In this document: one piece after another, positions 1-64,000 of the stretch
Numbering within the stretch: position 1 is the stretch's first letter
Layout: each line of letters starts with the position of its first letter
Assembly (NCBI GenBank): GCA_965205165.1
Contig: OZ242037.1
Location: forward strand, 937,619-1,001,618
Direction of reading: 5' to 3'
DNA: 64,000 nucleotides
Source of the DNA: Dehalococcoidia bacterium
GTDB taxonomy: Bacteria; Chloroflexota; Dehalococcoidia; Bin125
Translations under genes and position numbers: made by a program
Notes under the pieces: generated by a model
Database searches by the model: none
Told to the model about the DNA's origin: nothing
The model's input: the letters and a program-made list of their open reading frames with translations, nothing else

Positions 1-816
1 CCGGTCGCGGTCACGTTCTGCCCGCTCTGCAACACCGCGATCGCGTTCAAGCGCACGGTCGGCGAGGAGATACTGGAGTTCGGCGTCTCCGGGCTGCTCC
101 GCAACAGCGACCTCGTGATGTACGACCGCGCCACCCACTCGCTCTGGCAGCAGGCGACCGGTCGCGCCCTCGTCGGCGCGTACGTGGGCGCACGGCTCGA
201 AAAACTGCCCGCCGCCATCGTCTCGTTCGGCCAGTTCGCCGAAGAATTCCCCGACGGCCTGGTGCTCTCCCGCGGCGGCCGCGCCTACGGCGAGAACCCC
301 TACGGCGGTTATGACGACGAGGATCGGCGCCCGTTCCTGTTCGCCGGCGAGATCGACCCGCGGCTGCCCGGCACGCGGCGCGTCGTCGCGCTGGAAACGA
401 CCGACCCGGCGACCGGTGCGGCCGAGTACATCGCCTACCCGTGGCCCCTGCTGGCCGAGCGCCGGGCGATCAACGACACCCGCGGCGGGCTGCCGATCGC
501 CGTGCTCTGGACGCCGGGCACCAACACCGCATTGGGCGCGCGCAGCATCGCCCAAGCCGAGGACATCGGCGCGGCGGCCGTGTTCTACACCCTGATCGGC
601 GACATCGCGCTGCTCCTGAAACCCAACCCGGAGGACGAGCGGACGTTCATCGACAACGCGACGGAGTCGGTCTGGAACATCTTCGGGCGCGCGATCTCCG
701 GCCCGTTCGAGGGCACCCAGCTGCAACCCGTCGTCCACGCCGACTACTTCTGGTTCGCCTGGGCCGCCTTCCACCCCGAAACCGAGGTCTACGGCTCGGA
801 CGGGGCCGACGGCTAG
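1..816 (+). CDS. DUF3179 family protein, 5'-partial (starts upstream of window)
   Basis: Frame 1 from nt 1 translates PVAVTFCPLCNTAIAFKRTVGEEILEFGVSGLLRNSDLVMYDR..., the conserved core of DUF3179 (CPLCNT...SGLLRNSDLVMYD). It is contiguous with the 115..816 track ORF. Confidence 0.75.
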   Translation, partial: PVAVTFCPLCNTAIAFKRTVGEEILEFGVSGLLRNSDLVMYDRATHSLWQQATGRALVGAYVGARLEKLPAAIVSFGQFAEEFPDGLVLSRGGRAYGENPYGGYDDEDRRPFLFAGEIDPRLPGTRRVVALETTDPATGAAEYIAYPWPLLAERRAINDTRGGLPIAVLWTPGTNTALGARSIAQAEDIGAAAVFYTLIGDIALLLKPNPEDERTFIDNATESVWNIFGRAISGPFEGTQLQPVVHADYFWFAWAAFHPETEVYGSDGADG

Positions 817-1670
817 ACCAGCTCGACCGGATCGCCCTCCGCCACTTCGCCGGAGACGGTGATCTCGGCATACGCGCCGAGGTGCTGGGCCGTGCGCTCG
901 ATCAGGGCGCGGCCGACGGCGCGCGAGCGCTCCATCCCGCGCTGCGCATGGGCCGGCACGGAGCAGCGCACCGTGGTCGTCTTCACCTGCGCGACGATCC
1001 CGCCGATCCGGAGCTCCCGATCCGGCCAGCCCGTTTCGACCAATCCTCCGGCCTCGCCCGTGTCGATCACCAAGTTGGGCCGGAAGCGGCGGACATCGAC
1101 GTCTTCGCCGCCGCCGAGCGCGGCCAGCTCGCGCAGCGAGGCGGTCGTGATCACGTGCAACGGGTAGCAGTCGACGAACGTGCCCGGCGGAGTCGAGAAC
1201 TCGCGCAACGAGGCCGGCAGGCCGCCGAGGTCGGGCAGCGGGTCGTCGTCCTCGAGGCCGAACACCTGCCGCAGCATCGCGAGCTGGGCCGCGGGATCGA
1301 CCTCCCCGGCCGGCGCCGCGCGCTGGAAGTACGCGGCATCCGCGGCCGGCCGCAGCGGCGCGAGCGCCACCTCGCGCCCCAGCACCTCGCCCAGCCGCTC
1401 CGCCGCGTCCTGATCGATCTCCGCGCCGTCCGGCAATTCGATCGCGAGCGGCGCCGATTGCGCCGCCTCGGTCGGCTCCGCGGTGAAGCGGGCGGCGCAC
1501 TGGAGCAGTGCCGGGATCTCCCGGGCGCTGCGGGTCTGGCCGCCCTCGCGCACCGCCCAAGCGCGGTCGCCGATCATCCCGAACTCGTTGAAGGAGGCCC
1601 GCGGCACGCGCCCGCCGCCCATCGACTTGACCGGATACCGCCAGACCTCCGAAACGCGGCCAATCTGCAT
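813..1670 (-). CDS. MOSC domain-containing protein (YcbX-like)
   Basis: 285 aa. The N-terminus MQIGRVSEVWRYPVKSMGG is typical of MOSC N-terminal beta-barrel plus MOSC domain proteins. Convergent 4-nt overlap with the upstream gene. Confidence 0.7.
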   Translation of the reverse strand: MQIGRVSEVWRYPVKSMGGGRVPRASFNEFGMIGDRAWAVREGGQTRSAREIPALLQCAARFTAEPTEAAQSAPLAIELPDGAEIDQDAAERLGEVLGREVALAPLRPAADAAYFQRAAPAGEVDPAAQLAMLRQVFGLEDDDPLPDLGGLPASLREFSTPPGTFVDCYPLHVITTASLRELAALGGGEDVDVRRFRPNLVIDTGEAGGLVETGWPDRELRIGGIVAQVKTTTVRCSVPAHAQRGMERSRAVGRALIERTAQHLGAYAEITVSGEVAEGDPVELV

Positions 1671-1788
1671 GTCGCACCTCCCGCACGCAGGCTAACGACC
1701 GGCCGCCCCGACGTTTCCACCCCCCGGGCGTGCGGGGGGACTTTTCACGTGAAAAGTCCTCGGCCATCGCGCTTGCCTCTAATCTGTA

Positions 1789-2775
1789 GTGAACTGGTAT
1801 GATTTGTCAGGATTGGAACGGATCGCCCACCGCATGACCACCGCCGCACCTCCGCAGCCGAGCGCCGCCCGCGGGCCGGCGGCCGGAACGCTGGCCGGGC
1901 TCGAGGCGGAGGCGATCCACATCATCCGCGAGGTCGCGGCCGAGTGCGAGCGCCCCGCCCTGCTCTTCTCCGGCGGCAAGGACTCGATCGTGATGCTGCG
2001 CCTGGCCGAGAAGGCCTTCTGGCCGGCCCGCATCCCCTTCCCGCTGCTGCACGTCGATACCGGCCATAATTTCCCTGAGACGATCGAGTTCCGCGATCGC
2101 CGCGCCGCCGAGCTGGAGGCCAACCTGCTGGTCGCCTCCGTCCAGCGCAGCATCGACGAGGGCCGCGTGGTTGAAGAGACCGGCCCCCGCGCCTCGCGCA
2201 ACCGCCTCCAGACGACGACCCTGCTGGACGCCATCGCCGAGCACCGGCTGGACGCACTGTTCGGCGGCGCCCGCCGCGACGAGGAAAAGGCGCGGGCGAA
2301 GGAGCGCATCTTCTCCTTCCGCGACGCCTTCGGCCAGTGGGACCCGTCCTCCCAGCGCCCCGAGCTGTGGAACCTCTACAACGGCGCGATCGGCCCGGGC
2401 GAGCACATCCGCGCCTTCCCGCTCTCGAACTGGACCGAGCTGGACGTCTGGCGCTACGTCGAGCGCGAGGGCCTCGAAATCCCGGCCATCTACTTCGCCC
2501 ACGAGCGGCTGATGTTCGAGCGCGACGGGATGCTCTTCCCCGCCAGCGAATACGTAGAACTGCTGCCGGACGAAACGCCGTCGCCCGCGCAGGTGCGCTT
2601 CCGCACGGTCGGCGACATGACCTGCACCGCCGGGGTGCGCTCGGAGGCGGCGACGATCGCCGCGGTCGCGGCCGAGATCGCCGCGACCCGGATCACCGAG
2701 CGGGGGGAAACGCGGGCGGACGACCGCGCCTCGGAGGCGGCGATGGAGGATCGCAAGCGCGAGGGCTACTTCTAG
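1789..2775 (+). CDS. cysD: sulfate adenylyltransferase subunit 2
   Basis: Motifs LEAEAIHIIREVAAE, LFSGGKDSIVMLRLA, HVDTGHNFPET and TVGDMTCT match the CysD PAPS-reductase fold. The true start may be the internal ATG at 1834 (MTTAAPP). Confidence 0.9.
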   Translation: MNWYDLSGLERIAHRMTTAAPPQPSAARGPAAGTLAGLEAEAIHIIREVAAECERPALLFSGGKDSIVMLRLAEKAFWPARIPFPLLHVDTGHNFPETIEFRDRRAAELEANLLVASVQRSIDEGRVVEETGPRASRNRLQTTTLLDAIAEHRLDALFGGARRDEEKARAKERIFSFRDAFGQWDPSSQRPELWNLYNGAIGPGEHIRAFPLSNWTELDVWRYVEREGLEIPAIYFAHERLMFERDGMLFPASEYVELLPDETPSPAQVRFRTVGDMTCTAGVRSEAATIAAVAAEIAATRITERGETRADDRASEAAMEDRKREGYF

Positions 2776-2779
2776 CGCC

Positions 2780-4093
2780 ATGACGGACGGCGAGCGCCAC
2801 GTGGAAATCCGCGAGCGGCCGCTGCTGCGGCTGGCCACGGCCGGCTCGGTCGACGACGGCAAGAGCACCCTGATCGGGCGGCTGCTGTTCGATTCGAAGC
2901 AGACCTTCATCGATCAGATGGCCGCGATCGAGCGGACCAGCCGCGACCGCGGCTCGGATTACGTCGAGCTGGCGCTGCTCACCGACGGGCTGCGCTCGGA
3001 GCGCCAGCAGGGGATCACGATCGACGTCGCCTACCGCTACTTCCAGACGCCGCGCCGCAAGTTCATCCTCGCCGACACGCCGGGCCACGTGCAGTACACC
3101 CGCAACATGGTGACCGGCGCATCGACCGCGGATTGCGCGCTGATCCTCGTCGACGCCCGCCGCGGCGTGCTCGAGCAGACCCGGCGGCACGCCTACCTCT
3201 CGGCCTTGCTCGGCATCCGCCACTTCGTGCTCTGCGTGAACAAGATGGACCTGGTCGATTTCGACCAGGCCGCGTTCGAGCCGATCGCGGCCGAGCTGTC
3301 GCGCTTCCTATCGCGCATGGGCGGGCTGGCGGGCGCGGGCGACGCGGCCGGAATCGACGCGCGCGCCGTGCCGATTTCGGCCAAGGACGGCGACAACGTG
3401 GTCGAGCACTCGGCGCGGACGCCGTGGTACGACGGCCCGCCCCTGCTCGATCTGCTGGAGACCATCGACGTCGCGGACCCGCCCGCCGTGGCTGCCCGCT
3501 TCCCCGTGCAGTACGTGATCCGCCCGCGGCGGGAGTCGCACCTCGACTACCGCGGCTACGCGGGCACCGTCGCCGGCGGCCGGCTCGCGGTCGGCGACGA
3601 GGTGGTCGTGCTGCCGGCCGGGCACCGGACCACGATCGCGGCGATCGATACGTACGGCGGCGGGCGGGCGGAGGCATCGGCCGGCGAGGCGGTGACGCTG
3701 CGGCTGGCCGATGAGTACGACATCGACCGCGGCGACATGATCGCCAGCGCCGCCGAGCCGCCGCGGACGGCCGGCGAAATCTCCGCGCACGTCTGCTGGA
3801 TGAGCGAACGCTCGGCGCTTTCAGCCGGGCAGCGTTTGAGAATCAAGCACGCCACGCGGACCACGCGGGCGCTGGTCGATGAAGTGACGGCGCGGCTCGA
3901 CGTGAACACGCTGGACTACGACCTCACGGCGCAGCGGCTGGAGCTGAACGACATCGGCCGGGTCCGCCTGCGGCTGATGTCGCCGCTGGCCGTCGACCCG
4001 TACGAAGCGAACCGGAGCACGGGCGCGTTTATCCTCATCGACGAGGCGAGCCGCGCCACGGTCGGCGCGGGAATGATCAACTCGTCCGCCTGA
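2780..4093 (+). CDS. cysN: sulfate adenylyltransferase subunit 1 (GTPase)
   Basis: G-domain motifs GSVDDGKST, DTPGH and NKMD. Immediately downstream of cysD with a 5-nt gap. Confidence 0.9.
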   Translation: MTDGERHVEIRERPLLRLATAGSVDDGKSTLIGRLLFDSKQTFIDQMAAIERTSRDRGSDYVELALLTDGLRSERQQGITIDVAYRYFQTPRRKFILADTPGHVQYTRNMVTGASTADCALILVDARRGVLEQTRRHAYLSALLGIRHFVLCVNKMDLVDFDQAAFEPIAAELSRFLSRMGGLAGAGDAAGIDARAVPISAKDGDNVVEHSARTPWYDGPPLLDLLETIDVADPPAVAARFPVQYVIRPRRESHLDYRGYAGTVAGGRLAVGDEVVVLPAGHRTTIAAIDTYGGGRAEASAGEAVTLRLADEYDIDRGDMIASAAEPPRTAGEISAHVCWMSERSALSAGQRLRIKHATRTTRALVDEVTARLDVNTLDYDLTAQRLELNDIGRVRLRLMSPLAVDPYEANRSTGAFILIDEASRATVGAGMINSSA

Positions 4094-4110
4094 TCGCGCC
4101 CAATTGCGCC

Positions 4111-5007
4111 TTGCCGGAGGACGCCGCGATGAGCAACGCCGCGCTGAAGGCCGCGGCCGCGGCGCTGCTGTGCGCCGCGCTCGCGCTGGCGGCCTGCGGG
4201 AGCGGCAGCCGGCCCGACTTGGGCGAGGAGCTGATCCTCGCCACCACCACGAGCCTGAACGACAGCGGCCTGCTGGACGAGCTGGCGCCGATCTTCGAGC
4301 AGGAGACGGGCCTGAACGTCAAGGTGATCGCGGTCGGAACGGGCGCGGCGCTACGGATGGGCGAAGAGGGCAACGCCGACGCGCTGCTCGTCCACGCGCC
4401 CGACGCGGAGCGGGAGTTGCTGGCCGCCGGCCACGCCGCCTCGCGCGAGCTGGTCGCCTACAACGACTTCATAATCGCCGGCCCCGCATCAGACCCGGCC
4501 GGCATCGTCGGCATGTCCGACGCAGCGGCCGCCTTGGCCGCGATCGCGGCCGCGCAGTCGCCGTTCGCATCCCGCGGCGACGACAGCGGCACGCACAAGA
4601 AGGAGCTCGCCCTCTGGACAGCGGCCGGAATCGAGCCGGCCGGCGCGTGGTACTTGGAAACCGGGCAGGGGATGTCGGCCACCCTGACGGTCGCGGACCA
4701 GCGCGACGCCTACGCGCTGACCGACCGCGGCACCTTCCTCTCGCTCGCCGCCCGGCTCGAACTGGAGGTCTCCGTCCAAGGCGATCCCCGCCTGCTGAAC
4801 TACTACAGCGTGCTGACCGTGAACGCGGACAAAGGCGGGATCAACGCCGCCGGCGCCCGCGCCTGGGCCGATTTCATCCGCCGCCCCGACACCCAGTCCC
4901 GAATCGCCCAGTTCCGCCGCGCCGAATACGGCCGCCCCCTCTTCATCCCCGCCGCCAACGACACCGAAGAAGCAATCGCCTCCCGAGGCGGCGCCCCGCG
5001 GGAATGA
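4111..5007 (+). CDS. tupA: tungstate/molybdate ABC transporter substrate-binding lipoprotein (TupA/WtpA-like)
   Basis: The TupA signature ATTTSLNDSGLLDEL is present. The N-terminus has a lipobox (LALAACGSG). An alternative start is at 4129 (MSNAALK). Confidence 0.8.
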   Translation: MPEDAAMSNAALKAAAAALLCAALALAACGSGSRPDLGEELILATTTSLNDSGLLDELAPIFEQETGLNVKVIAVGTGAALRMGEEGNADALLVHAPDAERELLAAGHAASRELVAYNDFIIAGPASDPAGIVGMSDAAAALAAIAAAQSPFASRGDDSGTHKKELALWTAAGIEPAGAWYLETGQGMSATLTVADQRDAYALTDRGTFLSLAARLELEVSVQGDPRLLNYYSVLTVNADKGGINAAGARAWADFIRRPDTQSRIAQFRRAEYGRPLFIPAANDTEEAIASRGGAPRE

Positions 5008-5057
5008 TTGAAGGAACCATGACGCGATTCAGCCCTCCAACGCCCGCGTGATCCCGC

Positions 5058-5372
5058 ATGGATGCACTGCCCATCGATCTGTCTTGGAACCGGGCGACAA
5101 TGGCCGAACTCGCGGCGCATGATCTGACCGTCGCTGACGCATACGGCGTGTTCCAGAACCAGCCCGAGTTCTACGCGCAGCAACCTTCGCCTGAGATCGG
5201 ACGGCAGGGCACCTACCGCTACCGCCCTGAGCGGCTGATGATGATCGGCCCGACCAGATCGGGGCGCATGTTGAGCTTTATCCTTGAACTGCCGGATGCC
5301 GACCGGTTGTGCCATGTCGTGACCGGTTGGGATTCGACCCTGGAAGAGATCGAGGCCTATGACCAGACCTAA
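5058..5372 (+). CDS. BrnT-like (DUF497) ribonuclease toxin
   Basis: 104 aa. The pattern LSWNRATMAELAAHDLTVADAYGVF...ERLMMIGPTRSGRMLSFILE...DRLCHVVTGWDSTLEEIEAY follows the DUF497/BrnT consensus (F-WD..K...N..KHGV.F.EA..VF ... EER..AIG....GR.L.VV.......IRIISAR.A...E...Y). It overlaps the next ORF by 14 nt. Confidence 0.55.
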   Translation: MDALPIDLSWNRATMAELAAHDLTVADAYGVFQNQPEFYAQQPSPEIGRQGTYRYRPERLMMIGPTRSGRMLSFILELPDADRLCHVVTGWDSTLEEIEAYDQT

Positions 5373-5652
5373 CCCTGATGAGCGGCCGATCCACCCCGCA
5401 CGGGAAGAATTCGGCAGCATCAAGGACGCCGTTCGCATTGACGTCGAACTCACGGGCCCGCCGGCCGGCGAGTTCACGGTCCGTTTCGAAGGGGACCATC
5501 TGGAGCGCCTGCTGTACGGCATCCGCGAACTCGGCATCCAGCCGCTGTCGGAGTTCTTCCGCGACGCAGCACTCGCCGCCATCGACGTGCGGGAAGCAGA
5601 ACTGGCAGCCGCGAAGAAGGGCGCCGACGCAGCCGCCGGCGGCGCCGGCTGA
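5359..5652 (+). CDS. BrnA-like antitoxin (ribbon-helix-helix-like), cognate of the BrnT-like toxin
   Basis: 97 aa. Its start overlaps the upstream toxin. The FTVRFEGDHLERLLYGIRELGIQPLSEFFRDAAL segment resembles the strand-helix-helix of BrnA antitoxins. Toxin-first gene order is the hallmark of brnTA. Confidence 0.45.
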   Translation: MTRPNPDERPIHPAREEFGSIKDAVRIDVELTGPPAGEFTVRFEGDHLERLLYGIRELGIQPLSEFFRDAALAAIDVREAELAAAKKGADAAAGGAG

Positions 5653-5814
5653 GTACCGGCTGCACGACCACTCGCGGGATGATGCTGGAGGGTTCGGGGA
5701 CGCCAAGGGCGAGATTCGCGTCAAGGGCGGCGCGCACTTGCTGAACCACTGCAACGCGCTGATCCATTCGGCCGGCCGGCGATCCGGCCGTTGATCGGGC
5801 GGTAGCCTGAGCGG

Positions 5815-6510
5815 ATGGAGCTGATCTGGGACGGGGTCCGGGAGGCGGTGCGGCTGCTGATTTCGGGGGACCGGGCGGTCGTCGAGATCATGCTGCGGAC
5901 GCTGGCGATCTCGGGTGCGGCGACGGCGCTGGCGCTGATCATCGGGATCCCGATCGGGGCGGCGCTGGCGCTGCGGCGGTTTCCGGGGCGCGGGCTGTTC
6001 GTCGCGGCGGTGAACACCGGGATGGGGATGCCGCCGGTCGCGGTCGGGCTGATCGTGGCGATGCTGCTCTGGCGCAACGGCCCGCTGGGCGGGCTGGGCT
6101 GGATCTACTCGCCGCAGGCGATGGTGATCGCGCAGCTCGCGCTGGCCGGGCCGATGGTCATCGGCTTCTCGCTCGCCTCGATCCAGGCGATCCCGCCGCA
6201 GCTGCTGGATCAGATGCGGGCGCTGGGAGCCGACCGGGCGCAGATGCTGTGGCTGATCATCCGCGAGAGCCGGCTGGGGCTGCTGGCCGCGGTGATGGCC
6301 GGGTTCGGCGCGGCCATCTCCGAGATCGGAGCCTCGATGCAGGTCGGCGGGAACCTCGCCGGCGAGACCCGGGTGCTGACCACGGCGACGGTGCAGGAAA
6401 CCGGGCGGGGCAACTTCGAGCTGGCGCTGGCGCTGATGATCGTGCTGGTGGCGCTGGCCTACGCGGTCAACCTGCTGCTCACCTCGGTGCAGCAGCGGCG
6501 CCCCGCCTGA
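5815..6510 (+). CDS. tupB: ABC transporter permease (TupB-like)
   Basis: 231 aa, multi-TM, with an EAA-like loop (QLLDQMRALGADRAQMLWLIIRESRLGL) typical of the ModB/TupB permease family. Confidence 0.8.
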   Translation: MELIWDGVREAVRLLISGDRAVVEIMLRTLAISGAATALALIIGIPIGAALALRRFPGRGLFVAAVNTGMGMPPVAVGLIVAMLLWRNGPLGGLGWIYSPQAMVIAQLALAGPMVIGFSLASIQAIPPQLLDQMRALGADRAQMLWLIIRESRLGLLAAVMAGFGAAISEIGASMQVGGNLAGETRVLTTATVQETGRGNFELALALMIVLVALAYAVNLLLTSVQQRRPA

Positions 6511-6518
6511 GCGAGCCG

Positions 6519-7667
6519 ATGGACGCGGGCGGGGACCCCGGCGGCGCGCACCTGCAGGTGCGCGGGCTGCGGATCGAGCGAGGCGGGCGCGCCGTGCTCG
6601 ATCTGCCCGAACTGGATTTCCCCGCCCGCCGCGTGACCGCGGTGCTGGGGCCGAACGGGGCCGGCAAGAGCACGCTGTTCGCCGCCCTGCAGCTGCTGGT
6701 GCGCCCGGCCAGCGGCGAACTGCTGCTGGACGGCGAGCCGATGGCGCGGGACGCGGTGGCGGCGCGCCGGCGCATGGCCGCGGTCTCGCAGGACCCGCTG
6801 CTGCTGGACATGAACGTGCGGGCCAACGTCGAACTGCCCCTGCGGCTGCGCGGAATCGGCCGGCGCGAACGGCGCGCCGAGGCGGAGCGCTGGCTGGCCC
6901 GCTTCGGCGTCTCCGAACTGGCTGGACGGCACGCGCACGAACTCTCCGGCGGCGAGGCGCAGCGGGTGAACCTCGCCCGCGCCTTCGCGGCCAGGCCCGA
7001 AGTGCTGCTGCTCGACGAGCCGTTCACCGGCGTCGACGCGCCGACGCGGCTGGGGCTGATCGACAGCTTCGCCGGGATCCTGGCCGAGGCGCGGCCGACG
7101 ACCGTGCTGATCACGCACGACCGCGACGAGGCGCTGCGGCTGGCGGACCGGCTGGCCGTGATCATCGGCGGGCGGCTGCGGCAGTGGGGCCGGCCGGCGG
7201 ACGTGTTCTCCGCGCCGGCCGACGCCGAGGTGGCCGACTTCGTGGGCGCGGACAACCTCTGGCCGGCCCAGCTGGCGTCCTCCCGTGCGGGCGTCGCGAC
7301 CTACCGGACCGCGGACTTCCTGGTGCATGCGGCGGCGGAGGCCGCGCCGGAGCGCGCCTACGTCTGCATCCGCCCGGAGCAGATCACGCTGTCTCCGCCG
7401 ACCGAGGGCGGGCCGCCGACCAGCGCCCGGAACCACGTGCTGGGCGACGTGCGCAGCGCCTACCCTAGCGGCCCGCTCTGGCGCGTCACCCTCGACCTGC
7501 GCCGCCCCGGCGCCGAGATGTCCCTGATCGCCGACGTCAGCCGCGCCAGCTACGAGGAGCTCGCCCTCAAGCCCGGCGACCCCGTCCGCGCCGCCTTCAA
7601 AGCCGCCGCCGTCCACATCATCCCCCGCGGAGCCGCTCTGGACCGGAACCGAGCAGAAGACGCATAA
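6519..7667 (+). CDS. tupC: ABC transporter ATP-binding protein with C-terminal TOBE/MOP domain (TupC/ModC-like)
   Basis: ATG at 6519 lies in frame with the 6249..7667 track ORF (MDAGGDPGG...). Walker A GPNGAGKST, signature LSGGEAQRV and Walker B LLLDEP are present, with a C-terminal transport-associated OB domain. It follows the permease stop at 6510 directly. Confidence 0.85.
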   Translation: MDAGGDPGGAHLQVRGLRIERGGRAVLDLPELDFPARRVTAVLGPNGAGKSTLFAALQLLVRPASGELLLDGEPMARDAVAARRRMAAVSQDPLLLDMNVRANVELPLRLRGIGRRERRAEAERWLARFGVSELAGRHAHELSGGEAQRVNLARAFAARPEVLLLDEPFTGVDAPTRLGLIDSFAGILAEARPTTVLITHDRDEALRLADRLAVIIGGRLRQWGRPADVFSAPADAEVADFVGADNLWPAQLASSRAGVATYRTADFLVHAAAEAAPERAYVCIRPEQITLSPPTEGGPPTSARNHVLGDVRSAYPSGPLWRVTLDLRRPGAEMSLIADVSRASYEELALKPGDPVRAAFKAAAVHIIPRGAALDRNRAEDA

Positions 7668-7686
7668 TGTCCGCGGGCGGGGTCGT

Positions 7687-8562
7687 CTACTCGTCCAGCT
7701 GCGTCGAGTAGACGTGCGACGCCGTCGAGCTTTCGTAGATGCTGTCCTCGGCAAGGGCGAAATAGCCGGCCCACATGCGCCAGATCATGCGCCATTGGGG
7801 ATCATCTGCAGCGAGCTCCGTCACGGGAAGACCGAGATCCCGAGCGCGTCCGCCGGAAACGACCGCCGCGTGGCTCTGTGGCTCCACGATCAAGGATGAA
7901 GACAACCGTTTGGCCAGCGCCTCCACGTCGGCAGGGGAGCGTTCAGGGTGCGAAGCCAGCGCTTCGTCAAGTTGGGCGCGGGTGCGCGCGATCGCTTCGC
8001 GTGCCTGTTGGACCTTGAGCGCGGACACGCCTTCGAGCATCGTCGCGTGAAAAGGCCCGGTTTCGGGAACTGCAAGAACTTGTTCTTCAGCATGCTCGAC
8101 GGCGGCGATGATCGACTTGGCGGCCGCCCAAGTGCCGTCATCCATCCGGAACTGCGGGTCGATGGGGCCGAGATCGCTGGTCGGTCCCATCAGAATCGCG
8201 TGCGCGCCGAGGGCGAGCATCGTGCCGGCGCTCTTCGCTTGATCGGGGACGATCACGGTCAGTTCACGGCACCGCGACTGCGCTTGCCGCACGAGGCGGA
8301 TCGCCGATTCCCCATCGCCGCCGGGCGTATCGAGCAGAAGGTGGAGATCGTCATCTCGACGGGCCCCGTGCAGCAAATCTTCGAACAGCGTGATGCTGTA
8401 GGGCGCAAGTTCGCCGATGAGGACCGCGCACCTGCAGTTGAACTGCTCCTCATACTCGCGGAGCAAGAGCTGGCGCGCGTAGCGGGGCTGTTGCGTCGCG
8501 GCGTGCAGCGGACCGTCGAGCACTCCAGCCCGGGGACGGTCAACGCCGCCGTTCACCGCCAT
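7687..8562 (-). CDS. SDH-family ClpP-fold serine protease (S49/ClpP-like)
   Basis: Motifs LLDTPGGDGESAIRL and AKSAGTMLALGAHAILMGPTSDLGPIDPQ match ClpP/SppA-fold peptidases of the 'serine dehydrogenase proteinase' family. The track start at 8568 is a TTG; the ATG two codons downstream at 8562 is more likely. Confidence 0.65.
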   Translation of the reverse strand: MAVNGGVDRPRAGVLDGPLHAATQQPRYARQLLLREYEEQFNCRCAVLIGELAPYSITLFEDLLHGARRDDDLHLLLDTPGGDGESAIRLVRQAQSRCRELTVIVPDQAKSAGTMLALGAHAILMGPTSDLGPIDPQFRMDDGTWAAAKSIIAAVEHAEEQVLAVPETGPFHATMLEGVSALKVQQAREAIARTRAQLDEALASHPERSPADVEALAKRLSSSLIVEPQSHAAVVSGGRARDLGLPVTELAADDPQWRMIWRMWAGYFALAEDSIYESSTASHVYSTQLDE

Positions 8563-8776
8563 CGCCAAGGCGGGCGACGGGGGGATTCGAACATGATGGG
8601 ACGCCCGGCGCGGGCCTTCCGCGCCGCTTCGCGGGCGCGCCGGACCTCTTCAATCGCGTCATACCAGTCCGCGGCGCGTTTGCGCTCTTGACCCTGCCGC
8701 TTGATTGCTGCTGCCATTGCGAGGATCCTTCCGCACCCTCATTGTGCCAGATGCCGGGCGCAGCGGCGCAAGCAGG

Positions 8777-9103
8777 TCATCCGGACTTGCCCAAACGCTG
8801 CTTGAGCCAGCGGGGCAGGCTGAAGCCGTCTTGCTGGATGTTGAAGAGGGCGCGGAGTTCGGCGCCGGTGGGTTCGGTGGCCGCGTGTTCGCCGTTGATC
8901 AGGATGGTCGGGGTGCTGCGGTAGCCGTTGTTCAGCTCGATGCAGTGCTCGGCTGCGGATTCATCCTCGTCGATGTCGATCGCGGCGTGGGGGATGCCGT
9001 GCTCTTCGAGGAAGCGCTGGGCGCTGCGGCTCTGAGGGCACCATTCGGTCGTGTAGATCACGACTTCGGGCGCTGGCGGTTCGGGGTCCGGCTGCGTGCT
9101 CAT
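8777..9103 (-). CDS. glutaredoxin-like / mycoredoxin-NrdH family thioredoxin-fold protein (CxxS active site)
   Basis: 108 aa. VVIYTTEWCPQSRSAQRFLEEHGIPHAAIDID...TPTILING matches a glutaredoxin fold with a monothiol CPQS site. Confidence 0.7.
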   Translation of the reverse strand: MSTQPDPEPPAPEVVIYTTEWCPQSRSAQRFLEEHGIPHAAIDIDEDESAAEHCIELNNGYRSTPTILINGEHAATEPTGAELRALFNIQQDGFSLPRWLKQRLGKSG

Positions 9104-9112
9104 GGGGGCAGG

Positions 9113-10561
9113 TTACGGGATTTCGTGGAGCTTCATGAAGTTGGTCGGCTGCCCCTCGCCGAGCGGGAGGCCGCCGGTGACCACGATCTCGTCGCCGGAT
9201 TCGAGGCCCAGGGCCTCCCTTGCGCCGCGCTCCACGTCGTGCAGCATCTGCTCGACGCTGGCGGGCGGGCCGCAGAGCCAGGGCTGGACGCCCCAGAGCA
9301 GCGCGAGGCGCTGCTGGACGTCGCGGCTGGGGGCGAGCACGAGCACGGGGATGCCGAGCCGCTCGCGGGCGATCAACCGGCCGGTGCGGCCGCTGGCCGT
9401 GAATGCCGCGACGGCGCGCACATGGGGCCGCCCGCGGACGGCGGCGCGGACCGAGCGGGCGATGGTGCCGCCGATGTCCGATTGGCCGGCGGGCAGCCGC
9501 GGCTCGGCCGGCTCGATGTGCTCGGCCCGGCGGATGATCCCGTCCATCATCTCGATCACGCGGGCCGGATGCCGGCCGACGGCGGTCTCGGCCGAGAGCA
9601 TCAGCGCGTCCGCTCCGTCCCAGACGGCGTTGGCGACGTCGCTCGCCTCGGCGCGGGTGGGGCGGGCGCGCTCGGTCATGCTTTCGAGCATCTGCGTGGC
9701 GATGATCACCGGGCGCATGGCGCGGCTGGCTTCGGCCACGATCTCGCGCTGCATGACGGGGACTTCGGCCGCGCCGGCCTCGACGCCGAGATCGCCGCGG
9801 GCGACCATCACGCCGTCGGTCTCGGCGATGATCGCCGGCAGCGAGCGCATCGCGGAGACGGTCTCGATCTTGGCGATCAGCGAGAGATCGCGCCCGCTCC
9901 CCCCAATCGCGTCGCGGGCGTCGCGCACGTCCTCGACGCGGCGCACGAAGGAGAGCGCGAGGTAGTCGAAGCCCGCCTCGGCGGCGAAGCGGATGTTGCC
10001 CCGGTCGTCATCGGTGACCGCCGGCAGCGCCCCGCCGACATCGGCCGCGTGCAGCCCGGCGCGCGAGGCGAGCCGCCCGCCGGCGCGGACGGTCGTCTCG
10101 ATCCGGTCGCCGTCCACCGCATCGACGCGGAGCTCGATCTCGCCGTCGCGCAGGAAGATTCGCGCGCCGGGTTCGACCTCGTCGGCGAGCGGCAGGTAGG
10201 AGCAGCCGATCTCGAGCCGGCCGCCTTCCAGCGAGGGCGCGGCGTCTTCGCGGGCGATCAGGTCGACCCGGTCGTCGCGGGCGAGCTCGCAGCCGTCGGG
10301 GACTTCGCCGACGCGGATCTTCGGGCCCTGCAGGTCGCCGAGGATGGCGATCGGCTTGCCCGTTTCGGACTGCGCGGCGCGGACGGCCGCGGCGGCCGCG
10401 GCCCATGAGTCCCTGTCGCCATGCGAGAAATTGATCCGGGCCACGTCGAGTCCGGCCCGGACGAGTTCGCGCACGGAGGCAGGATCGGAGCTGGCGGGGC
10501 CGAGCGTGGCGACGATCTTGACATGGGGCCGGTCGTTCTCGCCGGCCACGACTTGGATCAT
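9113..10561 (-). CDS. pyk: pyruvate kinase
   Basis: 482 aa with IVATLGP, MVARGDLG and the C-terminal allosteric domain. Full-length PK family. Confidence 0.92.
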   Translation of the reverse strand: MIQVVAGENDRPHVKIVATLGPASSDPASVRELVRAGLDVARINFSHGDRDSWAAAAAAVRAAQSETGKPIAILGDLQGPKIRVGEVPDGCELARDDRVDLIAREDAAPSLEGGRLEIGCSYLPLADEVEPGARIFLRDGEIELRVDAVDGDRIETTVRAGGRLASRAGLHAADVGGALPAVTDDDRGNIRFAAEAGFDYLALSFVRRVEDVRDARDAIGGSGRDLSLIAKIETVSAMRSLPAIIAETDGVMVARGDLGVEAGAAEVPVMQREIVAEASRAMRPVIIATQMLESMTERARPTRAEASDVANAVWDGADALMLSAETAVGRHPARVIEMMDGIIRRAEHIEPAEPRLPAGQSDIGGTIARSVRAAVRGRPHVRAVAAFTASGRTGRLIARERLGIPVLVLAPSRDVQQRLALLWGVQPWLCGPPASVEQMLHDVERGAREALGLESGDEIVVTGGLPLGEGQPTNFMKLHEIP

Positions 10562-10646
10562 CGCGGATCCTCCCGTCGGGCGCTCGAAGGGCCGCCCGGT
10601 CGGGGCGGCCCTTCGAGCATCGCCGTTGCGGCGGGCCGGAGCGCGG

Positions 10647-12687
<2,041 letters not shown>

Positions 12688-12766
12688 GCTGTCGCCGGCG
12701 ATCTCCCAAGTGCGGAAGTGGAGCAGCGGTCGCTTCCGCTCCCCCGCGGCGGCCCGGCGCTCCGGG

Positions 12767-13057
12767 CTAGAAGTCGAAATCGTCGTCGCCGAAATCGAAG
12801 TCGTCGTGGCTGTGGCCGTGATCGTGGCCGTGCCCGCCCATGCCGCCCATCGCGCCCATGTCGAAATCGTCCATCCCGAAGTCGTCGCCGAACGAGCTGG
12901 AGGCCGCGCCGGTGTGGATGGCGACGCCGGCGCCGAAGATGCGGGAGCCGGAGCCGTCGCAATCGCCGCAGTCGGCTGTTGCGGGCGCCTGGCCCATTTT
13001 CGCGATCCGCTCGAAGGTTTTCGAGCAGGCCTCGCAGCGGTACTCGTAGATCGGCAC
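12767..13057 (-). CDS. FmdB-family zinc-ribbon regulatory protein
   Basis: GTG start gives VPIYEYRCEACSKTFE...CGDCDG.., the FmdB CxxC...CxxC zinc ribbon. It ends in an acidic/His-rich tail (HGHDHGHSHDDFDF). The track ORF 12767..13699 is an over-extension. Confidence 0.75.
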   Translation of the reverse strand: MPIYEYRCEACSKTFERIAKMGQAPATADCGDCDGSGSRIFGAGVAIHTGAASSSFGDDFGMDDFDMGAMGGMGGHGHDHGHSHDDFDFGDDDFDF

Positions 13058-13147
13058 GGCGCCCTCCCGTCCAGGCCCTTTCAGCGCGCATATCTTACTC
13101 CCGTGCGTTGCCCGCCCGTTGGCCCGCCCCTGGAGAGGAAGCCCGCC

Positions 13148-14440
13148 GTGCCCGACATCCGCGATTACTGCGACCGACTGTGGAACGGGGAGATCGACAC
13201 GGTGCGCGAAGCGCACCCGATCGGCGGGATGTGGAACGACCGCGAAACGGACGAGATCGCGGACGGGCTGCTCTACTACAAGTCGGTCTCTTCCGCGAAC
13301 ACCTTCGACGCCGGCGACGGGCTGGTGATGGTCGACACGGGCGGGGAGCGCGATGCGGAGAACATCCACGCCGGCGTCCGCCGCTGGCGGCCCGACGCGC
13401 CCCTGAGGGCGGCGATCTACTCGCACCACCACGTCGATCACACCTTCGGCGTCGGCCCGTTCGACGCGGAGGCGGGGACGCCGATCCCGGTCTACGCGCA
13501 CGAGGCGATCCCCGAGCACTTCGACCGCTACCTGCGCACCATCGGCTACAACACGGCGATCAACTCGCGCCAGTTCTTCCGCCCCGGCATGAGCGCCGAG
13601 TTCCGCCTCCCCTGGCCCGAGCAGTACCGCTACCCGGACGTGACCTTCCGCGACCGCCTCGATCTGCGGATCGGCGAGCTGACCTTCGAGCTGCACCACG
13701 CCCGCGGCGAGACCGAGGACGCGGTCTGGACCTGGGTGCCCGAACGCTCGGTGCTCTGCCCGGGCGACCTGTTCATCTGGGCCGTGCCCAACGCGGGCAA
13801 CCCGCAGAAGGCGCAGCGCTGGGTCGGCGAATGGGCGGCCGCGCTGCGCAAGATGGCATCACTGGGCGCGGAAACGATGCTGCCCGGCCACGGCTTCCCG
13901 ATCTTCGGCGCCGACCGCATCGCGCAGGCTCTGAACGACACGGCCGAGCTGCTGGAGTCGATCGAGAACCAGACGTTGGCGCTGATGAACGAGGGCTGTT
14001 CGCTCAACCGCATCCTGCACGAGGTCGAAATGCCCGCGCACCTGCTCGACAAGCCCTACCTGCGCTCGGCCTACGACCACCCGGAGTTCATCATCCACAC
14101 CGTCTGGCGCTACTTCGGCGGCTGGTACGAGGGCGAACCCGACCGCCTGATGCCCGCCCCGCGCGGCGCGGAAGCAGCGGAATGGGTCGCCCTCGCCGGC
14201 GGGATCGGCCCGGTCCTGGAGCGCGCCCGCGCCCTGCTCGACGCGGGCGATCTGGTCATGGCCAGCCACATCATCGAGGGCGCGGCCGCCGCCGGCCCCG
14301 CGAACGCCGAAACCCACGCGCTCCGCGCCGAGATCTACGACCGCCGCGCCGCCGCCCAAGATTCGAGCATGGCCCGCGGCATCTTCGCCTTCGCCGCCTC
14401 CAGCAGCCGCGAAGGCAAGCGCGACGCCTTCAGCGGCTAA
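13148..14440 (+). CDS. MBL-fold metallo-hydrolase, alkyl/aryl-sulfatase-like (N-terminal MBL plus dimerisation domain; no SCP2 tail)
   Basis: HHHVDHTFG and MLPGHGFPIFG are MBL motifs. PYLRSAYDHPEFIIHTVWRYFGGWYEGEP matches the alkyl-sulfatase dimerisation domain. Putative GTG start at 13148 within track ORF 12242..14440. Confidence 0.7.
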   Translation: MPDIRDYCDRLWNGEIDTVREAHPIGGMWNDRETDEIADGLLYYKSVSSANTFDAGDGLVMVDTGGERDAENIHAGVRRWRPDAPLRAAIYSHHHVDHTFGVGPFDAEAGTPIPVYAHEAIPEHFDRYLRTIGYNTAINSRQFFRPGMSAEFRLPWPEQYRYPDVTFRDRLDLRIGELTFELHHARGETEDAVWTWVPERSVLCPGDLFIWAVPNAGNPQKAQRWVGEWAAALRKMASLGAETMLPGHGFPIFGADRIAQALNDTAELLESIENQTLALMNEGCSLNRILHEVEMPAHLLDKPYLRSAYDHPEFIIHTVWRYFGGWYEGEPDRLMPAPRGAEAAEWVALAGGIGPVLERARALLDAGDLVMASHIIEGAAAAGPANAETHALRAEIYDRRAAAQDSSMARGIFAFAASSSREGKRDAFSG

Positions 14441-15948
14441 ATCCGCATCCGCCGATTCTCGTATCCGAGCGGCATCGGCAGGTCCGGCAACCTGCCGTCG
14501 AAGTAGTCCTCGATGCTCCAAATCTGGAGCTTGCGGTACTCGCGCCCCAGCACCTCCGTGAACCCGGCGGTGACCGCTTCTTCTTCCATCCCCGCGGTGA
14601 ACGACGCCGCGTCCATCACGGCGAATACGCCCAGATCGGCGCCGGCGTCGGCCATCGCGGCCTTGAAGGCGCGGACATCGCCGCGAGCGGTGCGGCCGGC
14701 TTTGACCTGCATGACGACCGTCCCGTATTCGGTCCTCGCGCCCTTGCCGCGCCCTTCGGATTTCACGTAGCGCATGCGGCCGTCTATTCCGCCGTCGCCG
14801 GTCTGCCGCTTGTTGGGGCGGAAGCCGGTGACCCGCGTGACCGCCCACGTCTCGAATTGGAATGGCTGCGCCGCGAGCAGGCGGGCCGACGCGAGATCCT
14901 CGGGCGCCCCGATCACATCCGCCTCGGCGCCCAGCGCCTGCATCCGTTCCTCGACCAAGCCGACGGCCAAGTGCGTGATGTCCACGCCGACCCAGCGGCG
15001 ATCGTTCTTCAGCGCCACGGCCATGGCGGTGCCGCAGCCGCAGAACGGGTCCAGCACCAAGTCCCCCTCGTTGGACGAAGCGAGGATGATCCGCTCCAAC
15101 AGCGCCTCCGGCTTCTGCGTGGGGTAGCTCAGCCGCTCTTTCGCCTGCGGATTGAGAATCGGGATCTCGAAGACGTCAAACGCGGGAGTTCCCTCGTGAT
15201 CGCGGTACACGACGCGGTCGTAGTCGTCGGGATCCACGTCGCCGCGCTCGACAGCCGCCTCGAACGTCTCGGCATCCTCGACGATGATCTGGCGCTTGCG
15301 CTCGCCACCGCTCTCGTAGGTGTTTGTGTTCCAGCCGCGCGCCATCGGCGCCCGGGTCGGCGAGGTGGGGACGTACAGCTGGTTGAACACGACATCGTCG
15401 GACCTTCCGTAGAACAGGATCACGTCGTGCATCCGCTGGAATCGCTTCGCGGCCGCCGCCCAGCGGCGGTAGAACCAAACGATCTCGTTGCGGAAGTTCC
15501 CCGCCCCGAACACCGCGTCCATCAGGATCTTGAGATAGTGGCTCGCGGTCGGGTCGCAGTGCAGGTAGATCGAGCCGCTCGGCTTGAGCACGCGGTGCAG
15601 CTCCGCGAGCCGGATCGCCATCATCGCCAGATACGCCGTCATCTGATTGGTGCCCAACGCGGACACGAGCGAGTCCAATAGCGCGCCCGCCCGGGGCGAC
15701 GGCGAATCATCCCGCAGCAACTCCTCGAGCGCGCGCTGCGACTCCGCACCCCAATGCCAAGTGTCGACGAACGCCTCGATCTGGGCTTGCGGAGCGCGCC
15801 CCGACTCATCCCGGAAGAGCACGTTGTAGGTGGCATTCGAGTTGAACGGCGGATCCAAGTAGACGAGATCGACCGATTCATCGGGAAAGTGCTCGCGCAG
15901 CACCTCCAAGTTGTTGCCGTAGAACAGCTTGCCATGCAGATCATCCAT
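14437..15948 (-). CDS. beta-class N4/N6 DNA methyltransferase fused to a C-terminal Mrr-type (PD-(D/E)xK) restriction-endonuclease catalytic domain
   Basis: 503 aa. Motif IV DPPFNS precedes motif I VLDPFCGCGTAM, the beta-class order. The C-terminal ~140 aa (GDGGIDGRMRY...VMQVKAG...VFAVMDA...KLQIWSIEDYFDG) matches Mrr_cat. Stop codons overlap with the sulfatase-like gene. The start lies 13 nt after the original TPK stop. Confidence 0.8.
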   Translation of the reverse strand: MDDLHGKLFYGNNLEVLREHFPDESVDLVYLDPPFNSNATYNVLFRDESGRAPQAQIEAFVDTWHWGAESQRALEELLRDDSPSPRAGALLDSLVSALGTNQMTAYLAMMAIRLAELHRVLKPSGSIYLHCDPTASHYLKILMDAVFGAGNFRNEIVWFYRRWAAAAKRFQRMHDVILFYGRSDDVVFNQLYVPTSPTRAPMARGWNTNTYESGGERKRQIIVEDAETFEAAVERGDVDPDDYDRVVYRDHEGTPAFDVFEIPILNPQAKERLSYPTQKPEALLERIILASSNEGDLVLDPFCGCGTAMAVALKNDRRWVGVDITHLAVGLVEERMQALGAEADVIGAPEDLASARLLAAQPFQFETWAVTRVTGFRPNKRQTGDGGIDGRMRYVKSEGRGKGARTEYGTVVMQVKAGRTARGDVRAFKAAMADAGADLGVFAVMDAASFTAGMEEEAVTAGFTEVLGREYRKLQIWSIEDYFDGRLPDLPMPLGYENRRMRI

Positions 15949-15963
15949 CAGCTGAGGCTATCG

Positions 15964-16031
15964 GGGCAGCCGCTGCTGGCGGAAGTGGTGGGTGGCGAAC
16001 GCCTTGCCGGTCCCGATGCGGATCATCGCGC
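15964..16031. repeat. 68-bp direct repeat copy A (orphan copy of the TPK 3' coding tail); 67/68 identical to 17314..17381
   Basis: gggcagccgc(t/c)gctggcggaagtggtgggtggcgaacgccttgccggtcccgatgcggatcatcgcgc occurs twice. In the TPK frame it reads ...AMIRIGTGKAFATHHFRQQRLPR*. Confidence 0.9.
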
Positions 16032-16034
16032 AGC

Positions 16035-16066
16035 GCGAAGGCAAGCGCGACGCCCTCAGCGGTTAA
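16035..16066. repeat. 32-bp copy (2 mismatches) of the sulfatase-like gene's 3' end including its stop codon (original at 14409..14440)
   Basis: gcgaaggcaagcgcgacgcc(t/c)tcagcgg(c/t)taa. The copy sits immediately 3' of repeat copy A and 10 nt upstream of the 254-aa ORF. Confidence 0.85.
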
Positions 16067-16075
16067 CGTGAGGGC

Positions 16076-16840
16076 ATGGCGATAGTCGACCTGACGCTCG
16101 GACTCGAAGGCGATCCCCCGCCGGAGGTTTACGTGCGCGCAGCGCAGTGCCTCGACGAACTCGCGTCTGCACTCGCCGCCGAACAATCGTCCGTGCAGGC
16201 GGCGGTTTGGCACATGTCCGGCGCAGGGACGGGGCGCGGCGCGGTCAGCATCGCCGGCGAGTGCGCCAGCGACGAGCTGGCCGACGGGATTGCTCGCCGC
16301 TACTTGGCGATCGGGCGGATCCTTGCCCGCCAAGCGGCGGCGGAATGCTCCGAGCCTGTCCGCGGCACCGCTTCGGCGATGGCGCAACTGCTTCAAGGCG
16401 GGGTGGCGGCATTGCGCTTCGAAACCGCCTCCGGAACGGAATGGGCACCGCGGCCGATGCCTGAACCCCGCGAGGTTCCGGAGTGCGTGACCGGCTGGCG
16501 GGCGGCGCAAGCTGCACCGGTCGGCGTCCGCTTCGCCGTGCTCGACGAAATCTCCAGCCAGTCCGTCTCCTGCTATCTCGATCAACCCGACCAGCACCTG
16601 CATGAAGCGCTTCGCGACAGGCGCGTCACGGTGCACGGGCTGGTCACCTACCAGGCGAACGGCGAGTGCGCCGCCGTGGTGCGGGCGATCACGAAAATCG
16701 AACTCGATCTGAGCGCCCAAGACGACGCTTGGGGGCAATCCATGCAGATCGGCGCGGGAACGCCCGCCGGCCCCGGCTCCGTCACTTGGTTCCTCGAGGA
16801 GCGCGAACGCGCCAGGGAACGGTTCTGGCGTGAACGGTGA
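16076..16840 (+). CDS. hypothetical protein (254 aa), translationally coupled to the downstream PIN gene
   Basis: ATG preceded by gaggg. Third-position GC is coding-like. It ends (…WFLEERERARERFWRER*) 11 nt inside the PIN gene start. The antisense track ORF 15941..16738 is Arg-rich junk. Confidence 0.55.
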   Translation: MAIVDLTLGLEGDPPPEVYVRAAQCLDELASALAAEQSSVQAAVWHMSGAGTGRGAVSIAGECASDELADGIARRYLAIGRILARQAAAECSEPVRGTASAMAQLLQGGVAALRFETASGTEWAPRPMPEPREVPECVTGWRAAQAAPVGVRFAVLDEISSQSVSCYLDQPDQHLHEALRDRRVTVHGLVTYQANGECAAVVRAITKIELDLSAQDDAWGQSMQIGAGTPAGPGSVTWFLEERERARERFWRER

Positions 16841-17303
16841 GTCCTTCGACTATTGGGACGCATCGGTGTTCATCCACCGGGCCAGCGCCAATCCCGATCA
16901 TCTCCCCGCAATCGAGCGGACATTGGGGCGTTACGCGCCCGGCGAGCGCCGCATCGCCACATCGGCACTGACCCTCGCGGAGGTCGCGTTCACTGCCTCG
17001 GAGATCGTGCGCGGCGCGCGCAACGAAGTCACATTCGCGCCCTCCGCCGAACAGGAGCAGCGGATCGAGCGGATGCTGTCCAACGCCGCGGAAGTCCGCA
17101 TCGTCCCGCTCGATGAGGAGATCGGACGCCGCGCCCGCGCACTCGTCCGACTCGCGCTTAGCGAAAGCCGCCGCCTCGATCCTCCCGACGCGGTCCACCT
17201 GGCCACTGCAGAGGCGGTCGGAGCAACCGCCGTCTATACCTACGACGGCAAGTGGGCGGCTTGGGCGCGAACGCTCAACGTGAAGATCGGGAGGCCGGAG
17301 TAA
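16830..17303 (+). CDS. PIN-domain ribonuclease (VapC-like toxin)
   Basis: GTG start. The four acidic PIN residues are present: DASVFI, LAEV, DAVHLATA, TYDG. Its 3' end overlaps the TPK 3' end convergently by 29 nt. Confidence 0.75.
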   Translation: MNGESFDYWDASVFIHRASANPDHLPAIERTLGRYAPGERRIATSALTLAEVAFTASEIVRGARNEVTFAPSAEQEQRIERMLSNAAEVRIVPLDEEIGRRARALVRLALSESRRLDPPDAVHLATAEAVGATAVYTYDGKWAAWARTLNVKIGRPE

Positions 17304-17976
17304 TCCCCGCCCAGGGCAGCCGCCGCTGGCGGAAGTGGTGGGTGGCGAACGCCTTGCCGGTCCCGATGCGGATCATCGCGCGGTCGTTGATCAGTTCGTT
17401 GCTGATGCCTTGGGCGCGGCCGCGTTCGAGCGTTGCGTTCGAGAGCGACCACTTGAGGCCGACGGTTTCGACGCCTTCGATGCGGTCGGTGATCGGGATG
17501 ATGCCCGCGTAGTCGCCCGGCGCGCCGTGGAAATGGGTTTCGCGCACGCCGTCGCCGTGCAGGACGGTGATCGCGGTCCAGCCGTCCACGGCCCAGGTCG
17601 GGATGCCGCGCAGGCGGTCGCCGGCGAGCAGTTCGAGGTTGCCGAGCTCGTGGTCGAGGCGGTCGCCGCCGAAGACGCCGAGCGCGATTAGGGAGGTCGC
17701 GCCGCGGGCCAGCGCTTCTGCAATGGCGACATCGGCGTCGGTGCGCTGCTGCGGGGCGGGATGCGGGACGATGGCGGCGCCGGCCGCGCGGTGATCGGCC
17801 AGTTCGTCCGGGCTGAGCGAGTCGAAGTCGCCGATCAGCACGTGCGGGGCTATGCCCAGCGCGGCGAGGCGGCGCGCGCCGCCGTCGGCCGCGACGATCA
17901 AGCCGGCCCCGTCGAGCGCGGAGCGGACGAGCGCCGAGTCGTCGATCCCGCCGCCCAGGGCGACGACGGCCTGCAT
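17275..17976 (-). CDS. thiamine pyrophosphokinase
   Basis: MQAVVALGGGIDD...LIVAADGGARRL...HVLIGDFDS matches the TPK catalytic and thiamine-binding domains. The last 12 codons are encoded by sequence outside repeat copy B, so the C-terminus differs from the orphan copy. Confidence 0.8.
   Translation of the reverse strand: MQAVVALGGGIDDSALVRSALDGAGLIVAADGGARRLAALGIAPHVLIGDFDSLSPDELADHRAAGAAIVPHPAPQQRTDADVAIAEALARGATSLIALGVFGGDRLDHELGNLELLAGDRLRGIPTWAVDGWTAITVLHGDGVRETHFHGAPGDYAGIIPITDRIEGVETVGLKWSLSNATLERGRAQGISNELINDRAMIRIGTGKAFATHHFRQRRLPWAGITPASRSSR
17314..17381. repeat. 68-bp direct repeat copy B (inside the functional TPK gene)
   Basis: Identical to 15964..16031 except for one T/C difference. 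Confidence 0.9.
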
Positions 17977-17994
17977 CGGCGCGGGGGCGCGGCG

Positions 17995-19206
17995 CTAGTC
18001 GGCCGTAGCGGGCTCCGCGGCCCGCTCGGCCGCGCCGTTGAGCGCGGCGACGCCCTTGGCGAACTCCTCCGGCATCTCCTTGCCGCCGTCCGCGAACGCC
18101 CGCGCCATCGCCTTCGTGCCCGCGCCGAAGATGTCCAGCTGCCGATCCTCCACGAAATCGCGCGATTCCACGATGCGGTCGATCTGCCCTTGGAAGCGCG
18201 GCGCGACGTAGCGCATGAAGAGCTCGTAGGAGCGTCGCGTGGCGTCGCTCGACGCCCATTCATGCGCCATCCCCATCAGCCCGCCGACGCCGCCGGAGCG
18301 CTCGTGCAGCGCCTCGACCTGCTCGATCACGTCGTCGACGCCGCCGACCAGCACCTCGTTGCGCTCGATCGCCTCCTCAATCGTCGGGGCCTGGTTGGCG
18401 AAGAGGCCGCCGCGCCGGCCCTCGTCGCGCACGTCGCCGATGTAGGCGCGGCCCTTGTAGCCCTCCGCCACGTCGGCGATCGCCTGCTCGCGCGTCTCGG
18501 CGACGTGGATCGGCACGACGGCCCGCCAGTCGGCGCGATCGGCGGCGTGCCCGTTCTCCGCGGCCGCCTCCGCGTACCAGTCCCAGACCCGGGTCAGCCC
18601 CTCCGGGTCCGAGGTGCCGGCGACGGAGAGCATGCCGGCGCCGAACTTGCCGGCCAGCTGCGGGCCGGAGGGCGTGAGGATCACGGCGACGGCCAGTTCC
18701 GGGTGCGGGTCGGAGAACCAGGCCATCTGCAGCCGCGCCTCGGTCAGCGAGAACCAGTCCGTCTCCATCGTGACCGGCTCCGGGCTGGTCGCCAGCTGCA
18801 CGATCGCGTCGAAGCCCTCGTGCATGCGGCGGCGCTGCTCCTCGGGCGGGATGCCCATCTGCACCGCATCCGAGGTGAGCGCGCCGGGGCCGACGCCGAG
18901 CATCGCCCGCCCGCGGGTCATGTGGTCGAGCTGCAGCAGATCGTCGGCGATCATCAGCGGGTGGTGGTAGGGGATCGAGACGACGCCGGTGCCGAGCCGG
19001 ATGTGCCTGGTGCGCTGCGCGGCCGCGGCGATGAAGATCATCGGGTTCGAGATCAGCTCGCGCGCGAACGAGTGGTGCTCGCCGATCCAAGCCTCGTCGT
19101 AGCCGAGATCGTCGAGCAGCTCGATCAGCTCCAGATCGCGCTGGAGCGCCAGCGTGGGGTGCTCGCCGACCCGGTGGAAGGGCGCGAGGAAGATGCCGAA
19201 CTTCAT
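17995..19206 (-). CDS. LLM-class flavin/F420-dependent oxidoreductase (luciferase-like monooxygenase)
   Basis: MKFGIFLAPFH...LGYDEAWIGEHH... is the TIM-barrel LLM family. Start taken at the internal ATG at 19206. Confidence 0.8.
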   Translation of the reverse strand: MKFGIFLAPFHRVGEHPTLALQRDLELIELLDDLGYDEAWIGEHHSFARELISNPMIFIAAAAQRTRHIRLGTGVVSIPYHHPLMIADDLLQLDHMTRGRAMLGVGPGALTSDAVQMGIPPEEQRRRMHEGFDAIVQLATSPEPVTMETDWFSLTEARLQMAWFSDPHPELAVAVILTPSGPQLAGKFGAGMLSVAGTSDPEGLTRVWDWYAEAAAENGHAADRADWRAVVPIHVAETREQAIADVAEGYKGRAYIGDVRDEGRRGGLFANQAPTIEEAIERNEVLVGGVDDVIEQVEALHERSGGVGGLMGMAHEWASSDATRRSYELFMRYVAPRFQGQIDRIVESRDFVEDRQLDIFGAGTKAMARAFADGGKEMPEEFAKGVAALNGAAERAAEPATAD

Positions 19207-19397
19207 CTTGCGGGGTCGCCAGGACATTGCGCTGCTCCAGTTCACGCGGCCGCCGCGCGGCCGCAGTCGAGGGTAACGGGAGCACCGCGCTCCGCGCCGG
19301 GAAACGCGCCGCCCGACGAGGGCGTTCCGATTCTGTTAGTTTCGGGCGAAACATCGGAGCAGCCGCCCGTTCGGCGGGCGGGTTGGGAGCGAGCACG

Positions 19398-21107
19398 ATG
19401 AGCAGGCGCGAAATGTGGGACCGGATCCGCGGCGATCGGCTGTCGAGGCGCTCGCTGCTGGCCGCATCGGGACGGGCCGGATTGGGCGCGGCCGGGCTGG
19501 CGCTGGTCGGCTGCGGCGATGATGACGACGATGACGCGCAACAGCAGGCGGCGGCGCAGCAGTCATCGGACGCGCAAGCGTCCGGGACCGCGGCGGCGGA
19601 TCAGCAGGAACAGCAGCAGCAGGCCCAGCCGGCCGCGGCCGCGGGCGGGCCGCAGCGCGGCGGCGTGCTGCGGATCGGCTCCGACCTTTCGCTCACCACC
19701 TACCGGGCCCCCTACCTCTCCTCCTCGGCCCACATCCCGCTCTACATCCCCTTCTGGGACACCCTGACCAAGTACTCGCCCAACGGGCTCGACCCGCAGC
19801 CCCACCTCGCCGAGTCATGGGAGTTCAACGACGACCAGACGATGCTCGAGGTGAAGCTGCGCCCCGGCCTCGAGTTCCACAACGGCAAGTCGATGACCGC
19901 GACCGAGGTCAAGAAGAGCCTCGAGGCGATGGACGACGAGGGCACCGCCAACAACCAGGTCAAGGGCATCTTCACCAAGTACGTCGAGAGCGTCGATGCG
20001 ATCGACGACACGACGCTGCAATTCAACCTCGCCTGGAGCGGCACGCTGATCTTCGACGTGCTCAACTACGCGCAGATCCACGACGCCGATTCGATCGCGA
20101 AGCTGGACGACTATGCGGAGCTGAACGGCAGCGGGCCGTTCAAGTTCGACCCGACCGCCTACCGCGTGGACGAGTTCTCGCGCGGCGAGCGCTTCGAGAA
20201 CTTCTACGACCCGGCCCTGCTGGACGGCGTCGAGCTGCACGCCTTCTCCGACGCGGCGGCGATGTCGCTGGCGCTCAACGCGGGCGAGATCGACCTCACC
20301 AACCGGCTGCCCAAGCAGGACTACGACCGCTACAACGCCGACCCCGATTTCGAGGTCGTGGTCGCGCCACCCACGCTCGCGATCTGGGTGCTCGGCATGG
20401 TCATCCCCAACGAGAACGGCGGCCACGAGGCGTTCGACAACCCCAAGGTGCGGCAGGCGCTCTACCGCATCGTCGACCGCAAGCGGATCGCCGAGGAGAC
20501 CTTCGCCGGCCTCGCCCAGCCCAAGAACATCCTTTGGCCCTCCTTCTCGCCCGGCTACGACGCCGCCCGCGACCGCGACTACTTCGACCCCGAGGAGGCG
20601 GCCCGGCTGCTCGAGGAGGCCGGCTACGGCCCCGGCGAGCTGACCATCGAGCTGGCCCACAGCGGCGGCGAGGCGAACGAGATCTCGCAGGTGATCCAAG
20701 CCGGCGCGGCCGAGGCGGGGATCAACATCAACATCCAGCTGCTCGAAGCCGCCGTCGCGCGCGAACGCTTCCTCGGCGCCGGCAACGAGGCCTACCTCTC
20801 CTCCTACGCCTTCTTCGCCCTGCACCCGCAGACCCTGCCGGTGATGAACTTCCAGATGCGCATCCCCAACTCCTGCGCCTACGGCCCCGACTACTACCAG
20901 GAGCTGATCGACAACTTCGGCACCGCCGACACCGACGCGCGCCGCAACGCGCTGCTGGAAGAGTTCAACACGATCCTCGACAACGAGCCGTGGATCGCGC
21001 CGATCGTCACCCGCAGCGACGTCTGGGCCTGGGCCTCCAAGGTCAACGGCGTCGAATTCGACGTGCTCAGCATCCCCTCGATGCAGAAGATCTGGATGGA
21101 CGCGTAG
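19398..21107 (+). CDS. ABC transporter substrate-binding protein, family 5 (Opp/Dpp/Nik-like); Tat signal plus lipobox
   Basis: MSRREMWDRIRGDRLSRRSLLAASG...LVGCG gives a twin-arginine motif and a Cys lipobox. A Gln/Ala-rich linker follows, then the SBP_bac_5 body. Confidence 0.85.
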   Translation: MSRREMWDRIRGDRLSRRSLLAASGRAGLGAAGLALVGCGDDDDDDAQQQAAAQQSSDAQASGTAAADQQEQQQQAQPAAAAGGPQRGGVLRIGSDLSLTTYRAPYLSSSAHIPLYIPFWDTLTKYSPNGLDPQPHLAESWEFNDDQTMLEVKLRPGLEFHNGKSMTATEVKKSLEAMDDEGTANNQVKGIFTKYVESVDAIDDTTLQFNLAWSGTLIFDVLNYAQIHDADSIAKLDDYAELNGSGPFKFDPTAYRVDEFSRGERFENFYDPALLDGVELHAFSDAAAMSLALNAGEIDLTNRLPKQDYDRYNADPDFEVVVAPPTLAIWVLGMVIPNENGGHEAFDNPKVRQALYRIVDRKRIAEETFAGLAQPKNILWPSFSPGYDAARDRDYFDPEEAARLLEEAGYGPGELTIELAHSGGEANEISQVIQAGAAEAGININIQLLEAAVARERFLGAGNEAYLSSYAFFALHPQTLPVMNFQMRIPNSCAYGPDYYQELIDNFGTADTDARRNALLEEFNTILDNEPWIAPIVTRSDVWAWASKVNGVEFDVLSIPSMQKIWMDA

Positions 21108-21144
21108 CGCCGCCGCAGCGTCCGGCCGGAGAAGGGAACGACCG

Positions 21145-22887
21145 ATGAGCGATCGCGGCTACTGGGAGCGGATCCGAACCGAGCGGATGGGCCGCCGATC
21201 GCTGATGGGCGCGGGCGCCCGCGCCGCCGTCGGCGCGGCCGGCATGGCCCTCGTCGGCTGCGGCAGCGACGACGACCAGCAGCAGGCGCAACAGGCCCAG
21301 CCCGAGCCCGCGGCGGCCGCGCAGCCGCAGCAACAGCAGGAGCAACCCGCTCCGCAAGAGCAGCAGGCCGAACCGCAGACGGCCCCTTCCGGCGCCATCG
21401 CCTACAAGGACGACGGCGTCCGCAAGAAGGGCGGCGTCCTCCGCGCCGGCTGGGCCAACGGCTCGCCCGCGATCTACCTCGCCCCATACGCCGCCTCGCC
21501 CGACACCGTCTTCTACCCGGCCCTCTGGGACACCCTGACCAAGTACGACTCCGAGGGCCTCAACCCGCAGCCGCACCTCGCCGAATCCTGGGAGTTCAAC
21601 GACGACCAGACGATGCTGATGGTCAAACTGCGCCCCGGCCTCGAATTCCACAACGGCAAGCCGATGACCGCCGAGGAGGTGCGCAAGAGCCTCGAGCGGA
21701 TGGACGACGAGGACGTGGCCAACAGCCAGGTCCGCTCGATCTACAACAAGTACGTCAGCGAGGTCACCGCCGTCGACGACACGACCCTGCAGTTCGACCT
21801 CGCCTGGCCCGGCACCACGATCTTCGACGTGTTCCAGTGGGCGCAGATCCACGACGCAGACGACATCGAGGGTCTCGAAGGGCTGGTGCGCGTCAATGGC
21901 AGCGGGCCCTTCAAGTGGGACCCCGACGCCTACGAGGTGGACGTCTACTCGCGCGCCGACCGTTTCGAGAACTTCTACGAGCCGGCCAACCTCGACGCGA
22001 TCGAGTGGCACATCTTCCAAGATTCGGATTCCATGTCGCTGGCGCTGCAGAACGGCGAGATCGACCTCACCCACCATCTGCCCAAGGCGTTTCACGCGGG
22101 CCTGAACCCCGATCCCGACTACAACCTGCAGCTGGCCCCGCCGACCGGCTCGATCTGGGTGCTCGGCATGGTCGGCACCGGGCGCGGCGGCGGCCATCCG
22201 ATGATGGACGACCCCACCGTGCGGCGGGCGCTCTACCGCTGCATCGACCGCAAGCGGATCACCGAGGAGCTGTTCGAGGGGCTCGCCTCCGTCAAGAACG
22301 TGGTCTGGCCCTCCTTCTCGCCCGCCTACGACGAATCGCTCGACGTCGACTACTTCGACTTGGACGAGGCCAAGCGGCTGATCACCGAAGCGGGCTACCC
22401 CGACGGCACCCCGACCCTTCCCATCGCCTGCCAGGCGGCGCGCGAGGAGGGCATCCAGATCGCCCAGATCATCCAATCCGACGCCGCCAAGGCCGGAATC
22501 AACGTCGAGCCGCAGCGGATCGAGAGCGCGACCTGGATCGAGCAGTTCCTGGCCGGCACCCACGAGGCGATGTACGTCTCCTTCTACGGCTTCTACGCGC
22601 TCCACCCGCAGTCGCTGCCGGTGATGAACTTCCAGATGCGCATCCCCAACTCCTGCGCCTATGAGACGCCCCACTACCAGGCCATGATCGACGGCTGGCC
22701 GACCGCGGACTCGGAGGCCAAGCGCCAGCAGCTGCTGGACGACTTCAACAAGATCCTGGACGAGGAGCCGTGGGTCTCGCCGATCTCGACGACCGTCCAG
22801 ATCTGGGCGATGCAGTCCAACGTCAAGAACCTCTGGTACGACATCACCGGCATCCCGCGCATGCACCACGTCTACTTCGACGGCTAG
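21145..22887 (+). CDS. ABC transporter substrate-binding protein, family 5 (paralogue of the upstream SBP); Tat signal plus lipobox
   Basis: MSDRGYWERIRTERMGRRSLMGAG...LVGCG, followed by a Q-rich linker. Long colinear similarity to the 19398..21107 protein (e.g. PQPHLAESWEFNDDQTML, MNFQMRIPNSCAY). Confidence 0.85.
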   Translation: MSDRGYWERIRTERMGRRSLMGAGARAAVGAAGMALVGCGSDDDQQQAQQAQPEPAAAAQPQQQQEQPAPQEQQAEPQTAPSGAIAYKDDGVRKKGGVLRAGWANGSPAIYLAPYAASPDTVFYPALWDTLTKYDSEGLNPQPHLAESWEFNDDQTMLMVKLRPGLEFHNGKPMTAEEVRKSLERMDDEDVANSQVRSIYNKYVSEVTAVDDTTLQFDLAWPGTTIFDVFQWAQIHDADDIEGLEGLVRVNGSGPFKWDPDAYEVDVYSRADRFENFYEPANLDAIEWHIFQDSDSMSLALQNGEIDLTHHLPKAFHAGLNPDPDYNLQLAPPTGSIWVLGMVGTGRGGGHPMMDDPTVRRALYRCIDRKRITEELFEGLASVKNVVWPSFSPAYDESLDVDYFDLDEAKRLITEAGYPDGTPTLPIACQAAREEGIQIAQIIQSDAAKAGINVEPQRIESATWIEQFLAGTHEAMYVSFYGFYALHPQSLPVMNFQMRIPNSCAYETPHYQAMIDGWPTADSEAKRQQLLDDFNKILDEEPWVSPISTTVQIWAMQSNVKNLWYDITGIPRMHHVYFDG

Positions 22888-22943
22888 CGGGCAACGGGCC
22901 GGCGGAAACCTGAACGGCGAGGATCAACGGAAAGCGGCGGCGC

Positions 22944-23900
22944 GTGGGCAGGTACCTGATCCGCCGCTTCCTCGAAGGCGTGCTCGTCGTCTTCCTGGCC
23001 AGCATCGTCATCTTCCTGATCATCCGCCTGATCCCCGGCGACCCCGCGCAGCAGCTCGCCGGCGAGGATGCCACGCTCGAGGACGTCGAGCGCGTCCGCG
23101 AGCAGCTCGGCCTCAACGACCCGTTCCTGGCCCAGTACTGGAACTGGATCTCCGGCGCCGTCCAGCTCGACTTCGGGCGCTCCTTCACCAAGCGGGTCGA
23201 GGTGCGCGACCTGGTCGCGCAGTCGTTCCCGCCCACGATCGAACTGGCCGTGGCCGCCTACCTCTTCGCGCTGATCGTCGGCGTCCCGCTCGGCATCGCC
23301 GCCGCCGTCTGGGCCAAGAAGCCGCCCGATTACGGCGCGAGCATCTTCAACATCCTCACGCTGGGCATCCCCAATTTCGTGCTCGGCATCATCCTGCTCT
23401 GGGTCTTCGCGGTCGAGCTGGACTGGTTCCCCGTGTCGGGCCGGGTCAGCGTGTTCGATGATCCGCTGCAGGGCCTGCACCGGCTGGTGCTGCCGATGAT
23501 CGCGGCCGGCGCGACCATCGCCGCCGTGCTGGCCCGCTTCGTGCGCACCTCGGTGGCCGAGGCGCTGGCGCAGGACTACGTGCGCACCGCCCGCGCCAAG
23601 GGCCTGCGCTCCAGCCGCGTCGTGCTCTCGCACGCGCTGCGCAACGCGCTGATCCCGATCGTCACCATCGCCGCGCTCCAGATCGGCAACCTGCTCGCCG
23701 GCGCGATCGTGGTCGAGATCGTCTTCACCCGGCCCGGCTTCGGCAACCTGATCATCGACGGCATCGTCGGCCGCGACTACCTCGTGATCCAGGCGATGCT
23801 CGCCATCCTCGTCTTCCTCTTCGTCGCCGCCAACACCGCGGCCGACATCACCTACGGCTACCTCGACCCCCGCATCCGCGTCTCCGGGCTGCGCTCATGA
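22944..23900 (+). CDS. ABC transporter permease (DppB/OppB-like)
   Basis: 318 aa, six TM segments, BPD_transp_1 features. Confidence 0.85.
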   Translation: MGRYLIRRFLEGVLVVFLASIVIFLIIRLIPGDPAQQLAGEDATLEDVERVREQLGLNDPFLAQYWNWISGAVQLDFGRSFTKRVEVRDLVAQSFPPTIELAVAAYLFALIVGVPLGIAAAVWAKKPPDYGASIFNILTLGIPNFVLGIILLWVFAVELDWFPVSGRVSVFDDPLQGLHRLVLPMIAAGATIAAVLARFVRTSVAEALAQDYVRTARAKGLRSSRVVLSHALRNALIPIVTIAALQIGNLLAGAIVVEIVFTRPGFGNLIIDGIVGRDYLVIQAMLAILVFLFVAANTAADITYGYLDPRIRVSGLRS

Positions 23901-24793
23901 GCGCCTTCGATCCCCCCGTCGCCCGCCCCTGGCTGCGCCGCATGCGCGATCAGTCGCTGACCGTGGACGCCTTCTACCGCACGGTCACCAACCCGCAGGG
24001 GTTCATCGGCGTGGTGATCTTCGGCGGGCTGATCCTGCTGGCGATCTTCGCCGACCTGATCGCGCCCTACGGCGAAGCCGAGCAGATCCGCGGCGCGCGC
24101 CTGCTCTCGCCCACCTCCGAGTACTGGTTCGGCACCGACGACCTCAACCGCGACATGTTCAGCCGCATCCTCTTCGGCCTGCGCATCTCGCTCTACGTCT
24201 CCGTCGCCGGCGTGCTCGGCGGCGGCGCGGCCGGCACCATCATCGGCTTCCTCGCGGGCTACGCCGGCGGCTGGCTCGAAACGATCCTGATGCGCCTGGT
24301 CGACACCCTGCTCGCCTTCCCCTTCCTGCTGCTCGGCATCGCCGTGCTCGCGATCCTGGGCACCGGCACCGAGCAGGTCGCGCTGGCGCTGGGCATCGCC
24401 AACGTGCCCGTCTTCGCCCGCATCGCCCGCGCCCAGCTGCTGACCGAGAAGGAGCGGGACTACGTGCTCGCCGCCCGCGCCATCGGGGCGGCGCCGGGCC
24501 GGATCATCTGGCGCCACATCGCCACCAACGCGCTGCCGCCGCTGCTGGTGCAGGGCGCGCTGGCCATGGCCTTCGCCGTGATCGCCGAAGCCACGCTCAG
24601 CTTCCTCGGTCTCGGCGCGTCCCCGCCGACGCCGACGCTGGGCATCATCCTCGCCGACGGCCGCCGCTGGCTCTTCGCCGGCGCCTGGTGGTTCGTGCTC
24701 TTCCCCACCTTGGGCCTCAGCCTGATCCTGCTCTCCCTCAACTTCGTCGCCGACTCCGTAGTCGAAGCCATTGACCCCCACCGCCGCCACTGA
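23897..24793 (+). CDS. ABC transporter permease (DppC/OppC-like)
   Basis: 298 aa. 4-nt overlap with the upstream permease. Confidence 0.85.
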   Translation: MSAFDPPVARPWLRRMRDQSLTVDAFYRTVTNPQGFIGVVIFGGLILLAIFADLIAPYGEAEQIRGARLLSPTSEYWFGTDDLNRDMFSRILFGLRISLYVSVAGVLGGGAAGTIIGFLAGYAGGWLETILMRLVDTLLAFPFLLLGIAVLAILGTGTEQVALALGIANVPVFARIARAQLLTEKERDYVLAARAIGAAPGRIIWRHIATNALPPLLVQGALAMAFAVIAEATLSFLGLGASPPTPTLGIILADGRRWLFAGAWWFVLFPTLGLSLILLSLNFVADSVVEAIDPHRRH

Positions 24794-24842
24794 GCCGCGG
24801 CGGTAGAATCACGATGGCGGCCCGACCGCCGGAGGAACCGCC

Positions 24843-25298
24843 ATGGCCACCCGCGAGCAGATCGGCGAGGGAACCCCCAGCCGCCCCGCCAAGCGCCGAT
24901 GGCGCTTCCCCTTCCGCCCCATCCACCGTCTCGAACCCGGCCCCGACCAAGAGCTCTACACGTCGGCCCTCGCCCCCGGCTGGTGGAAAGACCTCTTCAA
25001 GCGCCCGCGCCGCCTGAAGCCGGGACCCGATCAGGAGCTGTACACATCAGCGCTTTCACCCGGTTGGTGGCGCGATCTCTTCAAGCACCCTCCGAAACCA
25101 AAGGCCGGACCCGGGCAAGAGATGTACTACACCGGGTTCTCGCCCGGCTGGTGGAAATACCTCTTCAAGCGCCCCCCGAAGCCCAAGGCCGGACCCGGTC
25201 AGGAGATGTACTACACCGGGTTCTCACCCGGCTGGTGGAAGTACCTCTTCAAGCGCCCCCCGAAACCCAAGGCCGGACCCGGGCAGGAGATGCATTGA
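24843..25298 (+). CDS. tandem-repeat protein of unknown function (4.3 x 28-aa repeats, GP(D/G)QE(L/M)Y..(S/A)PGWW(K/R).LFK.P.KPKA)
   Basis: Strong RBS (ggagga) 8 nt upstream of the ATG. Four 84-bp tandem DNA repeats differ mainly at synonymous sites. Confidence 0.6.
   Translation: MATREQIGEGTPSRPAKRRWRFPFRPIHRLEPGPDQELYTSALAPGWWKDLFKRPRRLKPGPDQELYTSALSPGWWRDLFKHPPKPKAGPGQEMYYTGFSPGWWKYLFKRPPKPKAGPGQEMYYTGFSPGWWKYLFKRPPKPKAGPGQEMH
24938..25298 (+). repeat. 4.3 tandem copies of an 84-bp unit (coding repeat inside the 24843..25298 CDS)
   Basis: Units begin ggccccgaccaagag / ggacccgatcaggag / ggacccgggcaagag / ggacccggtcaggag. Copies 3 and 4 are near-identical. Confidence 0.85.
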
Positions 25299-25305
25299 TC
25301 CGGCC

Positions 25306-25857
25306 TCATGCGGCCACGGCGGCGATGGCAGAGACGCTGACCGCGAGCGCCGCTGCCCATACCAGAACGAGCGATGCATTGCAGAAACTCCGCTTGAGGC
25401 GGAGGGGCTCGGTGTTCGCGGAGATCGCGTCGCGCACTTGAGCGGATGCCCATTCGACCAACTCCGGCAGCTGGAGCGATGCACCTTGCCGTGCGAGGGC
25501 GCCACTGTCGGGCGCGTCCACCAAATCGCCGAATGCGATGTAGGCGTACATGGCGACGGTGATGCCGGCGCTGGTGAGCAAGGCGATGATCACCACGGCG
25601 GCGATGAGCGCGGGGGAGAAGATGCTCTGCTCCGACGCGCGGTCGGCGAAGAAGATCGCGGCGGCCAGCAGGGCGATCAGCGCGGCGCTGAACCGCATCG
25701 AGGTTTCCAGCTTGCGGTCGATCAGCTCCGCCAGCGCCAGCTGCGAAGCCAGCCGCCGTTCGAGCCGCTCATAGACGAATAGCGCCCGCCGGGCGCGCTG
25801 CCCGGCCCCCTGCGCATCGGGGTCTTCCGCCGCGGGATCCTGCTCGTCGCCGTTCAC
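25306..25857 (-). CDS. hypothetical membrane protein
   Basis: 183 aa with two or three hydrophobic helices (AALIALLAAAIFFA; IAAVVIIALLTSAGITVAMYAYIAF). Convergent with the repeat protein. Confidence 0.45.
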   Translation of the reverse strand: MNGDEQDPAAEDPDAQGAGQRARRALFVYERLERRLASQLALAELIDRKLETSMRFSAALIALLAAAIFFADRASEQSIFSPALIAAVVIIALLTSAGITVAMYAYIAFGDLVDAPDSGALARQGASLQLPELVEWASAQVRDAISANTEPLRLKRSFCNASLVLVWAAALAVSVSAIAAVAA

Positions 25858-25950
25858 GGCGGCAGTCTATGTCCCGAGCCGCCCGTGCCGGGTCTGCGGG
25901 TATCCTTGCAGTTCGCGCGGCGCGGGCCGCGAACCCGGGAGTTCGGCGGC

Positions 25951-27654
<1,704 letters not shown>

Positions 27655-27658
27655 CCCG

Positions 27659-28669
27659 ATGCCCTCAGAAACGCAGCGCCAAGACCGCGTCTTCGCCGGC
27701 ATCCGCGCCACCGGCCGCCAGCACATCGGCAACTACCTCGGCGCGATCCAGAACTTCGCCGCCCTGCAGGCGCGCTACGAATGCATCTATTCCATCGTCG
27801 ACCTGCACTCGCTGACCACCCTCGAGGAGACGCGGGCGCTGCGCGGCAACGTGCGCGAAACCGCGCTCGACCTGCTCGCTTCGGGGATCGACCCCGAGGA
27901 TTCGATCCTCTACGTGCAGAGCCACGTGCCCGAGATTTCGGAGCTGCACCTGCTGCTCAGCATGGTCACGCCGCTGGGCATGCTGCTGCGCGTGCCGACC
28001 TTCAAGGAGAAGGCGCGGGCCCAGCCGGACAACGTCAACTACGGACTGGTCGGCTACCCCGTGCTGCAGACCGCCGACATCATCCTCTACAAGGCCAACA
28101 AGGTGCCGGTCGGCGAGGACCAGCTGCCGCACCTCGAGCTCGCCCGCGAGATCGTGCGCCGCTTCAACCGCAACTTCGGCGACACCTTCCCCGAACCGGA
28201 AGCCGAGCTGACCAGCGCCCCGATGGTGCTCGGCTTCGACAACCGCAAAATGAGCAAGTCCTACGGCAACGCCGTGGACATCGCCAGCACCCCCGAAGAA
28301 ACGACCAAAGCAGTCCGCAGCGCGATCACCGACCCCCAGCGCGTCCGCCGCACCGACCCCGGCCGCCCCGAAATCTGCAACGTCTACAGCCTGCACGGCT
28401 TCTTCAACGAAGCCGCCCAGCCCGAAATCGCCACCCAATGCCGCAAAGCCGAAATCGGCTGCGTGGACTGCAAGATGCACCTAGCCGAAAGCATCAACCA
28501 AACCTTCGCCCCCATCCGCTCCAAGCGCGAAGAACTGGCCGCCACCCCCAAAGCAGTAGACGAAGCCCTCCAAAACGGCGCCGACCGAGCCGGCAAGATC
28601 GCCCAACAAGTCCTAGCCGAAGTCAAAGAAAACGTCGGCCTCCCAACAGTTCACGGATCGTCGATCTGA
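27659..28669 (+). CDS. trpS: tryptophan--tRNA ligase
   Basis: GIRATGRQHIGNYLGA (HIGH region) and KMSKS are present. 336 aa. Confidence 0.92.
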   Translation: MPSETQRQDRVFAGIRATGRQHIGNYLGAIQNFAALQARYECIYSIVDLHSLTTLEETRALRGNVRETALDLLASGIDPEDSILYVQSHVPEISELHLLLSMVTPLGMLLRVPTFKEKARAQPDNVNYGLVGYPVLQTADIILYKANKVPVGEDQLPHLELAREIVRRFNRNFGDTFPEPEAELTSAPMVLGFDNRKMSKSYGNAVDIASTPEETTKAVRSAITDPQRVRRTDPGRPEICNVYSLHGFFNEAAQPEIATQCRKAEIGCVDCKMHLAESINQTFAPIRSKREELAATPKAVDEALQNGADRAGKIAQQVLAEVKENVGLPTVHGSSI

Positions 28670-28779
28670 TGCGCATCTGACCAAACAGACGCGACGGGCC
28701 CAAGCACGATGAAGCGCAGATTTAGTCCTCCGGGCTTAGGGTGGTCGGCGGCTAGGGTGGGTTCGGCGGCGGGGTGAAC

Positions 28780-28900
28780 GGACGCCCATGAACTGACCCA
28801 AGCCCAATACGAGCGGATCGCGCCGCTGCTGCCGGTGCAGTGCGGCAACGTCAGGCTGCCCAATCTGCACCTGCTCGCCCGCGACGCGCTGACGCTCGGT
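28780..28900 (+). pseudogene. remnant of an IS4/IS5-family transposase N-terminus (DUF4096-like LTxxQ(W/Y)xRIAPLLP), disrupted
   Basis: Translates ...ELTQAQYERIAPLLPVQCGNVRLPNLHLLARDAL after an in-frame stop right behind the ATG. No intact downstream DDE domain. Confidence 0.4.
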
Positions 28901-29506
28901 CTCTCCTCCAGCCAGACACCCACAGCGCGGCCGACACGAGCTGCTCGAACGCCTCGGCCGTGCGGGGACGGACCCGCCCTGCTGATGGACCGCGCCTAAC
29001 TAGGGCGCCGCCACCCGCGGCCTCACCCCACGCTCGACTGGGAACCCCGTCGTGCCGCCGAAGCGCAGCCAGCGCGAGCCCTGAGACTACGACCCCGCGC
29101 CCCGCAAGCGCGTTCGGGGATGCGCCAACCTTGTGCGTGGGATGCCCGGAGGCGCGGCGCACCCGGAGATCGGCAACGAAGCGCTGAATGCGCCGGACAC
29201 GCCGTATCTCGAGGCGCTCATCCGGGAACAAGCGACGTGAACCCCGTCCGGCTGCTGTTCGCAACTCAGGCGGAAGAGACGCGGATGGCGGCACCGACAG
29301 GCGGAAAAACAAGGAGTGCGGCCGTTTGAGCTTGGCTGTCAGCTTGGTCAGCTGTTCCGTTGTCGGCCTGTCGATTCCGTGGACCAAACCCTGATCACCG
29401 CCTCGTCGGCTTTCAGATGTTTGGCGATCTCGGCGTAGTCATAGCCCGCCTCATTGATCGGCCACTCGATCACGTTCGGCGTCGCCAACTCTTCCTTGGC
29501 GGGCAT
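28851..29506 (-). pseudogene. frameshifted HTH-containing ORF, possible degraded transposase/regulator
   Basis: From the ATG at ~29506: MPAKEELATPNVIEWPINEAGYDYAEIAKHLKADEAVIRVW, then a stop. The reading continues in another frame (GLVHGIDRPTTEQLTKLTAKLKR...) and then degenerates into Arg/Gly-rich sequence. Confidence 0.3.
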
Positions 29507-29522
29507 CGGCTGCTCCCGCTGC

Positions 29523-30398
29523 TCACTGTATTCCGGCGTCTTGTTCGACGGTGGGGAGGGTGGCTTGGACGGAGCGGCGGGATTGGCCGCGGTTGGCGGC
29601 GCGCATCAGGGTGTCGGCGGCGGCGCTGGCGATGGGGAGGGGCATGCCCTGCTCGCGGGCGACTTGGACGGCGAGGGAGACGTCCTTGGCGGCCCATTGC
29701 AGGAAGAAGGTGGGATCGTCGAACCGGCGCTCGAGCAGGGCGGGCATGCCGCGCACGTAGGCGCGGGCGGAGGCGACGCTCATGATCTCGTGCGCCTTGG
29801 CCGGGTCGAGGCCGGACTTTTCGGCGAGGGCGACGCCCTCGATCAGCACCTGCATCGAGGTGATGCCGACCATGTTGTTGACAATCTTGGCGACGCAGCC
29901 CATGCCCAGCTCGTCGAGGAAGAAGACGTTGTTGCCGATCGATTCGAGCACGGGGAGGTACTTGCCGAACTCGGCCTCCGTGCCGCCGACCATCACCGCG
30001 AGTTCGGCGTTCTGCGCGCCGATCACGCCGTTGGAAACGGGCGAATCGACGAGGGTGACGCCGCGCTCGGCGGCCCGCTCGGCGAGCATGCGGACGGTGG
30101 AGGGCAGGTTGGTCGAGAGGTCGAAGCAGACGAGGCCGGGGCGGGCGCCGGCGAGGATGCCGCCGTCGTCGCGGAAGACGGAATCGACCTGCGCCGGTCC
30201 CGGCAGCGAGGTGAGCAGCACTTCCGCCCGCGCCGCGACCTCCGCGGCCGAGCCGGCCCAATCAGCGCCGAGCTCGACGAGGTTCGCCGTGTGCTCCTCG
30301 ACCGCGTCGTGGACGATCACCCGGTGCCCACCCTTGAGCACGTTGGCGCACATCGGGTTGCCGATCTTGCCCGTTCCGATGAATCCGACATCCATGTC
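29523..30398 (-). CDS. NAD(P)-dependent oxidoreductase, 3-hydroxyisobutyrate/6-phosphogluconate dehydrogenase family
   Basis: MDVGFIGTGKIGNPMCAN is a Rossmann N-terminus. ...GTEAEFGKYLPVLE...VALAEKSGLDP is the family C-terminal domain. Start at the internal ATG of the track ORF. Confidence 0.85.
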   Translation of the reverse strand, partial: DMDVGFIGTGKIGNPMCANVLKGGHRVIVHDAVEEHTANLVELGADWAGSAAEVAARAEVLLTSLPGPAQVDSVFRDDGGILAGARPGLVCFDLSTNLPSTVRMLAERAAERGVTLVDSPVSNGVIGAQNAELAVMVGGTEAEFGKYLPVLESIGNNVFFLDELGMGCVAKIVNNMVGITSMQVLIEGVALAEKSGLDPAKAHEIMSVASARAYVRGMPALLERRFDDPTFFLQWAAKDVSLAVQVAREQGMPLPIASAAADTLMRAANRGQSRRSVQATLPTVEQDAGIQ

Positions 30399-30600
30399 GC
30401 ACCTCCTCTGGGAAGCGCAGGGTAGCCGCCTGCGCGATCCCCGCGAAAGTTGACGGGCGCTCCGCGCCGCCCTAAGATGAGGGTGCGCGCTGCGGATGAC
30501 CGCTGCCCCCGGGCAACGGAACAGGCCGCGCAATCCATCTGCCCCGCCATCCGGTTAGCGCACCGAAGGGCGGGGAACCCTTTTTCAGGTTTCGGACATC

Positions 30601-31232
30601 ATGCGCATCGCCGTCTTCATCGACTACCAAAACGTGTACCATGCTGCGCGTCGAGCGTTTCACAATCCGAACGCTGCTCCATCGTCCGGCCAGATATCTC
30701 CGCGGAAGCTTGCGGAATTGCTGCGGCTCAAGCGGAACGGCGACGACGACCTCGTTCAAGGGGATTCCGATCAAGTCCGTGTCTATCGCGGCATGCCGCG
30801 ACTTAATGACCGAGGCTATGGGCCGGCGCTCCGGCAGATCGGGCTTGGCGCGCTGATGGCGTCACGGTAGTCACCAGGCCGTTGAGCGGCCCGTCAGTTG
30901 CGCCGCGGGAGAAGGGGATCGACATTTCCTTGGCCTTGGACTTCTTCGAGGGCGCGAGCATCGGGGCGTTTGATTTGGGTATCCTCTGTTCGGTGGACAG
31001 CGATTTCGAGCCGCTGATCGAGCGGGTTCAAGATCCGCAAAGAGCGTTCAGCGGCACCGTGGAGACGGCCGCATGGTGGGCTCCGCCGCGACAGGTTTTG
31101 CAGCTGGGCGGCGGTTCGGGCGCTCGGTGCAATCTCTTGACCAAGGCGGACTACGACATAGTGCGCGACCGAACCAACTATGGAATTCCCGCCCGCACTC
31201 GAAGGAGGCGGCGGCGAAATCGGGGCCGATGA
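30601..31232 (+). pseudogene. NYN-domain (LabA-like) predicted RNase, split by a stop/frameshift into 30601..30870 and 30882..31232
   Basis: Part 1 MRIAVFIDYQNVYHAARRAF... is the NYN N-terminal motif. Part 2 ...EKGIDISLALDFFEGA...ILCSVDSDFEPLIERVQD is the NYN central and C-terminal motifs. The two parts lie in different frames, separated by TAG. Local GC is noticeably lower than the surroundings. Confidence 0.6.
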
Positions 31233-31239
31233 TTAGCAG

Positions 31240-32001
31240 CTACAGGGTTGCGCCGCCGTCTACGGTGATGGTTTGGCCGGTTACGAAGGAGTTGCGTTCG
31301 ATTAGGGCTACTATTGCGTCGGCGCAGAGTTGGGGGGTGGCTACGCCTTGGAGGGGGGCGGTTTGTTCCAGGCGGGCGATGCCGGCCAGGTAGGTTTCCT
31401 CGCCGAGGCCGCCTTTGAGCCAGCGGCCTTCGATGAAGCCGGGGGCGATGGTGTTGATGCGGATTTCGGGGCCGAGGACCCGGGCGAGGCTCTTGGTGAT
31501 GATGTTGATGCCGGCCTTGCTGGCGGCGTAGGGGATGCTGCTGCCGCCGCCGCCGATGCCGGCGACGGAGCTGACGTTGACGATCGCGCCCTCGCCGGCG
31601 GCCTTCATGTGCGGGGCGGCGGCGCGGCTGCAGTTGAAGGTGCCGCGCAGGTTGGCGCCGAGGATTTCGTCCCAGACTTCGTCGGTGACGGCTTCGAGGT
31701 CTTCGTGGGCGATGAAGCGGGTCATGCCGGCGTTGTTGACGAGGATCTGGAGCGCGCCGAATTCGTCGACGGCGGATTGGATCAGGCGGCGGCAGTCGGC
31801 GTCGCTGCGGACATCGGCTTGGACGGCGATGGCGCGGCCGCCGGCGGCGCGGATGCGTTCGACGATCTCGTTGGCGGCGGCTTCGCCGCGGTTGTAGTTG
31901 ACGACGACGGCCGCGCCGAGGCCGGCGAGGAGTTCGGCTGCGGCTTCGCCGACGCCGGATGAGGAGCCGGTGACGACGGCGACCTTGCCCGCGATGTCCA
32001 T
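31240..32001 (-). CDS. SDR-family oxidoreductase (FabG-like 3-oxoacyl-ACP reductase)
   Basis: MDIAGKVAVVTGSSSGVGEA (TGxxxGxG) ... NNAG ... YAASKAG. Start at the internal ATG. Confidence 0.85.
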   Translation of the reverse strand: MDIAGKVAVVTGSSSGVGEAAAELLAGLGAAVVVNYNRGEAAANEIVERIRAAGGRAIAVQADVRSDADCRRLIQSAVDEFGALQILVNNAGMTRFIAHEDLEAVTDEVWDEILGANLRGTFNCSRAAAPHMKAAGEGAIVNVSSVAGIGGGGSSIPYAASKAGINIITKSLARVLGPEIRINTIAPGFIEGRWLKGGLGEETYLAGIARLEQTAPLQGVATPQLCADAIVALIERNSFVTGQTITVDGGATL

Positions 32002-32094
32002 GTCCGGCTCCCGTCCCGTTCTCGCGCCGGTCGTTCCGGCGCTTCGGCGGGGCACAGGATAGGGGCGGGCCGTCGATCTGCGACCGGCCCGGGG

Positions 32095-32280
32095 TTATTC
32101 GGAGGCGGGGCGGAGGGAGAGGCGCTGCTCGGTGCGGCAGCGGCGGCAGCGCCAGCGGATGTTGACGCGGCCGTTGGGCGGGCGTTCGAGTTCGCAGGCG
32201 AGTGCGCCCTCGCCGTGGCGCTGGCTGGGGCAGCCGGGGTTCTGGCAGCGGATCTGCTGGCGGATCATCTGCTTCGGCAT
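32095..32280 (-). CDS. small zinc-ribbon protein (62 aa, CxxxxC...CxxC)
   Basis: MPKQMIRQQIRCQNPGCPSQRHGEGALACELERPPNGRVNIRWRCRRCRTEQRLSLRPASE. It sits inside and in frame with the tail of junk track ORF 32095..33696, 66 nt downstream of the 638-aa gene. Confidence 0.5.
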   Translation of the reverse strand: MPKQMIRQQIRCQNPGCPSQRHGEGALACELERPPNGRVNIRWRCRRCRTEQRLSLRPASE

Positions 32281-32345
32281 TGCGGGCTCCTTCGGGTGCG
32301 GGCATGGCGCGGGCCGCAGGTTCCGGGTTTCGGCTTCGGGGCGGC

Positions 32346-34259
32346 TCAGACGGAGCCTCGGGGAACGTTGAGTTCGCCAAGGTCGGAGAGTTCGGGGCTC
32401 AGGGGCGCGACGACGGAGCGGGGCGCGGAGGTGTTCGGAGCGGCCCCCGCGGCGGCGAGTTCGCGGTCGAGGCGGGCCTGTTCGAGCAGCCAGCGACGAT
32501 GGCGGGCGATGGCGGCCTCCGGGTGCTCGTCGCCGATGTACTGCTCGATGTAGCCGCGCTGGTCGAGCGGGTCCAAGGGGTCGTTGAGGCGGGCGCGGCC
32601 GTGTTCCTGTATGGCGATGCGCTGGGCCTGGCTGTAGGGGTCGATGCGGACGTCGATGTCGAGCGAGGGGATGCGGGCGGGGTCGACGCCGACGATGGTG
32701 TCGCGCAGGACGCGGCCCTCGCGGGTGCAGGCGAAGACCCAGACGGGCTCGCCGAAGCCGCCGAGCGGGGCGGGCTTGGACATGACCATGGCCATGTTGC
32801 GGAGCATGATGCGGGCGGCGCGGGCCTGCTGGCGCTTGAGGTGCTGGACTTGGGAGTTGCGCGCGGAGAGGAGCAGGTTGAGGGTGTGGGGCTGCGTGTT
32901 GGGGCCGGCTTCGCCGCGCAGGATCGCGCCGGTGTCGGGAGCGGCGGCGGCGAGGTCCTCGTTGGCGAGGCGGAGGAATTCGATGAAGGCGGGGTCGAAG
33001 GGGAATTCGACCTTTTCGAGCGATGCGCCGGCGGGGAGGTTGCGCGCGGCCGCAGCGGAGGCGGTGAGTTCGACGCGGGTGCCGCCTTCGGCATCGGTCT
33101 CGTAGCCGCCTTCGGCGAGGCGGATCCAGTAGAGCGGGACGGCGGCCTGCTCGGCGATGACGCGGGCGAGGGAGCGGTCGTAGTCGAAGGTCGGCTTGAC
33201 GCGGTAGACGCCCTCGAGCAGCGGCTCCCAGCGGCGGACGGGGTCGGGATGATCGTTGACGTCGGAGGGGGCGAGGGCGAAGGGCGGCATTTCGTAGGGG
33301 TGGCCGTGGGACTTGACGAGCGTCCAGCCGCCGGCGGCGGGGGCGGCGAGTTCGTAGTAGCGGGAGCGGGTCCAGACGGAGGCGACGCGGACGCGGTCTC
33401 CCCAGCCCGCGGCGGACGGGTCGCCTGCGACGGGGGCGTCGCCGGGCTCGGCGAGTTGGAGGCGGGGGCGGCCGCGTTCGCGGCCGAGGGCGAGCCGGAG
33501 GCGATCCTGGCGGGCGAGGGCGGCTTGGTAATCGGAGAGGGCGACCTCGCGGAGAACGAGCGCGACGCCGATGCCGTTGGGCGCGAGGCGGTCTTCGATG
33601 AAGGCGAACTGGTCGGGGCGGACGACTTCGATGCGCCAGGGGAAGCCGGCTTCGGCCTTGCGGCGGCGGTCGCGCTCGCGGCGGCTGCCGGCGCATTCGA
33701 CGAGGCGGCCGCGCTGGTCACGGAAGCGTCGGCGCTCGTCGGGATCGGAGGGGGCGCGGCTGCGGGTTTCGGGCTGCGGGAAGGGCGGCAGCCGATCGAA
33801 GGCGCGCTGCCAGTGGAGGACGCCGTAGCAGAGGCAGACTTGGCCGTAGGCGAGTTCGCCTTGGATGCCGGCGCCGGAGCGCTCGTCGGCGAGGACGAGG
33901 CCGTGCTCGAAGACCTGTTCGAGGTCGTTGGCGGCGGCGCGGGCCCGCTCGGAGTCGTTGGGCGGTTCGACATGGACGCGGAGCGGGTGCTCGCGCAGGC
34001 GGACGCGGAGTTCGGACCAGGCGCGGCGGGCGGCGTCGGTCTGCCAGCCGCCGAAGTCCTCGAAGGGTTCGGGCAGGCGCGGGTCGGCGGAGGGCGAGTT
34101 GAAGAGGTGCTGCTCGCGGGCGCGGATGCGCTGGTGGAGGGGGCCGAAGCGGGAGCCGGCGGGGGATGCGCCGCCGGCGAGTCGGTCGATCAGCGCGGTC
34201 AGCTGGTCGAGGCTCATGGGCGGTTCGGCGGCGGTGCGGGCTTTGGTGCTCGGCATCAT
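32346..34259 (-). CDS. large hypothetical protein (~638 aa), no recognisable domain
   Basis: Long ORF with a coding-like composition that is not Arg/Pro junk. AGGAG RBS upstream of the ATG at 34259. The overlapping same-strand off-frame ORFs 32095..33696 and 32399..33973 are low-complexity artefacts. Confidence 0.6.
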   Translation of the reverse strand: MMPSTKARTAAEPPMSLDQLTALIDRLAGGASPAGSRFGPLHQRIRAREQHLFNSPSADPRLPEPFEDFGGWQTDAARRAWSELRVRLREHPLRVHVEPPNDSERARAAANDLEQVFEHGLVLADERSGAGIQGELAYGQVCLCYGVLHWQRAFDRLPPFPQPETRSRAPSDPDERRRFRDQRGRLVECAGSRRERDRRRKAEAGFPWRIEVVRPDQFAFIEDRLAPNGIGVALVLREVALSDYQAALARQDRLRLALGRERGRPRLQLAEPGDAPVAGDPSAAGWGDRVRVASVWTRSRYYELAAPAAGGWTLVKSHGHPYEMPPFALAPSDVNDHPDPVRRWEPLLEGVYRVKPTFDYDRSLARVIAEQAAVPLYWIRLAEGGYETDAEGGTRVELTASAAAARNLPAGASLEKVEFPFDPAFIEFLRLANEDLAAAAPDTGAILRGEAGPNTQPHTLNLLLSARNSQVQHLKRQQARAARIMLRNMAMVMSKPAPLGGFGEPVWVFACTREGRVLRDTIVGVDPARIPSLDIDVRIDPYSQAQRIAIQEHGRARLNDPLDPLDQRGYIEQYIGDEHPEAAIARHRRWLLEQARLDRELAAAGAAPNTSAPRSVVAPLSPELSDLGELNVPRGSV

Positions 34260-34518
34260 TCGGACTCCTGGCTGCGGGCGGCGCGCGAACATATGCCGAC
34301 CTGCCCGCTTTGTCAAACTGATGTTCTATGTGATGGGGCGGCTGTGGAATGCGGGGATAACGGGGACGGCGGCCCATTGGAGCGGGGCGGAGGCCGGCGC
34401 GGCGGCGATCGCGCCGCGACCCTGCGGGGAGCGGGATGCGCTGTACCATTAAGGCGCTGAAAGCGAAGGAGCGGCTGGCCTTGCGGGCCGCCGCGGTGCC
34501 GGTGAAGTTGGATGGCTG

Positions 34519-35535
34519 ATGGAATCTGAAGCGGGCGCGGCCCTGCAGGGCGCGCAGGCGGGCGAGGATCAATTCACCCTGCTCTTCCCGGGGCAGGGGT
34601 CGCAGTCGATCGGGATGGCGGGCAAGATCCTCGAGGTCGAGCCGGGCGCGGGGCAGTGGTTCGAGCGGGCCAACGAGGTGCTGGACTACGACCTGCTCAG
34701 GATCATCGAAGAGGGGCCGGAGGAGACGCTGAACGACACGGAGCACTCGCAGCCGGCGATTTTCGTGGCGAGCGCGGCGTGGCTGCACGCGCTGAGCGAG
34801 CGCTGGGCGGCGGCGGGGCGGCGGTTCGCGCCGGCGGCGGTGGCGGGGCACTCGATGGGGCAGATCACGGCCGCGTTTTCGGCGCGGGCGATCGGGTTCG
34901 ACGAGGCGCTGGAGCTGGTGCGGCGGCGGGGCGAGGTGATGCGGGACGCGGACTCGCTGCGGCCGGGCGGGATGGCGTCGATCATCGGGCTGCGCGATCG
35001 GGTGCTGCGGCGGCTGGTGGGCGAGGCGGCGGAGGAGGGCACGATCGTGGTGGCCAATGACAACTGCCCGGGGCAGACGGTGGTGTCGGGCGACGAGGCG
35101 CCGCTGCGGCGGCTGATGCGGATGGCGGAGGAGCACGGGGCGCGGCGGGTGGTGCGGCTGCCGATCTCGATCGCGTCGCATTCGCCGCTGATGAGCGGGG
35201 CGCAATCGCAGTTCCAGCACGCGGTCGACGCGATCAAGTGGGGCGAGCCGCAGGTGCCGGTGGCGAGCAACATCAGCGGCGGGCTGATTCATTCGGGCGC
35301 GCAGCTGCGGTCGGAGATCGCGGGGGCACTGACCGCGCCGGTGCAATGGCAGTCGGCGGTGAAGACGATGGCGGGGAACGGGGCGACGCTGTTCGTGGAG
35401 GCGGGCCCGGGCGACGTGCTCTCGAAGCTGGTGCGGCGGATCGCCCGCAGCGCCTGGACGTTCCCGGTCTCGGACGAGGACGCGGGGCTGCGGACGCGGG
35501 ACTATCCGGACCAGAGCGACGGCATCCCCAAGTGA
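34519..35535 (+). CDS. fabD: ACP S-malonyltransferase
   Basis: GQGSQ and GHSMGQ motifs. 338 aa. Confidence 0.9.
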   Translation: MESEAGAALQGAQAGEDQFTLLFPGQGSQSIGMAGKILEVEPGAGQWFERANEVLDYDLLRIIEEGPEETLNDTEHSQPAIFVASAAWLHALSERWAAAGRRFAPAAVAGHSMGQITAAFSARAIGFDEALELVRRRGEVMRDADSLRPGGMASIIGLRDRVLRRLVGEAAEEGTIVVANDNCPGQTVVSGDEAPLRRLMRMAEEHGARRVVRLPISIASHSPLMSGAQSQFQHAVDAIKWGEPQVPVASNISGGLIHSGAQLRSEIAGALTAPVQWQSAVKTMAGNGATLFVEAGPGDVLSKLVRRIARSAWTFPVSDEDAGLRTRDYPDQSDGIPK

Positions 35536-36788
35536 ACTCGGGCCGGCGCGTGGTGATCACGGGGATGGGCGCGGTCACGCCCGTCGGCAACGACTTGGAG
35601 TCGACTTGGGCGGCGCTGGTCGGCGGGGAGAGCGGGGTGTCGCGGCTGGACCGCTTCGACCCGTCGGAGTTCAATTTCAAGACGCCGCTGGCGGCTCAGG
35701 TTCGGGATTGGGACGCGGAGGCGGCGCTGCCGGACGCGAAGGCGCTGCGGCACATGGATTTGAACACGCAGTACGGCGTGACGGCGGGGCTGGAGGCGCT
35801 GGCGGATTCGGGGCTGGAGATCGACGAGGACAACCGCAACCGCGTCGGGGTGATCTTCGGTTCGGGCGGGGGCGGGATGGAGCTGGTGATCAACTGGCAG
35901 GCGACGCTGGAGGAGCGCGGGGCGCGGCGGGTCTCGCCGTTCGCGATGCCGAACCTGATCGCGGACGCGGCGAGCGGGCACCTGGCCATCCAGTCCGGCG
36001 CGGCGGGGCCCAACTATTCGCCGACCAGCGCCTGCGCGACGGGGGCGAACGCGGTCGCGGACGGGATGCTGCACATCCAAGCGGGGCGGGCGGACGCGCT
36101 GATCGTGGGGGGCAGCGAGGCGATCATCCTGCCGTTGTTCCACGCCTGCTTCGAGCGGATGGGGGTGCTGGCGCAGCCGGCGGAGCCGGTCTCCGAGTCC
36201 TGCCGGCCGTACGACCTGCACCGCAGCGGGTTCGTGCCGGGCGAGGGGGCGGCGGCGCTGCTGATCGAGGAGCTGGAATCGGCGCGGGCGCGGGGGGCGC
36301 GGATCTACGCGGAGGTGGCCGGCGGGGGCAGCGCCAACGACGCGCACGACATGGCGCAGCCGGAGGGCCACGGGCGCGGGATCATCAGCGCGGTGGAGCA
36401 GGCGATGGGCGAATCGGGGCTGGCGCCGGAGCAGGTCGGCTACGTGAACACGCACGGGACGGCGACCAAGCTGGGCGATCGGGTGGAGACGGCGGCGCTC
36501 AAGCGGCTGTTCCCGGAGCACGCCCAGCGCTTGGCGATCTCGTCGATCAAGCCGGCGACGGGGCACATGATGGGGGCGTCGGGCGCGCTGGAGGTGATCG
36601 CCTGCGCGATGGCGCTGCGGGAGGGGATCGCGCCGCCGACGCTCAACTACGAGATGCCGGATCCGGACTGCGACCTGGACTACGTGCCGAATCGGGCGCG
36701 GGAGTTCGAGGGCGATGCGGCGCTGTCGCTCTCGGTCGGGCTGGGCGGGCACAACGCAGCGGTGCTGCTGCGCCGCTGGGACGAATGA
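35532..36788 (+). CDS. beta-ketoacyl-ACP synthase II (KasA/FabF-like), copy 1
   Basis: GTG start overlaps the fabD stop. VVITGMGAVTPVGN ... active-site Cys (SPTSACATG) ... HGTATKLGD ... GHMMGASG. Confidence 0.9.
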   Translation: MNSGRRVVITGMGAVTPVGNDLESTWAALVGGESGVSRLDRFDPSEFNFKTPLAAQVRDWDAEAALPDAKALRHMDLNTQYGVTAGLEALADSGLEIDEDNRNRVGVIFGSGGGGMELVINWQATLEERGARRVSPFAMPNLIADAASGHLAIQSGAAGPNYSPTSACATGANAVADGMLHIQAGRADALIVGGSEAIILPLFHACFERMGVLAQPAEPVSESCRPYDLHRSGFVPGEGAAALLIEELESARARGARIYAEVAGGGSANDAHDMAQPEGHGRGIISAVEQAMGESGLAPEQVGYVNTHGTATKLGDRVETAALKRLFPEHAQRLAISSIKPATGHMMGASGALEVIACAMALREGIAPPTLNYEMPDPDCDLDYVPNRAREFEGDAALSLSVGLGGHNAAVLLRRWDE

Positions 36789-36795
36789 CGGCGGC

Positions 36796-38052
36796 GTGAG
36801 GGAGGCGGACCCGGCGCGGCGCGCGGTGATCACCGGGATCGGCCCCGTGACCCCGATCGGAACGGGGGTCGAGGCGTTCTGGCAATCGCTGAGCGAGGGG
36901 CGATCGGGCGCGCGGCGGGTGCCGCTGCTGGCCGAGGCCGGCCTCAAGACGCAGATCGCGTGCGACATTCCGGATTTCGAGCCGGCCGACTACATGGACC
37001 CGAAGGACGCGAAGCGGATGGCCCGCTTCGCGCAGCTGGCGGTCGCGGCCGCACGCCTGGCAGCGGCGGACGCAGGGCTGGATGCGGCGGATCTGGCCTC
37101 CGATCGCGCGGCGGCGGTGGTGAACACGGGCGGGGGCGGGGTGACTACGATCGCGGATCAGACGGAAGTGCTGGGGTCGCGCGGGCCGGCGCGGGTGAGC
37201 CCGTTCTTCGTGCCGATGATGGCGGCGAACATGGCCTCGTGCCAGGTCTCGATCCAGCTGGGCATGCGCGGGCCCGCGATCACCTCGCTGGCCGCCTGCG
37301 CTTCCTCGATCTACGCCTTCATCGACGCCCGGCAGATGCTGCTGGACGGGGAGGCCGAGCTGGTGCTGGCGGGCGGCACGGAATCGAACGTGTCGGTGCT
37401 GGGGATCGCGGGGCTGGCCAACATGCACGCGCTGTCGCGGCGGAACGAGGAGCCGGAACGGGCGTCGCGCCCGTTCGACGCGGAGCGGGACGGGTTCGTG
37501 TTCGGCGAGGGGGCGGTGGTCTGCGCGGTCGAGACGCTGGAGCGGGCGCGGGCGCGCGGGGCGAGGGTCTACGCCGAAGTGCTGGGCGGGGGTCGGACGG
37601 CCGACGCGCACCACATCACGGCGCCGGATCCGTCGGGCGACGGGATGGCGCGGGCGATGAGCGCGGCGCTGCGGCACGCGGGGCTGAACGCGGAAGACGT
37701 GGGCTACATCAGCGCGCACGGCACCTCGACGCCGATCAACGATCGAGTGGAGACGAGCGCGATCCGGCAGGTCTTCGGCGGGCGCGCGGACGAGCTGGCG
37801 GTCAGTTCGACCAAGAGCATGACGGGGCATTTGATGGGCGCGGCGGGGGCGTTGTCGGGCGCGGCCACGGCCCTGGCGATCCACCGCGGGGCGCTGCCGC
37901 CGACGATCAACTTGGAGACGCCGGACCCCGATTGCGACTTGGACTACGTGCCCAACGAGGCGCGGGAGGCGGAGATCGCGGCGGCGCTGGTCAACGGCTT
38001 CGGCTTCGGCGGGCAGAACGGGGTCGTCGCGCTGGGGCGCGCCAGCGGGTAA
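36796..38052 (+). CDS. beta-ketoacyl-ACP synthase II (KasB/FabF-like), copy 2
   Basis: GTG start. AVITGIGPVTPIG ... SLAACASS ... HGTSTPIND ... GHLMGAAG. Confidence 0.9.
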   Translation: MREADPARRAVITGIGPVTPIGTGVEAFWQSLSEGRSGARRVPLLAEAGLKTQIACDIPDFEPADYMDPKDAKRMARFAQLAVAAARLAAADAGLDAADLASDRAAAVVNTGGGGVTTIADQTEVLGSRGPARVSPFFVPMMAANMASCQVSIQLGMRGPAITSLAACASSIYAFIDARQMLLDGEAELVLAGGTESNVSVLGIAGLANMHALSRRNEEPERASRPFDAERDGFVFGEGAVVCAVETLERARARGARVYAEVLGGGRTADAHHITAPDPSGDGMARAMSAALRHAGLNAEDVGYISAHGTSTPINDRVETSAIRQVFGGRADELAVSSTKSMTGHLMGAAGALSGAATALAIHRGALPPTINLETPDPDCDLDYVPNEAREAEIAAALVNGFGFGGQNGVVALGRASG

Positions 38053-38093
38053 GCTCGCGCCCAACGCGGCCCGGATCCGCCTTGGGAGCCGAC

Positions 38094-38348
38094 ATGAGCA
38101 ACTTGCAGGAGCGCCTCTGCGCGCTGGTCGCGGACCAGCTGCGCCAGCCGGTCGAGAAGGTCACCCCGGAGGCGAACCTGATCGAGGACTTGGACGCCGA
38201 TTCGCTCGACATCGTCGACCTGACCATCGCGGTCGAGGAGGAGTTCTCGACGGACGAGATCGAGCTGGAGATCCCCGAAGAGGACGCGGCCGACATCCGG
38301 ACCGTCCAGGACCTGCTCGACTACCTGGCCGAGCGCGGGATCAGCTGA
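38094..38348 (+). CDS. acpP: acyl carrier protein
   Basis: MSNLQERLCALVADQL...DLDADSLDIVDL contains the phosphopantetheine-attachment Ser (DSLD). 85 aa. Confidence 0.85.
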   Translation: MSNLQERLCALVADQLRQPVEKVTPEANLIEDLDADSLDIVDLTIAVEEEFSTDEIELEIPEEDAADIRTVQDLLDYLAERGIS

Positions 38349-38354
38349 GGCGGC

Positions 38355-38651
38355 ATGCCGCTCCAGCGGATCCGGGCCCGCGCCTTCGAGCAGGCCGCCG
38401 GGGCCGCATCGGAGCTCGCGGCGGAGGCGATCCGCCTGCCCGAAGGCCGCACGCTGCTCAATCGCCAGGCGGAGGCGGCTTCGGCCCTGATCGTCGTGGA
38501 CGGCGCGCTGCGGATCGGGGTGATCGACGACGACGCGGAGCTGGAGCAGGGCGAGGGGGTGCTGCTGCCCAAGGGCGCGACCTACTCGGTGCGCGCCTCG
38601 ACGGACGCGCTGGCGTTCGTCTTCTCGCTGCCGACCGCGGGAGCGGCCTGA
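38355..38651 (+). CDS. small cupin-domain protein
   Basis: 98 aa, beta-rich (ALIVVDGALRIGVID...GATYSVRA). Confidence 0.4.
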   Translation: MPLQRIRARAFEQAAGAASELAAEAIRLPEGRTLLNRQAEAASALIVVDGALRIGVIDDDAELEQGEGVLLPKGATYSVRASTDALAFVFSLPTAGAA

Positions 38652-38664
38652 CGGCGCGGGCGGG

Positions 38665-39072
38665 TCAGAGCGCGCCCAAGTCCGCCAGTTCCGGCTCGCC
38701 GTCCAAGGTCGTCGAGAAGACGAACGGTCGGGGCTGGCCCGCATCGATCTCCCGTAGCCAATCCCAGCGCTGCATGAGGAACTGCAGCACCTCGAAGTTC
38801 GACGGATTGGCGACTTGGAGGACCACCATCCCGACATCGTGCCGGATGAGCTGCTCCAACTCTGGCGGGCTGGAGAGGATCCGGCGGTCCCGCGTCACGG
38901 CCAGCCATCCCGCGCCGCCCACTGCCGCGAGCCACTCTTCGTCGGTCACCGTCCGCCCGGTTCGCAGCGTTTCGGGAAAGAGCGTGAAGACGTTCGCAAC
39001 ATCGCGGATGCCGAGGCTGAACAGCGCGAGCGCGATTCGGTGCGAGATGTTCTGGTCCAAGAACAACTTCAT
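38665..39072 (-). CDS. DUF5615-family PIN-like nuclease (putative toxin)
   Basis: MKLFLDQNISHRIALALFSLG... is the characteristic N-terminus of Mut7-C/PIN-like DUF5615. 4-nt overlap with the upstream DUF433 gene. Confidence 0.6.
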   Translation of the reverse strand: MKLFLDQNISHRIALALFSLGIRDVANVFTLFPETLRTGRTVTDEEWLAAVGGAGWLAVTRDRRILSSPPELEQLIRHDVGMVVLQVANPSNFEVLQFLMQRWDWLREIDAGQPRPFVFSTTLDGEPELADLGAL

Positions 39073-39725
39073 CGGTCGGCGTAGAACTCAATGACGGCCT
39101 CGACCTCGGCCGGCGCGAGGTCGTAGTCCCACACGATTTGGGCGACTGTTTGGCCGCCGTCCAGCATTTCGGCGATGAGCTCCGCGGTCAGGCTGCGATC
39201 CCGCAGCGTTAGCCGCCCGCCCCGCACCAGCGGATCGCAATTGAGCAGCGCGCCGCGCCCGAGCGGGAAGAAGAAGCCCGCCCAAGCGTCGGTGTAGCCG
39301 AATCTGGAACGCGCATTGGCCTCGATCTCGCGGGCAAGCTCAGGGGTGAGCAGCGGGGTGCCATCAGGCGCCGCATCGCGTTCCCCGCCGTCGGCGTGCC
39401 GGCAGATCGTACCCATCTCGACGCGGGCGAACGGGTACCGCGTATCAAGCCGCGCGTCCGCATATGCGCGGATATCCCGAATCCGATCGTCGGACAATCC
39501 ATTCCGCATCAGCATGCCCGCGAGATCGAGCTCGACCAGATCGAGGAAAGAAATCTGACGACCGTTTCCGTTTTCGCCGCCGTCTCCCAGCAGCGGCGGC
39601 GCGCCGCTGGGCGATCCCGAGCCGAACCATGACGCGATCTTCCGAGGATCCACACCCGTCAGTTGCGCAGCTTCGCCGAGCTCGTAGACGGGACTGGTCC
39701 GGGCGCGGTCGGGGGGCGTTTCCAC
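39069..39725 (-). CDS. DUF433-domain protein with N-terminal extension (putative antitoxin/partner of DUF5615)
   Basis: C-terminal ...LTAELIAEMLDGGQTVAQIVWDYDLAPAEVEAVIEFYA matches DUF433. The N-terminus has an HTH-like AAQLTGVDPRKIASW. Confidence 0.6.
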   Translation of the reverse strand: METPPDRARTSPVYELGEAAQLTGVDPRKIASWFGSGSPSGAPPLLGDGGENGNGRQISFLDLVELDLAGMLMRNGLSDDRIRDIRAYADARLDTRYPFARVEMGTICRHADGGERDAAPDGTPLLTPELAREIEANARSRFGYTDAWAGFFFPLGRGALLNCDPLVRGGRLTLRDRSLTAELIAEMLDGGQTVAQIVWDYDLAPAEVEAVIEFYADR

Positions 39726-39761
39726 GCTTCACCTCGTTGGGCCACGATACCTCGCGGGCGG

Positions 39762-40562
39762 TCAGGGGCGGGGGAAGGCGTCGAGCAGGTCGAACTTGGG
39801 GCCGTCGGTGCAGCAGAGCTTGACGCCCTGCTTGGCGAAGACGGCGCAGCCGTAGCAGATGCCGATCCCGCAGGCCATCTCGGTCTCCATCAGGATCTGC
39901 ACGTTGCGGCGCAGGCCGTCGGCGCGGACGATCGCGGCCATGCTGCGGAACATCGGCGGCGGGCCGCAGGCGAAGCTCTGGTCGGCCCAGGCGAGGTGCT
40001 GCTCGAACAAGTCGGTGACCAGCCCGGCATGGCCATGGCTGCCGTCCTCGGTGGCGACCAGGTAGTCGACCGCGGGCGGCAGCAGCTCGGCGGGGAAGAC
40101 GCCAGCCGCGGAGGACGCGCCGTGGCAGAGCACGATCGAGCGCCGGGCATCGGCCGGGCCGGCGAGTTCGGCCTCGGCCAGCGCGACGAGCGGGGCGATG
40201 CCGACTCCGCCGGCGATCAGGAGCAGGTTGCGGGCGCGGCGGTTGACCTCGAAGCCCCGGCCGAGGGGGCCGGTCATCCAGATGGCGTCGCCCGGCTGCT
40301 GGGCCGCCATCTGCTCGGTGACGCGGCCGGCGATCTGGTAGAGCAGCGCGAACTGGGTTTCGCCGTCGCGGCGGCGGAAGCGGTAGTAGGAGAAGGCGCG
40401 GGGCAGCAACGGATCGAGCGCGCCGCCGGCCGCGTCGGGAGCGGCCATCACGAACTGGCCCGGCTTGGCGTGCTCGGCCAGTTCGGGGGCGTCGTACCAG
40501 GTGGCGAAGAGGCCGGGCGCGATCTTTTGGGTTTCGAGGACGGCGGCGAGGGCGCGTCGCAC
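39762..40562 (-). CDS. pyrK: dihydroorotate dehydrogenase electron-transfer subunit
   Basis: FAD/NAD-binding ferredoxin-reductase fold plus a C-terminal 2Fe-2S cluster (CGIGICYGC). Confidence 0.85.
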   Translation of the reverse strand: MRRALAAVLETQKIAPGLFATWYDAPELAEHAKPGQFVMAAPDAAGGALDPLLPRAFSYYRFRRRDGETQFALLYQIAGRVTEQMAAQQPGDAIWMTGPLGRGFEVNRRARNLLLIAGGVGIAPLVALAEAELAGPADARRSIVLCHGASSAAGVFPAELLPPAVDYLVATEDGSHGHAGLVTDLFEQHLAWADQSFACGPPPMFRSMAAIVRADGLRRNVQILMETEMACGIGICYGCAVFAKQGVKLCCTDGPKFDLLDAFPRP

Positions 40563-40565
40563 GGC

Positions 40566-43500
40566 TCAGACCGCGCCCTTGAGGTAGTCGGACATGGGGG
40601 CGACGTGGTAGTCGCTGCGCCCGGCAGCCATCGCTTCGACGGCGCGTGCGGCGGTGTCGATGCTGGTGAAGCAGGGGATGCGCTGCTCGGCGGCGGCGCG
40701 GCGGATGTGGAAGCCGTCGCGGATCGTGACGCTGGTCTGCTCCGGGGTGTTGATCACGAAGTCGACGCCGCCGCCGCGGATCAGGTCGATCACGTCCGGG
40801 TCGCCGGTGCGCTCGCGCTTGGGCTGCTCGGCGACGTCGAAGCCGAGGCCGCGGATCAAGGCGGCGGTGCCGGCCGTGGCGTGGAGCTTGCAGCCGGCGT
40901 CGCCGAGCCGGCGGATCAGGGGCATCGCGGAGGCCTTGTCCTGGTCGGCGATGCTGAGCAGGGCGCGCCCGCGCGGCGGCAGCGACATGCCGGCGGCGAT
41001 CAGCGCCTTGGCCAGCGCCCGCTCGTAGTCCACGTCCACGCCCATCACCTCGCCGGTCGACTTCATCTCGGGGCCGAGGTGCGTGTCGACGCCGCCGAGC
41101 TTGGACATGCTGAAGACGGGGGCCTTGACGGCGACCAGCGGCGAGGCGGGATGCAGGCCGGAGGGATGGCCCTGTCCGGCGATGGTCTCGCCGAGCATCG
41201 CGCGGACGGCGATCTCGACCATCGGCACGCCCGTGATCTTGCTGAGGAACGGCACCGTGCGGCTGGCGCGGGGGTTGACCTCGAGCACGTAGACGTCGCC
41301 GTCGGCGCCGTCTTCCCCGCGCATCACGACGTACTGGATGTTCATCAGGCCGGTGACGCCGAGGCCGATGCCGATCTGGCGGGTGTACTCGATGATCGTG
41401 CCGATCTCGCCGGCGCGGAGATTGGGCGCGGGGTAGACGGCGATCGAGTCGCCGGAATGCACGCCGGCCCGCTCGATGTGCTCCATGATGCCGGGGATCA
41501 GCACCTCCTCGCCGCGGCAGATGGCGTCCACCTCGACCTCGATGCCGGCGAGGTACTTGTCGATCAGGACGGGCTTGCCGGGCGCGGCGCCCTGCGCCTG
41601 GAGGACGTAGGCGGCGAGATCGCCGGAGCCCTGCACGACCTCCATCGCGCGCCCGCCGAGCACGTAGGAGGGGCGGACGAGCACGGGATAGCCGATCGAA
41701 TCGGCGGCGAGCACGGCTTCGTCGACGGTGTTGACCGCGGTGCCGGGCGGCTGCGGGATGCCGAGGCCGGCGAGGAAGGCCTCGAAGCGGCGGCGATCCT
41801 CGGCGAGGTCGATCACGTCGGCCGGCGAGCCGAGGATCGGGCGCGCCGCCGTGGTCAGCGGGCCGGCCAGGTTGATCGCCGTCTGGCCGCCGAACTGGAG
41901 GATCGCGCCGACCTGATCGCCGCCCGTACCGCCGTTGCGGCCGGCGTCCTCGTTTTCGAGCAGGTCGAGCACGGCCTCCTCGTCGAGCGGCTCGAAGTAG
42001 AGCCGGTCGGAGGTGTCGAAGTCGGTCGAGACGGTTTCGGGGTTGCTGTTCGCCATCACGGCGGCCCAGCCGGCGGCGCGCAGGGCCTGCGCGGCCTTGA
42101 CGGAGGCGTAGTCGAACTCGATCCCCTGGCCGATCCGGATCGGGCCGGAGCCGATCACGACGGCGCGCCTGCCGGGTTCCGGCCCGGCCTCGTTCTCGTC
42201 CTCGTAGGTCGAGTAGAAGTAGGGCGTGACCGCGTCGAACTCCGCCGCGCAGGTGTCGACCATCTTGTAGACGGGGCGGATGCCCCAGGCTTGGCGCTGG
42301 ACGCGCACGCGCTCGGTCACGTCGCCGGCGAGGTTGGCGATCTGCTCGTCGGCGAAGCCGAGGCGTTTGGCGGCGCGCATCAGCTCCGGCGTCAGCGGCT
42401 CGGCCAGCAGGCGCTTCTCGGTTTCGACGCAGCGCTCGAGCCGTTCGATGAACCAGGGGTCGACGCCGGTGCGGCGGCTGATCTCGGCGGCGGGCTTGCC
42501 GGCGCGGACGGCGGCGAGCAGGTGCCAGAGCCGGTTGTCCGTGGGCGTTTCGGCGGCGGCCGTCGGGTCTTCGGCGTCGCGGTCCTGCCAGAGCAGGCTG
42601 CGGCCGCCGACTTCGAGGGAGCGGACGGCCTTCTGCAGGGCGGGCTCGAAGGCGCGGTCGATGGCCATCACCTCGCCGGTGGCCTTCATCTGGGTGCCGA
42701 GCACGCGGTCGCCGGCGGCGAACTTGTCGAACGGCCAGCGGGGTATCTTGACCACGCAGTAGTCGAGCGCCGGCTCGAAGGCGGCGGTGGTGCGCCCGGT
42801 CACCTGGTTGCGGATTTCGTCCAGCCGCTTGCCGGCCGCGATCTTGGCGGCGACGCGGGCGATCGGGTAGCCGGTCGCCTTGCTGGCGAGCGCGGAGGAG
42901 CGGCTGACGCGCGGGTTGACCTCGATCACGAAGTAGGGCAGCGGATCGTCGTGCGGGCCGCGGCGGTCTCCGGCGCCGGGCCAGTCGACCACGTCGGGGC
43001 GGGGGGCGAGGGCGAGCTGGACGTTGCAGCCGCCTTCGATGCCGAGCGAGCGGATGATGTTGAGCGAGGCGGAGCGCAGCTGCTGGTAGTCCTTGTCGGA
43101 GAGCGTCTGGCTGGGCGCGACCACGATCGAGTCGCCGGTGTGGACACCCATCGGGTCGAGGTTCTCCATGTTGCAGATCGTGATGCAGGTGTCGGCGCCG
43201 TCGCGCATCACCTCGTACTCGACCTCCTTCCAGCCGAGCAGGGAGCGCTCGACCAGCACCTGCGTGATCGGGCTCGCGTCGAGCCCGGACTGGGCGATCG
43301 CGTCGAGTTCGTCCGGCGTGCGGGCGAAGCCGCCGCCGGTGCCGCCGAGCGTGTAGGCGGGGCGGATCACGACGGGCAGGCCGATCTCGGCGGCGGCGGC
43401 GCGGGCCTCCTCGAGCGTGTGGCAGACCGCGCTGGGCGGCACCGGCTCGCCGATCTCGCGCATCGCGTCGCGGAACAGCTCGCGGTCCTCGGCCCGCCGG

Positions 43501-43862
43501 ATCGCGTCGAGCGGGGTGCCGAGCAGTCGGACGTCGAATTCGTCGAGCACGCCGGCGTCGTGGAGATCGACGGCGAGGTTGAGGCCGACCTGCCCGCCGA
43601 GCGTGGGCAGCAGGCCTTCGGGGCGCTCGCGCTCGATCACGCGGCGCAGCACGTCGACCGTGAGCGGCTCGATGTAGACGGCGTCGGCGACGCCGTCGTC
43701 GGTCATGATCGTGGCGGGGTTGGAGTTGACGAGGATCGAGCGGACGCCCTCCTCGCGCATGGCCTTGCAGGCCTGGGTGCCGGCGTAGTCGAACTCTGCG
43801 GCCTGGCCGATCACGATCGGGCCGGAGCCGATGATGAGGACGGATTCGGGTTTTTGCGGCAT
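40566..43862 (-). CDS. carB: carbamoyl-phosphate synthase large subunit
   Basis: 1098 aa, duplicated ATP-grasp halves, MGS-like C-terminus. Confidence 0.95.
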
Positions 43863-43868
43863 CGGCGG

Positions 43869-44336
43869 CTAGAGGGGGAGCTCGAAGCGGGACTTGGGGT
43901 TGATCAGCGGCGCGAGCGCGCCGATGGCGGAGAGGAAGCTGAGGGCGGCCTCGTTGTTGTCGGGCAGGCTGCCGACGATGCGGCGGAAGCCCTGCTGCCG
44001 GGCGTGGTCGAGCAGGTACTCCGCCAGGACGGTGCCGATCCCGCGGCGGCGGTGCTGCGAGCGCAGCCAGACGCCGAGCGTGGCGGTGTCCCAGCGCTGC
44101 GTGTTGAAGTCGAGCGCGCCGAAGCCGGCCAGCCCGCCGTCGATTTCGGCCAGCCAGACGGCGCCGGTCTCGCCGTGGCGGCTCATCCAGGTTTCGACCT
44201 CTTCGACGCTGAGGCGGCGGTCGAACACGACCGGGTTCGGGCCCTCGACCACTTCGCTGATCACGTCGGCGATCGCGGCCGCGTCGGCGGGGACGGCGCG
44301 GCGGTAGTCGGGCTGCTGCGGATCGGGTTCGGTCAT
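43869..44336 (-). CDS. GNAT-family N-acetyltransferase
   Basis: 155 aa. RRRGIGTVLAEYLLDHARQQG is acetyl-CoA-binding motif A (Q/RxxGxG/A). Confidence 0.7.
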   Translation of the reverse strand: MTEPDPQQPDYRRAVPADAAAIADVISEVVEGPNPVVFDRRLSVEEVETWMSRHGETGAVWLAEIDGGLAGFGALDFNTQRWDTATLGVWLRSQHRRRGIGTVLAEYLLDHARQQGFRRIVGSLPDNNEAALSFLSAIGALAPLINPKSRFELPL

Positions 44337-44354
44337 GCGCGGCTCCTCGTGCGC

Positions 44355-45476
44355 TCAGCTTCGCGGGCGGGCCTCGTCGACCAAGTCGAGGAAGCGGTCG
44401 AAGAGATGGCTGTTGTCAAGCGGGCCGGGCGAGGCCTCGGCGTGGTACTGGATCGAGAAGACCGGCTCGGCGCGATGGCGGATGCCCTCGACGGTGCCGT
44501 CGTGGACGTTGACGTGGCTGACCTCGGCGTCGGCGTGCAGGCCGTCGGGGTCGACGGCGTAGCCGTGGTTCTGGGCGGTGATGGCGATGCGGCCGGTGGC
44601 CAGCTCGCGGACGGGGTGGTTGCCGCCGCGGTGGCCGAACTTGAGCTTGAAGGTGCCCGCGCCGAAGGCCCGGCCGAGCACTTGGTGGCCGAGGCAGATG
44701 CCCATCACGGGCACGCGCCCGATCAGCCCCTTCGCAATCCCGACTTGCAGTTCGCGGAAGGCCGGGTCGCCGGGCCCGGGCGCGAGCACCACGCCGTCGG
44801 GCGCGAGGGCGAGCACGTCCGCGGCGGGCATCTCCGGCGGGGCCGCGGTGACGCGGCAGCTGCGGCGCCTGAGGTTGCGGAGGATGTTGTACTTGAGGCC
44901 CTGATCGAGCACGACGATGTGCCGCGTCGCGGGATCGCCCGCGCCCGGCGGCATCGGCGCGCCGTCCCATTCGTAGGCGGCGGGCGCGCCGACGCCGATG
45001 AAGTCCTGGTCGTCGTAGGCGGGCAGCTCGGCCAGCCGCGTCCGCGCCGCCTCGAGCTCGGCGGCGGGCGCGATCATCCCCTGCATCACGCCGTTGCGGC
45101 GGATGCGGCGGGTGATCGCGCGGGTGTCGACCCCGGCGATGCCCGGCACGCCGGCGGCGTCGAGGTAGTCGGCGAGCGGCATCCCGGCGCGCGGGTGGCT
45201 CGGCGAATCGCAGGCGGAGCGCACGACGAGGCCGCGCACCTGCACCTGGCGCGATTCGTCGATCGGCGGATCGATCCCGTAGTTGCCGATCAGCGGATAG
45301 GTGAGCACCAATATCTGACCGGCGTAGGAGGGGTCGGTGAGCATCTCCTGGTAGCCGGTCATGGAGGTGTTGAAGCAGACCTCGCCCCAGGTTTCCGCGG
45401 CCGGGCCGAGCGCCGTGCCGCGGAAGGCGGAACCGTCGGCCAGCACCAAAACCGCTTCCGTCGCGTCGCTCATCAT
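44355..45476 (-). CDS. carA: carbamoyl-phosphate synthase small subunit (glutamine amidotransferase)
   Basis: MMSDATEAVLVLADGS... plus a GATase domain with GICLGHQ. Start at the internal ATG. Confidence 0.92.
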   Translation of the reverse strand: MMSDATEAVLVLADGSAFRGTALGPAAETWGEVCFNTSMTGYQEMLTDPSYAGQILVLTYPLIGNYGIDPPIDESRQVQVRGLVVRSACDSPSHPRAGMPLADYLDAAGVPGIAGVDTRAITRRIRRNGVMQGMIAPAAELEAARTRLAELPAYDDQDFIGVGAPAAYEWDGAPMPPGAGDPATRHIVVLDQGLKYNILRNLRRRSCRVTAAPPEMPAADVLALAPDGVVLAPGPGDPAFRELQVGIAKGLIGRVPVMGICLGHQVLGRAFGAGTFKLKFGHRGGNHPVRELATGRIAITAQNHGYAVDPDGLHADAEVSHVNVHDGTVEGIRHRAEPVFSIQYHAEASPGPLDNSHLFDRFLDLVDEARPRS

Positions 45477-46810
45477 GCAGCCTCCCCGTGCACCAGCGCG
45501 CCGCGCGAGATCGTCGCCCGCACCGCGCCGTGCAGCGTCCTGCCGGCGAACGGCGTATTGCGGCCGCGCGACGCGAACTTGGCTGGATCGACCGTCCACT
45601 CGGCCTCCGGATCGAGCAGGACGACGTCGGCCGGAGCGCCCGGGCGGAGGCTGCCCAAGCCGGCGAGCGGCTCGCCGCCGGGCATCGTCCGCCCGTCGAG
45701 CTTCCAGGCGCGGACGGGGCCGATGCCGAGCCGGGCGATCGCGTCGGCGAGCGGGATCCGGCCGGCGCGGACGAGCGAGCCGATCACGCCCCAGGCCGTT
45801 TCGAGGCCGGAGATGCCGAACGCGGCCGCGTCGAACTCGCAGTCCTTGTCGGGCGCGGCGTGCGGCGCGTGGTCGGTGGCGACCGCGTCGGCGACGCCGG
45901 CGGCGAGGGCGTCGATGCAGGCCTCGACGTCGCGCTCGGAGCGCAGCGGCGGGTTGACCTTGGCAGCGGTGTCGTAGGCGGGCTCCGCGCCGCAGCCGGC
46001 GACGGCCGATTCGTCGAGCATCAGATGGTGCGGCGCGATCTCGGCGGTGACGCGCAGGCCGCGCGCCTTGGCGTCGGCCACGGCGGCCAGAGCCGGCTCG
46101 GTCGAGAGATGGCAGCAGTGCAGTGCCGCGCCCGCCTCTTCGGCGAGCGCGATGTCGCGCTGGACGATGGTCGCCTCGGCGGCGGCGGGCTGGCCGCGCA
46201 GGCCGAGGCGGGCGGAGACGATTCCGTCGTGCATCACGCCGCCGGCGGCGATGGCCGGGTCTTCGCAGTGCTCGGCCAGCGGGATGTCGAGGTCGGCGAG
46301 GTACTGGAAGGCGCGGCGGGCGACGGTCGCGTCGGCCACGGCGTCACCGTCGTCGGAGACCGCCACCGCGCCGGCGTCGCGCAGGCCGGCGAGCTCGGTC
46401 AGGTCGCGGCCGGCGCGGCCGGCGGTGACGCAGGCGATCGGCAGGACGCGGGCGTCGGCGCCGGCAGCGGCGTCGAGCACGCCGGTGACCAGCATCGGCG
46501 AGTCGATCGGCGGCGAGGTGTTGGGCATCGCGCAGATGGTCGTGAAGCCGCCGCGGGCCGCGGCCCGAGCGCCGCTGGCGATGGTCTCCTTGTGCTCCTG
46601 GCCCGGCTCGCGCAGATGCACATGGAGGTCGACGAAGCCGGGCGCGGCGACGAGGCCGGCGGCATCGAGCACGGTCGCGCCGGCGGGAGCTGCCAAATCG
46701 GGGCCGATTTCGGCGATGCGGCCGTCGCGGATCAGGAGGTCGAGGATCGCGTCGACGCCACCGGCTGGGTCGATGACGCGGCCGCCGCGGATCAGGATCG
46801 GCGCGGTCAT
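45473..46810 (-). CDS. pyrC: dihydroorotase
   Basis: DLHVHLREPG..., a metal-dependent amidohydrolase. 4-nt overlap with carA. Confidence 0.9.
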   Translation of the reverse strand: MTAPILIRGGRVIDPAGGVDAILDLLIRDGRIAEIGPDLAAPAGATVLDAAGLVAAPGFVDLHVHLREPGQEHKETIASGARAAARGGFTTICAMPNTSPPIDSPMLVTGVLDAAAGADARVLPIACVTAGRAGRDLTELAGLRDAGAVAVSDDGDAVADATVARRAFQYLADLDIPLAEHCEDPAIAAGGVMHDGIVSARLGLRGQPAAAEATIVQRDIALAEEAGAALHCCHLSTEPALAAVADAKARGLRVTAEIAPHHLMLDESAVAGCGAEPAYDTAAKVNPPLRSERDVEACIDALAAGVADAVATDHAPHAAPDKDCEFDAAAFGISGLETAWGVIGSLVRAGRIPLADAIARLGIGPVRAWKLDGRTMPGGEPLAGLGSLRPGAPADVVLLDPEAEWTVDPAKFASRGRNTPFAGRTLHGAVRATISRGALVHGEAA

Positions 46811-47823
46811 TCGCCGCCCCTCGCGAGCAGGAAGAGGACGGCCATGCGGATCGCGAGGCCGGCGGAGACCTGCGCCTCGATCCGGCTCTGCGCGCCATGC
46901 GCGACTTCGGGCGCGATTTCGACGCCCTCGTTCATCGGGCCCGGGTGCATCACAACCGCGTGCGGCGCGGCCTTGGCGACGCGCTCGGCGGTCAGCTGGT
47001 AGCGGCGGGCGTACTCGGCGACCGAGGGCAGCAGCGCGCCGCGGATGCGTTCGCGCTGGATGCGCAGCGCCATCACCGCGTCCGCGCCGGCGATGGCGCG
47101 GTCGAGATCGTGGTCGAGATCGACCGCGGGCAGCGCCAGCGGGTGCTCCGTCTTGCCGGCCGCGAGCGCGGAGGGGAGCAGCGGTCGCGGCGCGACGAGC
47201 GAGACCTTCGCGCCCAGCGTGGTCAGCGCCCAGATGTTGGAGCGGGCCACCCGCGAGTGCAGCACGTCGCCCACGATCACGACGCGGCGCCCGTCGAGGC
47301 CGCCCAGCGCCTCCCGCAGGATGGCGGCGTCGAGCAGCGCCTGGGTCGGATGCGCGTGCTGGCCGTCTCCGGCGTTGATCACGCGGGCGTCGATCGTCCG
47401 CGCCGCGAGATAGGGCGCGCCCGATGCCGGGTGGCGCATCACGACCACGTCCGCGCCCACCGCGGCCAGGGTCTTCAGCGTGTCGACCAAGGATTCGCCC
47501 TTCTCGACGGAGGAGCCGGAACCGGAGACGTTGATCACGTCCGCGCCGAGCACCTTGCCGGCCAGCTCGAACGACGCCCGCGTGCGGGTCGAGGCCTCGT
47601 AGAACAGGTTGACCACGGTCACCCCGCGCAGGGCCGGGGTGCGGGCGACGGGGCGTTCGAGGATTTCGCGCATCGCGGCGGCCGTGGCCAGGATCTCCTC
47701 GATCTCGCCGCGCGAGAGCGAGTCCACGTCGAGCAGGTGCCGCGAACGCCAGACGGCGACCGAGGGTAGCTCCGCCGCTTCCGCGCGCGGCGCTTCGGGC
47801 AGCGCGAGGGCTTCAACGGGCAT
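46807..47823 (-). CDS. pyrB: aspartate carbamoyltransferase catalytic subunit
   Basis: STRTR and HPxQ-like motifs ([12 protein letters not shown] ... [10 protein letters not shown]). Confidence 0.92.
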
Positions 47824-48331
47824 CGCCGGCCTCCGCTCCGCGCACGATCTCGACCGAGTCCTCGCCGTCCGTCTCCTCGAGGCGGACGCGCACGTCGTCG
47901 CCGCGCCGGGTGGGCAGGTTCTTGCCCACGTAATCGGGGCGGATCGGCAGTTCCCGGTGGCCGCGGTCGACGAGCACGGCGAGCTCGATCGCGGCCGGAC
48001 GGCCGTAGTCGATCAGCGCGTCGAGCGCGGCGCGGATCGAGCGGCCGGTATAGAGCACGTCGTCGACCAGCACGACGAGCGCGCCGTCGATGCCGACGGG
48101 GATGCGGGAGGGCTGGATGCGGGATGCGCCGCGGGAGGCGAGGTCGTCGCGGTAGAGGGAGATGTCGATCGCGCCGGCCGGCGGTTCGCGGCCGTCGATC
48201 GTGCGGATCAGGCCGGCCAGTCGCTCCGCGATGGGCACGCCGCGGGTGCGCATGCCGACGAGCACGAGCGGGTCCGGAGCCGGGTGGCGTTCGACGATTT
48301 CGTGGGCGATGCGGGTGATCGCGCGCGCCAT
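47813..48331 (-). CDS. pyrR: bifunctional pyrimidine operon regulator / uracil phosphoribosyltransferase
   Basis: [10 protein letters not shown]...[17 protein letters not shown]...[21 protein letters not shown] has the PRTase motif. The true start is probably a non-ATG codon some 20–25 codons upstream of the ATG at 48331. Confidence 0.85.
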
Positions 48332-48563
48332 CGCGCCGCCGTCGATCTGCGGCCGGCTCGCGCCGGCCCGCGCCGCGGGGGGCGATTCGGCGGCCGTCAC
48401 GCGGCCATTGGAAGGAGGTGGCGGGCAGCGTCGCGGGTGCGCGGGGAACGGGGCTGCATGCGGCGTCCTTTCCGGCCTCACGGGACCGGGTTAAAGTCCT
48501 GCATCGCGTTGCAGCGAGCGTAGCAGCGCAAATCGCTCGGGCAAGTGCGCAGTTGCCCGCCGC

Positions 48564-48767
48564 TCAGCCGTCGCCTTCCGCAGGCGCTTGCAGCTCCGGC
48601 GGCAGCAGGTTGGGGATGCCGTCGACGATGGGGTACTTGAAGTCGAGCGAGCGGGCGTAGAGGTGGCCGACGATGATCTCGCCGTCCTCCGCCTCCTCCT
48701 CGACCACGAGCTCGAGCGGCTCGCGGGTGACGGGGCAGACGAGGATCTCGACCAGTTCGCGGCGCAT
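48564..48767 (-). CDS. Trm112-family protein (DUF343)
   Basis: 67 aa. LVEILVCPV...GEIIVGHLYARSLDFKYPIVDGIPNLL is the Trm112 zinc-ribbon-like fold. Confidence 0.7.
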   Translation of the reverse strand: MRRELVEILVCPVTREPLELVVEEEAEDGEIIVGHLYARSLDFKYPIVDGIPNLLPPELQAPAEGDG

Positions 48768-48877
48768 GGCGGCAGCCTATCCCAGAGCCGGCGGTGGGCG
48801 ATCGCGGGTGCTGGCGGATCGTGCGCCATACTGTGCGGTACGAACGCGAAGCGAATGAACGCCGACTGGAGCGAGCC

Positions 48878-49093
48878 GTGGCCGATGTCAAGTCCCCGAT
48901 GGCCGGAACCATCTTCGAGTTGATCGCCGCCGAGGGCGATCAGGTCTCGGAGGGCGACGAGCTCGTCATCCTCGAGTCGATGAAGATGGAGATCCCCGTC
49001 GAAGCGACGGCCTCCGGCACGGTCTCGAAAGTGCACGTCGAGCAGGGCGACCAAGTCCAAGAGGACGACCTGCTCGTCACGATCGGGGAGTAG
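48878..49093 (+). CDS. biotin carboxyl carrier / biotinyl-domain protein
   Basis: GTG start in frame with track ORF 48794..49093. ELVILESMKMEIPV has the biotinylated Lys in the (A/S)MKM motif. Confidence 0.75.
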   Translation: MADVKSPMAGTIFELIAAEGDQVSEGDELVILESMKMEIPVEATASGTVSKVHVEQGDQVQEDDLLVTIGE

Positions 49094-49113
49094 CGGGAAG
49101 CGGCGGGCGGGCG

Positions 49114-50469
49114 ATGTTCCGGCGCGTCCTGATCGCCAACCGCGGGGAGATCGCGGCCCGCGTCTCGCGCACCTGCCGCCGGCTCGGCATCGAGTCGCAC
49201 GCGGTCTACTCGGTCGCCGACGCGGACGCGCTGCACGTGCGCGAGGCGGACGGCGCGACCCACATCGGCGCCGCGCCGGTGGCGGAGTCGTACATCAACG
49301 TCGACGCGGTGCTCGACGCGGCCGTGCAGGCGGGCTGCGACGCGGTGCATCCGGGCTACGGGCTGCTCTCCGAGAACGCGCATTTCGCGCGGGCCTGCGC
49401 GGAGCGCGGCATCGCCTTCATCGGCCCCGATGCGGAGCACATGGAGCTGATGGGCAACAAGGATCGGGCGCGCGCGACGATGCGGGAGCTGGGCGTGCCG
49501 GTGATCCCCGGCAGCGGCGGGCCCGTGGCCGATGAAGAGGCGGAAGCCGCGGCGGAAGAAGTCGGATACCCGCTGCTGATCAAGGCCTCGTTCGGCGGCG
49601 GCGGGATCGGCATGGCGGCGGTGGAGCGGGCGCAGCAGTTCCCGCGAGCGCTGCGCCGCGCCCGCTCGTCCGCGTCCCGCGCCTTCGGCTCCGGCGAGGT
49701 CTACCTCGAGCGCCGCCTGCAAGCGCCGCACCACATCGAGCTCCAAGTCTTCGGAGACGGCGCGGGCGGCGCGGTCATCCTCGGCGACCGCGAATGCTCG
49801 GTGCAGCGCCGCCACCAGAAGGTGATCGAGGAGGCCCCCGCCCCCGCGCCCCGGTTCGACCAAGCGGCCCGCGAGCGGCTCTACGGCCGGGCGCGGGAGG
49901 CGATCGCCCGCCTCCGCTACAAGAACGCGGGCACCATCGAATGCCTGCTCGACCGCGACGGCGGCATCTTCTTCCTCGAGATGAACACGCGTTTGCAGGT
50001 GGAGCACCCCGTGACGGAGATGGTCACGGGGCTCGACCTGGTCGAATGGCAGCTCCGCATCGCCGCGGGGGAACCGCTCGCGGAGCTGGCCGCCACCGCG
50101 CCTACGGAGCCGCGCGGGCACGCGATCGAGGCGCGGCTGTACGCGGAAGACCCTGAGACCCTGCTGCCCGCGCCGGGCTCGATCTCGGCGCTCGAGGTGC
50201 CGGACGAAGACTGGCTCCGGCTCGACTCCGGCGTCGACTCCGGCGACGACGTGCCGCACTTCTACGACCCGCTGATGGCCAAGCTGATCGTGCACGGGGC
50301 CGACCGGCGGCAGGCGGTGGAGCGCTTGGACGACGCGCTGGGGCGCATCCAAATCGAAGGGATCCGCCACAACGTCCCGTTCCTGCGCCGCGTCGTCGCG
50401 ACCGACGAGTTCGCGGCGGGCGACTACACGGTCGAGCTGACCGAGCAGCTGTTGAAGCAGGGTCGGTGA
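49114..50469 (+). CDS. biotin carboxylase (acetyl/propionyl-CoA carboxylase alpha-type subunit)
   Basis: RVLIANRGEIA..., ATP-grasp, ...EMNTRLQVEHPVTE. 451 aa. Confidence 0.9.
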   Translation: MFRRVLIANRGEIAARVSRTCRRLGIESHAVYSVADADALHVREADGATHIGAAPVAESYINVDAVLDAAVQAGCDAVHPGYGLLSENAHFARACAERGIAFIGPDAEHMELMGNKDRARATMRELGVPVIPGSGGPVADEEAEAAAEEVGYPLLIKASFGGGGIGMAAVERAQQFPRALRRARSSASRAFGSGEVYLERRLQAPHHIELQVFGDGAGGAVILGDRECSVQRRHQKVIEEAPAPAPRFDQAARERLYGRAREAIARLRYKNAGTIECLLDRDGGIFFLEMNTRLQVEHPVTEMVTGLDLVEWQLRIAAGEPLAELAATAPTEPRGHAIEARLYAEDPETLLPAPGSISALEVPDEDWLRLDSGVDSGDDVPHFYDPLMAKLIVHGADRRQAVERLDDALGRIQIEGIRHNVPFLRRVVATDEFAAGDYTVELTEQLLKQGR

Positions 50470-51305
50470 AGTACGGCGTCTTCGGGCTGGGCAACGGCAT
50501 CGCCGATCCCGCGTTGATCGCGCGGGCGGCGGCCGCGGCGGAACGGGCCGGGCTCGAATCGCTCTGGCTCGGCGAGCTGATCGCGCTGCCCTCCCCGCGC
50601 ACTCCGCCGACCCCGGAAGAACCGGAAACGCCGTACCTCGACCCGCTCGCGGTGCTCGCCCATCTCGCGGCGGTGACGGAACGGATCAATCTCGGCGCGG
50701 GCGTGGTGATCGCCTCGCAGCGCCATCCGCTGTTCCTCGCCAAGGAAGCGGCCACCGTCGACGTGCTCAGCGGCGGCCGGCTCCTGCTCGGCATCGGCCC
50801 GGGCTACCTGCCCGAACAGTTCGCCTCGCTCGGCATCCCCTTCGCGGAGCGCGGATCGAGGACCGACGAAGCCATCGACGCCGTCCGCGCGCTGTGGTCG
50901 GCGGAGCAGCCGTCGTTCGCGGGGCGGCACTTCCAATTCGACGGCATCGACGCGCATCCGCGCCCGCTGCGCGGGGACGTTCCGATCATCATCGGCGGGC
51001 ATGGCGCTCCCGGACTGCGCCGCGCCGCCCGGCGCGGCAACGGCTGGTTCGGCTGGAAGCTCGACATCGAGCGGACGGAGCGCACCCTCGCCCGCCTGCG
51101 CGGAATCGCCGAACAGTCCGAGCGCCCGGTGCAGCTGGGCATGCTGGAGATCACGATCACGCCGACGGAAGTCCCGACTGTGGCTGAGGCGCGGCACTTC
51201 GCCGACTTGGGCGTCGACCGCCTCGTCCCCGAACTGCCCCGCGACGAGGCCGGGATCTTCCGCACAATCGAGCAGGTCGGCGAACTCGCGGCCGCTACGC
51301 GCTGA
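50466..51305 (+). CDS. LLM-class F420-dependent oxidoreductase
   Basis: MKYGVFGLGNG...SLWLGELIAL...LLGIGPGYLPEQFASLGIPFAERG matches the TIGR03619-like family. Confidence 0.8.
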   Translation: MKYGVFGLGNGIADPALIARAAAAAERAGLESLWLGELIALPSPRTPPTPEEPETPYLDPLAVLAHLAAVTERINLGAGVVIASQRHPLFLAKEAATVDVLSGGRLLLGIGPGYLPEQFASLGIPFAERGSRTDEAIDAVRALWSAEQPSFAGRHFQFDGIDAHPRPLRGDVPIIIGGHGAPGLRRAARRGNGWFGWKLDIERTERTLARLRGIAEQSERPVQLGMLEITITPTEVPTVAEARHFADLGVDRLVPELPRDEAGIFRTIEQVGELAAATR

Positions 51306-52224
51306 TCCGCTCCAGGCAGGCGCGGCCCACGGCCTGCGCCTCTTCCCACGTGTACCAAGGCGGGCTGTCGCCGATCTGCGACCAGATCCGGTGGATGACG
51401 GCGAGCTTGCAGAGCTGGTGCAGCATCCAGTAGCGCAGCTCCCGCGCATCGCGCCCCGAACGTTGCAGCGAGGGCGCGGCAAGCGGCATCTCCTCCGGCG
51501 GGCCGGGTGCACCCTTGAGGGCCGAGAGCGCCGTGATCAGCCCCCAATCGGCGAGCGGATCGCCGAGGTTCGCCTGCTCCCAATCGACCACGCCGACGAT
51601 CTCCTCGCCGCCGACGAGGTAGTTGAAGACGTTGATGTCGCCATGGCAGAGGCGCGGAGCGGGGCTGTCGGGCAGATTCTCGCGGCAGGCGGCGGCGAGT
51701 TCGGCGATGAACGGATCATCGTCACAGGCGAAGGAGCGGGCGCGGGCGGCGATCAGATCGAGGTCGCGCTCGGCCGCCCCGCTGCCGGCGGCGGGAGGAT
51801 CGAGGAAGCCGAGGCCCGCCGCCCGCCAGTCCGCGTCGTGGATGCGGTCGACCATCGCGCGGTACGAGGACATCACCGCCGGCGTCATCACGACCTGCCC
51901 CATGTGCGGCGCGTCGATCCAGGAGAGCACGGCGCAGGGCGCGCCCAGCGCATTCGCGGCGGACTGTCCCAGCACCTCCGGCACGGGCACGTCCGTCCCG
52001 TCCAGGCACGCGATCACCCGCGCCTCGCGGAGCACGTTGTACGGCTGGAAGATGCCCGAATCCCGCTGCAAGCGCAGCACCACCGGCGCGGCTCCGGCCA
52101 ACTCGACGCGCCAAGTCAGGTTCGAGACGCCGCCGTCGAGCCGCTGCGCGGATTCGGCAGCCGCCGGAACGCCGCAGTCGGCGAGCACCTGCGTCGCGAG
52201 CGCCGGGGAGAGTTCGACGTCCAT
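51295..52224 (-). CDS. phosphotransferase-family protein (APH/choline-kinase-like)
   Basis: HGDINVFNYL (catalytic loop) and VVDWEQANLGDPLADWG (DFG-like) are present. Confidence 0.8.
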   Translation of the reverse strand: MDVELSPALATQVLADCGVPAAAESAQRLDGGVSNLTWRVELAGAAPVVLRLQRDSGIFQPYNVLREARVIACLDGTDVPVPEVLGQSAANALGAPCAVLSWIDAPHMGQVVMTPAVMSSYRAMVDRIHDADWRAAGLGFLDPPAAGSGAAERDLDLIAARARSFACDDDPFIAELAAACRENLPDSPAPRLCHGDINVFNYLVGGEEIVGVVDWEQANLGDPLADWGLITALSALKGAPGPPEEMPLAAPSLQRSGRDARELRYWMLHQLCKLAVIHRIWSQIGDSPPWYTWEEAQAVGRACLERISA

Positions 52225-52236
52225 GATGAGCGGAGG

Positions 52237-52665
52237 CTATCCGCCGACCTGCGCGATCGCGTAGGTCACCCGCGCCTTGGCGATCAGCGCGCCGTCCTCG
52301 TTGGTCAGATCCACGTCGCCGACCGCGAGCGAGCGGCCCTTCTTGATCACGTTCGATTCGACCCGCACCAGCTTGCCCACGGCCGGCCGCAGGTAGGAGA
52401 TGTTCAGTTCGCAGGTGCCGCGCATCTGCTCGCCGCGCCGGCAGGTGGTCAGCACCGACGACACGACGGCGATGTCGGCCAAGGTGGCGAGGATGCCGCC
52501 ATGCACCGAGTCGCCCACGCCGCCGCCGACCGCCTTGGTGATCGGCATCTCGAAGACCGTGCGCCCGCGGTCGATCTCGACCAGGCGCTCGCCGTGCATC
52601 GAGGACGCGCCGTAGCGCGCCTGGATCAGCGGCAGCGGGACCAGCCAGTCGGGTTCGTCGGTCAT
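52237..52665 (-). CDS. PaaI-family hotdog-fold thioesterase
   Basis: 142 aa. VHGGILATLADIAVV. Confidence 0.8.
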   Translation of the reverse strand: MTDEPDWLVPLPLIQARYGASSMHGERLVEIDRGRTVFEMPITKAVGGGVGDSVHGGILATLADIAVVSSVLTTCRRGEQMRGTCELNISYLRPAVGKLVRVESNVIKKGRSLAVGDVDLTNEDGALIAKARVTYAIAQVGG

Positions 52666-52687
52666 GCGGCCGTCGGGCGCGGCGGCG

Positions 52688-52804
52688 TCAGCCCTGCCGC
52701 TGCTTGTTGCGCGGGTTGCGCTTGTTGATGATGTAGACGCGCCCCTTGCGGCGGACGATCTGGTCCCCCCGGGCGCGCTTCTTCACCGATGCACGGACCT
52801 TCAC
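52688..52804 (-). CDS. rpmJ: 50S ribosomal protein L36, cysteine-less (zinc-independent C-) paralogue
   Basis: GTG start. [38 protein letters not shown] is 38 aa with the canonical L36 backbone, but all four Zn ligands (3 Cys, 1 His) are replaced. GGAGG RBS upstream. Not in the ORF track because it is under 60 aa. Confidence 0.75.
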
Positions 52805-52963
52805 GGCGGAGCCTCCACGGAGCTTGGAATTCATCTAGATGCGGGAACTTACGCTACCACAGGAAGCGCCCGCGACGGCGCGCCGCGCCCGATGCGGGAA
52901 CGTGGTGGAAACTGTGGCTACACTGAATTCCGTGATGATCTTCCACCCGCGGGCGGCTCGCGC

Positions 52964-54232
52964 GTGACGACCTTCGCCGCCGCCCCCCCGTTGCAGATCC
53001 AAGCCGGCGCCCGGATCGCGCCCGACCGCGTGCCCGACCACGTGATCGCCGACCGGGCGGCCGCCGGCGCGATCGCCGAGTCGATCCGCGATCACGGAGT
53101 GATGGGGCTCGACACGGAGTTCATCACCGAACGCAGCTTCCGCCCGCTGCTCGCGCTCGTGCAGGTCTCGACCCCCGAAGGGGCCTGGATCATCGACCCG
53201 CTCGCCGACGGCGCGCCCGACCAGCCGATCTGGGAGTGCATGGCCGATCCGCGCATCACCACGGTCGTCCACGCCCACGAGCAGGAGACGCGCTTCTGCA
53301 TCGCCCGCACCGGCCGCCCGCCGGCCGGGCTGTTCGACGTGCAGCTCGCCGCCGGCTTCGCCGGCCATCGCTTCCCCATCGCCTACGCCGCGCTGGTCGG
53401 CTCCGCGCTCGGCCGCAAGCCCGCCGCCTCGCAGTCGCGCAGCGAGTGGACCCGCCGCCCGCTCTCGCCCGCGCAGCTCGAATACGCCGCGGACGACGTG
53501 CATTGGCTGCTGCCGCTGCACCGCCGGCTCAGCCGCGAACTCAACGCCGGCGGCCGGCTCGGCTGGGCCGCCGAGGAGCTCGAAGCCCGCGTCGAACACG
53601 TCCGCTCCAGCCAGTCCGGCGACCGCGAAGACGCGGAGGCGAAGTGGCGGCGGATGTCCGGGGCGGGCAAGCTCGGCCCCCGCCAGCTGGCCGCGCTGCG
53701 CGAACTGCACGCCTGGCGCAGGTCCGAGGCGGCCCGCGCCGACCTCCCGCTCAAGCGCGTCGCGCGGGACGAGATCCTCGTCGCGGCGGCGGCCGCGCTC
53801 CCGCGCTCGCTCGACGATCTGCTCCGCATCCGCGGCATCGCGGAGCTGCCGCGCCGCTCGCGCCAACCGATCCTCGACGCCGTAGCACGCGCCCTCGCGC
53901 TGCCCGAAGGCGATCTGCCCGAACCGCAGCGCCGCGACCGCGCCGCGACCGGCAAGGCCCTGCGCCGCTTCCTCGAAGCCGTGCTCGAATCCGCCTGCGA
54001 GCGCCACGGCATCGACTCGCGGCTGGTCGGCACGGCCGCCGACCTCAACGCGCTGATCGACCACCGCCTCTCGCCCAACGGGGCCGCCCGCCCGCCGCGG
54101 CTGCTCGCCGGCTGGCGGGGCGAGGTCTGCGGCCGCGAGCTCTGCGACGCCATCGAGGGCCGCGTCGCCCTCCGCATCGACGATCCCCGCGCCGAGCAGC
54201 CGCTCGCCGCCGGCCCCGTCCCGGGCAAGTGA
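52964..54232 (+). CDS. rnd: ribonuclease D (DEDDy 3'-5' exonuclease plus HRDC)
   Basis: GTG start in frame with track ORF 52664..54232. MGLDTEFITERSFRPLLALVQVS (Exo I), YAADDVHWL (Exo III) and an HRDC-like C-terminus. Confidence 0.85.
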   Translation: MTTFAAAPPLQIQAGARIAPDRVPDHVIADRAAAGAIAESIRDHGVMGLDTEFITERSFRPLLALVQVSTPEGAWIIDPLADGAPDQPIWECMADPRITTVVHAHEQETRFCIARTGRPPAGLFDVQLAAGFAGHRFPIAYAALVGSALGRKPAASQSRSEWTRRPLSPAQLEYAADDVHWLLPLHRRLSRELNAGGRLGWAAEELEARVEHVRSSQSGDREDAEAKWRRMSGAGKLGPRQLAALRELHAWRRSEAARADLPLKRVARDEILVAAAAALPRSLDDLLRIRGIAELPRRSRQPILDAVARALALPEGDLPEPQRRDRAATGKALRRFLEAVLESACERHGIDSRLVGTAADLNALIDHRLSPNGAARPPRLLAGWRGEVCGRELCDAIEGRVALRIDDPRAEQPLAAGPVPGK

Positions 54233-55302
54233 CCGCCGCGGCCGCGCCGCCCGCCCCCGTGCTCGCCGCCCGCGCGCTCAGCGCCGGCTACGGCCGCCGC
54301 CGGCGCTCCGTCGTGCTCTCGGACATCGAGCTCGAAGCGCGGCCGGGCGAGCTGATCGCGCTGCTCGGCCGCAACGGCGCCGGCAAGTCGACGCTGCTGC
54401 GCACCCTCGCCGGCCTCCAGAAGCCGCTCGCGGGATGCGTCGAACTGGACGGCCAGCCGCTCTCCCGCCGCAGCCCGGGCGACGCCGCCCGCCGCCTCGC
54501 CGTCGTCCTCACCGACCCGGTCGACGCGGCCCAGCTCACCGCGCTCGACGTCGTCGGCCTCGGCCGCGCGCCGCATTCCGGCTTCTCCGGCCGCCTCTCC
54601 GCGGCGGACGCCGCCGCCGTCCGCCGCGCCTTCGAGCAGGCCGGCGCGGCGCCGCTCGCCGACCGGCAGGTCGCCTCGCTCTCCGACGGCGAGCGCCAGC
54701 GCGTGATGATCGCCCGCGCCCTCGCGCAGGAGCCCGCCGTGCTGCTGCTCGACGAGCCCACCGCCTTCCTCGACCTGCCCGCCCGCGTCGAAACCGCCGC
54801 GCTGCTCCGCCGCCTCGCCCACGACGGCGGCCTCGCCACCGTGATCGCGACCCACGACTTCGACACTGCGCTCCGCCACTGCGACCGCCTCTGGCTGCTC
54901 GGAAGCGGCGACCGCCCCGCCGTCGGCGCGCCCGAAGACCTGGCCTTCAGCGGCGAACTCGCACGGGTCTTCGGCGACCCGGCGCTGCGCTTCGACCCGT
55001 CGGCGATGACCTTCGAGCCGGACGCGGCCCCCGGCATCCCCGTCCACGTATCCGGCGACGGCGCGGCGGCCGGCCTCGCGCGCCTCGCCCTCCGCCGCGC
55101 CGGTTGCTCCGAAGCGCCGACCGCGCACGCCGCGCAATGCCGCGTCGAAGTCGCGGAAACGGCCGGCGGAATCGCCTGGAGCGCCGACGGGCCGGGCCGG
55201 CTTTCGGCGAGCGGGAGCCTGCTTGGTGATCTATCCGCGTTTGCGCGCTACGCTGGTAGGACCTTGCCCGGTAGCTCAATTGGTAGAGCGGGCGGCTGTT
55301 AA
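54229..55302 (+). CDS. ABC transporter ATP-binding protein (FecE/BtuD-like)
   Basis: GTG start overlaps the rnd stop. GRNGAGKST, LSDGERQRV, LLLDEPTAFLD. The apparent C-terminus runs ~38 nt into tRNA-Asn. Track ORF 53236..55302 is an over-extension. Confidence 0.8.
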   Translation: MTAAAAPPAPVLAARALSAGYGRRRRSVVLSDIELEARPGELIALLGRNGAGKSTLLRTLAGLQKPLAGCVELDGQPLSRRSPGDAARRLAVVLTDPVDAAQLTALDVVGLGRAPHSGFSGRLSAADAAAVRRAFEQAGAAPLADRQVASLSDGERQRVMIARALAQEPAVLLLDEPTAFLDLPARVETAALLRRLAHDGGLATVIATHDFDTALRHCDRLWLLGSGDRPAVGAPEDLAFSGELARVFGDPALRFDPSAMTFEPDAAPGIPVHVSGDGAAAGLARLALRRAGCSEAPTAHAAQCRVEVAETAGGIAWSADGPGRLSASGSLLGDLSAFARYAGRTLPGSSIGRAGGC

Positions 55303-55340
55303 CCGCTAGGTTACGGGTTCAAGTCCTGTCCGGGCAGCCA
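55265..55340 (+). tRNA. tRNA-Asn (GTT)
   Basis: Manual cloverleaf: acceptor TGCCCGG/CCGGGCA, D-arm GCTC/GAGC, anticodon stem GGCGG/CCGCT with loop CTGTTAA, T-arm ACGGG-TTCAAGT-CCTGT, 3' GCCA encoded. Confidence 0.8.
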
Positions 55341-55413
55341 CTTCTTCTTTACGGTGCCCGCTGGCGCAGCCAGCCCGGGTGCCGAATCCGAGTGGCGGAG
55401 TGAGTCTGGTGGA

Positions 55414-55487
55414 TGGCTGCCGCGCCAGGGTTCGAACCTGAACTGAGGGATCCAAAGTCCCTAGTGCTACCGTTACACTACGCGGCA
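55414..55487 (-). tRNA. tRNA-Gln (TTG)
   Basis: Reverse complement folds as acceptor TGCCGCG/CGCGGCA, anticodon stem AGGGA/TCCCT with loop CTTTGGA, T-loop TTCGAAC, 3' GCCA. Confidence 0.7.
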
Positions 55488-55505
55488 CGGACGTTCGGAA
55501 TGGGC

Positions 55506-55592
55506 TGGTACCGAGGGCCGGACTCGAACCGGCACGGGCCTGGGCCCAACGGTGTTTGAGACCGTCGCGTCTGCCAATTCCGCCACCTCGGC
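55506..55592 (-). tRNA. tRNA-Leu (CAA), long variable arm
   Basis: Reverse complement GCCGAGGTGGCGGAATTGGCAGACGCGACGGTCTCAAACACCGTTGGGCCCAGGCCCGTGCCGGTTCGAGTCCGGCCCTCGGTACCA. Anticodon loop CTCAAAC. Class II variable arm. Confidence 0.8.
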
Positions 55593-55675
55593 TCTCATTC
55601 CACCCCCAAGCCTACCACCCGAAAGCACCGCCGACGCCTCGCAGATCGGGTACCCTGACCGCCTAGGAGCCCAAT

Positions 55676-56260
55676 ATGCCCGTCGCAACCGCAGATCTCA
55701 AGGCCATCGCCGCCACCGCCACGGAAGCGGTGGCCGACATGGAAGAGGGTGCTCTCAAGGAGATCGCCTTCGCCCGGCTCCTCGACCACCTCTTGGCGGA
55801 TTCAGCACAGCCCGCATGGTCGTTCGACGACTATGGCGACTACACGTTCCGCGATCCGGACAAGGCGATCGTCGACCTCTGGCCGCGCCGCACGGAGCAG
55901 CAGCGGGCAGATGCAGTGGCGCACTACTTCTCAATCGAGCCCGAGCAGGCCGTCGCCGTGTTCGACCTCTGCGGTGACGAGCCCGTGGTGCGCTCCGTGG
56001 AAACTCTCTCATCGCCGCAGCTCGCGCTGATGGTGCTGGGCGTCCGCGCAGCTTTGGGCTTGGATTCCAACGTCGCGGACCTTCGCAAGGCTGCAGCCTG
56101 CCTGGATGCTTCGAGCGTAGATGGCACTTTGTCCTCGCTCGCGGCTGCTGACGAAATCGTCCTCCTGGCCCAAGACGACCGCCGGGACTGCCCCGTCCGT
56201 CTGCAACTTTGCGGACGCGAACATGCAGTGCGCGCCGTGCGGGATTTCCTGAACCCATGA
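55676..56260 (+). CDS. hypothetical protein (194 aa), first gene of a low-GC two-gene module
   Basis: ATG start. GC is lower than the flanks. Its stop overlaps (ATGA) the start of the next gene. Confidence 0.5.
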   Translation: MPVATADLKAIAATATEAVADMEEGALKEIAFARLLDHLLADSAQPAWSFDDYGDYTFRDPDKAIVDLWPRRTEQQRADAVAHYFSIEPEQAVAVFDLCGDEPVVRSVETLSSPQLALMVLGVRAALGLDSNVADLRKAAACLDASSVDGTLSSLAAADEIVLLAQDDRRDCPVRLQLCGREHAVRAVRDFLNP

Positions 56261-56718
56261 CCAGCGAGGAATCCGGCGAGCCGGGACTCCGTTTTGCGGA
56301 CCTCTACGGCGTATCGCGGCACACAGCGGACCTCTTTCATTCGGGATTCCATTCAGAGGCGGTGCGGCACGCGTCCCAAGAGCTGATCAACGAAGTCGGG
56401 CGCTTGGCGGGCAGGAACGACCTCGACGGCGAAGACCTGATGCATCACTCGTTCTCCGAGCAGGACCCTCTTCTCGTCCTGTCGGATCGCCGGACGCTCA
56501 CGGAGCGCGACCAGCACGCCGGATTCCGCTATCTGCTCGCGGGGATGGCCCGCTTCGTTCGGAACGTGCTGACCCACGACCTCAATGTTGAGCTGAGCGA
56601 AGGGGAAGCCTTAGAAACTCTCGCGTTCCTCAGCCTTCTCCGCCGCACTCTCGATCAAGCTCGACCGGCAGCCAGCGCAACGGGGCCGGACTCAAAAGCC
56701 GGTGATGAACGCGGCTAA
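56257..56718 (+). CDS. HEPN-like (Abi_C / TIGR02391-like) protein with Rx4H motif
   Basis: 153 aa from the ATG at 56257, in frame with track ORF 56209..56718. ...FHSEAVRHASQELINEV...GFRYLLAGMARFVRNVLTHDLNVEL contains R-N-V-L-T-H, the Rx4-6H HEPN catalytic signature, in a predicted all-helical protein. Confidence 0.5.
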   Translation: MTSEESGEPGLRFADLYGVSRHTADLFHSGFHSEAVRHASQELINEVGRLAGRNDLDGEDLMHHSFSEQDPLLVLSDRRTLTERDQHAGFRYLLAGMARFVRNVLTHDLNVELSEGEALETLAFLSLLRRTLDQARPAASATGPDSKAGDERG

Positions 56719-58010
56719 GCCTCAACCTCGGACGCCTCCTCCGGTTCGGTCTGATCGGACGGCCCTGTTTGCAGACGGCGGAAGCTGATCAGCTTGATCT
56801 TGCGGTCGTCGGCGTCGCGGATGGTCCAGCGGTGGTTGCGGATGTCGACCGTTTCGCCGGGGCGCGGCAGGCGGTGGAAGTGGTCCAGCAGCATCCCGGC
56901 CGCCGTCTCCGCTTCTTCGCCGGACAGGTCGATCTCGAACTCCGCGGCCAGATCGGTCAGGCTGCGCCGGCCTTCGACCAGCTGCTCGCCGGCGATCCGC
57001 ACGCGCACCGGTTCTTCGCCCGAATCCATCTCGCTGCGGATGTTGCCCACCACCAGCTCCAGGATGTCCTCCAGCGTCACCAGGCCCGACACGTCGCCGA
57101 ACTCGTCCACCAGCAGCATCATGTGATCGCCCGTGGACTGCATCTCCGCCAGCACCCGCTGCACCGAGGCACGCTCCGAATCGATCAGCGCGTTGCGCAT
57201 CACCTCGCGCACCTTCCGCTCGGCGCCGCCTTCGCCCAGCGCCTTCAGCACGTCCGCGCCGTGCAGGTAGCCCACGAACTGCGCCGCTTCGCCGGCCGTC
57301 ACCGGCAGCCGCTGGAAGCCCGCCGCGCCGAACGCGAGCGCGGCCGAGGCCAGCGTCTGCTCCGCGCCGATGCCCGCGATCTGCACCCGCGCCGTCATGA
57401 TCCGCCGCACCTGCGTCTCCGCCAGCCGCAGCGCCCCCAGCAGCACCGACGTGTCCTCCCGCTCCAGCTCCCCGCTCTCCCGCGACAGCGAGATCGCCGT
57501 GCGGATCTCGCCCAAGCTGAGCGCCGTCCGCATCTCCCCCTCGCCGCCGCTGACCAGCCGGATCCACCAGCGCGAGAACGCGTCCAAGCCGTACACCGCC
57601 GGCGCCGAGATCCGCGTCCAGGCCAGCATCGGCAGCGAGTACAGCCGCGCCACCCGCAGGTTGTGGTGCAGCGCCAGCGACTTCGGCCCGATCTCCCCGA
57701 AGATCACCAGCAGCACGGTCACCGCCACCGTCGCGATCACCAGGCCGGCGCCTCCGTCCACCCATTCCGCCACGAGCGCCGTCCCGACCGCCGCCGTGCC
57801 CGTGTTCACGAGGTTGTTGCCCAGCAAAATCGACGCCAGCAGCCGCCGCGGATTCGAGAGCAGCACCGCCACCCGCTCCGCCCCGGGCAGCTTCCGCCGC
57901 CGCTCGTGCTCCAGCCGCACGCCCTCCGCCGAGAGGTAGGCCGTCTCCGCGCTCGAAAAAAGACCAGACAGCATCAGCAGCACCAGCAGCAGCACGATGT
58001 ACAGTTCCAC
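56715..58010 (-). CDS. CNNM/hemolysin-family membrane protein (DUF21 plus CBS pair plus CorC_HlyC)
   Basis: N-terminal TM region (LYIVLLLVLLMLSGLFSSAETA), CBS domains, C-terminal ...TLEDILELVVGNI. Putative GTG start at 58010. Confidence 0.8.
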   Translation of the reverse strand: MELYIVLLLVLLMLSGLFSSAETAYLSAEGVRLEHERRRKLPGAERVAVLLSNPRRLLASILLGNNLVNTGTAAVGTALVAEWVDGGAGLVIATVAVTVLLVIFGEIGPKSLALHHNLRVARLYSLPMLAWTRISAPAVYGLDAFSRWWIRLVSGGEGEMRTALSLGEIRTAISLSRESGELEREDTSVLLGALRLAETQVRRIMTARVQIAGIGAEQTLASAALAFGAAGFQRLPVTAGEAAQFVGYLHGADVLKALGEGGAERKVREVMRNALIDSERASVQRVLAEMQSTGDHMMLLVDEFGDVSGLVTLEDILELVVGNIRSEMDSGEEPVRVRIAGEQLVEGRRSLTDLAAEFEIDLSGEEAETAAGMLLDHFHRLPRPGETVDIRNHRWTIRDADDRKIKLISFRRLQTGPSDQTEPEEASEVEA

Positions 58011-58285
58011 GTCGTCTCCATCCCGCCGGCCCGCCCGCGGCGCCCCGGCCGATTCGTACGGTAGCCTGCGCCCATGCCCGCCCAAACCGAGCCCTTGACT
58101 ATCGCGGCCGCCGCCGAGCGCGCCGGCATCGCCGAGGCGGAGCTCTCGGCCGCCATCGCCTCCGCCGCCGCCGAGGCCGAGCGCCCGACCGCCCGCAGTT
58201 GAACGATCCCCGGGCCTGCGTTGCAGGTCAGCGCGTTCGCCGGCGGCAGGCTCTTCGTCGCGGATCGGGCAGATCGGAACGCCGA

Positions 58286-58972
58286 GTGGACGATCACGCT
58301 CCGCTAGCCGGCCGCTGCCGCCGCGCCGGCGTCATCTTCGACCTCGACGGCACCCTCGCCGACACCGAGCCGCTCGTGATCGGCTGCATGCTCGAAACCA
58401 TCCGCGCCGCCGGCCTGCCCGTCACCAAGCAGCGCCTGCTCGACTTCATCGGCCCGCCCCTGCCGATCATGCTCCACCAGATGTACGAGATCTCCGAAGA
58501 CGACGCGCAGCGCATCTACCGCGACTACCTCGACCGCTATTGGAACCGCTACCTCCCGCGCACCCGGCCGCTGCCCGGCGCGCAGGCGCTGCTCGACGAC
58601 CTCCGCGACGCCCGCGTCCCGCTCGCCCTGGTCACCAACAAACGCGAGGACTCCGGCCGCAAGTCCATCGAAGTGCTCGGCTGGACCGACCGCTTCATCA
58701 CCATCATCGGCGCGAACACCGCATCCGCCGCCAAGCCCGATGCGGCTCCCGTCCGCCATGCGCTCGGCTTCCTCGGCACGGGCGCGGACGAAACCGCCAT
58801 CGTCGGCGACACCGAATCCGACATCGGCGCAGGGCGCAACGCCGGCCTCGCCGAGATCATCGCCCTCGAGGGCGTCCGCGACCGCGAGTTCCTCGAGCAG
58901 CGCGGCGCGACCTTCGTCGCCCGCAATCTGGATGAAGTCCGCGCCCGCCTCTTCGCCGCCCCAGCCTCATAG
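58286..58972 (+). CDS. HAD-family hydrolase (phosphoglycolate-phosphatase-like)
   Basis: GVIFDLDGTLADTE (motif I DxDGT), ...LVTNK..., ...VGDTESDIGAGRNAG (motif IV). GTG start in frame with track ORF 58199..58972. Confidence 0.8.
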   Translation: MDDHAPLAGRCRRAGVIFDLDGTLADTEPLVIGCMLETIRAAGLPVTKQRLLDFIGPPLPIMLHQMYEISEDDAQRIYRDYLDRYWNRYLPRTRPLPGAQALLDDLRDARVPLALVTNKREDSGRKSIEVLGWTDRFITIIGANTASAAKPDAAPVRHALGFLGTGADETAIVGDTESDIGAGRNAGLAEIIALEGVRDREFLEQRGATFVARNLDEVRARLFAAPAS

Positions 58973-59020
58973 CGATCGCTCGCTGCGGCTAGCCTGCGGC
59001 TGAGCGGAACGGAGAACGCC

Positions 59021-59878
59021 ATGGCGCGAGATGGACGGCTGCTGATCGACGGGCTGGTCTTCCCCGAAGGGCCGCGCTGGGTCGAGGACGACGGGCGGCT
59101 CTGGTTCTCCGACATGCACGCGCACGAGGTCGTCGCCGTCTCGCCGGAGGGCGAGCGCGAGACGATCGTCGAAGTGCCCAACCAGCCCTCCGGCCTCGGC
59201 TTCCTGCCGGACGGCCGGCTGCTGGTCGTCTCGATGACCGACCGCCGTCTGCTGCGGCTCGACCCGGACGGCCTCTTCGAGGTCGCCGACCTCTCGCCGC
59301 ATGCGCCGTGGCACTGCAACGACATGGTCGTCGACGCCCGCGGCAACGCCTACGTCGGCAACTTCGGCTTCGACATCACGCCCGGCTCCGGCGCAGCGCT
59401 GCGCACCACGACGATCGTCTTCGTCACCCCCGACGGCGAAGCCTCGGTCGCGGCCGACGACCTGTCGTTCCCCAACGGGACGGTGATCACGCCGGACGGC
59501 AGGACGCTGATCGTCGGCGAATCGCGCGGCCGCAGGCTGACCGCGTTCGACGTGGCGGAGGACGGCTCGCTCTCCAACCGCCGCGTCTGGGCCGACATCG
59601 GCGAACCGCCCGACGGCATCTGCCTCGACGCCGAAAATTGCATCTGGGTCGCCGTGCCCACAAACCCGGGCGCCCTGCTCCGCGTCGCCGAGGGCGGCGA
59701 AATCCTGGAGCGGATCGACGTGCCCGATCGCGGCGTCTACGCCTGCATGCTGGGCGGCCCGCAGCGCAAGACCCTGTTCTCCCTGGAGGCCACCACATCC
59801 AACCCGCAGCCCGGAGACGAGCGGACCGGCCGCATCCGCGCGTTCGAGGTCGAGGTCGGCGGCGCCGGCCTGCCCTAG
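59021..59878 (+). CDS. SMP-30/gluconolactonase/LRE-family beta-propeller protein
   Basis: LVFPEGPRWVEDDGRLWFSDMHAHEV...PNG...DG... repeats. Confidence 0.8.
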   Translation: MARDGRLLIDGLVFPEGPRWVEDDGRLWFSDMHAHEVVAVSPEGERETIVEVPNQPSGLGFLPDGRLLVVSMTDRRLLRLDPDGLFEVADLSPHAPWHCNDMVVDARGNAYVGNFGFDITPGSGAALRTTTIVFVTPDGEASVAADDLSFPNGTVITPDGRTLIVGESRGRRLTAFDVAEDGSLSNRRVWADIGEPPDGICLDAENCIWVAVPTNPGALLRVAEGGEILERIDVPDRGVYACMLGGPQRKTLFSLEATTSNPQPGDERTGRIRAFEVEVGGAGLP

Positions 59879-59882
59879 CCCG

Positions 59883-60920
59883 ATGGACGGCATCCGCGAC
59901 CGCAAGCGCGCGCTCCGCCGCGAGCTGCGCGCCCGCCGTGCCGCCGTTCCCGCCGTCCTGCGCTCCGCCTGGTCCAAGGCGATCGCCTCGCGCGCGGCAT
60001 CGCTGCCCGAATGGCGCGATGCCGCGGTCATCCACCTCTTCATCGGCTCGCTGCCCGGCGAGGTCGAGACCCGCAGCCTCGCCGAAGCCGCCCTGCTCGA
60101 AGGCAAAACCCTGCTCTGCCCGCGCGTCGCCGGCGGCGTGCTCGAATCCCGCCGCGTCCGCTCGCTCGACGATCTCTCGCCCGGCTACCGCGGCCTGCCC
60201 GAACCCGATCCCGTCCTCTGCGAACCCGTCCCCGCCGGCGAGGCAGGACTGCTGCTCGTCCCCGGCCTCGCGTTCACCGAGCGCGGCGATCGGCTCGGCA
60301 TGGGCAGCGCCTTCTACGACCGCCTGCTCGCCGGCACCGCCGCGCCCGCTGTTGCCCTGGCGTTCGAGCTGCAACTCGCCGGCGAACTCCCGATCGCGCC
60401 GCACGACCGGCCCGTCGACGCCATCATCACCGAACTCCGCGTCATCCGCTGCCGACGGGAGGCGCAGATGCCCGAACCCGACCTCGCCTTCCTGCCCCTC
60501 ACCCGCGTGGCCGGATTCCGCGAATCAGTGCCGTTCGCCGAGCTGCGCTCCGCGTTCGACCGGCTGGCCCCCCGCGTCGCGCAGGCATTCGCCGACGCGG
60601 GAATCGCGACGCACGGCCCGCTCAGCGCGGTGTACCACGTGATCGCCGAGACCTGCGAGATCACCGTCGGCCTCGAGCTGATCGGCGGCGACGCGCCCGC
60701 CGGGCTCTCCGTCGCGGAGATCGGCGGCGGCGAGGCCGTGAAACTCGATGTGCGCGGGCCCTACGAGCAGATCCCCGAAGAGGGCGTGAAAATGGGGCAG
60801 TGGTGCGAGGCCAACGGCCGCGCCCCGGCCGGCATCGGCCTGGAGCGCTACGTCGCCGGCCCCGATCAGGATGCGGATCCGGCCAACTGGCTGACCGAGC
60901 TCTACCTGCCGCTGCAATAA
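59883..60920 (+). CDS. 5-formyltetrahydrofolate cyclo-ligase fused to a C-terminal GyrI-like (SbmC/AraC-effector-binding) domain
   Basis: N-terminal ~190 aa LLLVPGLAFTERGDRLGMGSAFYDRLL is the MTHFS signature. The C-terminal ~150 aa VKLDVRGPYEQIPEEGVKMGQWCEANGRAP...WLTELYLPLQ is GyrI-like. No stop between them in this sequence. Confidence 0.65.
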   Translation: MDGIRDRKRALRRELRARRAAVPAVLRSAWSKAIASRAASLPEWRDAAVIHLFIGSLPGEVETRSLAEAALLEGKTLLCPRVAGGVLESRRVRSLDDLSPGYRGLPEPDPVLCEPVPAGEAGLLLVPGLAFTERGDRLGMGSAFYDRLLAGTAAPAVALAFELQLAGELPIAPHDRPVDAIITELRVIRCRREAQMPEPDLAFLPLTRVAGFRESVPFAELRSAFDRLAPRVAQAFADAGIATHGPLSAVYHVIAETCEITVGLELIGGDAPAGLSVAEIGGGEAVKLDVRGPYEQIPEEGVKMGQWCEANGRAPAGIGLERYVAGPDQDADPANWLTELYLPLQ

Positions 60921-61011
60921 GCCGGCGCCGCGCGGATCGGCGTAGCCTCCGCGGGGCTGGCAAAGTTGCCGGGGCGGGCCAACGCCCCGCGCGAACTGAA
61001 CGGAGGGCGAG

Positions 61012-61470
61012 ATGCCGGATGTCGAAATCGTCAAGCAGGGCAACGTGCGCATCGCGGGCTACCGCGACCGCGTGCCGATCGACGAGCTGCCGCAGGCCTT
61101 CGCCAAGCACCTGCCCGCCGCCTGGCAGGCGCTGACCGATGCCGGCGTCACCGAGCTCGGCCCGCCCTCCTCGCTCTGCTACGAGATGGACGACTCGATC
61201 TGCGACCTGACGATCGGGATCGAACTCGGCCCGGGCGCGGAGGCGCCCGACGGACTTGACGTCTCCGAGGTGCCGCCGGGCTTGGAGGCGAAGCTCAATT
61301 TCTACGGCCCGTACGAGCGCATCCGCGAGGGTTTCGGCGAGCTCGTGCAGTGGTGCCAAGAGAACGGGCGCACCCCGGCAAGCCGCGCCCGCGAGCGCTA
61401 CATCACAGACCCGCAGGCCGAGCCGGACTCCTCGAAATGGCTGACGGAGCTCTATCTCGGCGTCGAGTAG
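61012..61470 (+). CDS. GyrI-like small-molecule-binding domain protein
   Basis: 152 aa. KLNFYGPYERIREGFGELVQWCQENGRTP...WLTELYLGVE. Paralogous to the C-terminal domain of the upstream gene. Confidence 0.7.
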   Translation: MPDVEIVKQGNVRIAGYRDRVPIDELPQAFAKHLPAAWQALTDAGVTELGPPSSLCYEMDDSICDLTIGIELGPGAEAPDGLDVSEVPPGLEAKLNFYGPYERIREGFGELVQWCQENGRTPASRARERYITDPQAEPDSSKWLTELYLGVE

Positions 61471-61474
61471 CGAG

Positions 61475-61549
61475 TGGAGCGGGGGACGGGATTCGAACCC
61501 GCGGCCGCCTGCTTGGAAGGCAGGAGCTCTGCCCCTGAGCTACCCCCGC
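61475..61549 (-). tRNA. tRNA-Gly (TCC)
   Basis: Reverse complement GCGGGGGTAGCTCAGGGGCAGAGCTCCTGCCTTCCAAGCAGGCGGCCGCGGGTTCGAATCCCGTCCCCCGCTCCA. Anticodon loop CTTCCAA. Confidence 0.85.
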
Positions 61550-61562
61550 GCGAAGGCCCAGC

Positions 61563-62501
61563 CTACCGACCGATCGCCCGCTGGATCTGCGCGGCGTGCT
61601 CGTGGCAGTGCTCCGCATAGATGCGCAGCCAGTCGTCGACCGTGTACGAAGCATGCTCCGGGTGCCGGCCGCCGCGCCGCCATTCCGCCTCTTCCAGCCG
61701 ATCGAGTATCTCCGCCGTGGCCGCCCGCGCCGCGCGGATCGCGTCCAGCGAAGCGCCGATCGGACGGTCGTAGCGCAAGCGCCGCGCGAACAGTTCCTCG
61801 TCGTACGCGCCCAAATCCGGCTCCCGCTCCGCGATCATGCGCCGCAGGCGGATCGCCGAAGTCATCTCGCTGTCGGCGACGTGGTGCACGACCTCGCGCG
61901 CCGACCACAGCTCCGGCGCGGGCGGGCGGCGGTCGAGTTCCTCGTCCGTCGCGCCAGCGACCGCCTCGGCGATCACCCGCGGGCCGTCGCGGTAGCGGCG
62001 AATCAGCCCGCTGCGGCCGCCCTCCGCGATGATGGATGCCGCCGCGAGCGTGCGGCGCAGTTGATCGAGGTGCGCCTCGCCGTGCTCGACCGCCTTTTCG
62101 AGCCAGATGCCCACGCTGTAGGCATCGTGCTCAGGGTGGTGGCCCGCGCGCTCGAAATCTTCCGGCACCAGCCGATCGAGGATCATGGCGCCGCTTTGCC
62201 GCACGGCGCGGATCGCGTCGAGCGCTTGGCCGACGGGGCGGTCGTAATGCAGCCGCGCCGCGAAATGCTGTTCGTCGTACGGCGTGATCTCCGGATCGTC
62301 CTCCGCCGCCATCAGCCGCAGGCGCACCGCGTCGACCAGCTCGTCGTCGGCGAGATGGTGCGCGAGCTGCCGCGCGCTCCATTCGCCCGGCGCGGGCGCG
62401 GCGTCGAGCGCCCGCTCATCGACGCCCGCGAACGCCCCGATGAAGTCGCCCGCCAAGGAGCGGTAGCGGGCGATCAGGGCGCGTCTCCGGCGGTCGTCCA
62501 T
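61563..62501 (-). CDS. DinB_2/DUF664-family protein with internal tandem duplication (two four-helix-bundle domains)
   Basis: Two homologous halves: ...EWSARQLAHHLADDELVDAVRLRLM...YDEQHFAARLHYDRP... and ...LWSAREVVHHVADSEMTSAIRLRRM...YDEELFARRLRYDRP... Confidence 0.65.
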   Translation of the reverse strand: MDDRRRRALIARYRSLAGDFIGAFAGVDERALDAAPAPGEWSARQLAHHLADDELVDAVRLRLMAAEDDPEITPYDEQHFAARLHYDRPVGQALDAIRAVRQSGAMILDRLVPEDFERAGHHPEHDAYSVGIWLEKAVEHGEAHLDQLRRTLAAASIIAEGGRSGLIRRYRDGPRVIAEAVAGATDEELDRRPPAPELWSAREVVHHVADSEMTSAIRLRRMIAEREPDLGAYDEELFARRLRYDRPIGASLDAIRAARAATAEILDRLEEAEWRRGGRHPEHASYTVDDWLRIYAEHCHEHAAQIQRAIGR

Positions 62502-62580
62502 TTCCCGTCCGATCCGGCATCCCGGCCGGGCGGCCGCCGCCCGCCCCGTACCCGGTCGGGCCGGAGCGGGCGGGTGTCGG

Positions 62581-64000
62581 CTACGCCAGGACGTGGTTGC
62601 GCAGCGTGGCGAGGCGGTCGGGCCGGCGCAGCTTGCGGAAGGCGTTGGCCTGGATCTGGCGGATGCGCTCGCGGGTGAGCTGCATCTCCTCGCCGACCTG
62701 CTCGAGCGTGCGCGGGTTGCCGCCGCTCAGCCCGTAGCGCAGCCGCAGCACCTTCGCCTCGCGCTCGTCCAGCGCGCTCAGCGCCCGGGCCAGCGCGATC
62801 TGCTCCTCCGACTGCTCCGCCTGCATCTCCGGCGAGGGGGTCGCCTCGTCCGCGATGAAGTCCTCCATCGAAGCATCGTCGTCCTCGCTGAACGTGCGGT
62901 CCAGCGAGGTCGGCACGCGGTCGAGCTCGCGCAGCTCGCGGATGCGGTCGACCGTCATGTCGAGCCGCTCGGCCAGCTCCTCTTCGCGTGGCTCGCGCTC
63001 GAACTCCTGCAGGAAGCGGCGCTCGGCCCGCTGCAGCTTGTTGAGCAGCTCCGTGGTGTGGACCGGAATCCGGATCACCCGGCTCGAATCGGCGATCGAG
63101 CGGGTCACCGCCTGCCGGATCCACCACGTCGCGTAGGTCGAGAACTTGTTGCCCAGCCGGTAGTCGAACTTCTCGACCGCGCGGATCAGGCCGACGTTGC
63201 CCTCCTGCACGAGGTCCAGCAGGGTCAGGTCCGTGCCGCGGTACTTCTTGGCCACCGCGACCACCAGCCGCAGGTTCGACTTCAGCATCTGCTGCTCGGC
63301 CGAGTAGCCCTCGGACTTGATCGCCCGCAGCCGGCGCTGGATGCGCCGCGTCAGCGTCTTCTCCGCCGCCAGCTTGCCCGCGGTCCCCGCCCCGGGCGGG
63401 AGCAGCGCCTCGAAGCCGCCGGCCGCCTCCGCCGACGCCAGCAGCAGCCGCGGCGTCAGGATCGCGGTCACCACCGAGACCCCGATGATGCGCTCCCGGG
63501 CCTGCTTCTTGGAGAGCTTGAGCGCCTTGGCCACCTTGGCGGCCAGCGCGTCGTCGATGCCGAGATCGACCACACCGCGGAAGCGGGACTCCGCGATCAG
63601 CTCGTCCAGCGGCTGGTCGCCCGCCTCGAGCTCGGCGGCGACCGACCGCAGGGCGGGCATGTAGTCGCCCAGCTGGCCGAGCAGGCCGGTCCAAGTGGCG
63701 ACGGCGGTGGGCCGGCGGCCCTCCGCGTCCTCGAGCGCCTCTTCGACGCCGTGGACCCAGTGCGCCATCTCGATCTGCGCGCCCAGCCGCTCCTCGTCCG
63801 CCCGGGTGAGCAGTGGGTGCTGGCCGATGTCCGTGAAGTACTGGCGCACCAGGTCCTCGCCGGCGTCCTCGTCCGCCTTCTGCTTGCGTGCCGGCTCGAG
63901 CGCGATGCCGTCGATCTCGACGTCCTCGGCGAAGCTCCAGCGGACCGGGCCGATCCCGGTCGGCTCGTCGAGCAGCTCGCGGCCGCGGCGGCGGCGATCG
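62581..64000 (-). CDS. sigma-70-family RNA polymerase sigma factor, 5'-partial (N-terminus beyond window end)
   Basis: Regions 2–4 are present: ...[16 protein letters not shown]..., ...[15 protein letters not shown]...TLEQVG...TRERIRQIE. In frame upstream of the track start (a GTG at 63849), acidic sequence (…[31 protein letters not shown]…) continues with no stop to the window edge. A ~100-aa insertion lies between regions 1.2 and 2. Confidence 0.8.

What the first reader, a model, noticed from the sequence alone, without database searches (positions are those of the whole stretch)
32095..34518. Orphan 638-aa protein of unknown function plus 62-aa zinc-ribbon protein, divergently transcribed from the fab operon
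A long ORF with a coding-like composition and a proper RBS, but no motif I can assign to any family. It has no Walker motifs, no obvious TM segments and no catalytic signatures. It is followed 66 nt later on the same strand by a small four-Cys zinc-ribbon gene that the ORF track misses. The zinc-ribbon gene is hidden inside a junk ORF. The pair shares a ~200-bp AT-richer divergent promoter region (ttgtcaaactgatgttctatgtgatgg) with fabD. Large uncharacterised protein plus Zn-ribbon pairs are a recurring layout in uncharacterised conflict or regulatory systems.
Basis: seen in the sequence. Interest (0 to 1): 0.6.

Follow-up and report, generated by a model that had tools for sequence, protein, structure and literature searches.

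The report
Host-kept phage portal gene with zinc-ribbon partner
The "orphan" 637-aa protein is a tailed-phage portal protein that an ancestor of a group of marine Chloroflexota (Dehalococcoidia) captured once and has kept as an ordinary chromosomal gene ever since, always with a small basic zinc-ribbon gene behind it and no capsid or tail genes nearby, so a piece of a viral DNA-packaging machine seems to have been put to a host use that is still unknown.

Summary
Both ORFs are real. The large CDS is 32346-34259 (minus strand, 637 aa, GC3 0.90). The 4-Cys CDS is 32095-32280 (minus strand, 61 aa), 65 nt downstream.

No Pfam, PHROG, NCBIfam, PADLOC or PDB-sequence match exists. The AlphaFold model (pLDDT 77) nevertheless hits only tailed-phage portal proteins (Foldseek prob 1.00, E down to 1e-15). 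Phage-borne relatives (33-49% identity) sit right after TerL in head modules.

The chromosomal copies (47 GTDB Dehalococcoidia species plus the window) form one clade nested inside phage diversity and are single-copy. Their dN/dS is about 0.10, like neighbouring RecF, DUF885 and DAGK. Their distances track those of the housekeeping neighbours, and 36/48 keep a host-type promoter.

The Zn-ribbon gene follows the portal gene in 48/48 chromosomal loci and in 0/8 phage contigs.

The window has no other phage gene. The flanks are fab, pyrimidine, aaRS and transporter genes. Relatives also carry several solitary, catalytically intact TerL genes.

Verdict: a domesticated portal gene with a lineage-specific partner. 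Identity is firm and function is inferred. The leading guess is that it still acts as a DNA-translocation ring working with the retained terminases.

The parts
32346..34259 (-). CDS for a 637-aa phage portal-fold protein (domesticated portal homolog). The stop codon is 32346-32348. A second in-frame ATG at 34256 is an alternative start.
   Evidence: ORF and translation. GC3 is 0.90. AF2 model has pLDDT 77 and pTM 0.73. All top Foldseek hits are portal proteins: BFVD E=1e-15; PDB hits to N4, SU10, Pa223, Pan3, P22, Sf6, T7 and SPP1 at E=1e-12 to 1e-8. 91 close clusters, 166 clusters in the exhaustive search. dN/dS is 0.098.
32095..32280 (-). CDS for a 61-aa basic (pI 11.0) 4-Cys zinc-ribbon-like protein (Cx4C ... 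CxxC, motifs RCxNPxCPS and W[RK]CRRC). It is the lineage-specific partner of the portal gene. The stop codon is 32095-32097.
   Evidence: Translation. Homolog downstream on the same strand in 47/47 chromosomal loci plus the window, with four invariant Cys, and absent from phage contigs. dN/dS is about 0.10. pI. The AF2 model is moderate only (pLDDT 68.5), with a beta-hairpin carrying CxxC at its turn. No significant fold match. Only a weak PyrI_C Zn-domain hit at E=0.25.
34288..34316 (-). Sigma70-type promoter-like site (TTGACA, 17-nt spacer, TATGTT) about 28 nt upstream of the portal ATG.
   Evidence: Only match in 31000-35000, with 0.1 expected by chance. TTGAC[A/T]-N17/18-CATAAT-type sites lie upstream of the portal gene in 36/48 chromosomal loci. 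GTTTGAC is the invariant non-coding block in the upstream alignment of the high-GC subclade.
34265..34269 (-). Shine-Dalgarno site AGGAG, 5 nt before the portal ATG.
   Evidence: Read directly from the sequence. AAGGAG or AGGAG-type sites precede most orthologs.
32287..32292 (-). Shine-Dalgarno site AAGGAG, 6 nt before the Zn-ribbon ATG.
   Evidence: Read directly from the sequence.
32281..32345 (-). 65-nt spacer between the portal and Zn-ribbon genes. No terminator-like site was found, so co-transcription is likely but not shown.
   Evidence: Spacer length varies from 52 to about 450 nt in the orthologous loci, and is 1.7 kb in L043.

Best explanation
The 637-aa protein is a homolog of the tailed-phage portal protein, the dodecameric ring through which DNA is packaged into a capsid. 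An ancestor of a SAR202-like Dehalococcoidia clade captured it once from a high-GC phage lineage. The gene has since been inherited vertically as a single-copy host gene with its own sigma70-type promoter. The 61-aa basic 4-Cys zinc-ribbon protein encoded just downstream is a partner acquired in the bacterial lineage; it is absent from the related phages. All of this is shown here. The function is inferred: the protein most likely still assembles into a ring-shaped DNA channel and works with the terminase-type ATPase-nucleases that the same lineage also retains as isolated, catalytically intact genes. That would make it part of a host-controlled DNA-packaging or DNA-transfer device, either a dispersed GTA-like system or one that borrows capsids from an infecting helper phage. 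The Zn-ribbon protein would serve as a nucleic-acid-binding adaptor or regulator of the ring. Confidence in the identity (domesticated portal plus conserved partner) is about 0.9. Confidence in the packaging-device mechanism is about 0.35-0.4.
For: Portal fold: the AF2 model matches only portal proteins at probability 1.00. Family position in phages: TerS, TerL, portal homolog ... major head protein in L054; TerL then portal in L004, L057 and L058. Single capture: all 48 chromosomal copies are monophyletic and their sisters are phage-borne. Vertical inheritance: 47 GTDB species carry one locus each; synteny with recF, DUF885 and DAGK holds in 36-42 loci; portal distances co-vary with the housekeeping neighbours (Spearman 0.75-0.82, the same as RecF against DUF885). 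Function is maintained: dN/dS is 0.098 for the portal and about 0.10 for the Zn-ribbon, against 0.10-0.19 for neighbouring cellular genes; every copy is a full-length ORF and conservation spans the whole fold. Host control: a conserved sigma70-type promoter and SD site, and GC equal to the surroundings. Partner: the Zn-ribbon gene is present in 48/48 chromosomal loci and 0/8 phage contigs, which instead carry an unrelated ~102-aa gene after the portal gene. It has pI 11.0. Possible motor partners: the chromosomal TerL family has intact Walker A and B motifs and nuclease acidic residues, dN/dS of 0.12, and lies 5.5-8.5 kb from the portal gene in 15/47 loci.
Against: No capsid, scaffold, protease, adaptor or tail gene was seen. 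None lies in the 64-kb window, within 10 kb of the portal gene in 47 genomes, or within 10 kb of five TerL loci. A particle-forming system is therefore unproven. The window itself has no TerL within about 30 kb on either side, and none was seen near the portal gene in its high-GC subclade. In that subclade dN/dS is about 0.5 for the portal gene; a control gene is also inflated to 0.27-0.39 by GC3 bias, but some relaxation is possible. No interaction between the portal, Zn-ribbon and TerL proteins was tested. The Zn-ribbon fold is only modestly supported.
Confidence: 0.45

Rival explanations
1. Anti-phage interference. The host-encoded portal homolog, with the Zn-ribbon protein, would act as a decoy or poison subunit. 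It would co-assemble with, or titrate, the packaging machinery of infecting phages of the related lineage and so block capsid assembly or DNA packaging. The solitary TerL paralogs might act as nucleases.
For: Related phages with portals 43-49% identical exist in high-GC metagenomic contigs and plausibly infect similar hosts. The pair and the TerL units are isolated two-gene modules with their own promoters. Phage satellites are known to interfere with helper assembly (established knowledge of SaPI/PICI biology).
Against: No PADLOC match for any component. dN/dS is about 0.10, with no sign of arms-race evolution. The gene is single-copy in a stable syntenic position across 47 species and co-diverges with housekeeping genes. 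Neighbours are core metabolic genes, not defence islands.
Confidence: 0.17
2. Capsid-independent cellular exaptation. The portal ring, with TerL-type ATPases and the Zn-ribbon protein, would have been recruited as a DNA or nucleoprotein translocation or processing machine that no longer involves any virus-like particle.
For: Only packaging-motor parts are retained near each other or singly: the portal gene and TerS-like/TerL pairs. No shell or tail genes were seen at any of about 53 inspected loci. Constraint is at housekeeping level, and the main-clade position is next to recF.
Against: There is no precedent known to me, and no membrane-anchoring or other new domain is visible in the model. 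The rest of the genomes could not be searched, so capsid genes may simply lie elsewhere. The recF adjacency is lost in the window and in L038.
Confidence: 0.18
3. Decaying prophage remnant, or a piece of an active prophage or satellite, with no host function.
For: The protein is phage-derived. In the main clade a TerL gene lies within 10 kb.
Against: Intact full-length ORFs occur in 47 species, with dN/dS about 0.10. There is no compositional anomaly. There are no flanking att-like repeats and no adjacent tRNA gene, and no integrase family appeared among the genes profiled around the pair. Flanking genes are cellular and differ between subclades while the pair and its promoter persist. Distances track housekeeping genes.
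Confidence: 0.04
4. The portal-fold assignment is a modelling artefact and the protein is an unrelated lineage-specific protein.
For: Sequence identity to known portals is only 9-15%. TM-scores are moderate (0.40-0.54), rmsd values are large, and no sequence profile hits any portal.
Against: Several hundred portal hits and essentially nothing else head both libraries at probability 1.00. Independent genomic evidence agrees: sequence homologs at 33-49% identity occupy the portal slot directly after TerL in five different phage contig types, one with TerS and the major head protein identified. The length (about 640-700 aa) is typical of podovirus-type portals.
Confidence: 0.03

Closest known systems
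Portal proteins of podovirus-type tailed phages (N4, SU10, Pa223, cyanopodophage Pan3, P22/Sf6, T7)
   Same: The predicted fold is the same (Foldseek probability 1.00) and the size is similar. Phage-borne members of this sequence family occupy the canonical position directly downstream of TerL in the head module.
   Different: Identity is only 9-15%, and the protein is not recognised by any Pfam, PHROG, NCBIfam or PDB sequence profile. No relative exists in 50,697 deposited phage genomes. The window copy is chromosomal, single-copy, host-promoter-driven and isolated from all other virion genes.
Gene transfer agents (RcGTA-type domesticated prophages of Alphaproteobacteria; also BaGTA, VSH-1)
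   Same: Phage packaging or structural genes are kept under purifying selection and inherited vertically across a bacterial clade under host control, with no integrase or lysogeny genes. The comparison with GTA biology rests on established knowledge.
   Different: GTAs keep a contiguous head-tail cluster with TerL next to the portal gene, then protease, capsid and tail genes. Here the portal gene stands alone with a Zn-ribbon gene, TerL is either 5.5-8.5 kb away on the opposite strand or not detected, TerL is multi-copy and solitary, and no capsid or tail gene was found in any inspected locus. Particle production is unknown.
Phage satellites that carry packaging genes (PICIs and capsid-forming PICIs)
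   Same: They are small sets of packaging-related genes (TerS, sometimes TerL and portal) residing in a bacterial chromosome. They work with structural proteins supplied by a helper phage (established knowledge).
   Different: Satellites are mobile islands with integrase, replication and regulatory modules and a patchy distribution. This pair has none of these nearby, shows no att repeats and co-diverges with the host.
Small 4-Cys zinc-ribbon proteins (ribosomal Zn-ribbon proteins, the PyrI C-terminal domain, Ogr/Delta-type phage late activators)
   Same: It is a short basic protein with two conserved Cys pairs flanking beta-strands. There is a weak PyrI_C hit at E=0.25.
   Different: No significant sequence or fold match to any of them. 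The Cx4C spacing of the first knuckle and strict linkage to a portal gene are specific to this lineage.

Membership tests
Tailed-phage portal protein (Caudoviricetes portal fold) | Portal fold (wing, stem, clip and crown architecture) | tested here: met
   The AF2 model has pLDDT 77 and pTM 0.73. Foldseek top hits are all portals at probability 1.00, with E=1e-15 in BFVD and 1.7e-12 in PDB.
Tailed-phage portal protein (Caudoviricetes portal fold) | Match to a curated portal sequence family (Pfam, PHROG or NCBIfam) or to a solved portal by sequence | tested here: not met
   Zero families at E<=1 in Pfam, PHROGs and NCBIfam. The 37-sequence profile against PDB sequences gives 0 hits at E<=1. tblastn against deposited phages finds nothing.
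Tailed-phage portal protein (Caudoviricetes portal fold) | Gene located next to the large terminase gene within a head-morphogenesis module | tested here: not met
   This is met for phage-borne relatives (L004, L054-L058). It is not met for the window copy: there is no TerL or head gene in 64 kb and the flanks are cellular.
Tailed-phage portal protein (Caudoviricetes portal fold) | Assembles as a 12-mer ring at a unique capsid vertex and conducts DNA | not testable with these tools
   Needs multimer modelling or biochemistry and cryo-EM.
Gene transfer agent (domesticated prophage producing particles) | Vertical inheritance and purifying selection of phage-derived genes across a host clade | tested here: met
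   The chromosomal clade is monophyletic. There are 47 species. dN/dS is about 0.10. Distances co-vary with housekeeping genes.
Gene transfer agent (domesticated prophage producing particles) | Full complement of head (capsid, protease or scaffold) and tail genes, usually clustered | tested here: not met
   None lies in the window or within 10 kb of the portal gene in 47 loci or of five TerL loci. The rest of the genomes could not be searched.
Gene transfer agent (domesticated prophage producing particles) | Particles that package host DNA | not testable with these tools
   Experimental.
Prophage or prophage remnant or mobile island | Integrase, att repeats, tRNA target, compositional anomaly, gene decay | tested here: not met
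   No flanking repeats beyond chance GC-rich matches. The nearest tRNA is more than 20 kb away. GC equals the surroundings. ORFs are intact with low dN/dS. No integrase domain in the neighbours.
Known anti-phage defence systems (PADLOC-DB) | Match of any component to a defence-system model | tested here: not met
   The portal-like protein, the Zn-ribbon protein, the TerL paralogs and the small acidic proteins all give 0 families at E<=0.01.
Zinc ribbon (4-Cys) | Two conserved Cys pairs (knuckles) | tested here: met
   Cx4C and CxxC are invariant in 48 orthologs.
Zinc ribbon (4-Cys) | Beta-hairpin zinc-ribbon fold or a match to a Zn-ribbon family | tested here: inconclusive
   In the model (pLDDT 68.5) strands 39-44 and 51-56 flank C45/C48. 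No Foldseek hit below E=3; the top non-significant hits are Zn-ribbon ribosomal proteins. Pfam PyrI_C at E=0.25 only. Zinc binding itself is not testable here.

The most novel reading that the evidence does not exclude
A clade of SAR202-like Dehalococcoidia has taken apart a phage DNA-packaging motor. It keeps the parts as separate host genes under housekeeping-level constraint: one portal gene with a new Zn-ribbon partner, and two or three solitary TerS-like/TerL pairs. It keeps no capsid or tail genes of its own. The parts would then form either a capsid-independent DNA-translocation or DNA-processing machine, or a host-encoded packaging system that commandeers the capsids of infecting phages to ship host DNA (a 'helper-dependent GTA').
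Probability: 0.25. Interest if true: 0.9.

Novelty: new variant of a known kind. Interest (0 to 1): 0.62.

Why it matters
Portal proteins are regarded as strictly virion components. The known cases of domestication (GTAs, tailocins, encapsulins) keep whole modules or only the shell protein. Here a lone portal gene is held under purifying selection across at least 47 species. It has a host promoter and a lineage-specific Zn-ribbon partner, and dispersed intact terminase genes accompany it in relatives. That would be a new mode of phage-gene exaptation in an abundant, uncultured marine and sponge-associated lineage. It also gives an annotation (portal fold) to a family that every public record calls 'hypothetical protein'. 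It defines a portal family missing from Pfam, PHROGs and deposited phage genomes. If particles are made, it would be the first hint of GTA-like gene transfer in Chloroflexota. If they are not, it would be a packaging motor repurposed for cellular DNA handling.

Tried and rejected
- Sequence-profile assignment failed. Pfam, PHROGs and NCBIfam gave nothing for either protein. PADLOC gave nothing. The PDB sequence profile gave no hit. tblastn against INPHARED phages found no match.
- The Zn-ribbon fold search found no significant neighbour. The homology search for the Zn-ribbon protein returned only 4 close hits because the word index limits short queries.
- I asked whether the phage gene that follows the portal gene (about 102 aa) is the ancestor of the Zn-ribbon gene. 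It is a conserved Cys-free family with no similarity, so this was rejected.
- I asked whether the recurring 348/412-aa neighbours are capsid-like. They carry DEARH/DESRH diiron motifs and a weak R2-like oxidase hit, so this was rejected.
- I asked whether the adjacent SMC-like ATPase is a dedicated partner. It is RecF (TIGR00611 above its cutoff) and is absent from the window and L038 neighbourhoods, so this was rejected.
- A TerL or TerS-like gene in the window was not found by tblastn or by HMM.
- att-like repeats or a mobile cassette around the pair were not found.
- Literature searches for any description of portal or terminase domestication, or of GTAs, in Dehalococcoidia or Chloroflexi found nothing relevant.
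- A portal plus Zn-ribbon co-fold was considered but not run, because the tool returns no interface metrics.
Full report
**1. The observation**

Both ORFs are present on the minus strand. The large CDS runs from ATG 34259 to stop codon 32346-32348 and encodes 637 aa. Its codon-position GC is 0.77/0.52/0.90, typical of real genes in this 70.8% GC window. An AGGAG site lies 5 nt before the ATG.

The small CDS runs from ATG 32280 to stop codon 32095-32097 and encodes 61 aa. It starts 65 nt after the large one, is preceded by AAGGAG, and contains Cx4C ... CxxC.

The 259-bp divergent region towards the FabD-like gene holds the only sigma70-like promoter match in 4 kb. It is on the minus strand: TTGACA, 17-nt spacer, TATGTT, 10/12 matches, 0.1 expected by chance.

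None of Pfam, PHROGs, NCBIfam or PADLOC recognises either protein.

**2. What the large protein is**

Homology searches find about 90 close clusters at 55-99% identity. All are named 'hypothetical protein' and come from Chloroflexi/Chloroflexota MAGs. An exhaustive HMMER scan of 1.84 billion representatives finds 166 clusters, almost all 650-730 aa.

An AlphaFold2 model built on 37 homologs has pLDDT 77 and pTM 0.73. Foldseek returns essentially only tailed-phage portal proteins at probability 1.00. The best BFVD hit has E=1e-15. The PDB hits are the portals of Pa223, SU10, Pan3, N4, Sf6, P22, T7, 80alpha/SaPI1 and SPP1, at E from 1.7e-12 to 1e-8. Sequence identity to these portals is only 9-15%. 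A profile of the family finds no PDB sequence and no deposited phage genome has a relative. This explains why the protein looked like an orphan.

Genome context independently confirms the assignment.
- The most distant sequence homologs (33-49% identity) lie in phage contigs directly after the large terminase gene.
- In L054 the order is TerS (phrog_4102), TerL (phrog_2), the portal homolog (overlapping TerL by 8 nt), large proteins, then the major head protein (phrog_267).
- L004 has an intein-bearing TerL upstream of the homolog.
- L057 and L058 have TerL followed by the homolog.

**3. The chromosomal lineage**

A scan of one genome per GTDB species finds 47 loci. All are in Dehalococcoidia/Chloroflexota MAGs, one per genome, and many sit on complete chromosomes of about 3 Mb. 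Several bin names and a paper on sponge Chloroflexi point to marine-sponge SAR202-type organisms. The luciferase-like monooxygenases and family-III CoA-transferases in the window and in the related loci fit that placement. The placement is an inference.

- In an NJ tree of 169 family members, the 48 chromosomal copies form one clade with nothing else inside. The clade is nested 12 nodes from the midpoint root, and its sister (P0092/L057) and next relative (L004) are phage-borne. This indicates a single capture.
- In 36-42 of the 47 loci the gene sits in the same neighbourhood: DUF885, arrays of DsbA-like genes, the portal gene, the Zn-ribbon gene, then convergent recF (TIGR00611 at 271 bits against a cutoff of 172), an R2-oxidase-like paralog pair and DAGK.
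- Pairwise portal distances co-vary with those of RecF, DUF885 and DAGK (Spearman 0.75-0.82). That is as strong as RecF against DUF885 (0.76). The portal evolves at about the rate of RecF.
- For pairs with dS of 0.05-0.5, NG86 dN/dS is 0.098 for the portal and about 0.10 for the Zn-ribbon gene. The comparison values are DUF885 0.106, DAGK 0.102, RecF 0.185 and TerL 0.116.
- The window-L038 pair gives 0.53. In that high-GC3 subclade the DUF885 control is also inflated to 0.27-0.39. Part of the excess is therefore compositional, though some relaxation cannot be excluded.
- A sigma70-type promoter (TTGAC[A/T]-N17/18-CATAAT, 9-11 of 12 matches) lies upstream of the gene in 36/48 loci.
- In the window's subclade the -35 block GTTTGAC is the only invariant non-coding element, even though the flanking genes differ.

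**4. The zinc-ribbon partner**

A homolog lies downstream on the same strand in 47/47 chromosomal loci plus the window. The gaps are 52 to about 450 nt, except in L043, where another gene is inserted between the two. Four Cys residues are invariant, within the motifs RCxNPxCPS and W[KR]CRRC.

The partner is absent from all eight phage contigs. Four of them carry instead a conserved Cys-free gene of about 102 aa after the portal gene, which is unrelated to it.

The protein is very basic (pI 11.0; 12 Arg in 61 aa), which makes nucleic-acid binding plausible. That is an inference. The AF2 model is only moderate (pLDDT 68.5), though it places C45/C48 at the turn of a beta-hairpin. No significant fold neighbour was found. 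'Zinc ribbon' is therefore supported by the motif and only weakly by structure.

**5. The window context**

Only the two-gene pair is shared with any other locus, including the closest GTDB relative L038 (75-78% identity), whose flanks are different.

The genes within about 17 kb on either side are all cellular.
- FabD-like acyltransferase, two ketosynthases and an ACP-like ORF.
- An SDR, a frame-split NYN gene and a HIBADH-like dehydrogenase.
- Two aminoacyl-tRNA synthetases and an Opp-type transporter.
- The pyrimidine operon and accB/accC.

There is no TerL or TerS-like gene in the 64 kb. There is no compositional anomaly, no adjacent tRNA gene and no att-like repeats. The pair is an ameliorated, isolated island inside core genes, not a prophage.

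**6. Terminases in relatives**

In 15/47 loci a genuine TerL lies 5.5-8.5 kb from the portal gene. It hits phrog_2 at 8e-31 and Pfam Terminase_3 and Terminase_6N. In 14 of these loci it is on the opposite strand, and it is separated from the portal gene by cellular genes.

Unexpectedly, this TerL family is multi-copy per chromosome, with two or three paralogs at 54-63% identity. The extra copies are solitary. Each has a small gene of 118-134 aa with an acidic tail, and each is wedged between housekeeping genes:
- purB | TerL | purC-purS in L060;
- clpB | TerL | ECH in L059;
- carboxyltransferase | TerL | acyl-CoA dehydrogenase in L062.

Walker A is present in 112/113 paralogs. Walker B (VDEAG) and the nuclease acidic residues are invariant. 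No capsid or tail gene was seen within 10 kb of any of these loci.

**7. Interpretation**

These points are shown:
- the protein is a portal homolog;
- it was captured once from a phage lineage;
- it has been inherited vertically and kept under housekeeping-level purifying selection;
- it has a conserved host-type promoter;
- it is strictly linked to a lineage-specific basic 4-Cys protein.

The function is inferred. The most economical reading is that it still forms a DNA-conducting ring that works with the retained terminase-type motors. That would be a dispersed GTA-like system, or one that depends on a helper phage. The Zn-ribbon protein would act as an adaptor or regulator.

The main weakness is that no capsid or tail genes appear in any inspected region.

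The rivals are:
- assembly-interference defence, which is disfavoured by low dN/dS, stable synteny and no PADLOC match;
- a capsid-independent cellular machine, which is not excluded;
- an inert remnant, which is rejected;
- a fold artefact, which is rejected by the phage-context evidence.

**8. Comparison and novelty**

In fold, and through its phage relatives, the protein is a portal. It fails the sequence-family and gene-context criteria of a canonical virion portal gene.

It resembles GTAs in its evolutionary mode but fails the structural-cluster criterion. It is not a prophage, a satellite or a known defence system.

No paper in the searchable library describes it.

I rate it a new variant of a known kind (phage-gene domestication). 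There is a sizeable chance of something more unusual, namely a packaging motor taken apart and exapted without a capsid.

Noticed in passing
L059 10001-11560; L060 10001-11533; L062 9652-11419; L061 9658-11422 (relatives' chromosomes, not the window): The chromosomal TerL family is multi-copy, with 2-3 paralogs per Dehalococcoidia chromosome. Each copy is a solitary unit with a 118-134-aa acidic-tailed small gene, inserted between housekeeping genes (purB|TerL|purC-purS; clpB|TerL|ECH; carboxyltransferase|TerL|acyl-CoA DH). The ATPase and nuclease motifs are intact and dN/dS is about 0.12.
   Followed up: partly
window 30601-30870 and 30882-31232 (+): A NYN/LabA-like nuclease gene is split across two reading frames and is probably a frameshifted pseudogene. 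Only the second fragment hits Pfam NYN and the PADLOC NYN/HEC-09 models.
   Followed up: partly
L015 4974-8495 (also L021, L043, L007): Tandem arrays (2-4 copies) of a 146-176-aa TM-like protein paired with a 105-137-aa DsbA/thioredoxin-like protein lie between DUF885 and the portal gene in most main-clade loci. Their function is unknown.
   Followed up: no
L021 13568-14614 and 14702-15964 (cluster present in 42/47 loci): A paralogous 348-aa + 412-aa pair next to recF is more than 90% identical across species but has no Pfam family. The 348-aa member has DEARH/DESRH diiron motifs and a weak R2-like ligand-binding oxidase hit. The 412-aa member lacks the ExxH motifs.
   Followed up: partly
L004 1325-3871: The large terminase of the phage contig that carries the 43%-identical portal contains a LAGLIDADG/Hom_end intein (848 aa).
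   Followed up: no
window 34519-38651 (+): The 'fab operon' is a FabD-like acyltransferase followed by two tandem ketosynthases and a 98-aa ORF with no Pfam hit at E<=0.001. A KS/CLF-like (type II PKS-like) arrangement rather than plain FabF cannot be excluded.
   Followed up: no
L043 12051-13277: In one genome a 408-aa gene on the opposite strand is inserted between the portal and Zn-ribbon genes (1.7-kb gap). The two genes therefore need not be co-transcribed.
   Followed up: no
L055 8973-9167: One related phage encodes an unrelated 64-aa CxxC...CxxC protein between TerL and its portal gene. Small Zn-binding proteins near portal genes may be a recurring theme of independent origin.
   Followed up: no
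window 16830-17303 (+) and 38665-39072 (-): Two PIN-domain genes (PIN and PIN_10) lie within about 16 kb of the pair. They are probably toxin-antitoxin-type genes and have no PADLOC match.
   Followed up: partly

What the first reader, a model, noticed from the sequence alone, without database searches (positions are those of the whole stretch)
55593..56718. Low-GC two-gene module beside a tRNA-Asn/Gln/Leu cluster, second gene HEPN-like (Rx4H): candidate abortive-infection or toxin module
Two overlapping (ATGA) genes of ~60% GC sit in a >70% GC background, directly adjacent to three tRNA genes. That is the classic signature of horizontally acquired DNA. The 153-aa product carries R-N-V-L-T-H, matching the HEPN Rx4-6H RNase motif in an all-helical context (Abi_C/TIGR02391-like). 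The 194-aa upstream protein is unannotatable and would be the candidate partner (antitoxin or sensor). The composition of this pair is not one of the textbook HEPN/MNT arrangements.
Basis: partly seen in the sequence, partly recalled or inferred. Interest (0 to 1): 0.65.

Follow-up and report, generated by a model that had tools for sequence, protein, structure and literature searches.

The report
Swappable HEPN RNase two-gene cassette
Beside a tRNA cluster in a Dehalococcoidia genome sits a small inserted two-gene cassette, a predicted RNA-cutting toxin (HEPN, Ymh family) and an uncharacterised partner with a predicted DNA-binding-type (winged-helix) fold; it looks like a toxin-antitoxin or phage-defence module with a new partner family.

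Summary
Two translationally coupled genes (A 55676-56260, B 56257-56718, ATGA overlap) lie between tRNA-Leu(CAA) and a CNNM gene. Their GC is low, but 64.3% rather than about 60%, against 70.8% for the window.

B is a Ymh/TIGR02391 protein (PF09509, E 4.8e-22), a published HEPN family. Its R-N-x3-H motif is kept in all nine divergent homologues aligned. No Abi_C match was found.

A hits no Pfam, NCBIfam, PADLOC or PHROG model. It defines a family of at least 123 metagenomic clusters. Its predicted fold has a MarR-like winged-helix C-terminal part, on weak fold matches.

A-family genes are followed by a Ymh gene in 14 of 15 distinct loci, in at least four genomic contexts. A and B co-diverge (r 0.82).

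The pair is accessory. In 24 of 26 related genomes tRNA-Leu follows CNNM directly. At two fixed sites the cassette is only about 35-50% identical between genomes whose flanks are 81-97% identical, with sharp boundaries. Neighbouring variable slots carry HicAB, OLD-type, SIR2-like and DUF3800 genes.

Best reading: a HEPN RNase toxin with a cognate neutralising or regulating partner. This is a new variant of a known kind. RNase activity, toxicity and A's role are all inferred, not shown.

The parts
55506..55592 (-). tRNA-Leu(CAA), the landmark of the insertion site. Its 5' end abuts the cassette. In most relatives it follows the CNNM gene directly.
   Evidence: ARAGORN, Rfam. Empty-site comparison over 26 loci.
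55593..55675 (.). 83-bp spacer between tRNA-Leu and gene A. It is the likely region of divergent promoters. It holds an 8-bp palindrome GGGTACCC (55648-55655) that overlaps a -10-like TACCCT, and an AGGAG ribosome-binding site at 55665-55669.
   Evidence: Sequence. The L013 allele carries GGATATCC at the same offset of -28. This is only a weak lead for an operator. The consensus promoter scan found nothing on the + strand here.
55676..56260 (+). Gene A, 194 aa, the partner protein. Predicted N-terminal helical hairpin (about residues 5-42), disordered linker (about 46-68) and a C-terminal alpha/beta domain (about 74-192) with MarR-like winged-helix topology.
   Evidence: No hit in Pfam, NCBIfam, PADLOC or PHROGs. 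Family of 123 cluster representatives. AF2 pLDDT 83 with a 49-sequence alignment. Top Foldseek PDB hits are almost all MarR-family wHTH regulators, E 4e-3 to 4e-2.
56257..56718 (+). Gene B, 153 aa, a solo Ymh/TIGR02391 HEPN-domain protein and the predicted RNase effector. Its start overlaps A's stop (ATGA). Its stop overlaps the stop of the convergent CNNM gene.
   Evidence: PF09509 E 4.8e-22. TIGR02391 E 3.8e-15. PADLOC PD-Lambda-3_B C-terminal region E 1.2e-14. dN/dS 0.08-0.10.
56560..56577 (+). Codons for R102-N-V-L-T-H107, the HEPN Rx4H catalytic-type motif of B.
   Evidence: Invariant R, N and H in alignment A4 and in all 9 paired B proteins. Also present in plasmid-borne fused Ymh proteins.

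Best explanation
The pair is an accessory two-gene conflict module of the toxin-antitoxin / abortive-infection type. B is a Ymh-family HEPN domain protein. Like other HEPN enzymes, it is expected to dimerise and use the R-N-x3-H motif as a metal-independent RNase. A is its cognate partner, made first from the same transcript and translationally coupled to B. A is proposed to bind B and keep the active site blocked. It is also proposed, through its winged-helix-like C-terminal domain, to bind nucleic acid (its own promoter and/or an invader's). Loss, titration or displacement of A, for example during phage infection, would free B to cleave cellular or phage RNA and stop growth.

Shown: HEPN/Ymh family membership and motif conservation; the strict, co-diverging A-B pairing; the accessory and cassette-like nature; residence in a hotspot that holds other defence- or TA-type genes.

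Inferred: RNase activity, toxicity, inhibition by A, DNA binding by A, and the trigger.
For: 1. B belongs to PF09509/TIGR02391, a HEPN family with a conserved Rx4-6H motif (PMC3710099). R102, N103 and H107 are invariant across homologues 33-40% identical.

2. B matches the C-terminal domain of component B of PD-lambda-3. PMC13190303 uses PD-lambda-3 as its abortive-infection control.

3. An A-family gene is followed by a Ymh gene, overlapping or within 34 bp, in 14 of 15 distinct loci. These fall in at least four genomic contexts: CNNM/tRNA-Leu, mfd/Na-Ca exchanger, L041 and L051.

4. Pairwise identities of A and B correlate (r 0.82, Mantel p 4e-4).

5. The pair is accessory. The site is empty in 24 of 26 related Dehalococcoidia genomes. 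GC3 is lowered.

6. Cassette hypervariability. Between L006 and L009 the flanking proteins are 94-97% identical, but A is 44% and B 48%. DNA identity falls from about 0.93 to about 0.5 exactly over the pair. Three alleles 36-43% identical in A occupy the tRNA-Leu site.

7. The neighbouring variable slots hold HicA, HicB, OLD-TOPRIM/AAA_21, SIR2_2, DUF3800 and SNF2 genes.

8. A has a winged-helix-like fold. It evolves faster than B (dN/dS 0.35-0.57 against 0.08-0.10), which I take, from general knowledge, as typical of antitoxin or immunity partners.

9. Precedent. In the type IX retron a winged-helix protein wraps a HEPN nuclease and blocks its active site (bioRxiv 10.64898/2026.07.14.738597).
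Against: - There is no experimental datum for any solo Ymh protein or for family A.
- The fold matches of A are weak (best E 4e-3, TM 0.33-0.54), so DNA binding is uncertain.
- No A-B complex could be modelled.
- No relatives were found in phage or plasmid collections for A. There is no mobile-element machinery next to the pair.
- In one Chloroflexota clade the pair keeps a fixed position after mfd in every locus recovered for that clade. That would also fit a stably inherited host function.
- The putative operator is only an 8-bp palindrome.
- One contig has a frameshifted B next to an intact A (L042). This is the expected fate of a toxin gene, but it could also be an assembly error.
Confidence: 0.6

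Rival explanations
1. Sensor-effector defence pair rather than toxin-antitoxin. B is intrinsically inactive or weakly active. A is a positive sensor that recognises a phage nucleic acid or protein through its winged-helix-like domain and then activates or targets B. The allelic diversity reflects changing recognition specificity.
For: A is the more variable component. Between alleles A is 41-52% identical and B 48-64%, and A has the higher dN/dS. The sharpest local divergence among close relatives falls on A's C-terminal third and B's N-terminus. In the wider Ymh family the HEPN domain is usually fused to variable N-terminal domains (AbiJ-NTD1, AbiTii, pMORC), whose fusion pattern parallels the Abi families (PMC3710099). 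A distant A-family member is followed by a different small protein with a sub-threshold TIR-like hit, which hints at effector swapping.
Against: The gene order (partner first, effector second, ATGA coupling) and the sizes are those of classical type II TA operons. The TIR-like hit is below the Pfam cut-off (19.3 against 24.7 bits). Nothing distinguishes activation from inhibition computationally.
Confidence: 0.22
2. Housekeeping or regulatory RNA-processing pair. A is a transcription factor and B an RNA-processing or RNA-binding HEPN protein serving the host, for example linked to tRNA maturation or to Mfd-coupled repair.
For: The position immediately after mfd is the same in every locus recovered for one Chloroflexota clade. 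The window's copy adjoins three tRNA genes. B is under strong purifying selection.
Against: The pair is absent from this site in 24 of 26 relatives. Cassette alleles are 44-48% identical inside flanks that are 94-97% identical, which is not how housekeeping genes behave. GC3 is lowered. The two insertion contexts (tRNA-Leu and mfd) share no function. One copy has a disrupted B.
Confidence: 0.07
3. Fragment of a larger system, such as an R-M-linked Ymh module of the PrrC-like type or a retron type IX-like system, whose other components lie elsewhere or were lost.
For: Ymh genes are often embedded in R-M operons (PMC3710099; the Rhodococcus plasmid has a Ymh gene between hsdS and hsdR). L051 has a methyltransferase-like gene about 3.3 kb away. 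HEPN+WH pairs serve retron type IX.
Against: In the window and in the mfd loci the pair is flanked tightly by unrelated housekeeping genes. No RT, ncRNA (Rfam), R-M or ATPase gene is adjacent. The same two genes recur alone in at least four contexts.
Confidence: 0.06

Closest known systems
Ymh / TIGR02391 (PF09509) family of HEPN domains (Anantharaman et al. 2013)
   Same: B matches nearly the full Pfam model (positions 7-119 of 119) well above the curated cut-off. It keeps the R-N-x3-H motif and is a 'solo' form, as listed for the family.
   Different: [quoted passage not shown] A dedicated upstream partner of the A family is not among them. The A profile does not match the N-terminal extensions of plasmid-borne fused Ymh proteins.
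PD-lambda-3 anti-phage system (PADLOC PD-Lambda-3_A/B; abortive infection)
   Same: B aligns to the C-terminal Ymh-like region (positions 161-266 of 270) of component B (E 1.2e-14). Both are two-gene systems with a predicted HEPN effector.
   Different: B lacks the roughly 160-residue N-terminal part of PD-Lambda-3_B. A does not match PD-Lambda-3_A or any PADLOC model. PD-lambda-3 is listed among systems with a PD-(D/E)XK nuclease domain (PMC10952713), which is absent here.
HEPN-MNT toxin-antitoxin systems (type II/VII)
   Same: A small HEPN RNase toxin with an Rx4H motif, encoded in a two-gene operon with a cognate neutralising partner. Accessory and often multi-copy.
   Different: The partner here is not a minimal nucleotidyltransferase. 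No MNT or NTP_transf hit was found for A, which has a winged-helix-like fold instead. Neutralisation by AMPylation is therefore not expected. The HEPN family also differs (Ymh).
Type IX retron effectors (HEPN nuclease + winged-helix protein; Retron-Kva2)
   Same: A HEPN nuclease is paired with a separate winged-helix protein encoded by an overlapping gene. The WH protein wraps the HEPN and occludes its active site until phage infection. This is the closest mechanistic precedent for A inhibiting B.
   Different: There is no reverse transcriptase or msr/msd RNA here. The gene order is reversed (WH-like first). The retron HEPN lacks the canonical Rx4-6H histidine, whereas B has it. The retron WH protein is 245 aa, with two alpha-beta-beta-alpha-beta domains plus an HTH domain, unlike A. 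No sequence comparison with it was possible.
AbiE (AbiEi/AbiEii) type IV TA / Abi system
   Same: From general knowledge: an upstream winged-helix antitoxin/regulator with a downstream toxin, acting as both TA and Abi.
   Different: The toxin there is a nucleotidyltransferase, not a HEPN protein. A has no hit to any Pfam model, AbiEi included.

Membership tests
HEPN superfamily, Ymh/TIGR02391 family (PF09509) | Significant full-length match to the family profile above the curated threshold | tested here: met
   PF09509 E 4.8e-22, 78.5 bits (cut-off 25), profile positions 7-119 of 119. TIGR02391 56.1 bits (cut-off 39.45).
HEPN superfamily, Ymh/TIGR02391 family (PF09509) | Conserved Rx4-6H motif, with a polar residue after the R | tested here: met
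   R102-N103-x3-H107 is invariant in alignment A4 and in all 9 paired B proteins.
HEPN superfamily, Ymh/TIGR02391 family (PF09509) | All-alpha four-helix core, dimerisation, and metal-independent RNase activity | not testable with these tools
Activity needs an experiment.
Type II-like toxin-antitoxin module | Two small adjacent co-oriented genes, translationally coupled and strictly co-occurring | tested here: met
   The ATGA overlap is conserved. 14 of 15 distinct A loci have a Ymh gene downstream. Co-divergence r 0.82.
Type II-like toxin-antitoxin module | The toxin is growth-inhibitory and is neutralised by direct binding of the partner; the partner autoregulates the operon | not testable with these tools
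   There are only indirect hints: the winged-helix-like fold of A and an 8-bp palindrome over a -10-like box.
HEPN-MNT toxin-antitoxin | The partner is a minimal nucleotidyltransferase (MNT) | tested here: not met
   A has no Pfam or NCBIfam hit at E<=1. Its fold matches are winged-helix regulators.
PD-lambda-3 defence system | Both components (PD-Lambda-3_A and full-length PD-Lambda-3_B) are present | tested here: not met
   Only the C-terminal 161-266 of 270 positions of the B model are matched by B. A hits no PADLOC model.
   Only Hypoth_Ymh and a spurious LcrG hit were listed at E<=1.
Retron type IX | Retron reverse transcriptase and msr/msd ncRNA adjacent to the HEPN and WH genes | tested here: not met
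   The flanks are tRNA-Leu and CNNM, or mfd and a Na/Ca exchanger elsewhere. The only Rfam hits are tRNAs. Retron ncRNAs may not be well covered by Rfam.
tRNA-targeted genomic island | Integrase gene and direct repeats duplicating the tRNA 3' end at the island borders | tested here: not met
   There is no integrase ORF. The insert lies at the 5' side of tRNA-Leu. The only repeat is a 14-nt 13/14 match of the T-arm inside B's tail, on the wrong side and probably chance.
MarR-like winged-helix DNA-binding proteins (for A) | wHTH topology (helix, strand, helix, helix, strand-wing-strand) with a significant fold or sequence match | tested here: inconclusive
   The predicted topology fits and the top Foldseek hits are almost all MarR-family or other wHTH proteins. 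But E is only 4e-3 to 4e-2 and TM 0.33-0.54. There is no sequence-profile hit.

The most novel reading that the evidence does not exclude
The A-Ymh pair is a previously undescribed, self-contained anti-phage system. A winged-helix-like protein acts as an allele-specific nucleic-acid sensor and clamp for a HEPN RNase. In effect it would be a retron-free counterpart of the WH-HEPN effector pair of type IX retrons. The system is maintained as a hypervariable cassette that is exchanged by homologous recombination at fixed chromosomal slots (after mfd, and before tRNA-Leu) in sponge- and soil-associated Chloroflexota, rather than carried on mobile elements.
Probability: 0.25. Interest if true: 0.65.

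Novelty: new variant of a known kind. Interest (0 to 1): 0.48.

Why it matters
Ymh/TIGR02391 is a HEPN family with no biochemically characterised solo member that I could find. Its only functional anchor found here is PD-lambda-3, which a 2026 paper describes as an abortive-infection system. This locus gives it a defined, compact two-gene form with a new partner family, which I saw only in metagenomes and MAGs; the few with a name attached are Chloroflexota.

The sharp-edged allelic replacement at fixed chromosomal slots is a clean natural example of a defence- or TA-type cassette that diversifies without any visible mobile element. It also supplies ready-made sets of cognate and non-cognate A/B pairs for specificity experiments.

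If A inhibits B as the WH protein does in type IX retrons, the pair would show that this control logic exists independently of retrons. It would still be one more predicted HEPN toxin module among many, so the importance is moderate.

Tried and rejected
- **Abi_C similarity.** Not found.
- **Classical tRNA-island integration.** Rejected. There is no integrase, the insert is on the wrong side of the tRNA, and the only repeat is a 14-nt near-match (55515-55528 and 56683-56696). That repeat falls in a B tail conserved at protein level in another clade, so it is probably chance.
- **A as the split-off N-terminal domain of fused Ymh proteins.** Rejected. The A profile gives no match to four plasmid-borne fused Ymh proteins or to PADLOC PD-Lambda-3 models.
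- **Phage or plasmid carriage.** No A or B relatives in IMG/VR with the patterns used. No A-family hit in plasmid or phage records. B-like domains occur on actinobacterial plasmids, but as longer fused proteins.
- **Genome-collection scans with A.** The first attempts failed because the alignments lacked a conserved stretch. The A1 scan found no relative. The metagenome scan yielded only one locus.
- **First AF2 model of A.** With 5 sequences it was unusable (pLDDT 46.6).
- **PDB sequence searches.** Nothing meaningful for A or B.
- **Consensus promoter and terminator scan.** Uninformative for the + strand.
- **Names.** None were attached to the ten A-family clusters checked. Of those seen elsewhere, only P0130 has an organism name attached.

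Full report
**1. The observation**

- A is 55676-56260 (194 aa, ATG preceded by AGGAG).
- B is 56257-56718 (153 aa).
- They share an ATGA stop/start overlap.

Three tRNA genes lie immediately upstream: Asn 55265-55340 (+), Gln 55414-55487 (-) and Leu-CAA 55506-55592 (-).

The compositional dip is real but milder than stated.
- The module is 64.3% GC. The window as a whole is 70.8%, and the immediate flanks are 71-81%.
- Only 0.7% of windows of the same size are as low.
- GC3 is 0.76 for A and 0.73 for B, against 0.88-0.93 in the neighbouring genes.

Both ORFs are genuine genes. Against close relatives from metagenomes, dN/dS is 0.08-0.10 for B and 0.35-0.57 for A.

**2. What B is**

B matches Pfam PF09509 Hypoth_Ymh over essentially the whole model (E 4.8e-22, 78.5 bits, cut-off 25). 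It also matches NCBIfam TIGR02391 (E 3.8e-15). No Abi_C match was found.

Anantharaman et al. 2013 (PMC3710099) place Ymh in the HEPN superfamily. [quoted passage not shown]

R, N and H are invariant in homologues only 33-40% identical. They are also present in the longer plasmid-borne Ymh proteins.

B aligns to the C-terminal 161-266 of 270 positions of PADLOC's PD-Lambda-3_B model (E 1.2e-14). PMC13190303 uses PD-lambda-3 as its abortive-infection control. Membership in PD-lambda-3 itself fails. The N-terminal roughly 160 residues of component B are missing, and component A is missing altogether.

**3. What A is**

A hits nothing in Pfam, NCBIfam, PADLOC or PHROGs. It is nevertheless not an orphan.
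- A word-indexed search found only 4 relatives.
- An exhaustive HMMER search of 1.84 billion representatives found 123 proteins at E<=1e-3, 43 of them at E<=1e-10. Nearly all are 185-230 aa.
- None of 49 members hits a Pfam model convincingly.
- There is no solved relative by sequence.

With the 49-sequence alignment AlphaFold2 gives a confident model (mean pLDDT 83). It has three parts:
- an N-terminal helical hairpin (about residues 5-42);
- a disordered, low-complexity linker (about 46-68);
- a C-terminal alpha/beta domain (about 74-192). Its last part runs helix, strand, helix, helix, strand-wing-strand, helix.

Nearly all of the top 50 Foldseek matches in the PDB are winged-helix proteins. 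Almost all of them are MarR-family regulators, some solved bound to DNA. The statistics are weak: E 4e-3 to 4e-2, TM 0.33-0.54, with local superpositions of about 85 residues at about 3 Å. Among matches to predicted viral structures, most of those that carry a name are winged-helix or HTH proteins, and those matches are also weak.

A therefore probably carries a MarR-like winged-helix domain. DNA binding is an inference.

**4. The two genes form a unit**

Wherever the region downstream of an A-family gene could be read, a Ymh gene follows. It overlaps A or starts within 34 bp. The contexts are:
- the window's own clade, between tRNA-Leu and CNNM (L001-L004);
- a 36%-identical allele, also next to tRNA-Leu(CAA) (L005);
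- the closest species-level relative, with yet another allele (L013);
- a clade of Chloroflexota MAGs in which the pair sits directly after mfd and before a Na/Ca exchanger gene (L006-L012, L042-L044);
- two further, unrelated contexts (L041; L051).

That makes 14 of 15 distinct loci.

The exception is a distant family member from soil (L045, L046). It is followed, 430 bp downstream, by a different small protein. That protein has only a sub-threshold TIR-like hit (19.3 bits against a cut-off of 24.7).

Over nine loci the pairwise identities of A and of B correlate (r 0.82, Mantel p 4e-4). The two genes therefore diverge together as cognate pairs.

**5. The pair is accessory and cassette-like**

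A scan of one genome per species with the neighbouring CNNM protein returned 28 loci. All are from Dehalococcoidia/Chloroflexota MAGs, and CNNM is 63-81% identical. This identifies the source lineage.

Of the 26 loci that reach the tRNA cluster:
- in 24, tRNA-Leu(CAA) follows CNNM directly, and the CNNM reading frame runs to within about 25-30 bp of the tRNA;
- one (L017) carries a different 2.4-kb insert with an SNF2 helicase;
- only L013 carries an A-B pair. There CNNM is 81% identical, but A is only 43% and B 34% identical to the window's proteins.

The mfd slot shows the same pattern more starkly. Between L006 and L009, Mfd, the Na/Ca exchanger and DUF169 are 94-97% identical, while A is 44% and B 48%. 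DNA identity falls from about 0.93 to about 0.5 precisely over the two genes and then recovers.

Even between the window and a 93-97% identical relative (L003), identity dips to 65-77% over A's C-terminal third and B's N-terminus.

The second variable slot of the same tRNA cluster, between tRNA-Gln and tRNA-Asn, is empty in the window. In relatives it carries low-GC cargo (51-60%):
- DUF3800;
- OLD-type TOPRIM/AAA_21 proteins;
- a SIR2_2 protein;
- HicA and HicB.

The neighbourhood is thus a hotspot for defence- and TA-type genes.

There is no integrase and no convincing att repeat. The insert is on the 5' side of tRNA-Leu, so this is not a classical tRNA-island.

**6. How it most likely works**

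The anatomy is that of a type II-like toxin-antitoxin / abortive-infection module:
- the partner gene comes first and the effector second;
- the two are translationally coupled;
- the effector has an invariant catalytic-type motif and is under strong purifying selection;
- the partner evolves faster and has a nucleic-acid-binding-type fold;
- the unit is accessory, hypervariable, and located among similar cargo.

I propose the following, all of it inferred.
- B is a dimeric HEPN RNase.
- A binds B and masks its active site.
- A may also repress the operon. An 8-bp palindrome, GGGTACCC (55648-55655), overlaps a -10-like TACCCT. The L013 allele has GGATATCC at the same offset, with symmetric changes. 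This is a weak lead only.
- Loss or displacement of A on infection or stress releases B, which cleaves RNA and arrests growth.

The closest mechanistic precedent is the type IX retron. There a separate winged-helix protein wraps a HEPN nuclease and occludes its active site until a phage nuclease acts (bioRxiv 10.64898/2026.07.14.738597; Mestre et al. 2020, PMC7736814). The differences here are:
- there is no reverse transcriptase or ncRNA;
- the gene order is reversed;
- the HEPN keeps the canonical motif.

The main rival is that A is a positive sensor or specificity subunit rather than an inhibitor. A housekeeping role is unlikely given the presence/absence pattern and the allelic replacement.

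**7. Comparison with what is known, and novelty**

B is a member of a known HEPN family. The two-gene architecture with the A family is not among the associations published for Ymh. It is not HEPN-MNT and not PD-lambda-3, and A is absent from four current profile libraries. I rate it a new variant of a known kind.

Limits:
- no experiment exists for either protein;
- A's fold assignment rests on weak matches;
- no A-B complex model could be run;
- the context of only about 15 of the 123 family representatives could be inspected.

**8. Verdict**

Interest is moderate at 0.48. The case is solid and internally consistent, with a new partner family and an unusually clean cassette-replacement signature. 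It belongs, however, to a very crowded class of predicted HEPN toxin modules.

Noticed in passing
window 16076-17303 (+): Another overlapping pair with lowered GC3 (0.79 and 0.80). A 254-aa protein with no Pfam hit (16076-16840) is followed by a PIN-domain protein (16830-17303; PF01850, E 8.8e-14). It is probably a separate TA-like module with an unannotated partner.
   Followed up: partly
window 38665-39725 (-): A DUF433 protein (39069-39725) overlaps a PIN_10 protein (38665-39072; PF18478, E 2.3e-13). This looks like a DUF433-PIN type TA-like pair. The window thus carries several RNase-type two-gene modules.
   Followed up: partly
window 5058-5652 (+): Two small overlapping ORFs (104 and 97 aa) have GC3 of 0.76-0.78, well below their neighbours, and no Pfam hit. 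This may be another accessory pair.
   Followed up: partly
L014-L040, between tRNA-Gln and tRNA-Asn (73 bp and empty in the window, 55341-55413): In related Dehalococcoidia genomes this slot holds 0.1-3 kb of low-GC cargo that differs from genome to genome: DUF3800, OLD-TOPRIM/AAA_21, SIR2_2, HicA, HicB, an HNH-like protein and an IS-like ORF. It is a second hypervariable slot in the same tRNA cluster.
   Followed up: partly
L017 11188-13608: In MAG bin125 (MPNM01) the CNNM/tRNA-Leu slot carries a 2.4-kb insert instead of A-B. The insert encodes an SNF2-family helicase (614 aa) and an unannotated 177-aa protein. The same genome has its A-Ymh pair after mfd (L007).
   Followed up: partly
L045 4109-5550 and L046 3615-5056: A distant A-family member from soil metagenomes is followed not by Ymh but, 430 bp downstream, by a 142-167-aa protein. 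That protein has a sub-threshold hit to the CAP12/Pycsar TIR domain (E 1e-3, 19.3 bits against a cut-off of 24.7). This may be an effector swap.
   Followed up: partly
L042 3647-4076: One mfd-slot copy has an intact A, but its Ymh gene is split into 81-aa and 47-aa pieces by a frameshift. Either the toxin gene is decaying or this is an assembly error.
   Followed up: no
window 55515-55528 and 56683-56696: A 14-nt direct repeat (13 of 14 identical) of the tRNA-Leu T-arm lies inside the 3' tail of gene B. It is on the wrong side for an att site. The encoded tail (GPDSK) is conserved at protein level in the mfd-slot clade, so the repeat is probably chance.
   Followed up: partly
window 56715-56718: The stop codons of B (TAA, + strand) and of the convergent CNNM gene (TAG, - strand) overlap. 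No intergenic terminator can exist between them. The same arrangement is seen in L001-L003.
   Followed up: no
window 55593-55675 vs L013 12249-12334: The spacer between tRNA-Leu and gene A stays recognisably similar by eye (not quantified) between the window and L013, although the A proteins are only 43% identical. This suggests a shared regulatory region or one ancestral insertion followed by cassette replacement. In both, the native tRNA-Leu upstream sequence seen in empty-site genomes (…TCCTGATAGTCTG…) has been replaced.
   Followed up: partly
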